DNA of 37,215 nt from Promethearchaeota archaeon (GTDB lineage: Archaea > Asgardarchaeota > Hermodarchaeia > Hermodarchaeales > Hermodarchaeaceae). The notes under the pieces were generated by a model. That model saw only the letters and a program-made list of their open reading frames with translations, made no database searches and was not told where the DNA came from. This document shows, one piece after another, positions 1 through 37,215 of this stretch (positions within the stretch are counted from its first letter, which is position 1; every line of letters begins with the position of its first letter). The position numbers were made by a program, and so were the translations under genes. The stretch is from positions 1 to 37,215 of the forward strand of contig JBHLPR010000020.1 in NCBI GenBank assembly GCA_048939245.1, given 5' to 3'.

Positions 1-301
1 GGAGTTTTTCCTGAAACTTACAGTCATCTTTTAACTGAACCTTGGCTAATCGATTGCGAACCTGAATTTGCATAATATCATTGGTTGAGGTGATTATCCG
101 CGATGAAAATAATAACCCAATGATTAGCGATTCAAAATCTGTTGGGATTGTATGTATTGAAGCAAAATTTTCTTCACCCTTCGAATCCCTGAGTACAATT
201 CGAATCACGGATTCTTGCACTACAAGATCATCGACTTGCTCACATTGAGCGTCCTTACACCTCAACACAGAAACTGACTGGGTAACTTTCAATGATCTCA
301 T
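1..301 (-). CDS. fdhD: Formate dehydrogenase accessory sulfurtransferase FdhD/NarQ family (5' part; runs off window start)
   Basis: Not in ORF track. Manual translation from ATG at 301 (GGAG immediately upstream) is open to the window edge: MRSLKVTQSVSVLRCKDAQCEQVDDLVVQESVIRIVL...IHTIPTDFESLIIGLLFSSRIITSTNDIMQIQV. This matches the FdhD N-terminal pattern D-x-V-x-x-E...P-x-D-x-E-x-L-x-x-G-x-L-x-S-x-x-II...DI. Confidence 0.75.
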   Translation of the reverse strand, partial: MRSLKVTQSVSVLRCKDAQCEQVDDLVVQESVIRIVLRDSKGEENFASIHTIPTDFESLIIGLLFSSRIITSTNDIMQIQVRNRLAKVQLKDDCKFQEKL

Positions 302-399
302 CTCCAGATGAATGTCGAAGAAAGGATGATTGACTCCCTTTTATCTTGTTGGGTTATCTTGACCAGAAAGGTAATCGGTTCTACTTGATTGGGCATTCA

Positions 400-552
400 T
401 CAAGGATTCGAAGGCAGAAAAATCACTATGGGATTCGTAGAATTGAGTAAGGCCATGATAGTACCAAAAGCAATGATGAACACGCTCACTGTTAACAACC
501 AATAACGCCAGAATCGATAATATGACAAAAGCAAAACCTCTTTTACCTTCAT
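400..552 (-). pseudogene. Short 50-aa membrane-protein ORF, possibly a truncated remnant
   Basis: Manual translation: MKVKEVLLLSYYRFWRYWLLTVSVFIIAFGTIMALLNSTNPIVIFLPSNP*. One TM helix followed by an early TGA; looks like the N-terminus of a longer membrane protein. Confidence 0.3.
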
Positions 553-611
553 GGAATGTGACAGGCTATTAACTTGAATCCGTCAAATTAGCCTCATAGG
601 CGTGAAGACCG

Positions 612-1331
612 ATGAACATTTTAGCCCTCAATAGTAGTCCCCGAAAAGACCGAGGTGGAACTGCGCTGGTTTTAAATACCTTCTTAGAAGGCGCAAAAGA
701 CGTAGGTGCAGAGATCGACCTCGTATATATCCACGATTTAGAAGTCAAACCGTGCCTAGGATGTTTTACTTGCTGGATAAAGACCCCAGGGAATTGTGTC
801 CAAAAAGATGACATGCAAGACCTGTTGAAGAAGCGACAAGCCGCAGATGCGTTGATTCTGGCTTCTCCCGTCTACGTTGATGGAATGACTAGCACAATGA
901 AAGCGGTGCTGGACCGGTCTATTCCATTGGTAAAACCTTTCTTTGAAATCCGTGATGATCATTGCCGGCATCCACCCTTACACGATCAGAAACCCATTGA
1001 TGTCGCGTTGGTTTCGGTGTCAGGGTTCACAGAATTAGACAATTTTGATCCACTGGTAGCCCATATCAAGGCTTTTTGCAAGAATTTGAATGGTAACTAT
1101 GCGGGGGCCGTTCTTCGACCCTTAGGCGCGCATTTGCAAATGTTCAAGCAAATGGGATTACCTGTTGATGATGTTTATAACGCCATCAGGCAGGCAGGTA
1201 GAGAATTTGTCCAAAAGGGGACGATTAGCGCAAAGACTCAGAAGACGATAAGTCGAGAGCTCGTACCTAGAGAAGAATATGTAAAACGGTTGAATGTTGC
1301 TTTTCAACGGGAGATAGAAGCCAACAAATAA
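612..1331 (+). CDS. Flavodoxin-like iron-sulfur flavoprotein (Isf / NADPH-dependent FMN reductase family)
   Basis: N-terminal ILALNSSPRK FMN-phosphate loop, CLGCFTC-x7-C Fe-S motif, ASPVY motif. Confidence 0.88.
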   Translation: MNILALNSSPRKDRGGTALVLNTFLEGAKDVGAEIDLVYIHDLEVKPCLGCFTCWIKTPGNCVQKDDMQDLLKKRQAADALILASPVYVDGMTSTMKAVLDRSIPLVKPFFEIRDDHCRHPPLHDQKPIDVALVSVSGFTELDNFDPLVAHIKAFCKNLNGNYAGAVLRPLGAHLQMFKQMGLPVDDVYNAIRQAGREFVQKGTISAKTQKTISRELVPREEYVKRLNVAFQREIEANK

Positions 1332-1430
1332 CTGAACGTTATATACCTAAGGTGTGTTTACCTATAGGAGCATATATTTTAGCCTCCGAAATGAAGAATA
1401 ACCACCTCTTGTTCAAAAGGGAAGGACCTG

Positions 1431-2705
1431 TTGGTGGTAATTCGACGAACGTCCACTGTCACATTGATAGTAATCCTAGCCTTAGTTTTTCCGCTAGTTG
1501 GGATTTTTCATGGTTTGAATTTTCGCTGTCAGGCACCACCACCTGGACCAGACATGTTGTCTGCTGGTGTTGGATATTCTGTTATTGAAACAACTACTCA
1601 CCTATATGCGATTGCAGGTGAGTACCAAGAAATGGGGAGTAACCATTGTGATGTTTTGATATTATGCCCAGATAAGAAAATACATGGCGGTTTAGGAAAT
1701 GATAGTGCTCAGGAAATCATTGAATGCCAAGACGGAGGGTTTGCCCTCATAGGGTATACAACGAGCTATGGAGCCGGAAAGGCCGATCTGTGGTTGCTCC
1801 GTACTAATTCAACCGGGCATCACTTATGGAACAAGACCTTTGGAACAGCTGAAGACGAATACGGAACCGCACTAATCAGATACCAAAACAATGACTATGC
1901 AATCATAGGATATGGTAGCGGCGATAATGGTAATAAACAAGATGTGTGGGTTCTTCGAACAGATTCGATGGGAAATGTACTTTGGAATAGGACCTTTGGC
2001 GGTTCAGAAACCGATACTGGTTGGTCAATTATTCTCAATGCTGCAGGTCAATTGGTTATTACGGGAACAACTGAGAGCTTTGGTGCAGGAGATAAAGACA
2101 TTTGGCTACTTTGTCTTGACGGTTTCGGTAACCATCTGTGGAATCAAACCTTTGGAGGAAAAGATGCAGATAGGGGATGGGATGTCACACTGGCACATGA
2201 TGGTGGCTACGCCATCATTGGATCGACTACTTCATCAAGAGGAAATGACACAGACATTTGGCTAATACGCACAGATGCAGCTGGCAACCAAATAATGAAC
2301 ACCACCATTGGTGATACCAGGGACGATGAGGGATTGAGTATAATTACAACTGTACAAGGAGATTTTGCTATGACAGGCTATGCCGATGGACGAGAGACAA
2401 TTTGGTTTGATCGGTCTGCGGGATATGGAGCATTTTTTGGTGGGTATCAGGAGCATATCTTTGGAACTTCGATTATAGAAGTGTCTGAAGGTGGGTTTCT
2501 TATAGTTGGTGGAATAAACGCAACTTCAACAGAAAATAGCCGAGTAGTATACTGGAGGCTTCCCAGTCACTATGGTCCGCCAGAAATATCGTTATTGTGG
2601 TTGATATTTAGCATATTATATTACGGGTGGCCAATACTCATAGTAATTCTGGTGATACTCGCTATTATGATATGGAGAAAGCGGACACAGAAAAATCTGA
2701 AGTGA
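1431..2705 (+). CDS. Secreted, membrane-anchored beta-propeller repeat protein
   Basis: N-terminal hydrophobic signal. About 50-aa repeats (DGGFALIGYTTSYGAG..D.WLLRT...G..LWN.TFGG..D.G). C-terminal TM followed by basic tail WRKRTQKNLK. Confidence 0.75.
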   Translation: MVVIRRTSTVTLIVILALVFPLVGIFHGLNFRCQAPPPGPDMLSAGVGYSVIETTTHLYAIAGEYQEMGSNHCDVLILCPDKKIHGGLGNDSAQEIIECQDGGFALIGYTTSYGAGKADLWLLRTNSTGHHLWNKTFGTAEDEYGTALIRYQNNDYAIIGYGSGDNGNKQDVWVLRTDSMGNVLWNRTFGGSETDTGWSIILNAAGQLVITGTTESFGAGDKDIWLLCLDGFGNHLWNQTFGGKDADRGWDVTLAHDGGYAIIGSTTSSRGNDTDIWLIRTDAAGNQIMNTTIGDTRDDEGLSIITTVQGDFAMTGYADGRETIWFDRSAGYGAFFGGYQEHIFGTSIIEVSEGGFLIVGGINATSTENSRVVYWRLPSHYGPPEISLLWLIFSILYYGWPILIVILVILAIMIWRKRTQKNLK

Positions 2706-2778
2706 TATTAGCGCTGTTCTTGTTTTCCTGTGATCCGAGAGGTAGTTACCAAAGAATAGAGGTTATTCTGCGTGTGGA

Positions 2779-3420
2779 TTAATTCTTTTTCTTCTTCCGC
2801 AGTTTAGGAAAGAGACGCCCTGTGTGTTTCATATATTCTCGATATGCATCGCCAAATTGCTCAATCATCATTTCTTCTTCGATGCGCATGCGAGATGCAA
2901 TAGTGACGAGGCCTAAAATCATGATTATTAGAAGAATGATGTTAAGGCAAATGAAGAATAATCCAAGGTTGAAGATGAAATAGACTAGATACATTGGATG
3001 GCGAATGTGTTTGTAGGGTCCACTGGTTACCATAGCATGGTCATCTTTGATTTCTAAGGTTCCAGAGACTTGTCGTCCTAAATGTATCCCAACCCAAGTT
3101 ATTCCCAAAACCATCACGATACAGATCACAATACCTGTCAATTGCAGCCAGAATTGATAGGCAAAAGCAAGTTGAGTAATCGGAGGGATGAGAAATGGAA
3201 ACAGACTCCAGATAACGATGAATACAATCATGGCATAAACCAAGACGATACGTGATAGAACCAACCATTTACTCTCATATTGGACTTGGTCTGCCCAACG
3301 TTCCTGGCGTGTGCGTTTTTGTCCTAGGGGTTGTGCTTTGCGACCATAATAGCCACGAATTCCCATAAAGATAAGGAAGAGGATGAGCATAGCGATGTGA
3401 AAGAAAAGATCCTCATACAA
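2779..3420 (-). CDS. Isoprenylcysteine carboxylmethyltransferase (ICMT/Ste14/PEMT) family membrane methyltransferase
   Basis: Multiple TMs with VTSGPYKHIRHPMY and R-x-x-x-EE...FG-x-x-Y-x-x-Y...R-x-F-P motifs. Confidence 0.88.
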   Translation of the reverse strand: MYEDLFFHIAMLILFLIFMGIRGYYGRKAQPLGQKRTRQERWADQVQYESKWLVLSRIVLVYAMIVFIVIWSLFPFLIPPITQLAFAYQFWLQLTGIVICIVMVLGITWVGIHLGRQVSGTLEIKDDHAMVTSGPYKHIRHPMYLVYFIFNLGLFFICLNIILLIIMILGLVTIASRMRIEEEMMIEQFGDAYREYMKHTGRLFPKLRKKKKN

Positions 3421-3587
3421 AGGAACAACAACCTTCAGCTTATGGAGCTTCTCTTAAAACGGGCTTATAAGGAGTTATACATGCGTGGTCAACTCCTCGC
3501 CGACTAGCGGAACCGATGAATAGAGAAAATCACTTAAAGCCGTCGACACCAAAGCTCAGGTGCAACTGAGATTCAGGAAGGAGCCTA

Positions 3588-5252
3588 ATGAAACGTAATC
3601 CGATTCATGCCTACCGTGGCACAAAACTGCATTGTAAGAATTGGCAAATCGAAGCCATTCTTCGAATGCTCCAAAATAATTTGGATCCGGATGTTGCCAA
3701 AGATTGGGAGAATCTAATTGTGTATGGAGGAACTGGGCAGGCGGCTAGGACTTGGGAATGTTTTGATAAGATTGTGGAAACGTTGCATGAGCTTGAGCCT
3801 GATGAAACAATGCTCGTCCAGTCAGGGAAACCAGTCGCCGTCTTTAAAACCCACACAGATGCCCCCCGTGTCCTAATTGCTAATTCATTGATTGTTCCGT
3901 TTTGGGCGACGGAAGAAAATTTCCATGCATTGTATAAGAAAGGATTGACGATGTTCGGGCAAATGACGGCTGGGTCGTGGATTTACATTGCTACCCAGGG
4001 AATTCTGCAGGGAACCTTCGAAACCTTTGCGGCTGTTGCGGATCGCCATTTCGGTGGTTCCTTGAAAGGAACCTTAACCTTGACAGGTGGAGTAGGAGCT
4101 ATGGGTGGTGCCCAACCGTTGGCGGTCACATTTAATGAGGGCGTGGTTATCGCAGTTGATGTCGATGAAGCTGCCATTGACAAACGGATACGAGCAGGCT
4201 ATTGTGAACTGAAAACCGAAAGCCTTGATGAAGCCCTAGCCCTTGCTGATGAGGCCCTCGGAAAGAAGATGCCGCGGTCTATCGGTTTGGTAGGTAATAC
4301 AGCTGAAACCCACCCGGAAATCGTAAAACGGGGCGTCAAAGTGGATGTAGTCACCGACCAAACGTCAGCCCATGATCCATTAACGGGATACTATCCTGCT
4401 GGGATGAGTAAAGAAGAAGCAGATCGTCTACGTGAAACGGATCCTGCAGATTATATTCGTTACTCTAAGGAGTCGATGCTTCATCACGTGAACGCCATTC
4501 TTCAGCTACAAGATCGTGGTTCAGTTGCCTTTGATTATGGCAATAATCTTCGACAACATACGAGAACGATTGCGTGGGACGAAAAGAAAAAGCGGTGGAA
4601 GTATCCGGGATTTGTAGAAGCCTATGTCCGCCCGCTATTCTGTGAAGGGCGTGGTCCTTTCAGATGGGTAGCCCTATCAGGTGAGCCTGAGGACATTTAC
4701 CGCACAGATGATTTGGTCCTTGAACTTTTTCCAGACAATTACATCTTGAAACGATGGATTAAACTAGCTCACGAAAAGGTTCAATTCGAAGGGCTGCCTG
4801 CGCGAGTCTGTTGGCTCGGATACGGAGAACGGGCTAAGTTTGGTAAAGCCCTCAATGATTTGGTGGCGAAAGGAGAACTCAAAGCACCAATCGTTATTGG
4901 TCGCGACCATCTTGACGCTGGTTCTGTTGCCTCGCCGAACCGTGAAACGGAAGGCATGCGCGATGGAAGCGATGCTATAGCAGATTGGCCTGTACTCAAT
5001 GTGCTCATTAATGCGGTCGCTGGTGCGACTTGGGTATCATTACATCAAGGGGGTGGCGTGGGCATCCCGTATGCCATTTCAGCGGGTCAAGTCTCCGTGG
5101 CAGATGGCACACCTGAAGCCGAAAAACGACTTTTACGAGTTCTCACAACTGATCCTGGTTTAGGTGTGGCTCGGCATGTAGATGCGGGATATCCTGAATC
5201 GATAAAGTTCGCTAAACACCACGGGATCAAAATCCCCTTTCTAAATAAATGA
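3588..5252 (+). CDS. hutU: Urocanate hydratase
   Basis: [54 protein letters not shown] motifs; AGGAG RBS. Confidence 0.98.
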
Positions 5253-5268
5253 AGATAGGTGACTGATA

Positions 5269-6213
5269 GTGAAACAAATCGTGGAATGCGTTCCTAATTT
5301 TAGTGTGGGTGATAATCCAGAAGCCATCAAGGCTATCGTAGAAGCCATTAAGCAAACAAAGGGAGTTCATCTCCTTGATTTCGAACATGACACTGCTTAC
5401 AATCGCTTGGTTGTCACATACTTTGGTGAACCCCAAGCCTGCAAAGCAGCCATGCTGAGCGCCGGAAAAGTTGCTGTCCAACGACTCGACATGCGAAAAC
5501 ACACTGGACAACACCCACGGATTGGAGTGTTGGATGTGGCACCTTTTGTTCCTCTGAAAAACATCACTATTAAGGAGTGTATTCAGTTATCGAAGGAATT
5601 TGCTCAAACTTTTGCGGAAAAGAATCAGGTACCAGTTTATTTGTACGGTGAGGCAGCTGAGACTCCTGAGAAAGGAGATGTCGATTGGATTCGAAAAGGG
5701 GAGTGGGAGGAATTAGAAAGGAACATGCAAGATCCCGAACGCCGACCAGCCTTTGGTCCCAATAAGCCACATCCGAGCGCAGGTGCTACCATGACAGGGG
5801 CCCGAGAGGTAATGGTAGGTCTGAATATCAACTTAGGAACCACTGACCTAGGCATTGCGAAGGCAGTAGCAAAGGCGATTCACAAGAAGAAAGGAGGCCT
5901 TGTCCGTATCAAGGCAATGGGTTGTCTTTGGGAAGATCGCGGAATCACTCAGATAGGTATTACTAATACTGACTTTCGAAAGTCCCCGCTCTATCGACAA
6001 TTCGAGTTGGTGAAAATCGAAGCTGCTAGATATGGTGTCCCCGTGGTGGGAGCCGAATTTTGCGGGCTGGTGCCCATTCAAGCTCTTGTGGATGTGGCCA
6101 ACTACTATCTTCGCCTTGAAGGATTTCATATGGAGGACTTGCTTGAAGTGGCTATTGATCGGAAACTTGCTGAAGTCGACCCCAAGCACACAAGTATTCT
6201 ATCTTCTGAATAA
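5269..6213 (+). CDS. ftcd: Glutamate formimidoyltransferase (stand-alone FT domain of FTCD)
   Basis: IVECVPNFS start, HTGQHPRIGVLDVAPFVPL, VPVYLYG, GATMTGAR motifs. At 314 aa it has no cyclodeaminase domain. Confidence 0.93.
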   Translation: MKQIVECVPNFSVGDNPEAIKAIVEAIKQTKGVHLLDFEHDTAYNRLVVTYFGEPQACKAAMLSAGKVAVQRLDMRKHTGQHPRIGVLDVAPFVPLKNITIKECIQLSKEFAQTFAEKNQVPVYLYGEAAETPEKGDVDWIRKGEWEELERNMQDPERRPAFGPNKPHPSAGATMTGAREVMVGLNINLGTTDLGIAKAVAKAIHKKKGGLVRIKAMGCLWEDRGITQIGITNTDFRKSPLYRQFELVKIEAARYGVPVVGAEFCGLVPIQALVDVANYYLRLEGFHMEDLLEVAIDRKLAEVDPKHTSILSSE

Positions 6214-6260
6214 TCCTGAAGCTGTGAATTTATTAGGTGCAATCGCCTTCAGTGATAGTA

Positions 6261-7532
6261 ATGGAACGCTTAGATCTTGATATGGTCATTTTGAATGCCT
6301 CGGAATTGATAACAGTACGGGGAGCTAGCCATGCCCCGAAACTCAGAGAAGAGCTCAATGAGTTAGGCATCATTGAAAACGGGGGCGTGGCGATTCGGGG
6401 CAACCAAATCGTTGCGGTAGATACTACGAAGAATATCAAGCGCTTGGTAAAGCCGGGAAGTCATCCACAAGTGATTGATGCCAACAAACAGACGGTGATG
6501 CCAGGACTTATTGACCCGCACGCGCATCTAGTGTTCGCTGGGAGTCGTGAACGTGAATTTGTCCAAAAGATTCAAGGCGCTAACTATATGGAAATACTCG
6601 AAGCGGGCGGTGGCATCAACGTTACCGTGAACGCCACCCGAAAAGCCAGCAAAAACACATTGGTACGCTTGGGACGACTGACTTTGAATCGAATGTTGGA
6701 ATATGGTACCACCACTGTTGAAGGAAAATCAGGTTATGGTCTTGATCCCAAGCACGAGTATAAACAACTCTATGCGATGCGTGATTTGAATCTCATTCAT
6801 CCAATAGATATTGTTCCCACGTTTATGGGAGCCCATGTAGTGCCTACCAAGTTTAAAGATAAGCCTGAAAGCTATGTGAAGTTAATTGTTGAGAAGATGA
6901 TTCCTCACGTAGGAAAAAGGGGAATCGCAGAATTTTGTGACGTCTTCACCGAAAAAGGGGTATTTGATATTGACCAATCCCGTCGAATTCTCCAAGCTGG
7001 CAAGGAATATGGCCTTATACCGAAAATCCATGCGGATGAAATGACGTCCTTAGGTGGTGCTGAGTTAGCCGCGGAGGTTGGCGCAATTTCCGCAGATCAT
7101 CTATTACAAGTCTCTAAAAAGGGTATTAGGGCATTGGCAAAGAGGCAGGTGGTAGCGGTTCTCCTTCCTGCGACGGCTTTCGTTTTAATGGAGAACCAGT
7201 ATGCGCCTGCTCGTGATTTAATGAAGGCAGGGGTTCCGGTTGCATTAGCTACTGATTTCAATCCTAACTGTATGACCGAGTCGATGCAATTGGTCATGAC
7301 CCTTGCATGTGTAAACATGCGTATGACACCCGCAGAAGCCATCTGCGCTGCCACAATAAATGCCGCTCACGCCGTTAAACGATCACATCTAGTTGGAAGT
7401 CTAGAGCCGAACAAGCAAGCGGATATCCTTATCATGGATGTTCCCAACCACGCCCATATCCCCTATCATTTCGGGGTAAACCTCGTCGATAAGGTCATAA
7501 AAGGCGGAAAAGTAGTCTATTCCGCACATTAG
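6261..7532 (+). CDS. hutI: Imidazolonepropionase
   Basis: PGLIDPHAHLVFAGSR.REF, GGGI, EGKSGYGL, FMGAH, KIHADE, SADHL, ALATDFNP motifs. ATG at 6261 preferred over GTG at 6237. Confidence 0.97.
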   Translation: MERLDLDMVILNASELITVRGASHAPKLREELNELGIIENGGVAIRGNQIVAVDTTKNIKRLVKPGSHPQVIDANKQTVMPGLIDPHAHLVFAGSREREFVQKIQGANYMEILEAGGGINVTVNATRKASKNTLVRLGRLTLNRMLEYGTTTVEGKSGYGLDPKHEYKQLYAMRDLNLIHPIDIVPTFMGAHVVPTKFKDKPESYVKLIVEKMIPHVGKRGIAEFCDVFTEKGVFDIDQSRRILQAGKEYGLIPKIHADEMTSLGGAELAAEVGAISADHLLQVSKKGIRALAKRQVVAVLLPATAFVLMENQYAPARDLMKAGVPVALATDFNPNCMTESMQLVMTLACVNMRMTPAEAICAATINAAHAVKRSHLVGSLEPNKQADILIMDVPNHAHIPYHFGVNLVDKVIKGGKVVYSAH

Positions 7533-7809
7533 CGGAGTTACGTTTTTTATCGGTTTTTATTAATTAAATAGACAAAAATAATAATATTCACATCAAAATT
7601 AGCTATTTTCCATCACTAGAAGAAGCCAGCAGGCTTTATTTGAAGATATATACTATGGTGCCCAGAGGTACTGGCATATTTTTTCTAGGCCGTTAATGCC
7701 CCAGCGGGATATCAGTGGAGGTAAGCTGCCTCGAGTGGAGTACGGAGGAGGCTAGCAGTCACCATAATCTCCACATTAAAATAAAAACCAGTGGCTATGG
7801 AAGAAATGA

Positions 7810-8322
7810 ATGAACTCAAATGATAAGAAACTAATACTCCTAATCTCCGCTTTTATCGCTGCATTCGCCATATTCGCAATTACAACAAGCATACAGCCAG
7901 TTGAAGGATGTTATCAGTCTCCACCCGCAAGATCATTAACTAAATACTTCCGATACGATTATCTCAACGAAGAAATCCTAGATGGCTTCCTTGAATGCCC
8001 GCTAGCATACAACATTGTTGGTCTACCGGTTAACGTTACTTGGTGGTCCTACGGTAAAACTCACAGCTACTTCCTTGGAACCTTCTACACCGATCACAAT
8101 GGTGCGATCGTTTTAGAAGATATCCCGAGAGGTATCTACCAAATTGACTATTATTGGAACGGCGCACTCGAAACAGAAGAATTGGCTGTTCGATGCTGTA
8201 TGCGAGACTGGACCTACTTCAACTTTTTAGATGCGAAAGGTGGAGATTGTAATAATTTTCCTGAGATGGGGACACGGATTTTTACCACGGATCCCCTTCT
8301 CAATTACTTCCCTCTGACCTGA
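7810..8322 (+). CDS. Secreted hypothetical protein with Ig/transthyretin-like beta domain, Cys-containing
   Basis: Signal peptide. GLPVNVT...GTFYTDHNGAIVLEDIPRGIYQI resembles the carboxypeptidase-regulatory-like TD-x-N-G...L-x-x-G-x-Y pattern. Confidence 0.6.
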   Translation: MNSNDKKLILLISAFIAAFAIFAITTSIQPVEGCYQSPPARSLTKYFRYDYLNEEILDGFLECPLAYNIVGLPVNVTWWSYGKTHSYFLGTFYTDHNGAIVLEDIPRGIYQIDYYWNGALETEELAVRCCMRDWTYFNFLDAKGGDCNNFPEMGTRIFTTDPLLNYFPLT

Positions 8323-8360
8323 GGATTTCGTAGTAACATCGTTGACAGGATGCCTATTTT

Positions 8361-8792
8361 TTATGAAACAGTAAGTGTGCGAGATTTAGAGCCGGTCACG
8401 AACGCTCCACGTTCTCCATGCGCTGAAATATCGTATTGTAGTCTTATGGCTGAGTCTTTCGAGAAGACTAGATGGGGACGGAATAGGGCTTGGAAACTAA
8501 TCTCCAATTCCTGTTTTGGATTGATACTTTTTTCGATTGATTTTTGATAAGTGGGTTTTATGTATCGTACAGGAGTTTTTCTCATCACTTGTCGCGTAGT
8601 TGTTGGAAAAACAAAAGATTGCGATAACGAGCGAACCAGAATTCTCAATAGGAGAGTTGATTCCGTGTTATTCTTAATTTGAAATTTGAGTTTTCCGCGT
8701 TGTAATCTCTTCGATGTGCTTCTGAATGTTCTGGGAATCTCAATCCGCCATTGGATAAAATCGTCTGGTGTTCGATTCCATTGATCAACCAA
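8361..8792 (-). CDS. Hypothetical basic protein, predicted beta-sandwich
   Basis: 143-aa ORF downstream of hutH on the same strand, with alternating beta-strand patterns. Start uncertain (TTG, no obvious RBS). Confidence 0.5.
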   Translation of the reverse strand: MVDQWNRTPDDFIQWRIEIPRTFRSTSKRLQRGKLKFQIKNNTESTLLLRILVRSLSQSFVFPTTTRQVMRKTPVRYIKPTYQKSIEKSINPKQELEISFQALFRPHLVFSKDSAIRLQYDISAHGERGAFVTGSKSRTLTVS

Positions 8793-8850
8793 CTTTTCGC
8801 ACTCTCGAAGAACAATATCGTTCTATTCATTAAATTCCTTGGCAGAGTGA

Positions 8851-10704
8851 TTAGACTTCAAAAGCTTCCAATTGCTCTTGTACTTGGGCAACGATTTGCC
8901 CTGTTCGTAGGATTTGCCAAAGTTGGTCTATGGCTTTGTGTAGTAAAAAGTCCTGGGTTAACCGGTCAACAGGTTTTGCTTCATGTTTTAAGTGTCTGGG
9001 TAGGTTCTTATGAATCACATCATACGCGATTTGGCAGCCTTTTCCTAGCGCTAGGGTCTTGTTTAATCGTCGAATGTCTATTCCCTGAATTGCGCAAAGA
9101 TATTCAATCGCAATGATATGTTCTACGTTGTTTAGGATTTCTTGGGCATGGCGTGCAGCGATTGTTCCCATACTCACATGATCTTCCTGATTAGCCGCTG
9201 TGGGTATCGATTGGATACTGGCAGGGGTTGCCAAGGTTTTACACTCCGCTGTTAGTGCCGCAGCCGTCAGTTGGGCGAGTCCAAGTCCAAAATATACCCC
9301 TTGATCTTCGAGTTTAGGATGAATCAGTAGCAAGGGGAGACCGTTGTTCAGTTTATCATCGATTAGGCGAGCGATGCGGCGTTCGGCAATGCTTCCAAGG
9401 CTTGTTAAGGCGATTCCGAGTAAATCCATGACAACCGCGATAGGTTGACCATGAAAGTTTCCACCTGAAAGGAAAATATTTGAGCTGGGGAATATTAGTG
9501 GATTATCGGTAGCAGAATTTATCTCAATTGTCACAATTTTTTCAGCATATTGTATCGCATCACGAGCGGCCCCAAAGACTTGGGGTGTACAGCGGATGGA
9601 GTAAGCATCTTGTACGCGTCGCGTTTTATGAGCGGCATCGATGGCCGCTTCAAACGTTTCAGGGGAAATCTTTAGTTGTTCAAGATGTTTTCGAATCTGA
9701 TTACGTTTGCGTTGTAGATGGCTAACAGAATCTGGGGGTTCAATTGGAATTTGGTTATCAATGGCGATTACTGTATGGATTGCTTGCTGTAGAATTGATT
9801 TCAGTGCTTCATGCTCTTCCTCTGAATCAACACCAAACGATTCATGGAATTTTTTCATGGCAATCTGAGCTTGCTTAGCCCGTTCAGCTGAGGTTTGGAC
9901 TTGAGAGCTTTCCGATAGGACTGCAAAGAGATTTCGTGCAGATTGCAATTGCCCTGGATGTGGGCGAACTTGATGGATACGCGAGTCAAAGGCATCGAGG
10001 ACAGCCTCCAAAGCTTCCATCGAGAGCGCAGCGGCGATTTCTGCTGATGCTACAAGTGTTTGTGCATCAGCTGTGGTGAGAGCCGCAATGGCGGTCATGA
10101 TTTGTGTGCCATTAATGAGGGCTATCCCTTCTTTGGGTCCAAGTTCAATCGGTTTGAGTCCTGCTTGTTTGAGAGCTTGAGCGCCGGTGAGAATTGTACC
10201 CTTATACTCAGCTTCCCCTTCCCCAATTAACACAAGCACCATATGAGCTAGTGGTGCAAGATCACCGCTCGCGCCTACGGAGCCTTTTTCGGGAATGATT
10301 GGGTGGACTTCGTGATTTAGAAGGTCAATGAGGAGTTGCAGTGTTGAAATACGGATTCCAGAGTTGCCCTTCGCGAGCGTATTTGCTCGAAGGAGCATCG
10401 CAGCACGGACTACTTCTTTGGGTAAGGGGTTTCCAACACCAGCGGCGTGACTGATGATTAGGTTTCTTTGTAAGGTCAGAGCTTTATGTTCAGAGATTAT
10501 AACTTCGCTAAACGGTCCAAACCCAGTAGTGACTCCATAGATGATTTCTCCTGAATCAATCAGTTTGTTAATGAAATTTGTCGCGTTTTGGACCTTCTTT
10601 TTAGCTTTGGGAGATAATTTCACTTTGGTTCCATTTCGGGCAACAGATACGATATCATCAATTGTGAGGGTTTCACCATCAATTACTACTTGAGGTTCAC
10701 TCAT
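8851..10704 (-). CDS. hutH: Histidine ammonia-lyase with ~90-aa internal insertion
   Basis: YGVTTGFG; LIISHAAG (HAL-type SH); GSVGASGDLAPL (MIO tripeptide ASG); QDAYSIRC; GGNFHG; QEDHVSMG. GGTGA RBS precedes ATG 10704 (ORF track uses GTG 10713). Confidence 0.95.
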   Translation of the reverse strand: MSEPQVVIDGETLTIDDIVSVARNGTKVKLSPKAKKKVQNATNFINKLIDSGEIIYGVTTGFGPFSEVIISEHKALTLQRNLIISHAAGVGNPLPKEVVRAAMLLRANTLAKGNSGIRISTLQLLIDLLNHEVHPIIPEKGSVGASGDLAPLAHMVLVLIGEGEAEYKGTILTGAQALKQAGLKPIELGPKEGIALINGTQIMTAIAALTTADAQTLVASAEIAAALSMEALEAVLDAFDSRIHQVRPHPGQLQSARNLFAVLSESSQVQTSAERAKQAQIAMKKFHESFGVDSEEEHEALKSILQQAIHTVIAIDNQIPIEPPDSVSHLQRKRNQIRKHLEQLKISPETFEAAIDAAHKTRRVQDAYSIRCTPQVFGAARDAIQYAEKIVTIEINSATDNPLIFPSSNIFLSGGNFHGQPIAVVMDLLGIALTSLGSIAERRIARLIDDKLNNGLPLLLIHPKLEDQGVYFGLGLAQLTAAALTAECKTLATPASIQSIPTAANQEDHVSMGTIAARHAQEILNNVEHIIAIEYLCAIQGIDIRRLNKTLALGKGCQIAYDVIHKNLPRHLKHEAKPVDRLTQDFLLHKAIDQLWQILRTGQIVAQVQEQLEAFEV

Positions 10705-10825
10705 TGGTTTCACCAGCGCGAATCCTCTTTGCCTATCACTTCAAGGCTAAAAAAAGATTCATTTGTGCAGCGTAATGCCATTTCCTTTATATGAGTGCAT
10801 GCTTGAATTAATGGAGCTCAAAAAG

Positions 10826-12403
10826 CTAATTCTTTTGATAGAGAGTGATAGCGATTTGGCTTATCCCGCCCCACTTAGTTTCTTTCCCCGTTGGATAATA
10901 TGTTTCGATTTTTATTGAGTCGTCACTTAGAATGAGTTCGAGTTCCTCAAGCATCCGCAGTTGTTCAGCAACATCCACTGCGCGATAAATGAGTTTCCCA
11001 CGTGCCCGAATGGTAACGGAGCCTTTCCGTTTAATTTGATGCTGGCATGCTCGCACATATTCTACCGTTCTCTTTTTTCCAACATAGACAATATCTTCAA
11101 TCCAGTCTTTTTCAGCCGTAGGAACAGATTCATGGGAGGGAGCAAGTTGAGTAGTGAATTGTGGTGCTTCTTTGGTAGTTCGTGTGATGGTTGAAAATCC
11201 TAAGAGGGGGGGAGTAGGAGTTTCTGTGTCTGAGAATGGAGCCATCTCTTCTGCTTGTTGATCGAGAATTGGAAAAGTTGATGGAGGAGCTTTCGCTTGG
11301 TATGAGTCTAGCTTGGCAATCTCTTCTTCCAGCATCTTCATGGTAAACCGTTGTTTCGGTTTCCAACTTACTGTTCGGTTAAGTAGGTCATTGATGAGTT
11401 TTGGATTTTTTGTATAAATACCCGCCTCGTCTTTTGAAAACAAACTGTCCGTTGTGAGATTTTGCGAGGAGATAAGTGCAGCTTCACCGTCAACGATAAT
11501 ACAATTGGCATGCAGATTGGGACAGGCATGAATCACCACGCGATCATATAAGAACATTTCAATGGCTTCTGGATCCGCTTGGCCTTTCAGCCAATGTTGC
11601 CAACTTACGGAGGTAATCACTTTAACTTGAATGTCTCGCGGGATTGTCTTTAGAATGTATTCAGCAACAGCCATCGAAATAGTGGGAGATACCAGAATGA
11701 TGGATTCCTTCGCTGAGGCAAGAAGATCCTCCAATAAATTGTTCAACCCATTTAAAGTATTTACAAAAACAGTCTTCGTTTTTTGCGGTAATTCAGATGA
11801 AAGAGAATATATCTGGTTAGCTGTCGGATATTCAGCTGAACCTTCATAGAATGCGGCGATATATTGTTGCACTTCCTTTACAAGAGAAGGATCAGAGGCT
11901 ATGAGACCTAATTCGTGAGCGTTTCGGGATTCCTTGGACGAAATATCTGCTGAACCTACAGACACCCTTTCTTCCGTTGCAATTATTTTGAAATGGATAC
12001 GTGGCCTGTGGATAACTTCGACAGCCCGATTCAACGGTTGGCTCATTTGTTGAAGAAGGTCGGAATTGGTTTTATTAGCAACAATTGTTCGCAGAATTAT
12101 TGAGTTATCCGTTGTATCAAGCAGTGTCCGAAATTTCGACTCTGTGAGGCGAGGAAATCCTAACCAAACGAATATTTCAGCAGACTGGATTAAGTATGAA
12201 TATTCCGATTCATAATTTGGGTCGCCCAAGTAAAGAGGGTCTTTGATGTGTTTCTCATCAGCGACTGAAAGTAAATCTATGATAATGGGAAAGATTTTCG
12301 TCTGAATCTTGTGATGAAACTCCCATATGAACATCAAGATTACTGAGCCTATGATAAGAATAATGGCTAACGCAGGAAACATTTCCGAACCTAGCTCGCC
12401 CAT
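10826..12403 (-). CDS. Membrane-anchored protein: N-terminal TM + two degenerate phospholipase D-like domains + Pro/Thr linker + C-terminal Alba domain
   Basis: TM at aa ~9-27. HFKIIATEERVSVGSAD and HANCIIVDGEAALISSQNLT are PLD-type motifs. The last 89 aa (VYVGKK...Y...TIRARGKLIYRAVDVAE...ISQIAITL) are Alba-like. Confidence 0.82.
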   Translation of the reverse strand: MGELGSEMFPALAIILIIGSVILMFIWEFHHKIQTKIFPIIIDLLSVADEKHIKDPLYLGDPNYESEYSYLIQSAEIFVWLGFPRLTESKFRTLLDTTDNSIILRTIVANKTNSDLLQQMSQPLNRAVEVIHRPRIHFKIIATEERVSVGSADISSKESRNAHELGLIASDPSLVKEVQQYIAAFYEGSAEYPTANQIYSLSSELPQKTKTVFVNTLNGLNNLLEDLLASAKESIILVSPTISMAVAEYILKTIPRDIQVKVITSVSWQHWLKGQADPEAIEMFLYDRVVIHACPNLHANCIIVDGEAALISSQNLTTDSLFSKDEAGIYTKNPKLINDLLNRTVSWKPKQRFTMKMLEEEIAKLDSYQAKAPPSTFPILDQQAEEMAPFSDTETPTPPLLGFSTITRTTKEAPQFTTQLAPSHESVPTAEKDWIEDIVYVGKKRTVEYVRACQHQIKRKGSVTIRARGKLIYRAVDVAEQLRMLEELELILSDDSIKIETYYPTGKETKWGGISQIAITLYQKN

Positions 12404-12562
12404 TTGCTGGAAATTCGTCCACCCTTAGGCGATATCTTCTTATTTTATCTTTTGGCAGTAAATGCAGATTGTTGTATGTTTAATAGATTGTTATAAATTT
12501 CGAAGGGAAGTCTAGTCAAATCCTGCGAAAAGCCACTTCTTTATGATTTTCTTATTGAATAT

Positions 12563-14212
12563 TTATGACTCCTGTCGAAGATAGGAATGAGAGGACCAAC
12601 TAAGGAGAATAAGTACAAGGCATATTGTATAGGGTGCTACGAGTATTGAGCTCAAGATCATAAGGACAACACCCCCAGGAAGAAATCCCAGTTGAAAAAT
12701 AAGTACGGGAATAATTGCTACCCACGAAATGACAGGGAAGGTGATCATAAGAGCGACTGGTGTTTCGTTCTTAGCGCGTGACGAGTAGGGATAACGACTT
12801 CCTAATCCCACACCAATAGCTGTAGCGATTAATACAGCATGGGGTAGTATTGCGAATGCTATTGCCAGCAAGTAGGGGTTTCCGAGAAGAGTGGCAAAAT
12901 AAATTGCGAAGGGAATTGCCAGACAGATGGGTGTGACGAGAAATTCAGAGTACTTGATAAAAGTGAGTTTTAACGGTGCGACTGGTGACAGACGAACAAG
13001 ATAGATACTGCCATACTCTCCCTGAAAAGGATCAGCTGAAGATATTGCAAGCAGGGGTATTATTACAACAAGTAGGACAGCATACAATGTTTCAATAGCT
13101 GGTACCAAATCGAATGGAATCGGAAGCGGAGAACCTAACAAGGGAAATATCAGAATAAATATGAATGCAAACACAAAATTCGAGATCAATCCGATTAGAT
13201 AGAAGATTTTTCCGGGTTTGCGTATTCCCGTCACAAAATCTTTCTTAAACAGAGCTCGAAGGGGAGTTGTTGTAGCAGAGAAGATGATTGGGAGCCGACT
13301 TAGCGCCCCAAGTGTTGTTCCTCTTTGTCGGGTGACTGCAGCAAGTTCCTCGTAGAGATCAATGGTTATCTTACTTGTAAGCCAGCGAGTGAGACTCAAG
13401 ATAACCAAATAGGCAACAACTAACCCAAAGAGTACCCAAGGAAGTGCAGGAAAATAGAGATAGGTAAAACTTCCCTCTGATCCTAATGAGGCCCCACTGA
13501 ATATTATGGCTACAAGCATGTATGCAAGATTGTACAAAGGTGAGGGAAGAAGACCTCCATTGACCAACCACATGGGACTCAACACCAAGAGAACCCCGAT
13601 TATCAATCCAAAATAGAAGAAGACACGAAAGAGAAGTTGCTTGGGGCGTGGTTGTGACATTAATTTGCGTATGGCATAAAGCCCTTGAGTAGCAATCGAT
13701 CCAATTTCAGCAAGGAGAAAGGCAATAATTACAAAGAGGGCAAACATTTCCAGAGTTAATCCGAAATTAACTCCAAAGTACCATAAGATTGGTTGAAAGG
13801 CAACAATGATGTACAAAAAGATCAAGAGCCGTCGTGAGATAGAACGAATGTATTTTGCTGAGTAGAAGACGTGGGCTTGAATGGGTGCCGGAAGTAAGTA
13901 ATCAGCATCAGCTTGTTCAGATTGAGAACTTAGTGGAACACCCATAACAGCTTTGACAATTTGTTGGGCAATGATTAGAGAGAGTACTGCATAAACGATC
14001 CAAATCGTATTGCTGCCAATGAGGCCACTATCGATTGTAAGCCAATAGAGAGCGCCTCGTAATGGAACAGGGAATACAAAGATGAGCGACCAGAGGAACC
14101 ATATCACAAGAATAACGATCGCCATGGAGAGAATCTGTAACGTGATGAAGGTAGGTTGGCGAATGGATTTCCGAAGATAGTTCCAGGCTCGTCTGAGCTC
14201 CCACCGTGCCAC
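12563..14212 (-). CDS. ABC transporter permease (ABC-2/EcsB-like exporter, internally duplicated)
   Basis: About 12-14 TMs, two related halves (DYLLPAPI...FYSAKY / YLVRLSPV...TFIKY), directly downstream of the ABC ATPase. Confidence 0.8.
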   Translation of the reverse strand: MARWELRRAWNYLRKSIRQPTFITLQILSMAIVILVIWFLWSLIFVFPVPLRGALYWLTIDSGLIGSNTIWIVYAVLSLIIAQQIVKAVMGVPLSSQSEQADADYLLPAPIQAHVFYSAKYIRSISRRLLIFLYIIVAFQPILWYFGVNFGLTLEMFALFVIIAFLLAEIGSIATQGLYAIRKLMSQPRPKQLLFRVFFYFGLIIGVLLVLSPMWLVNGGLLPSPLYNLAYMLVAIIFSGASLGSEGSFTYLYFPALPWVLFGLVVAYLVILSLTRWLTSKITIDLYEELAAVTRQRGTTLGALSRLPIIFSATTTPLRALFKKDFVTGIRKPGKIFYLIGLISNFVFAFIFILIFPLLGSPLPIPFDLVPAIETLYAVLLVVIIPLLAISSADPFQGEYGSIYLVRLSPVAPLKLTFIKYSEFLVTPICLAIPFAIYFATLLGNPYLLAIAFAILPHAVLIATAIGVGLGSRYPYSSRAKNETPVALMITFPVISWVAIIPVLIFQLGFLPGGVVLMILSSILVAPYTICLVLILLSWSSHSYLRQES

Positions 14213-14222
14213 GGTGACCGTA

Positions 14223-15005
14223 CTAACCGCGTCCAGTGTTCCTACCTCCCCGTAATGTCCGGATATAATAGTCCTCTAAAGCAGTTCCACCTCCAACTTG
14301 GCGACGTAACTCTTCTACAGTTCCGGAAGCAACCTTCACACCTTTTGAGATAATGGTAAATTCATCACTTACTTCTTCAGCGACACTTAGATTATGAGTA
14401 GAGAGTAAAATGGTACTTCCGTTTTGAGCTAGTTCTCGGATTATCTTCTTGAGTACGTACCCGCCTTCCGGATCTAGTCCATATAGGGGTTCATCCATTA
14501 ACATGACCCGAGGATTACGGATTAGTAACCCACACAATATTGCCCGTTGAAGCATTCCACGAGAGAGTTCTCCAAGATATTTGTTTAAGAACCCATGGAT
14601 TTCAAAGCGGTTGATATATTCTAATCGGCGACGGTTGAATTCTGGTTCTGGAATCTGGTATAAACTTCCGATAAAGGAGAGGAATTCGTGCACTCTGAGG
14701 GTCTCATAGGCTGTGGGAGCATCTGGAAGAAACCCAAGATTCGTTTTTGCCCGCCAGGATTCTCTTAGCATATCGTAGCCCATTACGAAAATGCCTCCTT
14801 GGTTTGGACGACTGAGCCCTCCAATAAGACGAAGGGTAGTGGTTTTCCCAGCCCCGTTCGGACCAACAAGCGCGTGGACAATTCCTTGTCGTACTTGGAG
14901 ATTAAAGCGATTAACCGCCAAAACCCCAGGCGGGAAAATCTTCGTGAGCCGGATAGTTTCTAAAGCCAGGACTTGTTCGTTCGCTTTAATTGCCGTATCT
15001 GACAT
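14223..15005 (-). CDS. ABC transporter ATP-binding protein
   Basis: Walker A GPNGAGKTT, signature LSRGM, Walker B LMDEP, STH switch. Confidence 0.95.
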   Translation of the reverse strand: MSDTAIKANEQVLALETIRLTKIFPPGVLAVNRFNLQVRQGIVHALVGPNGAGKTTTLRLIGGLSRPNQGGIFVMGYDMLRESWRAKTNLGFLPDAPTAYETLRVHEFLSFIGSLYQIPEPEFNRRRLEYINRFEIHGFLNKYLGELSRGMLQRAILCGLLIRNPRVMLMDEPLYGLDPEGGYVLKKIIRELAQNGSTILLSTHNLSVAEEVSDEFTIISKGVKVASGTVEELRRQVGGGTALEDYYIRTLRGGRNTGRG

Positions 15006-15246
15006 CGCGATGACCTCTTAATGATATCTCATTATGCTTCTCCTTATCTAATCTCGGGGGCACTATTTGAGCACTAAATAATGACTCACAACCGTGCCAA
15101 ATTTGTTCCCATTCACCGTACCAAGTAGATTGACTGCTTATCGCTAGTTTGTGAAGTACGGCATGTTGACTCCTACAATCTTATTATAGGTTTTTATCTT
15201 GGCAAGAAACACACCACAGGAATTGCTCTGTAGGACCAAGTAACAT

Positions 15247-15519
15247 TCAGTTTATTTCAGATGAATGATCTGATTTCCTGGACAGCGAAGAAGTTGTTAA
15301 AAGAAGATACAAACTGAAAATGAAGATCACTACGAAGATACCTGAGGAGATAAAAAAGAAACTAGTCTTGAAAAAATCTGAGCCTAAGATAGGGAACGAA
15401 GGGGGCCAGAAAGGTGATGTCCAACCAATTGCGAATAAGATTGCCCCAATAGATAAAAGAGACGAGGCTAGAATCCAACGACCCCGATCTGATAAGTTGA
15501 GCTCCATAACTGATACCAC
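15247..15519 (-). CDS. Small two-TM membrane protein
   Basis: Two hydrophobic segments; codirectional, 62 bp downstream of the P-type ATPase. Confidence 0.55.
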   Translation of the reverse strand: MVSVMELNLSDRGRWILASSLLSIGAILFAIGWTSPFWPPSFPILGSDFFKTSFFFISSGIFVVIFIFSLYLLLTTSSLSRKSDHSSEIN

Positions 15520-15581
15520 TTACCTAGTGACGTCTCTACTAAATGAGAGTGTTTCCGAATATCTTGCCTTAACTGTTTCTC

Positions 15582-18431
15582 TTAACTAGCTGGGGGAGTT
15601 GATACTTTTTTATCAGCGATGATAGTTGCACGTCGCATTTGATATCGAATCAGTAATTTGTAGATTTCAACAACAACAAAAACCAGCAAGGAAAGAAGGA
15701 TGATGATAATCCAATCTTGGAGTAGTAATGGGACTGTACGAAAGACTACTTGGAGAGGGGGAAAATACACGATCATCAGTTGAAGGAGAAGTGAGATTCC
15801 AACGGCTAAGAGGAGATAACGATTCTTGAAAAAGCCGACTTGAAAGAGGGAGAGATGACCCGACCGGGAATTCAGCGCGTGGACCATTTGGGTCATGACA
15901 AGCAGTGTCAAAGCTAAGGTTCCCGCTCGTAGAACAGCTTCTTCCGGAGTAAAGCCGATAGCGGGACTGGTGAGATTTATCATGCAAATGGTGAAAAGAC
16001 CTAGCGTCACAAAGGCTATCGTTATTCCGACAAGCCAAATGAGAACCCAAACCCGTCTTGTTATGACACCTTCTTGAGGATCTCTGGGTTTCCGACTCAT
16101 CACATCAGGTTCCATAGGGTCCATTCCCAGTGCCAAAGCGGGGAGTCCATCTGTGACTAAATTGATGAAGAGAATTTGAATAGCCAAAAGAGGTAGAGGC
16201 CATCGGAAAAAGACGGATAGGGTGATGCTGGCTAAGAAAATAACTAGGATTTCCCCTGCGTTACATGAAAGAAGATAGGAGATGAATTTTCGCGTGTTAT
16301 CTCCGATACCGCGGCCTTCTTCAATTGCATTGACAATAGAGGCATAATTATCATCAGTCAAAATCATATCGGAGGCTTCTTTCGCTACATCTGTCCCAGT
16401 GACGCCCATGGCGATACCAATATCTGCATATTTGAGGGCAGGAGCATCATTGACGCCATCACCAGTCATGGCTGTAATGTGTCCGCGCGACTTGAGTGCT
16501 TGCACAATACGAAGCTTATGTTCAGGCGAGACACGTGCATAGACACGTACTTGTGGAGCCGCATCAGTAAGATCTTCATCGGAAAGGGCGTCGAGAGCAC
16601 TTCCTGTAAGAACGGCATCATCTTCCTCAAACATACCGAGTTCATTGGCAATGGCGACGGCAGTGTATTGATTATCACCTGTAATCATGACGGATTTGAT
16701 ACCAGCTCCGCGGGCGATTTTTATTGAGTCAAGCACTTCTGGTCGGGGTGGATCCATCATACCTGTAAGACCAACAAAGACCAAATTAATTTCCACACCG
16801 TCAGGTGATATATCGCAGAGGTCTTCAGGACAGATTCGATAGGCCATTCCAAGAACGCGTAAGGCCTTATTTGCCATTTTATCGTTGTTACTAAGGATTT
16901 CTCCACGCTGATCTTTAGTTAGTGGTTGAATGCCGTTTTTGGTATAAATATGAGTACTTTGCTGGAGAACGACTTCCGGAGCACCTTTAATGTAAGCGAT
17001 GGTTTCCTGTTCAGGACTGTCATGAAGTGTGGACATGCGTTTGCGGTCTGGATCAAAGGGAAGTTCAGCAATGCGGGGATATTCCTTCAGGAGGGTTTCG
17101 GTATAACCGGCTTTTTGTGCAGCAACAACTAGGGCCCCCTCAGTTGGATCACCGACCACTTCCCAGCCATCATCTTGCTGTCGAACCATAGCATTGCTAC
17201 AGAGTGCCCCGATTCGAAGCAGCAGGGCAAGTTGAATATTATCTAACGGATTAATTTGCTGACCATCAACAAAAAAGGATCCCTCAGGTGAGTATCCAGC
17301 TCCAGTGACAGTGACTGAATAGTCAGGAACATAAAGCTCACGGACGGTCATTTCATCCTTAGTTAGGGTGCCAGTTTTATCTGAGCAAATGATATCCGCT
17401 GAGCCAAGGGTTTCTACGGCAGGCAGACGCCGAATTATGGCATTGCGTTTTACCATCCGTTGAACACCCAATGCGAGTGTGATAGTGACGACAGCGGGGA
17501 GTCCTTCCGGGATAGCAGCCACAGCTAAAGCGACTGCGATAACAAAAAGGTCGAGAAAAGTTGAGAAGTCAAGGATAGTAAATAACCAATCAACAACAAC
17601 CTGAACGGTTAGCACAGTCATACAGATGATGAGGATGGCAATGCCAAGTTGTCGACCCAACTGTCGCATTCGTTTCTGTTGAGGCGTCTCCTTTTCTCCT
17701 GCCTCTGAAATGAAGCCCGCGATACGTCCAATTTCGGTATTCATTCCAGTTTCGGTGACAACAGCAAGACCTCGACCCGAAGTGATTGCGGTGCTTGCAC
17801 GTACCATATTTGCCTGCTCGGCAAGGGGAATATTACGGTCAAAAATCCTGTCCGCTTCTTTTTTCACAGGCAAAGATTCCCCAGTCAGGGAGGCTTCATC
17901 AGTGTAGATGTTATGGGATTCGATGAGACGAGCATCAGCGGGCAAGCGATCGCCCATCTCAAGACGTAAGATGTCTCCAGGAACAACTTCTGTGGCAGGA
18001 ACATCGATAGGTTCCCCATCACGAAGGACATGGGCTTGAGGGGCTGCCATTTTTTGTAGTGCTTCGATGGATTTTTCTGCACGATACTCCTGGGTGAAGC
18101 CTAGGATGGCGTTAATCACCACAATAATCATGATGACAATAGAATCGACTGGAGCTTCCGGTATTCCACTCATTATGCTAGCATAGACGTTGACCACCAG
18201 GGAGATTATCGCAGCGAAAATTAGAATGATAACCAGTGTATCCTTGAATTGGGAGAGAAACATCGAGAGGGCGCCGGGTCCCTTCACTTCTTCAAGGGCA
18301 TTGGGACCATATTCAACCAACCGACGTTGCGCTTCCTCCTGGCTTAATCCGTCGTTTTTGACCTGCAACTGTTTCATGACTGCAGCGGCGTCCTCAGTGT
18401 GTGGATGAGGTGTTTTATTATTCAAAGACAC
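15582..18431 (-). CDS. Calcium-translocating P-type ATPase (type IIA, SERCA/PMR1-like)
   Basis: TGES, PEGLP, DKTGTLT, KGAPE, MITGD, TGDGVNDAPAL, NLVTDGLPA motifs. Confidence 0.95.
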   Translation of the reverse strand: MSLNNKTPHPHTEDAAAVMKQLQVKNDGLSQEEAQRRLVEYGPNALEEVKGPGALSMFLSQFKDTLVIILIFAAIISLVVNVYASIMSGIPEAPVDSIVIMIIVVINAILGFTQEYRAEKSIEALQKMAAPQAHVLRDGEPIDVPATEVVPGDILRLEMGDRLPADARLIESHNIYTDEASLTGESLPVKKEADRIFDRNIPLAEQANMVRASTAITSGRGLAVVTETGMNTEIGRIAGFISEAGEKETPQQKRMRQLGRQLGIAILIICMTVLTVQVVVDWLFTILDFSTFLDLFVIAVALAVAAIPEGLPAVVTITLALGVQRMVKRNAIIRRLPAVETLGSADIICSDKTGTLTKDEMTVRELYVPDYSVTVTGAGYSPEGSFFVDGQQINPLDNIQLALLLRIGALCSNAMVRQQDDGWEVVGDPTEGALVVAAQKAGYTETLLKEYPRIAELPFDPDRKRMSTLHDSPEQETIAYIKGAPEVVLQQSTHIYTKNGIQPLTKDQRGEILSNNDKMANKALRVLGMAYRICPEDLCDISPDGVEINLVFVGLTGMMDPPRPEVLDSIKIARGAGIKSVMITGDNQYTAVAIANELGMFEEDDAVLTGSALDALSDEDLTDAAPQVRVYARVSPEHKLRIVQALKSRGHITAMTGDGVNDAPALKYADIGIAMGVTGTDVAKEASDMILTDDNYASIVNAIEEGRGIGDNTRKFISYLLSCNAGEILVIFLASITLSVFFRWPLPLLAIQILFINLVTDGLPALALGMDPMEPDVMSRKPRDPQEGVITRRVWVLIWLVGITIAFVTLGLFTICMINLTSPAIGFTPEEAVLRAGTLALTLLVMTQMVHALNSRSGHLSLFQVGFFKNRYLLLAVGISLLLQLMIVYFPPLQVVFRTVPLLLQDWIIIILLSLLVFVVVEIYKLLIRYQMRRATIIADKKVSTPPAS

Positions 18432-18495
18432 GTCCGTCCATTGGTGAGCAGGTCATACACATTCGTTTGTTATTCAGGCTCTCAGCGCGTCTCGT

Positions 18496-18503
18496 TTATA
18501 TAA
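18496..18503 (-). promoter_or_regulatory. Putative archaeal TATA box for the P-type ATPase gene
   Basis: TTATATAA on the minus strand in the 114-bp gap between atpE and the P-type ATPase start. Confidence 0.35.
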
Positions 18504-18545
18504 CATTGTGCTTTAAGAGCGGAGAATAATAATCTGAACTTGTTA

Positions 18546-19199
18546 TCATTTGTCAGGCGTCTCAGTTTTCGATTCTTTGGGGAATAGAATCTTGGCGATG
18601 CCGTTTCGGTCTTTTTCCTCTATTTGATTGAGGAGAGTTTCTATTCGATAATCCACAGTGATATTGCCTTCTTTGTTTTGAACCATGACCCCACCAAGCA
18701 TGTCCACGACCTCTTTTCCAACCGCAACTTTCGCGCTTTGTCCCGCGCCTTTTGAGATTGCTGTTCCAAGGCCGGTTATTTTTGAGATTACAGGACGATC
18801 TTCCTTTCGAGCAAGAATCACTAATTCTCCGCCACCAATCTGAATCCCGGCATTGATTATTAGGTTTTTTAGGAAGGTTTTGTATTTGGCAGTACCCCGT
18901 TCTTTTTCAAATCGTTTTCTCGCTTGATCGAAAGCCTGGGTGATCATATTCGCTTTGGCATTCATGGTTCGCATATGTGCATCGTTCCGAGCCTTCCCAA
19001 TCAGTCGATCACCTGAAGCCTGTGCCATTTGCTTCCGTCGATCTACCCAACCAGCGAGATTTGATCGGGCATTCTCAAGAGCTTCCTCACCAAGTTGTCG
19101 GGCAGCAATTTCCGCGTCCTTGATGATTTTATTAGCTTCAGCTTTGGCTTCTTCGATGATTGTGTTTTGAATTTGTTCGCCCGCTGAGGAAGTACTCAT
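18546..19199 (-). CDS. atpE: A/V-type ATP synthase subunit E (peripheral stalk)
   Basis: N-terminal coiled coil (IIEEAKAEANKII) and C-terminal MLGGVMVQNKEGNITVDYRIE...IAKILF motif. Confidence 0.9.
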   Translation of the reverse strand: MSTSSAGEQIQNTIIEEAKAEANKIIKDAEIAARQLGEEALENARSNLAGWVDRRKQMAQASGDRLIGKARNDAHMRTMNAKANMITQAFDQARKRFEKERGTAKYKTFLKNLIINAGIQIGGGELVILARKEDRPVISKITGLGTAISKGAGQSAKVAVGKEVVDMLGGVMVQNKEGNITVDYRIETLLNQIEEKDRNGIAKILFPKESKTETPDK

Positions 19200-19522
19200 T
19201 TCGCTGCACCTCCGAAGGAATATACTGCGGAGACGATGAAGTCCACCGTCTTCTTCATGTTCTTAGCCCCTTGCTCTTCAATGGCAGCGGCCTCCTTGTC
19301 TGCTTTGCCAAGGATAGTTTTCGATTGGGTGTTGGCTTTTTTCTCCACTTCAGTACGGAGGGCATCAATCTCTTCAGCTAATTCACTCCGAACCTTCTGT
19401 TCGGTTTCACGCGCTTGCCGCTCTGCATCACGTTGGATTTGTTCTGCTTTGGCCTGCGCTTTCTCAATTATCTTGGCTGCTTCAGCTTCGGCTTTCTGAA
19501 CGCCAGTTAGGACCTCGCTCAT
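19196..19522 (-). CDS. atpH: A/V-type ATP synthase subunit H (G)
   Basis: MSEVL..VQKAEAEAAKIIEKA coiled coil of ~108 aa; overlaps the atpE start (ATGA). Confidence 0.82.
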   Translation of the reverse strand: MSEVLTGVQKAEAEAAKIIEKAQAKAEQIQRDAERQARETEQKVRSELAEEIDALRTEVEKKANTQSKTILGKADKEAAAIEEQGAKNMKKTVDFIVSAVYSFGGAAK

Positions 19523-19735
19523 CGTTAACACCGAGAGATATTCATAATCGTTGAGCCGTTAATCGCCTTTCAACGATGACCTATCCTAATAAACCTTTAC
19601 GCTATACAGACTTAGCCTATTTGGTTAAGGGGATGGCGAAGCATTTACCGAAACGGAATAACCGTTCTAGCTCTGAGTGCTTCAGGTTTTCATCGTGCTT
19701 ACCCAAGCAAGGCTCAAAGCTCAGTAAATTGGTTC

Positions 19736-19767
19736 AAAAGAAAAAGAGAGGAGGCTTAGAGCCTCCT
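19736..19767 (-). terminator. Hairpin plus U-tract terminator after the Kelch gene
   Basis: Minus strand reads AGGAGGCT-CTA-AGCCTCCT then CTCTTTTTCTTTT, 26 bp after the stop. Confidence 0.65.
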
Positions 19768-19793
19768 TAAGGATCATTGGATTCTGTAATCAC

Positions 19794-20978
19794 TCAATGT
19801 CGTTTTCGGCGGGTAATAATTGTTATTCCAAGACTAAGGGCGATGCCAAAGAGGATTGCTACTGCGGGGAAACCGGGGACAACTCCGCCATCTGTTGTCG
19901 TGTCAAAGTAGCGAAACGCCCAGGTTTCTTCGAAATGGACTGGAGAAGGTGAAGTTCCTCGACCTCCAAAGAGGATGCTGCGCTGCGCCCTATCATCATA
20001 GGTCATATATGCACGACACGTTCCTGGCGGATGAGGGCTAGGCGTGAGTTGCTCCCAGGTGTCAGTGTTGAAATCATAGATCCAGGTTTCATCACTGAGA
20101 TTGGTTTCATCAAAGTCTCGGGTTCCACCAAAGAGGATAACTCGATCCATTCCATTGTCATACGCTAGACCCTGCGAGCAGAGATCGGAGGGCAATGAGG
20201 CACGTTCGGTCCAAGTGTTACTGGTGTAATCGTAAGCCCAAACATCATCGAGAACATTGCCTCCTAGTCCAATGCCACCGACGAGAATGACCTTGTCTGA
20301 TTCGCTATCGTAGACCATTCGGTGGTCGAACCTGGCTGGAGGATTAGCTGATGGGGCCCGATTAGCCCATGTGTTTGTTTCGTAGTCATAGGTCCAGGTG
20401 TCGTCGAGAAGTGCTGCTCCATCTCCAAGACCACCGAAAAGGAGTTGTCTTTCAGCCTGTACGATATATGTCATATCACCCCAAGCGGATCCTGGTGGGT
20501 GACTTGCCGTTGTGCGATTGGTCCATGTATTGGTCGTATAGTTATATGCCCAGGTCTCATGAAAAGTCACAATGCTGGCATGCGCACCACTGAGGTGACC
20601 TCCGAAGAAGATGACTTGTTGGAAATCCCAATCATAACTAAGATAATGTCCTCCTGTTGGAGGCGGTGAAGAGGAAGGCGCACGATTTGTCCAAGTATTC
20701 GCACTATACTCGTAGGCCCAAGTATCTCCTAGATGGCTGAAAGTGGCATTGAATCCCCCGTAGAGAATTACAAGCCCTGAGTTGAGATGAAAAGTTAGTG
20801 GCGAGTGTGTCCGGGGTTCAGGGGCTGTGGTAGGCGACCTATTAGTCCATTCGCCCATCGGAATGCCTAACACTTGAGTAGGTGTCAACATCATGAAGGC
20901 AGAAGCAATGAGAACCGTAAATCCCAAAACCACGAGGCCTTCACTTATTCGTATCTGATTTTGCAATATTGTTCTCAC
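19794..20978 (-). CDS. Kelch-repeat beta-propeller surface protein with PGF-CTERM-like anchor
   Basis: Signal peptide; six repeats with LFGG...DTW.YDY..NTW; C-terminal VPGF + TM + RRKRH. Confidence 0.88.
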   Translation of the reverse strand: MRTILQNQIRISEGLVVLGFTVLIASAFMMLTPTQVLGIPMGEWTNRSPTTAPEPRTHSPLTFHLNSGLVILYGGFNATFSHLGDTWAYEYSANTWTNRAPSSSPPPTGGHYLSYDWDFQQVIFFGGHLSGAHASIVTFHETWAYNYTTNTWTNRTTASHPPGSAWGDMTYIVQAERQLLFGGLGDGAALLDDTWTYDYETNTWANRAPSANPPARFDHRMVYDSESDKVILVGGIGLGGNVLDDVWAYDYTSNTWTERASLPSDLCSQGLAYDNGMDRVILFGGTRDFDETNLSDETWIYDFNTDTWEQLTPSPHPPGTCRAYMTYDDRAQRSILFGGRGTSPSPVHFEETWAFRYFDTTTDGGVVPGFPAVAILFGIALSLGITIITRRKRH

Positions 20979-21244
20979 CTCTTATTGCAAAGATTGCGTA
21001 ATGTCTGACACAATCTGAATAACGAAAGGGACACTTTACTAATATATATGATACATACCTCCTGAAAGAGGAGTTGAGATAACGGTTAAAGCTGGTAAAC
21101 AGGACATTACCTAATGGCGGGAGCGTGCTGAGCAAATTCGTAAAGAGTGAAGAACCCTTTTGTTAGAATTAATGAGATCGAGTTGTGTTATGACACCTTC
21201 AGCGAGTTGACCAACCCTGCGATGTTATTAATCATGAGATTGGG

Positions 21245-21264
21245 AGCACATGTTTTCATGTGCT
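21245..21264. promoter_or_regulatory. Perfect inverted repeat AGCACATG-TTTT-CATGTGCT (candidate operator or hairpin)
   Basis: 8-bp arms in the divergent intergenic region between the Kelch gene and the small membrane gene-atpC unit. Confidence 0.4.
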
Positions 21265-21460
21265 TACTCGAAGAATACTCGGATACCTGCCCACACTAAA
21301 CCTGCTCAAACCTGATGTGCTGACTGTAAAATTCTAATAAGCCTTATCATCAGTTGGATTTCTAAATTTTCAAGAACCTTACGAAACCTTAAGAATGGGA
21401 AAAATAGTACTATCGTCTCCCAATCGAAATTATATTTCAAGTGTTCTTACGGTGACAGAA

Positions 21461-21688
21461 ATGAGTGATGAACCCCCCGTCTCAATGGGAAAGGCATTCC
21501 GTTACACTACCATCGCATGTGAGATTCTCGTTTTTGCGATGGTTGGATGGATTATTGGACCTTATATCTGGGGACCAAACGGACAATATCTTGGAGCTCT
21601 TATTGGGGCATTGGTTGGCACATTAATGATGTTTTGTACCTTGTTCTATTTAGCAGGACTCTTTGGTAAAAAGGAGGAACAAGCGTAA
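21461..21688 (+). CDS. Small two-TM protein resembling the AtpZ/AtpI (ATPase gene 1) family
   Basis: GGTGA RBS before ATG 21461; 75 aa; AFRY..IACEI......GW.IG......Y.G..IG...G pattern; immediately upstream of atpC. Confidence 0.6.
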   Translation: MSDEPPVSMGKAFRYTTIACEILVFAMVGWIIGPYIWGPNGQYLGALIGALVGTLMMFCTLFYLAGLFGKKEEQA

Positions 21689-21728
21689 GAAGAAGGCTTA
21701 TCAAAAAGAATAGAGAAGGTAAGTTACG

Positions 21729-22778
21729 ATGTCAGTCGCACGATACAGTTTCATCAATGCAAAAATCAGAGGATATAAGGCAGATATGCTTACATCCGAC
21801 CATTGGGACGCCTTGCTTGGAGCACGAGATATGTATGCAGCCCTCCGAGTACTTGATACAACGAGTTACTCAGAAATCGTTAAAGACTTTGATGAAACCG
21901 CATTGCCCCAAGAAGTCGAACAAGCTCTACAATTAGATTTCAACCGAGTTCTTTCAGAAATCCATGTCGATATCCCAAAAGGTTCACAACCCTTAATGAA
22001 CTGGATAACACGGAAGTTCCAGCGTGAAGTGGTCAAACCTATTCTCCGATTGTATGTCACCGATAAAGAGCCAAGTCTTGCTGAAAAATTGTTAGTTCCA
22101 GTTGATCCCTTTACCATTGAAGTGCTTTTGAACCTGTTAAAAGCTAAAGATCTTAATGAATTTGTGTCAAAGCTTCCAGATCCTTACTTTCGCCATATTA
22201 TCAGAGAATACCTTCCACAATATGAGGAAACTGATCGACTTGTAATCATCGAGCAGGCAATAGACGCCGATATTTTACAAAACCTATTTTTTGAAGCACA
22301 AAAGCAGAAGGGATTAGATAAAGAGGTCACTACGAAACTCGCAGGTGTTGAAATCGACCTAGTAAACCTGATGACGACACTTCGCACATTCTTTCTAGGA
22401 ATCGAAAAAGCAGAGGCGGAAGCACTTCTACTCGATACCGAATATAGGCTTTCTCGCGCTCTGTGTAAGGAAGCCCTTGCTGCCAGAAGCTTTGAAGAAC
22501 GAGTTCGAAAACTCCAAGAAAGCTCATATGGCTCTATGATTGCTAGTAGCTGGGAAGCCTACCAACTTCACCAAACCCTCTACGCCTTTGAACATACGTT
22601 CCTAGAACAAATACGCCGAAATAGCATCGACGCATTACTCGGCTATCCTTTCCATTTTGGAATTGTCTTAGGTTACCTGAACCTGAAATGGTATGAAATA
22701 GTGAATTTGAAAGCCCTCATGAATGGCAAAGCAGACCAAATAGATTCAAATATCATTCGTCGCATCCTCATCCTCTAA
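21729..22778 (+). CDS. atpC: A/V-type ATP synthase subunit C (d)
   Basis: YSFINAKIRG...L, EIDLVNLMTTLR, YL.LK..EIVNLK..NGK...I motifs; 349 aa. Confidence 0.93.
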   Translation: MSVARYSFINAKIRGYKADMLTSDHWDALLGARDMYAALRVLDTTSYSEIVKDFDETALPQEVEQALQLDFNRVLSEIHVDIPKGSQPLMNWITRKFQREVVKPILRLYVTDKEPSLAEKLLVPVDPFTIEVLLNLLKAKDLNEFVSKLPDPYFRHIIREYLPQYEETDRLVIIEQAIDADILQNLFFEAQKQKGLDKEVTTKLAGVEIDLVNLMTTLRTFFLGIEKAEAEALLLDTEYRLSRALCKEALAARSFEERVRKLQESSYGSMIASSWEAYQLHQTLYAFEHTFLEQIRRNSIDALLGYPFHFGIVLGYLNLKWYEIVNLKALMNGKADQIDSNIIRRILIL

Positions 22779-22826
22779 TATCTGGCAGTAATCCTCATAA
22801 GATGACACCAAGAGGTAAAATGCATA

Positions 22827-23198
22827 ATGAACAAACAACACATCCTTTTTGATGAAAACCTAAGTACCTCCCCTAAAACACTCGCAGGCCAACTTTACGA
22901 ATTACTCTCATCCGAAAGTTGGGAATGCCATTCTGTTCACGATTACTCAGATCTGGTTGGACATCCCGACGAAGAGATCATAGCTTACGCAAAACAACAG
23001 GGCTGGTCCCTACTTACCCTTGATAAAAGGATGGCTTATCTTTCTGTCAAGGAAGGCGTCCGCACTTACTTAATTCTCCATGAAAAACGGAGTGACGAGG
23101 AAGAAGAAATTGAGGAATACACGGTTGTCCACCTCGAACCCTTTGCCACTATTGAAGCTCGAAAAAGTTACGATGCGCGATTAGCTGATGATAATTAA
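22827..23198 (+). CDS. PIN-like domain protein (DUF5615 / Mut7-C-like)
   Basis: ILFDENL...PDEEIIAYAKQQGWSLLTLDK acidic PIN pattern. Confidence 0.75.
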   Translation: MNKQHILFDENLSTSPKTLAGQLYELLSSESWECHSVHDYSDLVGHPDEEIIAYAKQQGWSLLTLDKRMAYLSVKEGVRTYLILHEKRSDEEEEIEEYTVVHLEPFATIEARKSYDARLADDN

Positions 23199-23218
23199 TG
23201 CGTCCAATCCAGTAGAAA

Positions 23219-23581
23219 CTAGATGAGTTTGCGTTCTTTGACTTTCAAAATGAACTTCTCGTAATCTCCTTTGCTACAAGAATAAATTTGATATTTTGTA
23301 TCTCCAGAATCGGTATCATAGGTCAGGTACAGTGAGGTAGGTCCTCCGCTCCATCGCTCAAAACTATAGCCTCTGAGTTTGTCGACAGGAAAGGCATGCC
23401 TCCGTGTCTTTTCCTTCCGAAATGTGCCCTTAACTTCTAAAAACACGAATTCCCTTTCTGTAAGTACTAATTCACCCTTAGTTTTCTCAAGAACGTTAAA
23501 TCCACTTTCATCACGAATTTCATGAGTGACTTTGATGGAAACAATCACATCAGCACCTGAAAACAAGTCGGTCTCACTCAT
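23219..23581 (-). CDS. Hypothetical protein, probable PH-like fold
   Basis: GELVLTEREFVFL beta-motif and C-terminal amphipathic helix typical of PH/GRAM-like domains. ATG 23581 preferred over ORF-track 23602. Confidence 0.55.
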   Translation of the reverse strand: MSETDLFSGADVIVSIKVTHEIRDESGFNVLEKTKGELVLTEREFVFLEVKGTFRKEKTRRHAFPVDKLRGYSFERWSGGPTSLYLTYDTDSGDTKYQIYSCSKGDYEKFILKVKERKLI

Positions 23582-23696
23582 AAACAAAAACCTCTGCAGC
23601 ACTGCATCAAAAGAGGATAAAAGGCTTGGGAAGACATCACAAAAGCGTGAGCGCCTTCACAATTACTTTTTATCCGATTTTCCAGCATTTTGGAAT

Positions 23697-24740
23697 TCAT
23701 TCGAGTGGATCTAGCGCATCGCTAATTTCACGAATAATTTGATGGTAGATTGATTCTGCTTTCTGTTGGGAATTAATCCCCCGAATCAAGATATTGCCCT
23801 CACCAACAATACTGACTTCAATTCCTTTCGCAAACTGTAGTTGTAAACCTAGTGATGTTTGAGCTAGAATAGGATAATGTGCTCGAAGAAGGGCAGAGGC
23901 CTTTTCGATATCAATCGGAATAGCAGTCTGTGCATGAACCAAGAACGTCTCCTCCGTACACAATTCTGTTATTTCAAGCCCAGCTGGACTCACAGGTTCC
24001 ACTAGTTTCGCCCCGGGACCACAGACTGGACAGTTCTCATAGGACTGCAAGGGAATCTGGTCAAATCGAAAACGTGTGATATCAAACATAAGAAGTTCAT
24101 TTGCTAGCAAAGGTGGTTGGCCAAGAATCAGATGCAACACCTCTTGCACCTGCAGATTTGCGATTACACCCAACACCGTTGGATAGATCCCGACCGTCGC
24201 ACAAGTTGGCTGATCTTCATCCAAATCACCAAAGACACATTCCAGACAGGCGGTTTTTCCAGGAATTACAGTAGTAAGATTGCCCACACCTGCCAATGCC
24301 CCAGCAAACACATACGGGATTCCCTGCCGCACACATGCACGATTCAAAGCATACCGTGGCTTGAAACTATCTAATCCATCCACTACCACATCCATCCCCT
24401 TCACCACACGATCCGCAGTAGCTTCCGTCACCGAAAGCGCCCACGGCTCAACCAAAACATCCGTGTTAATCTGCTTCAAACGATTCATCGCCACCTCCAC
24501 CTTCGGCTTCCCAACATCCTCAACCGTATACAGTAATTGACGCTGCAGATTCGACAATTCAACAATATCCCGATCAACAATCCGAAGCGCCCCAACTCCC
24601 AGCGAAGCCAATTGCCGAGCCGACACACTCCCCAACCCACCAATCCCAACGACCACAACTTTCGCTTCACGAATTCGCCTTAAACCAACTTCACCAATTC
24701 CATCTAGCACGCGGAACCGGCTATACCGATCTTCCTTCAT
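23697..24740 (-). CDS. ThiF/MoeB/HesA (E1-like) adenylyltransferase
   Basis: RYSR, VVGIGGLG, DRDIVELSNLQRQ, CLEC and CPVC Zn motifs, TCATVG, C-terminal ELC extension. Confidence 0.92.
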   Translation of the reverse strand: MKEDRYSRFRVLDGIGEVGLRRIREAKVVVVGIGGLGSVSARQLASLGVGALRIVDRDIVELSNLQRQLLYTVEDVGKPKVEVAMNRLKQINTDVLVEPWALSVTEATADRVVKGMDVVVDGLDSFKPRYALNRACVRQGIPYVFAGALAGVGNLTTVIPGKTACLECVFGDLDEDQPTCATVGIYPTVLGVIANLQVQEVLHLILGQPPLLANELLMFDITRFRFDQIPLQSYENCPVCGPGAKLVEPVSPAGLEITELCTEETFLVHAQTAIPIDIEKASALLRAHYPILAQTSLGLQLQFAKGIEVSIVGEGNILIRGINSQQKAESIYHQIIREISDALDPLE

Positions 24741-24818
24741 CTATAACACTACCCTTTAACAGAGTACTAACTAGTCCAGAAAATTCTTGACCTTTTCTCA
24801 ATTCCTATAGAACGCACT

Positions 24819-26672
24819 CTAAATCTGCATGATGAGCATGAACGCCACAAGCAACGTATAAATCGCTAACGCTTCTGCAAGCACCACTGGCACCATCGAC
24901 TTACTGAACACCTCAGGCTTATTCACCAAAGCACCCACCATCGATGCCCCCGCCCAACCAATCGCCACACCCGCAACAAGACCACCCAATCCAACAGTCG
25001 CAGCCGCAGCCGTACCAACCCAAGCTGTTCCGATAACAACCCGATCAAGACCCATAACTAACATAAACGAAGCTAACAATCCATAAATTCCTAAGGCTTC
25101 CGCTAACACTACAGCTACAAGTCCCTTACTGAACGTCTCTGGAGCTTGCCGCAAACTTCGACTCAAAGACGCACCACCTAACCCAATACCAACTCCACCA
25201 CCAATAGCAGCAAGAGCAATCGACAATCCTGCAGCAATCGACAACAACCCTTGGGCAACGCCGGCGACATTATCAATTGACATCACCGTCATAAATCCGA
25301 TTAACAGACCATAGATCCCTAGTGCTTCTGCTAAAACTACTGAAACCAAACCTTTACTGAAGGTTTCAGGTCGATCAGCAATCGTATCACTCAACGACTC
25401 GCCTGCATATGCAATTCCAAATCCCGCACCGATACAAGCAACCCCAATAGCGATACCCGAACCAATAGCCAAAAGACCTTGACCTGTGAAAATCGAAGGA
25501 TCTGAATTCAACCTGTCAGCTCCCATAATTAACATAAATGATAAGAGAAGACCATAAATTCCTAAAGCCTCAGCTAAAACGACGCTGACGAGACTCTTGG
25601 AAAAGGCGTCAGGTGCGCGGACAAGACTGCGTGAAAGGGCTCCACCTGCTTTAGCAATGCCAAATCCAGCGCCAATTGCAGCAAAACCGATGGCAATCGC
25701 TGCGCCGAGACTCACTAATCCCTGACCCCCCTCAACTGTGATATTGGGAACCATCATTAAAAGCATGAAGCTAACTAACAGCCCATAAATCCCTAATGCT
25801 TCGGCGAGGACGACGGAGACGAGGCCTTTACTGAAGACCTCGGGGCGTTCTACGAGTGCATCAGAAAGTGCCTCTCCACTATTTGCGATTCCAATGCCTG
25901 CTCCAAGTCCTGCGAGTCCAATGGCTAAGCCTGCGGCGATTGCGACAAGACCAGAGGTGAGTAGAGTAGCGCCTTCAATTTCCATGAGAAGCATGAAGCT
26001 GGCTAACAGCCCATAAATCCCGAGGGCTTCCGCTAACACCACACTAACCAGCCCCTTACTGAACGATTCGGGGGCCCGAACCAAGGCTTTACTTAATGCT
26101 GAACCAGATTTTGCGATACCTATTCCAGCACCAATAGCGGCTAGACCAATAGCCAAGCCAGCAGCGATGGCGATGTATCCTGATGCGATATTTGTGACGC
26201 CTTCAATGTTCATAAGGAGCATGAAGCTGGCTAACAGCCCATAAATCCCAAGGGCTTCCGCTAAGACGACGCTGACGAGGCTTTTGCTGAAGGTTTCAGG
26301 GGCTTCAGCGATGCTGGTGCACATGCTACTCCCAGCATATGCGATGCCTATGCCAGCACCGATGGCGGCAACGCCTATGGCGAGTCCAGCACCAAGGGCG
26401 ACAAATCCTTGTGCGGGTTCGGTGATGCTTGGGAGTTGCATGAGAATCATGAATGAGGCTAGGAGGCCATAGATCCCGAGTGCTTCGGCGAGGACGACGG
26501 CGATCATGCTTTTGCTGAACGTTTCGGGTTTTTCAGCGATGGTGCCGATCATGGCGCTGCCGCTGAATCCGATGCCGATGGCTGCACCTAGAGCGCCGAG
26601 ACCTGCGGCAAGCAGTGCGCCGAAGGTGGCAAGAACCTGTCCCATGGCTTCAGGGGGTATCAGCTGCAGCAT
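24819..26672 (-). CDS. atpK: A-type ATP synthase proteolipid subunit K (c) with eight fused hairpins
   Basis: Eight ~76-aa repeats, each with Gly-rich helix 1, P-E/D-x-FSK loop and VVLAEAL(G/A)IY(G/T)LL helix 2. ATG 26672 lies 5 bp after the atpI stop (617 aa). Confidence 0.96.
   Translation of the reverse strand: MLQLIPPEAMGQVLATFGALLAAGLGALGAAIGIGFSGSAMIGTIAEKPETFSKSMIAVVLAEALGIYGLLASFMILMQLPSITEPAQGFVALGAGLAIGVAAIGAGIGIAYAGSSMCTSIAEAPETFSKSLVSVVLAEALGIYGLLASFMLLMNIEGVTNIASGYIAIAAGLAIGLAAIGAGIGIAKSGSALSKALVRAPESFSKGLVSVVLAEALGIYGLLASFMLLMEIEGATLLTSGLVAIAAGLAIGLAGLGAGIGIANSGEALSDALVERPEVFSKGLVSVVLAEALGIYGLLVSFMLLMMVPNITVEGGQGLVSLGAAIAIGFAAIGAGFGIAKAGGALSRSLVRAPDAFSKSLVSVVLAEALGIYGLLLSFMLIMGADRLNSDPSIFTGQGLLAIGSGIAIGVACIGAGFGIAYAGESLSDTIADRPETFSKGLVSVVLAEALGIYGLLIGFMTVMSIDNVAGVAQGLLSIAAGLSIALAAIGGGVGIGLGGASLSRSLRQAPETFSKGLVAVVLAEALGIYGLLASFMLVMGLDRVVIGTAWVGTAAAATVGLGGLVAGVAIGWAGASMVGALVNKPEVFSKSMVPVVLAEALAIYTLLVAFMLIMQI
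25762..26249. repeat. Near-identical 32-bp direct repeats at 228-bp spacing inside atpK
   Basis: AGCATGAAGCTGGCTAACAGCCCATAAATCCC is exact at 25990-26021 and 26218-26249, with 2 mismatches at 25762-25793. Confidence 0.85.
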
Positions 26673-26677
26673 TGCTA

Positions 26678-28624
26678 TCACGTCTTGGCAGTGGGTTCGG
26701 TGGTTGTCCATTTCTCGGGGAGTGCAAGCGGCTTATACTCATACCCCGTGCCAGCGTAGAATTTTAGAAATGCCTCCACCCAGAGCAAACGCAGGCTGTG
26801 AATGAAAGAAAGGAGACCCTCCATGAGGAGGACGAAGACTGAGGCGAGGACGAGCATGGCAATAAGCATAACAATGAACATGGTTCCTTCTGTGGCTATT
26901 TGGTAGAGGATAGAATTGATTTCAGCTGCTGCGACACCGCCGATGAAGAGGAAGGTTTTGGCGAAGCCGGCGTGGGCCATGTTGAGGGCGAGTATTCGGG
27001 AGTAGCTGATGGTGTTGCTGATGCTTTCGATGAGTTTTTCGATGCCTTCCATGAATCCTTCCATGAAGCCAAAAACAACGATACCTCCGATGAACATGAT
27101 GACGGCGGGTAATATGAGGAAGAGGACCATGTCGATAAGGGGCCAGCTCATGAAGTTGATGCCATAGTTGAAGATCATGTAAGCGAGACCCCAGAGGAAG
27201 GCGAGCCAGATGATGGGACCAAAGATAGCGTGGCGAAAGTCGCGGTGGCGGAGCTTATTGATAGCACTAAAGCCGATGGCGATACTGAGGTGGATGAAAC
27301 CAATCATGATGCTGAGGACGAAGAGAATCCAGGTCGGACTGGCGATATAAGCAGGAAGAAGTTCAGGCATTTCAAAGGCACTGAACCAGATTTGAGTTGG
27401 ATGGCCATGGGCGCCGCTGGTGACGAGCCATTCGTTATAGGGGCTTTCCGCAAGGACGAACCAGTTGATGCCCCCCTCAAAGTCGAAGAAACGGAACAAA
27501 TTGAGTAGAACATCTCGCATTCCTGTTCCAAAGGGCGATACTTTGAGTTGTTGATATACATACACGCCACCCACTTGGAGACCGGCAATGTCAATGCCGA
27601 GAAACTCGGCGTATAAGACGCCAAAAAAGATAGACGATATGCCCAACATCATTAGGAGCCCTGAGCCCTGTATGAAGTAGTTGACCATCTCGCCGGCATC
27701 GATGTTCCGGCGCTTGGCAATGAACCCAAGGGATGAGAAAAATACAAGTAAGAGCCCATGGCCGATGTCACCGAACATAAGGCCAAAGAATAATGGTAGG
27801 CTGAGGAGGAGGAACCATGCTGGGTCGATTTCGGTATGGTGTGGGAGGCCGAAGGCGTTAGTGAGGATTTGGGCGCTTCTAGCCCAACGTGAGTTTTTTT
27901 GTTTGGTTGGTGGCGCCACGGGTTCTTCAGAGGTAATCGCACCTTCGAGGGGCCCTGTGTCCCCAGCGTAATGCTCGTGTTCGGGTTTGTCGATGTGCTT
28001 CTCAATGGTGAGGGCGACGGTGCCGTTTCCGTGTTTTTCTAGGATTTGGGTGAATTTTTTTTCTTTTTTGGTTGGAATCCATCCATACATGACATAGGTG
28101 CGATGTGTTTTGCCGAAGAGGGTTTTCGTTTCTTCGATTTGATGTTCTCGTTTGAGGAGTTCTTCCCACCCGAGCAACTCAAAACGTTTCTCTTCGGCGT
28201 AGGCTTCGATTTCTTTTTTCGTTGCCTTTTTGACCTTTTTGTCCCCAGCGGCTTCAGCAGCTTCGAACTTCTTGGTGAGGTCTGCGAAGTCATCTTCGAT
28301 GGCTTTGAGGTTCTTTTCCATTGCTTCGAAGTAAGTTTCATCGGGGATGTCAGGAACTTCAAGACGATTTTTGACTGATCCTCCCCGATACACTTTCATG
28401 TCTGTCATGAGGGAGGTGAGTCGAGTTAGTAGGTTGGAGAGGTAATAGAAACGTTCAGAGGCTTCAACTGGAGTGAGGGCTTTAAGGTGTTTTTTCTGAC
28501 TTTCTTTCACGTCGGAAAAGTGGACGAGCTCGGTGCTTGCCATAAGGCGCAAGGTTGCGTCCATGTCAGTGTCCAGTACCACGGCTGTGAGGTTACTCAT
28601 TTTCGCTGGGAGCATCGGAGCCAA
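26678..28624 (-). CDS. atpI: A-type ATP synthase subunit I (a)
   Basis: GWIP, PPT, EIDP, FFGLMFGDIGHG, SNTISYSRILAL (essential Arg), HSLRLLWVEAF..FY.G.G motifs. Confidence 0.96.
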   Translation of the reverse strand: MAPMLPAKMSNLTAVVLDTDMDATLRLMASTELVHFSDVKESQKKHLKALTPVEASERFYYLSNLLTRLTSLMTDMKVYRGGSVKNRLEVPDIPDETYFEAMEKNLKAIEDDFADLTKKFEAAEAAGDKKVKKATKKEIEAYAEEKRFELLGWEELLKREHQIEETKTLFGKTHRTYVMYGWIPTKKEKKFTQILEKHGNGTVALTIEKHIDKPEHEHYAGDTGPLEGAITSEEPVAPPTKQKNSRWARSAQILTNAFGLPHHTEIDPAWFLLLSLPLFFGLMFGDIGHGLLLVFFSSLGFIAKRRNIDAGEMVNYFIQGSGLLMMLGISSIFFGVLYAEFLGIDIAGLQVGGVYVYQQLKVSPFGTGMRDVLLNLFRFFDFEGGINWFVLAESPYNEWLVTSGAHGHPTQIWFSAFEMPELLPAYIASPTWILFVLSIMIGFIHLSIAIGFSAINKLRHRDFRHAIFGPIIWLAFLWGLAYMIFNYGINFMSWPLIDMVLFLILPAVIMFIGGIVVFGFMEGFMEGIEKLIESISNTISYSRILALNMAHAGFAKTFLFIGGVAAAEINSILYQIATEGTMFIVMLIAMLVLASVFVLLMEGLLSFIHSLRLLWVEAFLKFYAGTGYEYKPLALPEKWTTTEPTAKT

Positions 28625-28900
28625 TTCTTACACCATCGGTATGGTTGATTCGCTTCGGAGTAGAGGACAACAGTAACGGTTAGGTAAAAAAGGCTTCCTC
28701 TAGTTTGGGCTCTTGAGTTTGCCTAACCCACAACATTTATTTGCAGACTAGAAATCTATCACGGTTGGTGAACTGCCATGGGGTATTTAGTTTGCCTTCA
28801 TTAGCCCCTCGGTGACACCATATACCATCTCCTTTTCTGACCAAAGTCAATTATATTCAATTAATGGAAAGAAGAGTAAAGGTATAAACTCCATTGGGGG

Positions 28901-30400
28901 GTGGTTGTGGTGATTTCAGTGTCTCGTCGTCGAAAGTCGACAGATTTGTTGATTTATAATTCGTTGACTCGAAAGAAGGAGCGGTTTGTCCCACTTGAAC
29001 CAGGCAAGATTCGAATGTATACTTGCGGGTTGACTGTGAACTATCTAATGCATGTTGGGCATGCCCGAACCTATATCATCTGGGATGTGGTAGAGCGATT
29101 TCTAGAATATCTAGGGTATGAGGTGCGACATGTTTCGAACATCACTGATATCAGCGTAGATGACAACATCTTGAAACGTGTTCGAGTAAGTGGTGAAGCC
29201 TTTCAGCAACTTACCACAAGGCATACTAAGGACTACTACAAGGATCGTTACAGCTTGGGGATCCGGGATCCGTATACGTATGCTATTGCCACTCAGCATA
29301 TCCAGGAGATGATTGAATTGGTGCAACGTCTCTTGGATGGAGGCTTTGCGTACATCGCGGATGATGGTGTCTACTTCCGCATCGCAGCGTTTCCGCGGTA
29401 TGGACAGTTGTCAGGTTTGGATCCCATGAAGCTCCGACCTGGCGCCGGTGGGCGTATCGATATGGATGAATACGATAAGGAACAAGTGGGGGACTTTGTG
29501 CTCTGGAAACGGGCAAAGCCTGGTGAACCCTTTTGGCATAGTCCTTGGGGGCCGGGACGACCTGGGTGGCATATTGAATGCAGCGCGATGTCCATGAAAT
29601 ATCTGGGTGAAAGTATCGATATCTCCGGTGGTGGTGAAGATAATCTCTTTCCCCATCACGAGAACGCCATTGCGCAAAGTGAAGCGGCAACAGGTTTGCC
29701 CTATGTCCGATATTGGATGCATGTCCGTCACCTGAATTTGGGAACCGAAAAAATGTCAAAGTCGACAGGGAACTTTCTCACAGTCCAAGATGCCATCGAC
29801 CAATATGATGCAGCTGCTCTTCGGCTGTTCTTGTTGTCCACACATTACCGAAAACCCATCACCTTTACATCTGATGGACTTGACCGAGCGAGTCACCAGA
29901 TTGAGCGACTACAGCAGATACTGAGCAGATTCCACACCCTTGCATCAACGGTTTCCGATGACGTGAAACCCCTAGACACTGAAAATCAGAGGATTCTACA
30001 GGAGACACGTAATCGGGTTGAACAGGCATTATTAGATGATTTCAATACGGGACGGGCCATCAATCACATCTTCCAGTTTGTCAATCAACTCCAAGGATTG
30101 CTTGAAGCCGATGAAATCATGACTCGGGAAATGATTAACTCCGTGCTCCGATTTTTCCAGGATGTGGGGAGGATTGTGTTCGGGAGCCTTTATGAGGGGC
30201 TTATTCTTCCTCGTGTGGATCCTATTGTGTCTGCACTGATTGACCAGTTGTTGGCGGAACGTGCGAGGTTACGTAAGGTCAAAGACTATGAGCAAGCGGA
30301 TGCGATTCGGACGGCTTTGCTTCGAATGGGATTTGAAATTATGGATTCAAAGACGGGGACTGCTTGGTGGACTAGGTCCGTGAAGCACAAAGAAAAATGA
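28901..30400 (+). CDS. cysS: Cysteine--tRNA ligase
   Basis: MYTCG, HVGHAR, DFVLWK, GRPGWHIECSAM, FPHHEN, KMSKS, ADAIR. True start may be GTG 28919. Confidence 0.97.
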   Translation: MVVVISVSRRRKSTDLLIYNSLTRKKERFVPLEPGKIRMYTCGLTVNYLMHVGHARTYIIWDVVERFLEYLGYEVRHVSNITDISVDDNILKRVRVSGEAFQQLTTRHTKDYYKDRYSLGIRDPYTYAIATQHIQEMIELVQRLLDGGFAYIADDGVYFRIAAFPRYGQLSGLDPMKLRPGAGGRIDMDEYDKEQVGDFVLWKRAKPGEPFWHSPWGPGRPGWHIECSAMSMKYLGESIDISGGGEDNLFPHHENAIAQSEAATGLPYVRYWMHVRHLNLGTEKMSKSTGNFLTVQDAIDQYDAAALRLFLLSTHYRKPITFTSDGLDRASHQIERLQQILSRFHTLASTVSDDVKPLDTENQRILQETRNRVEQALLDDFNTGRAINHIFQFVNQLQGLLEADEIMTREMINSVLRFFQDVGRIVFGSLYEGLILPRVDPIVSALIDQLLAERARLRKVKDYEQADAIRTALLRMGFEIMDSKTGTAWWTRSVKHKEK

Positions 30401-30439
30401 AAAGGCGTTCTCAGGGAAATTTTAGACGCCTGCATGTAC

Positions 30440-32074
30440 TTATGGTGGGAGCAGTTGGAGTGCGCCATAGGCTGCTTGGGTTGCGAAGTCAATGAAGATG
30501 CTGGGGAAGAGACCGAAGAGGATAATGAAGACCATCATAACCCCAATGACGAATAGAAAGAGCCAGTGTGGGCGTTCGGCAGTAGCAGCCTCGGGGCTTG
30601 GTTCTGCGAAGAGAAGAATTTGTATCATTCGCAAGTAATAGACGACGCTGAAGGCGCTCATCAACACCATGATGATTGATGCTAGATAGGTTTGGGCGAT
30701 GATGGAGCCCCAGATGATGTAGAATTTACTGTAGAACCCAACCAGTGGCGGGACGCCAGCGAGAGAAAGAGCTGCGATGGTGAAGCAGAACATTACGAAG
30801 GGCATTCGACGGCCAATGCCTTGGAGTTTGTCAAAGTCACGGGTTCCGATTTGGTGTAGGAAAATGCCTGCGATTAAGAAGAGCATGCCCTTTGCCAGCA
30901 TATGGCTGAAGATATGTGCCAGACTTCCTGTCACTGAGTATAGGAGTGCGCTATCCACGGAGGCTGAAGTGGGGAGCCAAAGGGTTAGGGGCATTAGCGC
31001 AATGCTGAACCCGAAGATTATGTATCCCACATTCACAATGGTGGAGAAGGCAAGAAGGCGTTTCAGATCTTTTTGTGTGAGAGCCATTAGGTTCCCATAG
31101 ATCATGGTAAATAGGGCGAACCAACTGAGCACAACTCCATAATAGATGAAGACAGCCGGATCATAGAAGAGCACGAGTAATCGGATAATTGCATAAGCTC
31201 CTGTCATGATGACCACGCCGCTAAGCATGGCGCTAATCCCACTGGGAGCAGCCGGATGGGCATCGGGAAGCCAAGTACAGAGAGGTGCAATTGCCGCTTT
31301 GACACCAAACCCAATAATTAATCCTACGATGGTGAAGATGAGGACACCATAGATAGGTGAGCTAGCTGCAGGTGGACCAGCGAGTAGAGCAGTGATAGCC
31401 ACCCCTATTTCATAGAGATTGATGGTGCCTGTTAATCCATAGAGAATGGACATGGTGAAGAGTATCAATGTGGACCCGACTGCGCTTAGTAAGAGATATT
31501 TGATTCCAGCTTCGAGCGGTTCGGCTTCATCGCGGCGGAAGGCAACGAGGACATAACTGCTGATTGACATGGTTTCCCACAGGATGAACAATGTGAAGAA
31601 GTCTCCAGCAAAAATAACCCCAATCATTCCACCGATTAATGTGAGGAGAAGCGCATAATAGAGTGGGATGCGTGTGTCATGTTCCATGTATTTGATAGAG
31701 TAAAGGGAAACGAAGAAGGCAAGAAAGAGGAAAATGACGGCCATATAGACGGTGAGTAAGTCGATACGGAAGAAGGTGGCTCCAGTTGCGGCATCATAGG
31801 CGCCGAGTGGCCAATACCAGATATCGATTGGAGCCCAGCCATTGTGAAAGAGTTGCCAGTAAAGACCATAGGTTGAACCCAGGGGTCCCAAGTCTATGAG
31901 GATGGGCGAAAGTACGAAGACTAAGCTGATGAGAAAGAAGACGGCGGCGAGGATGCCTAATATTGTCTTACGACGATCTTGCCAGAATTTTCCAAGAAGT
32001 GCTATGATAAGTGCTCCGACGAAGGGTAGCCAGAGGGGGATGAGTTGAATCCATTCTATCGGTCCGATTGCCAT
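30440..32074 (-). CDS. nuoN: Antiporter-like subunit, NuoN/MrpD type
   Basis: WETMSISSY.LV, EAGIKY, GVKAAIAP...WLPDAHPAAPS, KRLLAFS, GVPPLVGFYSK motifs; last gene of the J-K-L-M-N run. Confidence 0.8.
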   Translation of the reverse strand: MAIGPIEWIQLIPLWLPFVGALIIALLGKFWQDRRKTILGILAAVFFLISLVFVLSPILIDLGPLGSTYGLYWQLFHNGWAPIDIWYWPLGAYDAATGATFFRIDLLTVYMAVIFLFLAFFVSLYSIKYMEHDTRIPLYYALLLTLIGGMIGVIFAGDFFTLFILWETMSISSYVLVAFRRDEAEPLEAGIKYLLLSAVGSTLILFTMSILYGLTGTINLYEIGVAITALLAGPPAASSPIYGVLIFTIVGLIIGFGVKAAIAPLCTWLPDAHPAAPSGISAMLSGVVIMTGAYAIIRLLVLFYDPAVFIYYGVVLSWFALFTMIYGNLMALTQKDLKRLLAFSTIVNVGYIIFGFSIALMPLTLWLPTSASVDSALLYSVTGSLAHIFSHMLAKGMLFLIAGIFLHQIGTRDFDKLQGIGRRMPFVMFCFTIAALSLAGVPPLVGFYSKFYIIWGSIIAQTYLASIIMVLMSAFSVVYYLRMIQILLFAEPSPEAATAERPHWLFLFVIGVMMVFIILFGLFPSIFIDFATQAAYGALQLLPP

Positions 32075-32090
32075 CTTTTTTCAGCCTCCA

Positions 32091-33650
32091 TTATGGGGGA
32101 ACAAGGGGAAACCCTGGTGGATACCAGGGGAATTGTTGTGTTAACGCAACGAAGATTGGGTTTACCACAAGCATCGGCCAGATACCGATGATAATGATAA
32201 ATGCTGCAAGTAGAGTCATGGAGAGTCGCATCGTCCAGGGACTCTCGGTGATTTGTTCCATATCCGCTGGCGTTTCACCGAAGAAAACGCGTTTAATGAA
32301 CCACAGGATGTAAGCCGCTGTCAAGGCAGAGCCGGCTACACCGAGTATCACCAACCATACACTGTAAGCAAAGGCAGCTCCAGCAAAGATGAAGAATTCG
32401 GAGAAGAAGCCAGCAAGTGGTGGTGTACCTGCGATGCTTAATCCAGCGATGAGCGCAATAGTCGCGGTCCATGGCATCTTTCTCGCTAGACCTCCTAAAG
32501 CGTTGATATCTCGGCCACGTTGATGTCCTACTTGGACGATGAGGACACCGGCGACCATAAACAAGAGCCCTTTACCCAGAGCGTGGGTAAAGATATGGAA
32601 GGCAGCCCCTGTAACACCGAGTAGAACTGCGGTTCCTAGCCCAAAGAAGATGTAGCCCATCTGGGAGATGGAGGAGTATGCAAAGAGGCGTTTGGTATCC
32701 TTTTGGGCAAGCGCCATCACGCCACCGTAGAACATGGTCACAATACCAAAGATCAGAATTACCATGACAAAGGTTCCGAATGCGGGGAGCATATAGCCCA
32801 TTAAAATTCGCACAATCGCATACGCAGCGGTGGCTATCATAACACCAGATAAGATTGCACTGATGGGTGTCGGGGCTTCAGCGTGAGCATCAGGAAGCCA
32901 CGAGTGGATTGGAAAGATTGCCATTTTCACGGCAAATCCGATGGTAAGGAGAACCACCAGAATCTTTGCGATTTCAAAGAATGGCGCTGTGAGAATTGAG
33001 GGGATTCCACCTGGCCAAATCCAGCTCAAATCAATATAGGGAATTCCACCCCCGAAGTTGTATAGATTTAGGGTGGCAACACCATTGTAGGCAGAGAGGG
33101 CATACATGCCAGCGATGCCTATGATGATGAGAACAGCACCAACGTGGGTATAGATGAAGTACTTCAGAGCGATGTTCGTGGATTGGGGTTTGGTGCCCCA
33201 TTCAGCGATTAGGAAGTAGCTGGGGATAAGCATGAGTTCCCAGAAGACATAGAACTGGAAGAGGTTGGTTGCGATGACAACACCAAAGATTCCTGCATTG
33301 TATAAGAGCAGTAAGGCGTAGTATTTTCCGTGTCCATGTTCTTTCTGCATGTAGACGAGTGAATAGATAGTTGCAGCTAGGGTGAGGAGGATGACGATGC
33401 CCGCCACCGTTACGCTTAGCCCATCTAAGAGCCACCCAAAGACAAAGGGTCCCCAAACGAATGGTTCTGCATAGACACCGTTTAACATGAATTCCCACCA
33501 GGCTAGAATGAAAGTGACTAGGCTAGCAAGCATGATGAGAACAGCGAAAATTCCAGCGTATCGTCCGTTCCGTCGTCCAATTAGATAAGCGATGAGAGAG
33601 CCAATTGTCATGAGCAACACAGTGATTGTGAGCCAGGGTAAGAGCGCCAT
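32091..33650 (-). CDS. nuoM: Complex I-like subunit M
   Basis: FYVFWELMLIPSYFLI, KYFIYT, AVKMAIFPIHSWLPDAHAEAPTP, AYSSISQMG, GFFSEF motifs. Confidence 0.9.
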   Translation of the reverse strand: MALLPWLTITVLLMTIGSLIAYLIGRRNGRYAGIFAVLIMLASLVTFILAWWEFMLNGVYAEPFVWGPFVFGWLLDGLSVTVAGIVILLTLAATIYSLVYMQKEHGHGKYYALLLLYNAGIFGVVIATNLFQFYVFWELMLIPSYFLIAEWGTKPQSTNIALKYFIYTHVGAVLIIIGIAGMYALSAYNGVATLNLYNFGGGIPYIDLSWIWPGGIPSILTAPFFEIAKILVVLLTIGFAVKMAIFPIHSWLPDAHAEAPTPISAILSGVMIATAAYAIVRILMGYMLPAFGTFVMVILIFGIVTMFYGGVMALAQKDTKRLFAYSSISQMGYIFFGLGTAVLLGVTGAAFHIFTHALGKGLLFMVAGVLIVQVGHQRGRDINALGGLARKMPWTATIALIAGLSIAGTPPLAGFFSEFFIFAGAAFAYSVWLVILGVAGSALTAAYILWFIKRVFFGETPADMEQITESPWTMRLSMTLLAAFIIIIGIWPMLVVNPIFVALTQQFPWYPPGFPLVPP

Positions 33651-33661
33651 CTTGAATCACC

Positions 33662-35827
33662 TCAGGGTAGGAAGGGAATAGGTAAGAGCAGTACGCCTCC
33701 AATGAACTGAAACAGGATCAGGAGGAGGATGAGGACTAAGGCACCGATGAGCAGCAGAATCATGTTCCAACTGTGGACACCGGTTTGAATTCGACGCCAC
33801 CGACGGCTCAATCCCATTGAGCCATCAGCGATTAGGTAATTTGCACCTTCAATGCCTTTGAGTTCGACCTTGTCGAATAGTTCTCGAGCGAAGGCTAAGC
33901 CTCCGTCAATGAAGACTTTGTAGAGGAAGGCATTCCAATACCAGCGTTTGTAGAGGAATTTATACAAGCCACCTAGAGCACCCCTTCCCACGAAGTCAGG
34001 ATTCCAGCTTCGACGGATGTAGAACATGTAACCAAGGAATCCACCAATTAAAACAATCAACAGCGAGATGTAGAATGTTGGAGATTGAATGAGGTGCACA
34101 AACATGTGAATGTATTCTTCTACTAATGTTGCTAGGTGGGGTGGATTGGGAATCAGAGTATACTGAACATCCCAGAAAGAATAGAAGAATTGTTTAAACA
34201 CAGGTTCGAGGAAGCCAACTACAATTGTGGCAATAGCAAGAATTGCCAGGGGAACCCACATCACTGCAGGGGGATCATGTGCGGGTTTGCCTTCTGCTTC
34301 AAGATCACGGACATTTTTGCTTGGGTCACCGTAGAAGGTGAGACCAAACATGCGGAAGGCATAGAAGATAGTCATCACAGCGGTAAAAGCACCAAAGAAT
34401 AGGAATATCCAGCCCCATGGACTGCCCGCCATGCCTAGTTCATAGGCAGAAGTTAGGATGAGTTCTTTACTCCAGAAAGCTCCGATGAAGGGAAAGCCAC
34501 CCAGAGAGAGGACACCAATGAGCATTACGAGCCAAGTGATTGGCATGAGTTTACGGAGGCCGCCCATATCATTCATGTATTTACTGTGAACGGCATGGAG
34601 TACTGCACCCGCGGAGAGGAAGAGTAATGCTTTGAAGACTGCATGGGCTGCGAGATGAAAGACCCCAGCGGTATAACCGAGAACCCCGTCTGCGGCGAAA
34701 GCGAAGATTCCAAGTGCCATGAACATGTAACCCAATTGGCTAATAGTGCTAAATGCAAGGACTTTTTTCAATTCATTTGAGACTAACGCCATTGTAGCTG
34801 TCATGAAGGATGTGAACATTCCAATAACGGCAATGATGAGGAAGAAGTTACTCAGAACAACAGCTGCAATCGTTGCACTAGCAGCAAAAAAGCCTGAAAC
34901 TAAAATCGGTGCCATGCGAGCGACCAAATAGACACCAGCTTTCACCATTGCGGCAGCATGGATAAGAGCCGATACGGTGGTTGGTCCAGCCATGGCTTCG
35001 GGAAGCCAGATCTGCAATGGGAATTGAGCGCTTTTGCCAACGGGCCCGAGGAAGAAGAGTAGAAATACACCAAACAGGAGAACTCCGTTCAAAATGGAAG
35101 CCATGTTGAAGAGCCAATTAAAATCAGAGAGTAGAACCTGATAGTTGAGAGTCGGAGTACCTGCAGATACGGTGAAGAAGAAAATAAAGATAATCGAAAT
35201 GAGTAAGCCGACATCGCCGACCCGGGTGACGATGAATGCCTTCATTCCGCAATGTGAATTGTATTTCCCTTCAGTAAGGTCACCCAACTGATCATCATGC
35301 ATCATGTTGGATCGATTATACCAGAAGCCAATCAAGGCATAGGAGCAGAGTCCAACAATTTCCCAACCGATGAATGTGACAAAAAGGGTGTTAGCCATTA
35401 CCAGAAGTGTCATACCGCCGATGAATAGTTGCATGAAGAACCAATAGCGGGTAAGTGAAGTGTCGCCGTCCATATAGCCTAAGCTGTAGACGAGAATGAG
35501 AAAGCCGAGACCAGTGGCGACACAAGACATGAATACTGAGAGCGGGTCAACGAGCATTCCAAACTGAATTGTACCAATGATGGGGATGGTCAACCAGTTA
35601 ATCGAGGTTTCATACCAGAGCAACCACGGTTCTGCTCCTGTTCCCCCGATCCATGTTGCACCAGCCCAAATGAATGGAAGCATGGATAAGGCCATGACTA
35701 AGCCTAATCCACCGAAGATGACAGCTCCGATGTCACGAAGGCGTGGATGAATTTTTGCAAAAATTGGTGTAAGGAAAGCCCCAATGATTGGGAATAACCA
35801 GCAAAACCAAGCAGCGTAAGGAAGCAT
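33662..35827 (-). CDS. nuoL: Complex I-like subunit L
   Basis: GWEIVGLCSYALIGFW, KAFIVTRVGD, GKSAQFPL..WLPEAMAGPT.VSALIHAA.MV, HAVFKALLFL, SKE; C-terminal lateral helix with QTG. Confidence 0.93.
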   Translation of the reverse strand: MLPYAAWFCWLFPIIGAFLTPIFAKIHPRLRDIGAVIFGGLGLVMALSMLPFIWAGATWIGGTGAEPWLLWYETSINWLTIPIIGTIQFGMLVDPLSVFMSCVATGLGFLILVYSLGYMDGDTSLTRYWFFMQLFIGGMTLLVMANTLFVTFIGWEIVGLCSYALIGFWYNRSNMMHDDQLGDLTEGKYNSHCGMKAFIVTRVGDVGLLISIIFIFFFTVSAGTPTLNYQVLLSDFNWLFNMASILNGVLLFGVFLLFFLGPVGKSAQFPLQIWLPEAMAGPTTVSALIHAAAMVKAGVYLVARMAPILVSGFFAASATIAAVVLSNFFLIIAVIGMFTSFMTATMALVSNELKKVLAFSTISQLGYMFMALGIFAFAADGVLGYTAGVFHLAAHAVFKALLFLSAGAVLHAVHSKYMNDMGGLRKLMPITWLVMLIGVLSLGGFPFIGAFWSKELILTSAYELGMAGSPWGWIFLFFGAFTAVMTIFYAFRMFGLTFYGDPSKNVRDLEAEGKPAHDPPAVMWVPLAILAIATIVVGFLEPVFKQFFYSFWDVQYTLIPNPPHLATLVEEYIHMFVHLIQSPTFYISLLIVLIGGFLGYMFYIRRSWNPDFVGRGALGGLYKFLYKRWYWNAFLYKVFIDGGLAFARELFDKVELKGIEGANYLIADGSMGLSRRWRRIQTGVHSWNMILLLIGALVLILLLILFQFIGGVLLLPIPFLP

Positions 35828-35846
35828 TTTTCTTTTTCACCCCAAG

Positions 35847-36182
35847 TTAATGTCGCAGTTTGTTGAGTTTTCGGATATCGAGGGTTCCGAATTTATTGTA
35901 AGCTCGAATGATGAATGCCAAGGCAATTGCGATGATACCACCACCAATAGAGATACTAGCGATGACAATCGCCTGAGCCATCAAGTCAATGTAAAAGCCC
36001 GACCAAGCTGTAGAGAATACAATGAAATTCAAATGAGCTCCGTCGAGTAATAATTCCAGAGCGATGAGGAATTTAATCATGTTGCGTTTGGTAGCCATAC
36101 CATAAATACCGACAGCATACAGTAAGACGGCTAAGATCAGAAACGCTTCGAGTGGAACACCTAAGATTTCAAGAAAAGACAT
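35847..36182 (-). CDS. nuoK: Complex I-like subunit K
   Basis: Three TMs; GIYG..TKRN.IK.LIALELL; C-terminal FGTLDIRKLNKLR. Confidence 0.88.
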   Translation of the reverse strand: MSFLEILGVPLEAFLILAVLLYAVGIYGMATKRNMIKFLIALELLLDGAHLNFIVFSTAWSGFYIDLMAQAIVIASISIGGGIIAIALAFIIRAYNKFGTLDIRKLNKLRH

Positions 36183-36188
36183 TTTCTC

Positions 36189-36497
36189 CTACTCCTTCCC
36201 CTCAGTTTCTGTAGGTTTTTTCGTCACTTCATAGAAGAATGCGGAACTAGCTAATGCCGCCGCAAACAAGAACACGCCTAACAAGGCCATATCTAAACCC
36301 CGATAATGCCATAGCATATTACCCAAAGACTGAATCATGACATACACGTTCTCCGGTGTCGCAAAAAACCGAGTCGCAAACGCCGCAGGGTCAAGAAGAC
36401 TGGGATCCAAATACAAACTGGTAGCCATAGCAATCACATAGGCTGCAACCACTCCAAACATCAAAGTAAGTATAAAACCAATAACTTTGATTTTCAT
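36189..36497 (-). CDS. Complex I-like subunit J, C-terminal half (with MnhB-like YRGLD motif)
   Basis: Two TMs; SLGNMLWHYRGLDMALLGVFLFAAAL; located between the J N-terminal half and K. Confidence 0.65.
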   Translation of the reverse strand: MKIKVIGFILTLMFGVVAAYVIAMATSLYLDPSLLDPAAFATRFFATPENVYVMIQSLGNMLWHYRGLDMALLGVFLFAAALASSAFFYEVTKKPTETEGKE

Positions 36498-36862
36498 CAG
36501 ACGTCCTCCTCTTCAATTTCCCCAGTCCCACGACGCGTCGTCAACGAAATTCCTGAAATAATCAGAACCGAAACGGCCCCCGCATACACTGCAAGTTGGA
36601 AGAAGGCGACCCAGATGGCAAAAAGCGCTAAATAGAGTAAGGCGAGGGTGATAGCTGAGCCAGCGAGGTAGAGTGCGGCATGTAGGAGGTCTTTGTCTTC
36701 GATGGCTAGCACTGCAAAGACGGCCGTCATGATGATCAATATGTAGAATGTGAGAGCTGGGAGAATCAACATAAAAATGATCATCAGAATTGATAAAACG
36801 ATTAATGCAAGAATCCCAATAGTAACAGTGCGTGATAATGACATCATTGGGCACTCCGTCAC
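36497..36862 (-). CDS. nuoJ: Complex I-like subunit J, N-terminal half
   Basis: DLLHAALYL...LY..L.A..VA..QL.VYAGAVSVL motif. Start may be ATG 36847. Confidence 0.8.
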   Translation of the reverse strand: MTECPMMSLSRTVTIGILALIVLSILMIIFMLILPALTFYILIIMTAVFAVLAIEDKDLLHAALYLAGSAITLALLYLALFAIWVAFFQLAVYAGAVSVLIISGISLTTRRGTGEIEEEDV

Positions 36863-37034
36863 AGTGACTGAGGTACTTAGACCCGCTTTTTGAGGTGTTC
36901 TGCTTAAAAGTGTGACTACAAGTTTGAAGTTTTTGCGTTACTGGAACCCTTCATTTTGTTGTGGGCTTTGATGAAAATGATTATACGAGAGGAGCTCCCC
37001 ATCTACCGTTAGAAGCCTGTTTCAGGGAGGATTG

Positions 37035-37215
37035 TTGACTGTTTCATTGCCTCCAACTATCTCGGTATTTGGATACAAGGATTCGGGAAAAACCACAGTA
37101 ACGACTAAAATTATTTCACACCTTGTTGAACAAAAGTTACATGTGCTCAGTGCAAAACATGTAGGTGACCCTGAATTTTCACTGGATTCACCAGGGACTG
37201 ATTCGTATCGACATC
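37035..37215 (+). CDS. mobB: Molybdopterin-guanine dinucleotide biosynthesis protein B (5' part; runs off window end)
   Basis: Not in ORF track. GGGAGG RBS, then TTG start: ...PTISVFGYKDSGKTTVTTKIISHL...VLSAKH...FSLDSPGTDSYRH, matching the MobB P-loop, KH and D-x-x-G-x-D-S-x-R motifs. Confidence 0.85.
   Translation, partial: MTVSLPPTISVFGYKDSGKTTVTTKIISHLVEQKLHVLSAKHVGDPEFSLDSPGTDSYRH

Follow-up and report, generated by a model that had tools for sequence, protein, structure and literature searches.

A membrane-anchored PLD–PLD–Alba fusion protein with degenerate HKD motifs, confined to one genus of Asgard archaea

Alba ranks among the two most widespread chromatin- and RNA-binding proteins of archaea and is normally free and soluble. 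A 37,215-nt stretch of DNA from an archaeon of the Hermodarchaeales (the window) encodes a protein that ends in an Alba domain but begins with a membrane helix. The 525-aa product, P0001, is read in one open frame and consists, from the N- to the C-terminus, of one TM helix, a two-lobed PLD module, a Pro/Thr/Glu-rich linker and a full Alba domain (Table 1). The first-pass annotation had proposed this layout, and its parts hold up: there is a single N-terminal hydrophobic segment (Kyte–Doolittle peak 2.78), Pfam PLDc_2 (PF13091) matches in two stretches (8.4e-19, 68 bits against a cut-off of 27), the linker, estimated at about 65 aa, comprises 61 aa, and the Alba coordinates 10829–11095 are correct, with the domain here extended to 11104. 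The C-terminus matches Alba in both Pfam and NCBIfam, and the orthologue profile aligns with solved Alba proteins from end to end. The AF2 model of P0001 has a mean pLDDT of 76.8, with values above 80 in most 10-residue blocks of the PLD lobes. Most orthologues start with MFP, which corresponds to Met8 of P0001 (12382).

Table 1. Features of the P0001 gene and its flanks, in coordinates of the window.
Feature	Residues	Position	Strand	Basis
Whole CDS, P0001 (525 aa)		10826..12403	-	ORF and orthologues
Upstream intergenic region, 159 nt		12404..12562	-	sequence reading
Single N-terminal TM helix	9–28	12320..12379	-	hydrophobicity, AF2 model, K/R count
Hydrophobic/amphipathic juxtamembrane helix	30–45	12269..12316	-	AF2 model (H30–45)
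PLD lobe 1	56–190	11834..12238	-	Pfam, AF2 model
HKD motif 1, HFKIIATE...GSAD	137–153	11945..11995	-	alignment
PLD lobe 2	210–350	11354..11776	-	Pfam, AF2 model
Degenerate HKD motif 2, HANCIIVD...SSQN	298–315	11459..11512	-	alignment
Helix closing the PLD module	351–372	11288..11353	-	AF2 model (H355–370)
Disordered acidic Pro/Thr/Glu-rich linker	373–433	11105..11287	-	AF2 model, composition
Short motif PPLLGF within the linker		11195..11212	-	alignment
Alba domain	434–525	10829..11104	-	Pfam, NCBIfam, AF2 model
T5 run one base past the stop codon		10820..10824	-	sequence only

The protein is real, conserved and restricted to one genus. Assemblies from JGI, ENA, NCBI and Logan yielded 23 full-length orthologues (44–89% identity), all with the same architecture. 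The possibility of an artefact, which the first-pass annotation had named as a refuting outcome, is thereby answered, as the fusion is intact in these 23 independent sequences; together with uninterrupted frames in six genus genomes, they rule out an assembly or frameshift artefact. Full-length copies in the window, the assemblies and the genus genomes number nine, represent six distinct sequences and are all uninterrupted ORFs. Among the 24 orthologues, down to 44% identity, 91 columns are invariant. Compared with the closest orthologue (89% identical, dS 0.27), dN/dS is 0.19 overall, with 0.09 for PLD lobe 1, 0.20 for lobe 2, 0.59 for the linker and 0.05 for the Alba domain, the most constrained part of the protein; the neighbouring histidine ammonia-lyase (HAL) gene has a value of 0.17. 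Orthologues at 60% identity show saturated dS (1.5–3) and were used for relative dN per domain only.

The gene is confined to one GTDB genus, where it is present in 8 of the 14 other genomes. At the same locus, pseudogene remnants are left in two genus members, and the gene is cleanly missing from three; the gene has probably been lost at least twice, with one of these losses visible as the remnants. In the first-pass annotation, tethering of chromosome or RNA to the membrane had been considered. The one-genus range and repeated loss of the protein speak against a core link between chromatin and membrane and mark the gene as accessory; repeated loss also makes the protein dispensable and thus a poor fit with a structural chromosome tether. 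Combined with the lack of conserved partner genes, this pattern indicates an accessory invention rather than general Asgard cell biology. The remnants, the clean absences and the degenerate catalytic motifs described below could also be read as signs that P0001 is a decaying, functionless relic of a mobile-element nuclease gene. This explanation is hardly tenable, because all nine full-length copies are uninterrupted, the invariant columns persist across the family, and dN/dS of the whole protein, measured at unsaturated dS, equals that of the neighbouring metabolic gene, with a still lower value in the Alba domain.

The gene occupies a slot between a permease gene and the HAL gene. Its neighbours include an ABC transporter just upstream, a P-type ATPase, HAL and hut genes. 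The upstream gap carries A/T-rich TATA-like elements at about 12441–12448 and 12491–12497, suggesting that the gene has its own promoter, and gaps of 150–200 nt are seen at orthologous loci. Downstream, the T5 run is likely an archaeal oligo-T terminator, and 112 nt separate the gene from HAL. The gene is predicted to be monocistronic. An operon with the ABC transporter or with HAL is ruled out by the two gaps and the T5 run, and is also countered by genomes without the gene, in which permease and HAL genes are adjacent. In genomes of the sister genus, this slot is either empty or contains an unrelated 269-aa gene. The transporter is retained in genomes that have no copy of the fusion gene and is therefore not a partner. 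Partner defence genes are absent from the core-genome neighbourhood of the gene. Rfam and tRNA scans of the whole window gave no matches, and a PHROGs search returned only weak matches of unassigned function.

The PLD module is conserved in fold, while its catalytic motifs are degenerate. Lobe 1 is the less conserved of the two lobes (mean pairwise identity 0.46; 26.6 bits alone), whereas lobe 2 (0.70) is conserved at the level of the Alba domain. Both motifs deviate from the HKD consensus exactly as had been read from the sequence at first. In motif 1, His is retained by 21, Lys by 19 and Asp/Glu by 17 of the 24 family members; in motif 2, Lys is replaced by Asn in all 24 and His is found in only 14, while Asp and SSxN are retained. 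Catalytically competent PLDs require two His and two Lys (HxKx4D...G(S/T)xN, twice), and a canonical HKD pair is present in none of the 24 family members: the motif-2 His is missing in ten and the motif-1 His in three. Neither motif contains a His in P0006 and P0010, whose ORFs are still intact. This degeneration of both motifs across the family makes a canonical nuclease unlikely and weakens the earlier suggestion of an Alba-targeted nuclease. P0001 itself may have residual catalysis, since it retains H137, H298 and one Lys. Lobe 2 is strongly conserved and its Lys is invariably replaced by Asn, which points to a probable specific function of this lobe.

A fold search with the PLD module (residues 52–369) gave Z-scores of 25–29 against many solved two-lobed PLDs; these are tied within about 1–2 units among the PLD classes, so that the fold does not discriminate between them. 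The best structural match is vaccinia F13 (Z 29.2, rmsd 2.8 Å over 288 residues, 14% identity), a membrane-associated protein with a two-lobed PLD fold, one degenerate HKD motif and a role other than classical catalysis. F13 is attached by lipidation rather than by a TM helix and has no nucleic-acid-binding domain. The mammalian 5' exonucleases PLD3 and PLD4 resemble P0001 in having a single N-terminal TM helix ahead of a compact PLD module with two lobes (Z about 28, rmsd about 3 Å over about 300 residues), but both of their HKD motifs are intact, they face the lumen and they lack an Alba domain. As sequence identity is only 10–13%, this is a likeness of arrangement and fold, not of family. 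The best named families for the PLD part are DrmC (PADLOC 4.7e-16, NCBIfam 1.8e-11) and DpdK (1.3e-3), both of which have only one PLD domain, its HKD motif intact. Their scores lie far under the curated cut-offs (DrmC 44 vs 133 bits, DpdK 18 vs 100 bits), and no DISARM or Dpd partner genes are found near the P0001 gene.

The nearest matches outside the family are soluble archaeal PLD–PLD(–Alba) proteins with intact HKD motifs. P0026 (504 aa) and P0031 (563 aa), rare metagenomic singletons, resemble P0001 in their paired PLD lobes, their charged linker and the Alba domain at their C-terminus, and HMMER aligns each of them with P0001 in a single alignment that runs from lobe 1 into Alba (E 1e-34 and 4e-25, respectively). 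They differ in lacking a membrane anchor, in keeping both HKD motifs and in their identity of only 25–29%. P0031 has an N-terminal TrmB-type HTH (weak TrmB match), where P0001 has no TrmB match and a TM helix instead. A word-indexed search for wider relatives of P0031 returned P0031 only, and feature and fold searches of the ESM Atlas returned only generic PLD clusters. Genes adjoining the soluble relatives encode a PAPS-reductase, or TraG, a methylase, HerA, NurA and DpdA, a neighbourhood that looks like a mobile-element or DNA-modification context.

This ancestry raises the alternative that P0001 has remained active as a membrane-bound nuclease or phosphodiesterase, aimed by its Alba domain at RNA or DNA and serving, much like PLD3/PLD4, as a domesticated or defensive effector. 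Its closest relatives are HKD-intact and two of them lie beside the DNA-modification genes, the defence nuclease DrmC is its best PADLOC and NCBIfam match, and the PLD3/PLD4 fold match points in the same direction. The motif-1 His-x-Lys and the motif-2 His are kept together in 13/24 members, including P0001, and defence genes typically show such a patchy range and are often lost. Nevertheless, this alternative is unlikely, given the universal Asn in motif 2, the His-less orthologues that remain intact and constrained, the low DrmC and DpdK scores, and the isolation of the gene in core-genome surroundings.

The TM helix is also encoded upstream of those orthologues whose start had been called too far downstream. 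Among the 18 orthologues with a full N-terminus, 16 have no K/R before the helix and all have 1–4 after it. By the positive-inside rule, on which this prediction exclusively relies, an N-out/C-in topology with the bulk of the protein in the cytoplasm is favoured, although the net flank charge is ambiguous because acidic residues come after the helix. An extracellular soluble part, capturing environmental DNA or RNA like anchored competence or nuclease proteins, is very improbable. It would fit the single N-terminal hydrophobic segment, the neutral to negative net charge C-terminal of the helix in several orthologues, an N-T-S sequon in lobe 2 (N215 and T216 invariant, S217 in at least 90% of orthologues) and the ABC transporter gene just upstream. 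However, the missing basic n-region and the K/R after the helix are opposite to what a Sec signal or type II anchor shows, all relatives are soluble proteins without signal sequences, the Alba family is cytoplasmic, and the transporter persists where the fusion gene does not.

In the model, the juxtamembrane helix appears to hold the PLD module near the membrane. With only about 25 residues, including this hydrophobic helix, between the TM helix and the PLD module, the latter could bind or sense a phospholipid head group, like F13, phosphatidylserine synthase or cardiolipin synthase, and control the availability of the Alba domain or of free Alba attached to it, forming a one-component link from membrane state to the binding of RNA or DNA. 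The membrane-associated F13 and PssA (Z 27.5) are among the top structural matches, the TM plus two-PLD layout recalls bacterial cardiolipin synthases, and the non-catalytic, strongly conserved pocket of lobe 2 would suit ligand binding. Lipid sensing is nonetheless quite improbable. In sequence, the module has its affinity to nuclease-type PLDc_2 and DrmC and not to lipid synthases (bac_cardiolipin 13 vs 290 bits), the likeness to PssA exists at the fold level only, where Z-scores are tied among PLD classes, and the soluble relatives have no membrane anchor.

The linker of P0001 contains 11 Thr, 10 Pro and 6 Glu, has a net charge of -6 and is modelled as disordered (pLDDT around 30). Its length differs among orthologues (about 60–85 aa), but P398, L401 and F403 of its PPLLGF motif are invariant in 24/24. 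The Alba domain that follows is recognised by Pfam PF01918 at residues 438–483 (1.7e-10, 41 bits against a cut-off of 25) and by an NCBIfam AlbA alignment spanning residues 436–523, and the 24-orthologue profile matches the PDB structure of AF1956 over its full length (E 6e-16). The modelled order is β-α-β-α-β-β (E438–440, H446–460, E462–468, H469–484, E497–502, E514–523), with a pLDDT of 74–88 in most 10-residue blocks and 59 at about residues 501–510. This order and the GKK/RARG residues are the same as in archaeal Alba (Sso10b/AF1956; PF01918, TIGR00285): VGKKR and RARGK of P0001 line up with IGKKP and KARGR in the solved structures, and the loop reads RARG[KR] in the family. G442, K444, R468 and G469 are invariant, as is the KWGGIS hairpin. 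By alignment, the residues that bind nucleic acid are retained, and so, by prediction, is the dimer interface. It differs from archaeal Alba, a free protein of 90–100 aa, in being the C-terminus of a 525-aa membrane protein, in the KWGGIS hairpin, which is not seen in canonical Alba, and in its scores of 41–43 bits against the canonical AlbA equivalog cut-offs of 88–90 (TIGR00285/NF003088). In a tree of about 95 Alba residues, the fusion proteins form a clade of their own with a long stem (2.12), separate from the canonical Alba clade of the genus; the tree does not separate an origin by duplication of the host Alba from descent from a PLD–PLD–Alba ancestor.

The host encodes a separate canonical Alba of 156 aa that is 37% identical to the Alba domain of P0001. 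The predicted complex of the two scores 0.81, compared with 0.00 for the best control, although the method may simply be reproducing solved Alba dimers; the score mark used is reached by 58/80 solved complexes and 2/110 mismatched pairs. Three prediction runs have at least 94% of contacts in common, with a partner pLDDT of at least 82. The predicted complex uses the canonical Alba dimer interface, which in the Alba family is made by helix α2 and strands β3/β4, and homodimer and heterodimer are not separable by prediction. Pairing with free Alba, as proposed in the first-pass annotation, is thus compatible with the complex prediction, while the score as support for it may only mirror likeness to solved dimers.

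The reading favoured here, which has an even chance of being correct, is that P0001 has been exapted, has no catalytic activity left and tethers nucleic acid or Alba to the membrane on its cytoplasmic side. The N-terminal helix would anchor the protein with its bulk in the cytoplasm, and the PLD module, descended from soluble archaeal HKD nucleases and having lost the catalytic His/Lys set, would lie beside the membrane and probably bind, without catalysis, a phosphate, the end of a nucleic acid or the head group of a lipid. The flexible acidic linker would bear the constrained Alba domain, which would dimerise with itself or with the free Alba of the host and bind RNA or DNA. In this way, nucleic acid or Alba would be held, uncut, at the inner face of the membrane. 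A more specific and distinctly doubtful version of the tether is that heterodimerisation captures Alba-coated RNA or chromatin, that the PLD module, catalytically dead, reads either the membrane or the end of a nucleic acid, and that the protein originated as a domesticated mobile-element nuclease. If true, this would represent a simple prokaryotic analogue of eukaryotic membrane–chromatin or membrane–mRNA tethers.

The family would also be a clear case of a nuclease turned pseudo-enzyme. It is a tractable target, as its domains are separable and the natural variants with and without His provide built-in controls. The literature searched contains no description of a PLD–Alba fusion, which agrees with the initial remark that no protein of this architecture had been described; the soluble PLD–PLD–Alba relatives qualify that remark, and the orthologues are present in public databases with automatically assigned names.

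P0001, the 525-aa PLD-Alba protein of the window, matches PLDc_2 in two stretches (Pfam, 8.4e-19) and Alba (1.7e-10), which confirms the two PLD-like domains and C-terminal Alba domain proposed in the first-pass annotation. NCBIfam AlbA models cover residues 436-523 with scores below their equivalog cut-offs, and the family profile matches the solved Alba AF1956 at 6e-16 over the whole domain length. That the ORF is a genuine gene is shown by 23 full-length orthologues (502-559 aa, 44-89% identity) recovered from 5.8 billion proteins, all containing PLDc_2 and Alba. As they derive from independent assembly sources (JGI, ENA, NCBI and Logan), the earlier worry over an assembly or frameshift artefact is removed. 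The orthologues are named 'Promethearchaeota archaeon' at source, and one member of the 90% cluster of P0001 'Candidatus Thorarchaeota archaeon'. No description of this membrane architecture was found in the literature searched, and public databases carry the proteins under automatic names. The architecture is real and constrained, and represents a membrane protein assembled from known parts.

The AlphaFold2 model of P0001 (mean pLDDT 76.8) contains a confident PLD module, a disordered linker and an Alba fold. Its N-terminal helix is the only strongly hydrophobic segment, bearing out the suggested TM anchor, and the Pro/Thr/Glu-rich linker is likewise as described (61 aa with 11 Thr, 10 Pro and 6 Glu, net charge -6). 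Six orthologues seem to lack the TM helix; this reflects the start-codon call, since at the one such locus examined an in-frame stretch directly ahead of the called start encodes it, and the close relatives P0018 and P0020 possess it.

Coordinates of features in the window, in P0001 and at other loci (G000, host genome; other G-numbers, Asgard genomes; L, locus; C, contig)
Feature	Location	Strand	Remark
PLD-Alba gene (P0001)	window 10826-12403	-	525 aa
N-terminal helix	P0001 residues 9-28		AlphaFold2 model
Hydrophobic helix	P0001 residues 30-45		continues the N-terminal one; AlphaFold2 model
Two-lobed alpha/beta module	P0001 residues 55-370		confident; AlphaFold2 model
Disordered stretch	P0001 residues 374-435		AlphaFold2 model
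Alba fold	P0001 residues 438-523		beta-alpha-beta-alpha-beta-beta; AlphaFold2 model
PPLLGF motif	window 11195-11212		putative interaction motif
HAL-type lyase	window 8851-10713	-	620 aa
Polytopic membrane protein	window 12563-14212	-	549 aa, no Pfam family
ABC ATPase	window 14223-15005	-	10 nt upstream of the membrane protein gene
Canonical host Alba	L001:1423-1893 (G000:C34:10116-10583)	-	156 aa
Other PLD-family genes of G000	C38:19642-20610; C9:63622-64041; C86:24922-25278; C26:64774-64935		one encodes a 470-aa two-PLD protein
P0031 locus	L009:1-13210		
P0026 locus	L008:1-6572		
Alba remnant, G052	L026:4667-5005		65-aa ORF
3' remnant, G067	L028:4898-5008		last 37 codons
Unrelated gene in slot, G022	L055:254-1063	+	269 aa

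Comparison with an 89%-identical orthologue (dS 0.27, unsaturated) gave a dN/dS of 0.19 for the whole gene, against 0.17 for the neighbouring histidine ammonia-lyase-type (HAL) gene, with 0.09 for PLD lobe 1, 0.20 for lobe 2, 0.59 for the linker and 0.05 for the Alba domain. Among the 24 proteins, mean pairwise identity is highest in Alba (0.72), lobe 2 (0.70) and the TM helix (0.69), lower in lobe 1 (0.46) and lowest in the linker (0.35). With such constraint on the folded parts, a relic in decay, as the degenerate PLD motifs might suggest, is hardly credible. Within the otherwise variable, fast-evolving disordered linker, a PPLLGF motif preceded by an acidic patch is kept in all orthologues and may be a short linear interaction motif.

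Lys and Arg are absent before the TM helix in 16 of the 18 orthologues with a full N-terminus, and one to four occur within 20 residues after it in all 18. The positive-inside rule thus predicts an N-out/C-in orientation with cytoplasmic PLD and Alba parts, consistent with the soluble, signal-less relatives of the family. Because there are acidic residues behind the helix as well, the net charge of the flanks is ambiguous and the orientation remains a prediction; a nucleic-acid binder outside the cell, which the reverse orientation would imply, is nevertheless very unlikely.

In the PLD superfamily, one histidine serves as nucleophile and the other as general acid. The deviant motifs of P0001 read exactly as first quoted, and two canonical HxKx4D motifs were found in none of the orthologues. 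Motif 1 retains His in 21, Lys in 19 and Asp or Glu in 17 of the 24 proteins. In motif 2, Lys is replaced by Asn in 24/24 and His is present in 14/24 (elsewhere Glu, Tyr, Asn, Cys or Met), with Asp and SSxN retained across the family; the orthologues P0006 and P0010 lack His in both motifs. Given the roles of the two histidines, this loss means that the function common to the family cannot be the canonical PLD reaction. P0001 itself retains both histidines and one lysine and may have residual activity, and a still-active nuclease guided by Alba is an unlikely alternative. Lobe 2 is strongly constrained and its Asn invariant, which suggests that this lobe serves a conserved function in binding. 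On the best-supported reading, to which we assign an even chance, the protein descends from an HKD nuclease and holds nucleic acid, Alba or both at the cytoplasmic face of the membrane without catalysing a reaction.

Structural matches to the PLD module include vaccinia F13 (Z 29.2, rmsd 2.8 A over 288 residues), a bacterial PLD (7e0m, Z 28.9), PLD3/PLD4 (Z about 28), PssA (Z 27.5) and Streptomyces PLD (Z about 26); because these scores are effectively tied, the modelled fold cannot tell a nucleic acid from a lipid ligand. PLD3 and PLD4 resemble P0001 in layout, with a single TM helix at the N-terminus and the two PLD lobes behind it. A sensor directed at lipid would be compatible with this fold, and is judged improbable for a PLD part whose best-scoring named families are defence nucleases.

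These named families are DrmC and, as a weaker match, DpdK, and every score falls well short of its cut-off. Of 1.84 billion cluster representatives searched exhaustively with HMMER, only 15 reached E <= 1e-10. The best matches outside the family are archaeal and soluble, with two PLD lobes whose HKD motifs are intact: P0026 is PLD-PLD-Alba, P0031 has a TrmB-type HTH before PLD-PLD-Alba, and P0027, P0028 and P0033 carry a C-terminal domain of a different kind. Further soluble relatives come from Bathyarchaeota and Nanoarchaeota MAGs. P0031 lies among genes for a TraG/VirD4-like protein, an N6/N4 methylase, HerA (DUF87), NurA and DpdA, and a P0027-like copy in another Asgard family adjoins a putative HerA-type ATPase gene (judged by eye). 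P0026 has as neighbours a gene resembling PAPS reductase and two that encode large proteins lacking any Pfam family. These two to three contexts lead us to propose a domestication, in which an HKD nuclease of mobile-element or defence type, already bearing a nucleic-acid-binding C-terminal domain, would have given rise to the membrane protein. The Alba-domain tree does not separate an origin of the Alba part in that ancestor from one in the host's Alba. The surroundings of P0031 and P0026 may themselves represent an undescribed archaeal DNA-modification or defence island.

The host genome contains one canonical Alba, sharing 37% identity with the fusion's Alba domain. Its N-terminal tail of about 60 aa is low-complexity, rich in Lys, Ala, Glu and Pro, and resembles a histone tail. 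Within the genus, the Alba matches from most of the other 14 genomes cover the tail as well (11 of the best matches listed begin at residue 1-4, some being shortened by contig ends), and none of the best matches listed from other Asgard families shows similarity to it, their alignments starting at about residue 60. Complex prediction for the fusion and host Alba domains scored 0.81 against 0.00 for the best control, a level that 58 of 80 solved complexes reached, as did 2 of 110 mismatched pairs. At least 94% of contacts are shared between runs, the partner pLDDT is at least 82, and the predicted interface is the canonical helix-alpha2/beta-sheet dimer interface. Since Alba homo- and heterodimers already have solved structures, the score shows a preserved interface in the model, from which neither binding nor a heterodimer over a homodimer follows.

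A search of 300 other Asgard genomes recovered the protein in 8 of the 14 that belong to the host's GTDB genus and in 0 of the 4 from the sister genus (genomes 72-91% complete); elsewhere it was absent, except for one soluble paralogue type. Its distribution is narrow and the protein dispensable. The conserved gene order is V-ATPase E, P-type ATPase, a small gene, ABC ATPase, a membrane protein of about 550 aa (the permease), PLD-Alba and a 617-621-aa HAL. PLD-Alba appears to be transcribed on its own: gaps of 150-200 nt lie upstream, TATA-like elements rich in A/T are present, and a T5 run begins one base past the stop codon.

In three genomes of the genus (G060, G110 and G011), HAL directly abuts the permease. 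G052 retains only a broken Alba remnant (GKK to RKK, ARG to ARV, then a frame break), and in G067 the 3' end alone survives; these remnants of the 3' Alba part in the permease-HAL slot are gene loss caught in progress. When HAL sequences are placed in a tree with the sister genus as root, the carrier L006 is the first branch, the two genomes with remnants pair as sisters within the carrier clade and the three empty ones form an unresolved group, which implies at least two losses, a count that is provisional for a single-gene tree. In the sister genus, two genomes have an unrelated 269-aa gene on the opposite strand in this slot and a third has nothing there; the slot seems to be a recurrent insertion site.

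The pair of polytopic membrane protein and ABC ATPase is kept in the genus and sister genus and looks like an uncharacterised ABC exporter. The HAL-type aromatic amino-acid lyase exceeds the usual HutH in length by about 100 aa, and its Pfam match falls into two stretches. This long form is also conserved in both genera, and hut genes for urocanase, FTCD and an imidazolonepropionase-like protein lie nearby.

Follow-up and report, generated by a model that had tools for sequence, protein, structure and literature searches.

One, two and three peripheral stalks are treated as the hallmark of F-, A- and V-type rotary ATPases, respectively (PMC3293630), and in the Thermus enzyme each globular subdomain of subunit a binds one EG stalk (PMC7367684). 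The atpI gene of a Hermodarchaeia genome raises the question of how the stator of an A-type ATP synthase is held when the soluble arm of subunit I has a single lobe. Loss of the distal lobe had been proposed for positions 28085-28327, corresponding to atpI residues 97-177, of a 37,215-nt stretch of DNA (the window), which is the whole of contig C92 in a 2.5-Mb, 88% complete metagenome assembly (G000). The gene and its parts are listed below; residues are numbered from the ATG at 28615, and an upstream TTG at 28624 adds 3.

26678-28615, minus strand: atpI, A-type ATP synthase subunit I/a, short-arm form, 645 aa (PF01496, E 3e-49)
28514-28600, minus strand: N-terminal half of the proximal lobe, residues 6-34 (strand, helix, strand; AlphaFold2 model, profile match 2-121)
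28397-28456, minus strand: conserved helix, residues 54-73 (alignment and AlphaFold2 model)
28247-28339, minus strand: outgoing linker helix, residues 93-123, shortened (AlphaFold2, pLDDT > 90)
28238-28249, minus strand: deletion junction and hairpin turn, residues ~123-126, with ~120 residues absent (Thermus a ~108-227)
28124-28240, minus strand: returning linker helix, residues 126-164 (AlphaFold2 model)
27998-28099, minus strand: C-terminal half of the proximal lobe with the GWIP motif, residues 173-206 (AlphaFold2 model)
27917-27997, minus strand: His/acid/Pro-rich low-confidence insert, residues 207-233 (alignment; pLDDT < 50 over 210-233)
26681-27832, minus strand: membrane domain with the essential Arg540 and the MAHA, MEGL, HSLRL and WVE motifs (aligned to V-ATPase a subunits)

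The atpI product scored 168 bits against PF01496 (cut-off 30.7), which places it in the family, and was the only subunit I ORF found in the assembly. R540 lies within SYSRI and, like the MAHA, MEGL, HSLRL and WVE motifs, aligns with eukaryotic subunit a, so that the channel residues are present. By alignment, the His/acid/Pro-rich insert is longest in Hermodarchaeia, and part of the membrane domain (~27300-27580) is ~50 residues longer than in most homologs, with 257 residues instead of 195-212 between two motifs; because of these two additions, the total length of subunit I looks normal. GWIP lies at residue 178 and EIDP at 262. The original prediction had put them at ~181 and ~265, which is exact when counted from the TTG, and had expected GWxP to lie normally ~100 residues further in; in full-length homologs GWxP was indeed found mostly at ~270-300, and the EIDP position mostly at 330-360.

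A profile of 42 full-length arms matched subunit I at profile positions 2-121 and 243-357 only (E 8e-17 and 2e-29). The intervening gap, 122-242, forms one block and therefore represents a single deletion, excluding dispersed small deletions; an alignment with both lobes, which would have spoken against the proposed loss, likewise did not appear. A second profile, to which the Thermus, Meiothermus and Enterococcus chains align over their full length, was used to map the gap onto Thermus subunit a at ~108-227, a stretch that covers the distal lobe together with the linker's outer third. The mapped gap includes L144, R196, A197 and E201, through which the Thermus distal subdomain contacts subunit d (PMC7367684), while the positions of the proximal d contacts E57, H65 and Q106 (PMC7367684) fall in the retained part. 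By alignment, helix 54-73 appears to be the Thermus helix bearing E57 and H65, and it may also contact rotor subunit C/d in Hermodarchaeia.

An AlphaFold2 model of the arm, built on 32 short arms, contained helices 93-123 and 126-164 joined by a two-residue turn (pLDDT > 90 over 91-180) and no strand between residues 35 and 172, leaving only the proximal alpha/beta lobe and a short helical hairpin. This agrees with the original reading of a charged helical hairpin at EAAEAAGDKK (residues 118-127) without an alpha/beta segment. When superposed on the Thermus arm (6LY9 chain N), the model matched it (Z 15.1, rmsd 3.2, 214 residues aligned) and ~108-227 had no counterpart; a full-length Asgard arm folded alike as a control retained both lobes, with ~295 residues aligned. 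We conclude that the distal lobe is gone, as had been proposed, and that about two thirds of the linker are kept as a capped hairpin. The same junction was found in more than 40 homologs of 30-93% identity, and an 862-base contig from public runs, the best of which may be the source sample, also spans it; an assembly error is excluded on these grounds. Conservation is lowest, though only slightly, at the hairpin tip (108-142; mean entropy 1.99 versus 1.4-1.9), which is charged, has hydrophobic residues mainly at coil-core positions and accepts insertions of 4-38 residues. Since it is poorly conserved, hydrophobic mainly in the coil core and tolerant of insertions, the tip is unlike a binding site.

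The arm thus retains the proximal alpha/beta lobe, the inner coiled coil and the membrane domain with its essential Arg found in Thermus thermophilus a/I (6LY9, 6QUM, 6R0Z), but without ~108-227 it has neither a distal EG site nor a distal contact with subunit d. The N-terminal domain of Meiothermus ruber I (3RRK) and Enterococcus hirae NtpI (8WCI) belong to the same family, match the full-arm profile end to end and, unlike the Hermodarchaeia arm, are both two-lobed barbells; the E. hirae enzyme has dual stalks (PMC10382590). As the two-lobed soluble arm of the Thermus/Enterococcus two-stator layout was lacking by profile, AlphaFold2 model and control model, we do not class the enzyme as a canonical two-stator one. 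Short subunit I proteins (428-458 aa; P0103, P0115, P0147) from bacterial V/A operons, probably actinobacterial, also lack the distal lobe, but their deletion is larger, with most or all of the linker gone, and they form a separate branch in both trees; two of their loci (L074:8001-9377 and L075:8001-9317, for P0147 and P0115) encode subunits of 438-458 aa. No structure or paper was found for these bacterial forms.

To account for the missing lobe, we searched for a separate gene encoding it. An exhaustive six-frame search of this genome found none (best E 0.1 and 0.25, the latter for the best stand-alone match), and a profile search of 19 short-arm genomes, including a single-contig Odin genome, also found none; the alternative that the lobe is encoded elsewhere, which the original prediction had named against itself, was therefore not borne out. 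The only distal-profile matches in the 19 genomes were weak (E 0.003-0.03) and fell on the proximal lobe of subunit I itself. The distal-lobe profile detected most full-arm controls at E 1e-9 to 1e-36 and missed families f9 and f16, so that its sensitivity is limited. An Odin ORF near atpI that resembles the start of the lobe was rejected (E 0.07-0.25, opposite strand). The separate subunit C of the eukaryotic V-ATPase collar (PF03223) gave no match at E <= 1 in five short-arm genomes (G000, G008, G019, G045 and G066), a search that could miss a very distant homolog. Subunit E was encoded by one gene per genome searched, and no second or altered E or H gene was seen, E and H being of normal length. 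Neighbouring genes considered as substitute anchors in Odin, f20, Bathyarchaeia and Nitrososphaerota had no arm-profile match, were not found in the Hermodarchaeia genome by tblastn and were rejected; the only extra gene common to short-arm neighbourhoods encodes a membrane protein of ~75 aa.

Subunits A, B, C, D, E, F, H, I and K are all encoded in the genome, as in an A/V-type enzyme, at scattered sites: I-K, C and H-E in the window, F, A and B on C81, and D on C76. Genome searches gave one match each for I, E, A, B and D, and PF02874 found only the A and B genes in the 88% complete genome, with no F-type head. The other ATPase genes of the window are:

24819-26672, minus strand: atpK, the proteolipid (617 aa), immediately after atpI, with AEAL in each of its eight hairpins (PF00137, eight matches)
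21729-22778, plus strand: atpC, subunit C/d, the rotor socket, of normal length (PF01992, E 1e-50)
21461-21688, plus strand: AtpZ-like gene ahead of atpC, for a small membrane protein of two helices (tblastn, E 6e-10 and 1.5e-10)
19196-19531, minus strand: atpH, G-like stalk subunit, of normal length (weak matches to NF006256, E 5e-5, and PF03179, E 9e-4)
18546-19199, minus strand: atpE, stalk subunit E, of normal length, single copy (PF01991, E 1e-27; alignment)

The identity of atpH was taken from these weak family matches together with alignment to Asgard H. The AtpZ-like gene is conserved in Odin and Baldr (L076:11832-12074, L079:13557-13772) and is too small to stand in for the lobe; at L120:9427-10563 it appears fused to the front of a C-like protein. 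Elsewhere in the window, the product of 10826-12403 (minus strand) combines two PLD-like domains with an Alba domain at its C-terminus, and 30440-36862 holds a stand-alone operon for an Mrp/complex-I-like membrane arm; in Hermod, Odin and Baldr, such an operon is found close to the genes for the membrane part of the ATPase (L037, L055, L076, L079). Promoter and terminator counts were near shuffle levels.

The stop codon of atpI and the likely start of atpK are separated by 5 bases, and the two genes are probably co-transcribed. From co-transcription the original prediction had linked the short arm to the eight-hairpin proteolipid as parts of one remodelled motor, and had proposed to check whether the two co-occur in relatives. 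The link did not hold. Subunit K has 8 hairpins in this genome and 8, 15 or 7 + 3 in other Hermodarchaeia (L043, L046, L047, L049, L051, L052), the last form being a 7-hairpin K with a second ORF of ~548 aa that holds only 3 hairpins; the same short arm occurs with 1 hairpin in Odinarchaeia, 2 + 1 in Baldrarchaeia and 2 in f20, and coupling fails for that reason. The multi-hairpin K is a separate change, confined to Hermodarchaeia in our sample, and the deletion predates the proteolipid fusion and is far more widespread.

Among 161 Asgard genomes, the one-piece short-arm profile match was found only in Hermodarchaeia, Odinarchaeia, Baldrarchaeia and family f20; a direct check of representative loci from 15 other Asgard families revealed a full arm. 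Breakpoints in the short-arm families agree within ~20 profile positions, and nearly all short forms keep a hairpin of similar length. A search of 50%-identity representatives added ~20 further divergent short-arm clusters (467-624 aa), three of them labelled Nitrososphaerota, Bathyarchaeia and Ranarchaeia. A search by shape yielded a subunit I cluster of 560 aa, to be taken only as a lead, and an ESM Atlas feature search had no informative match. In a tree with the variable region left out, 20 short-arm sequences formed one group (support 97/90). In a wider, unconstrained tree the lobe-less state needs at least 4 changes, and holding all 46 archaeal lobe-less rows together was not rejected (p-AU 0.153); these are single LG+G4 trees, which do not fix the order of events. 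The short arm is old and widespread, common to several uncultured archaeal lineages.

Several other subunit I arrangements were seen in these searches. In P0047-P0049, P0251 (labelled Bathyarchaeota), P0050-P0058, P0298, P0304, P0316 and P0345, arms of normal or greater length have a middle segment unmatched by the distal-lobe profile, which in P0047-P0049 looks like an inserted helical element, unrelated to the lobe, at the tip of the hairpin; these proteins nest among the short-arm forms. At L120:7001-9430 (P0231), and also in P0255 and P0275, the short one-lobe arm is duplicated in tandem (809 aa), which in P0231 would restore two proximal-type lobes. Doubled short arms, or a new tip domain, in relatives hint that a second contact has been selected for. 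Heimdallarchaeaceae subunit I (1042-1048 aa; L113:11603-14746, L114:9282-12407 and L115:8735-11863, minus strand, for P0164, P0165 and P0175) carries two full soluble arms in tandem, the extra one folding as a two-lobed barbell, a change opposite to the loss of the distal lobe. Wukongarchaeota subunit I (L059:2754-4955; P0182, P0206), beside a two-hairpin proteolipid (2199-2678), grouped with eukaryote-like subunit a in both trees (99/95 and 100/98); with two rows only and LG+G4, long-branch attraction is possible. Isolate Kor1 (G163, labelled Thermoproteota; L053, L124) encodes a short subunit I of the Baldr type and also a second complete operon, in which subunit I (780 aa) is partly duplicated internally; the genome is possibly a mixed bin. 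In G002 and G017 (L013/L014), of different genera, subunit I matches had the same score and ORF length, and G017 has a second one; bin contamination is probable.

The short form was the only subunit I found in four genomes (G000, G019, G045 and G066), and Arg540 and the channel motifs are intact; for these reasons it most likely works as the stator subunit of the one rotary ATPase detected in the cell. Each of the two Thermus lobes carries one EG stalk, and these stalks remain on the arm in isolated Vo after V1 leaves (PMC7367684), so that stalk number plausibly follows lobe number. Because subunit I has no second docking site, we propose, and lean towards, one anchored E-H stalk instead of two. 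The proximal lobe would still dock one E-H stalk, which would carry the counter-torque between A3B3 and the membrane domain, and the leftover hairpin would lie beside rotor subunit C/d as a brace that keeps the proximal contacts, whereas the distal lock found in isolated Thermus Vo would be missing. When the arm was modelled in complex with two E-H pairs, the prediction scored 0.33 against 0.02 for the best control, a weak signal that may reflect likeness to solved complexes; the runs agreed in at least 81% of contacts, with partner pLDDT of at least 79, but the prediction returned no contacts and so gives no stalk count. Of 80 solved pairs, 58 reached the mark for such predictions, as did 2 of 110 mismatched pairs; at values of 0.60 or less, only 7 solved pairs and both mismatches did so. 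Several points limit the one-stalk reading: each of the three B subunits offers a site for the E head, so that further stalks could be attached at the top and lack an anchor below; a non-homologous second anchor would escape profile searches; the genome is 88% complete and the distal-lobe profile of limited sensitivity; and the doubled short arms and new tip domains of relatives hint at a second contact.

The first of these points leads to an alternative that we regard as unlikely, in which two or three E-H dimers sit on the B subunits, one docked proximally and another free or loosely held by the hairpin tip. The three E-head sites on B are equivalent, Thermus A3B3 binds EG tightly (PMC5758568), the contact between the distal lobe and EG is weak in yeast anyway (PMC3470569), and a hairpin of similar length persists in nearly all short forms. 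However, the tip is poorly conserved, charged and insertion-tolerant, and Thermus stalks stay with the arm when V1 leaves (PMC7367684). The hairpin also ends just past the position of Thermus Q106, a subunit d contact, which explains its retention without a stalk.

It is much less probable that the complex contains two copies of subunit I, each with one stalk and its own ion path, which would double the ions moved per ATP. A two-a-subunit F-type enzyme is known from Chloroflexus (PMC12002316), loss of the distal arm would free room around the rotor, the 15-hairpin proteolipids of relatives would give a large ring, and a high ion/ATP ratio might suit low-energy sediments. On the other hand, solved A/V-type enzymes have a single I/a (PMC3293630 for Thermus), and both lobes would have to sit under B subunits 120 degrees apart. 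We give a similarly low probability to a non-homologous protein acting as the second anchor. The ATPase genes are scattered in short-arm genomes, so that a partner of subunit I need not be adjacent, and Bathyarchaeal relatives have an unrelated helical domain at the tip; yet the neighbours of short-arm genes had no arm-profile match and no counterpart in the Hermodarchaeia genome, with only the ~75-aa membrane protein in common. An artefact, a pseudogene or a split gene with the lobe encoded elsewhere, for which only the 88% completeness of a metagenome assembly would speak, is effectively refuted by a junction common to four Asgard families and present in a single-contig genome, by the intact frame and catalytic residues, and by the E of 0.25 for the best stand-alone lobe match.

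With one anchored E-H stalk, the enzyme would resemble F-type ATP synthase in stalk count, the F-type having a single peripheral stalk. The anchoring is unrelated: the F-type uses membrane-anchored b subunits with delta/OSCP on top, whereas here a soluble E-H would attach off-centre to a single B (PMC3293630). The proximal lobe and membrane core are shared with subunit a of the eukaryotic V-ATPase (Vph1, a1-a4), but there two lobes and a separate subunit C hold three stalks, while the Hermodarchaeia enzyme has one lobe and PF03223 was not found.

The distal-lobe deletion in archaeal subunit I is an undescribed variant; a literature search, with subscription papers mostly outside its scope, found no description of it. 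In a recent phylogenomic preprint, A-ATPases are assumed to have two stalks on one a-subunit and a distal deletion is not mentioned; a 2026 preprint, according to which no complete archaeal A-type structure exists, credits two stalks with the mechanical stability of the A-ATPase (10.64898/2026.10.01.756066). Since the one-lobe arm is part of the only detected ATP synthase of whole lineages, the second stalk may be dispensable; the loss suggests a rotary motor that works on one anchored strut, whereas the enzyme type was thought to be defined by two. The breakpoints, at Thermus a ~108-227, are placed exactly on a cultured, structurally solved enzyme, and the deletion eliminates the distal lock that has been proposed to keep protons from leaking through free Vo. 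More broadly, we think it somewhat probable that an old, widespread class of archaeal A-type enzymes, spanning several Asgard classes and Thermoproteota-like archaea, has a single E-H stalk or two one-lobed I subunits. If so, stalk number would be no A-type hallmark but a labile character that depends on how many lobes subunit I has, with one here, two in Thermus and possibly more in the doubled arms of Heimdallarchaeaceae. These short and doubled arms indicate that the Asgard collar has varied in both directions, and such variation bears on the origin of the three-stalk eukaryotic V-ATPase.
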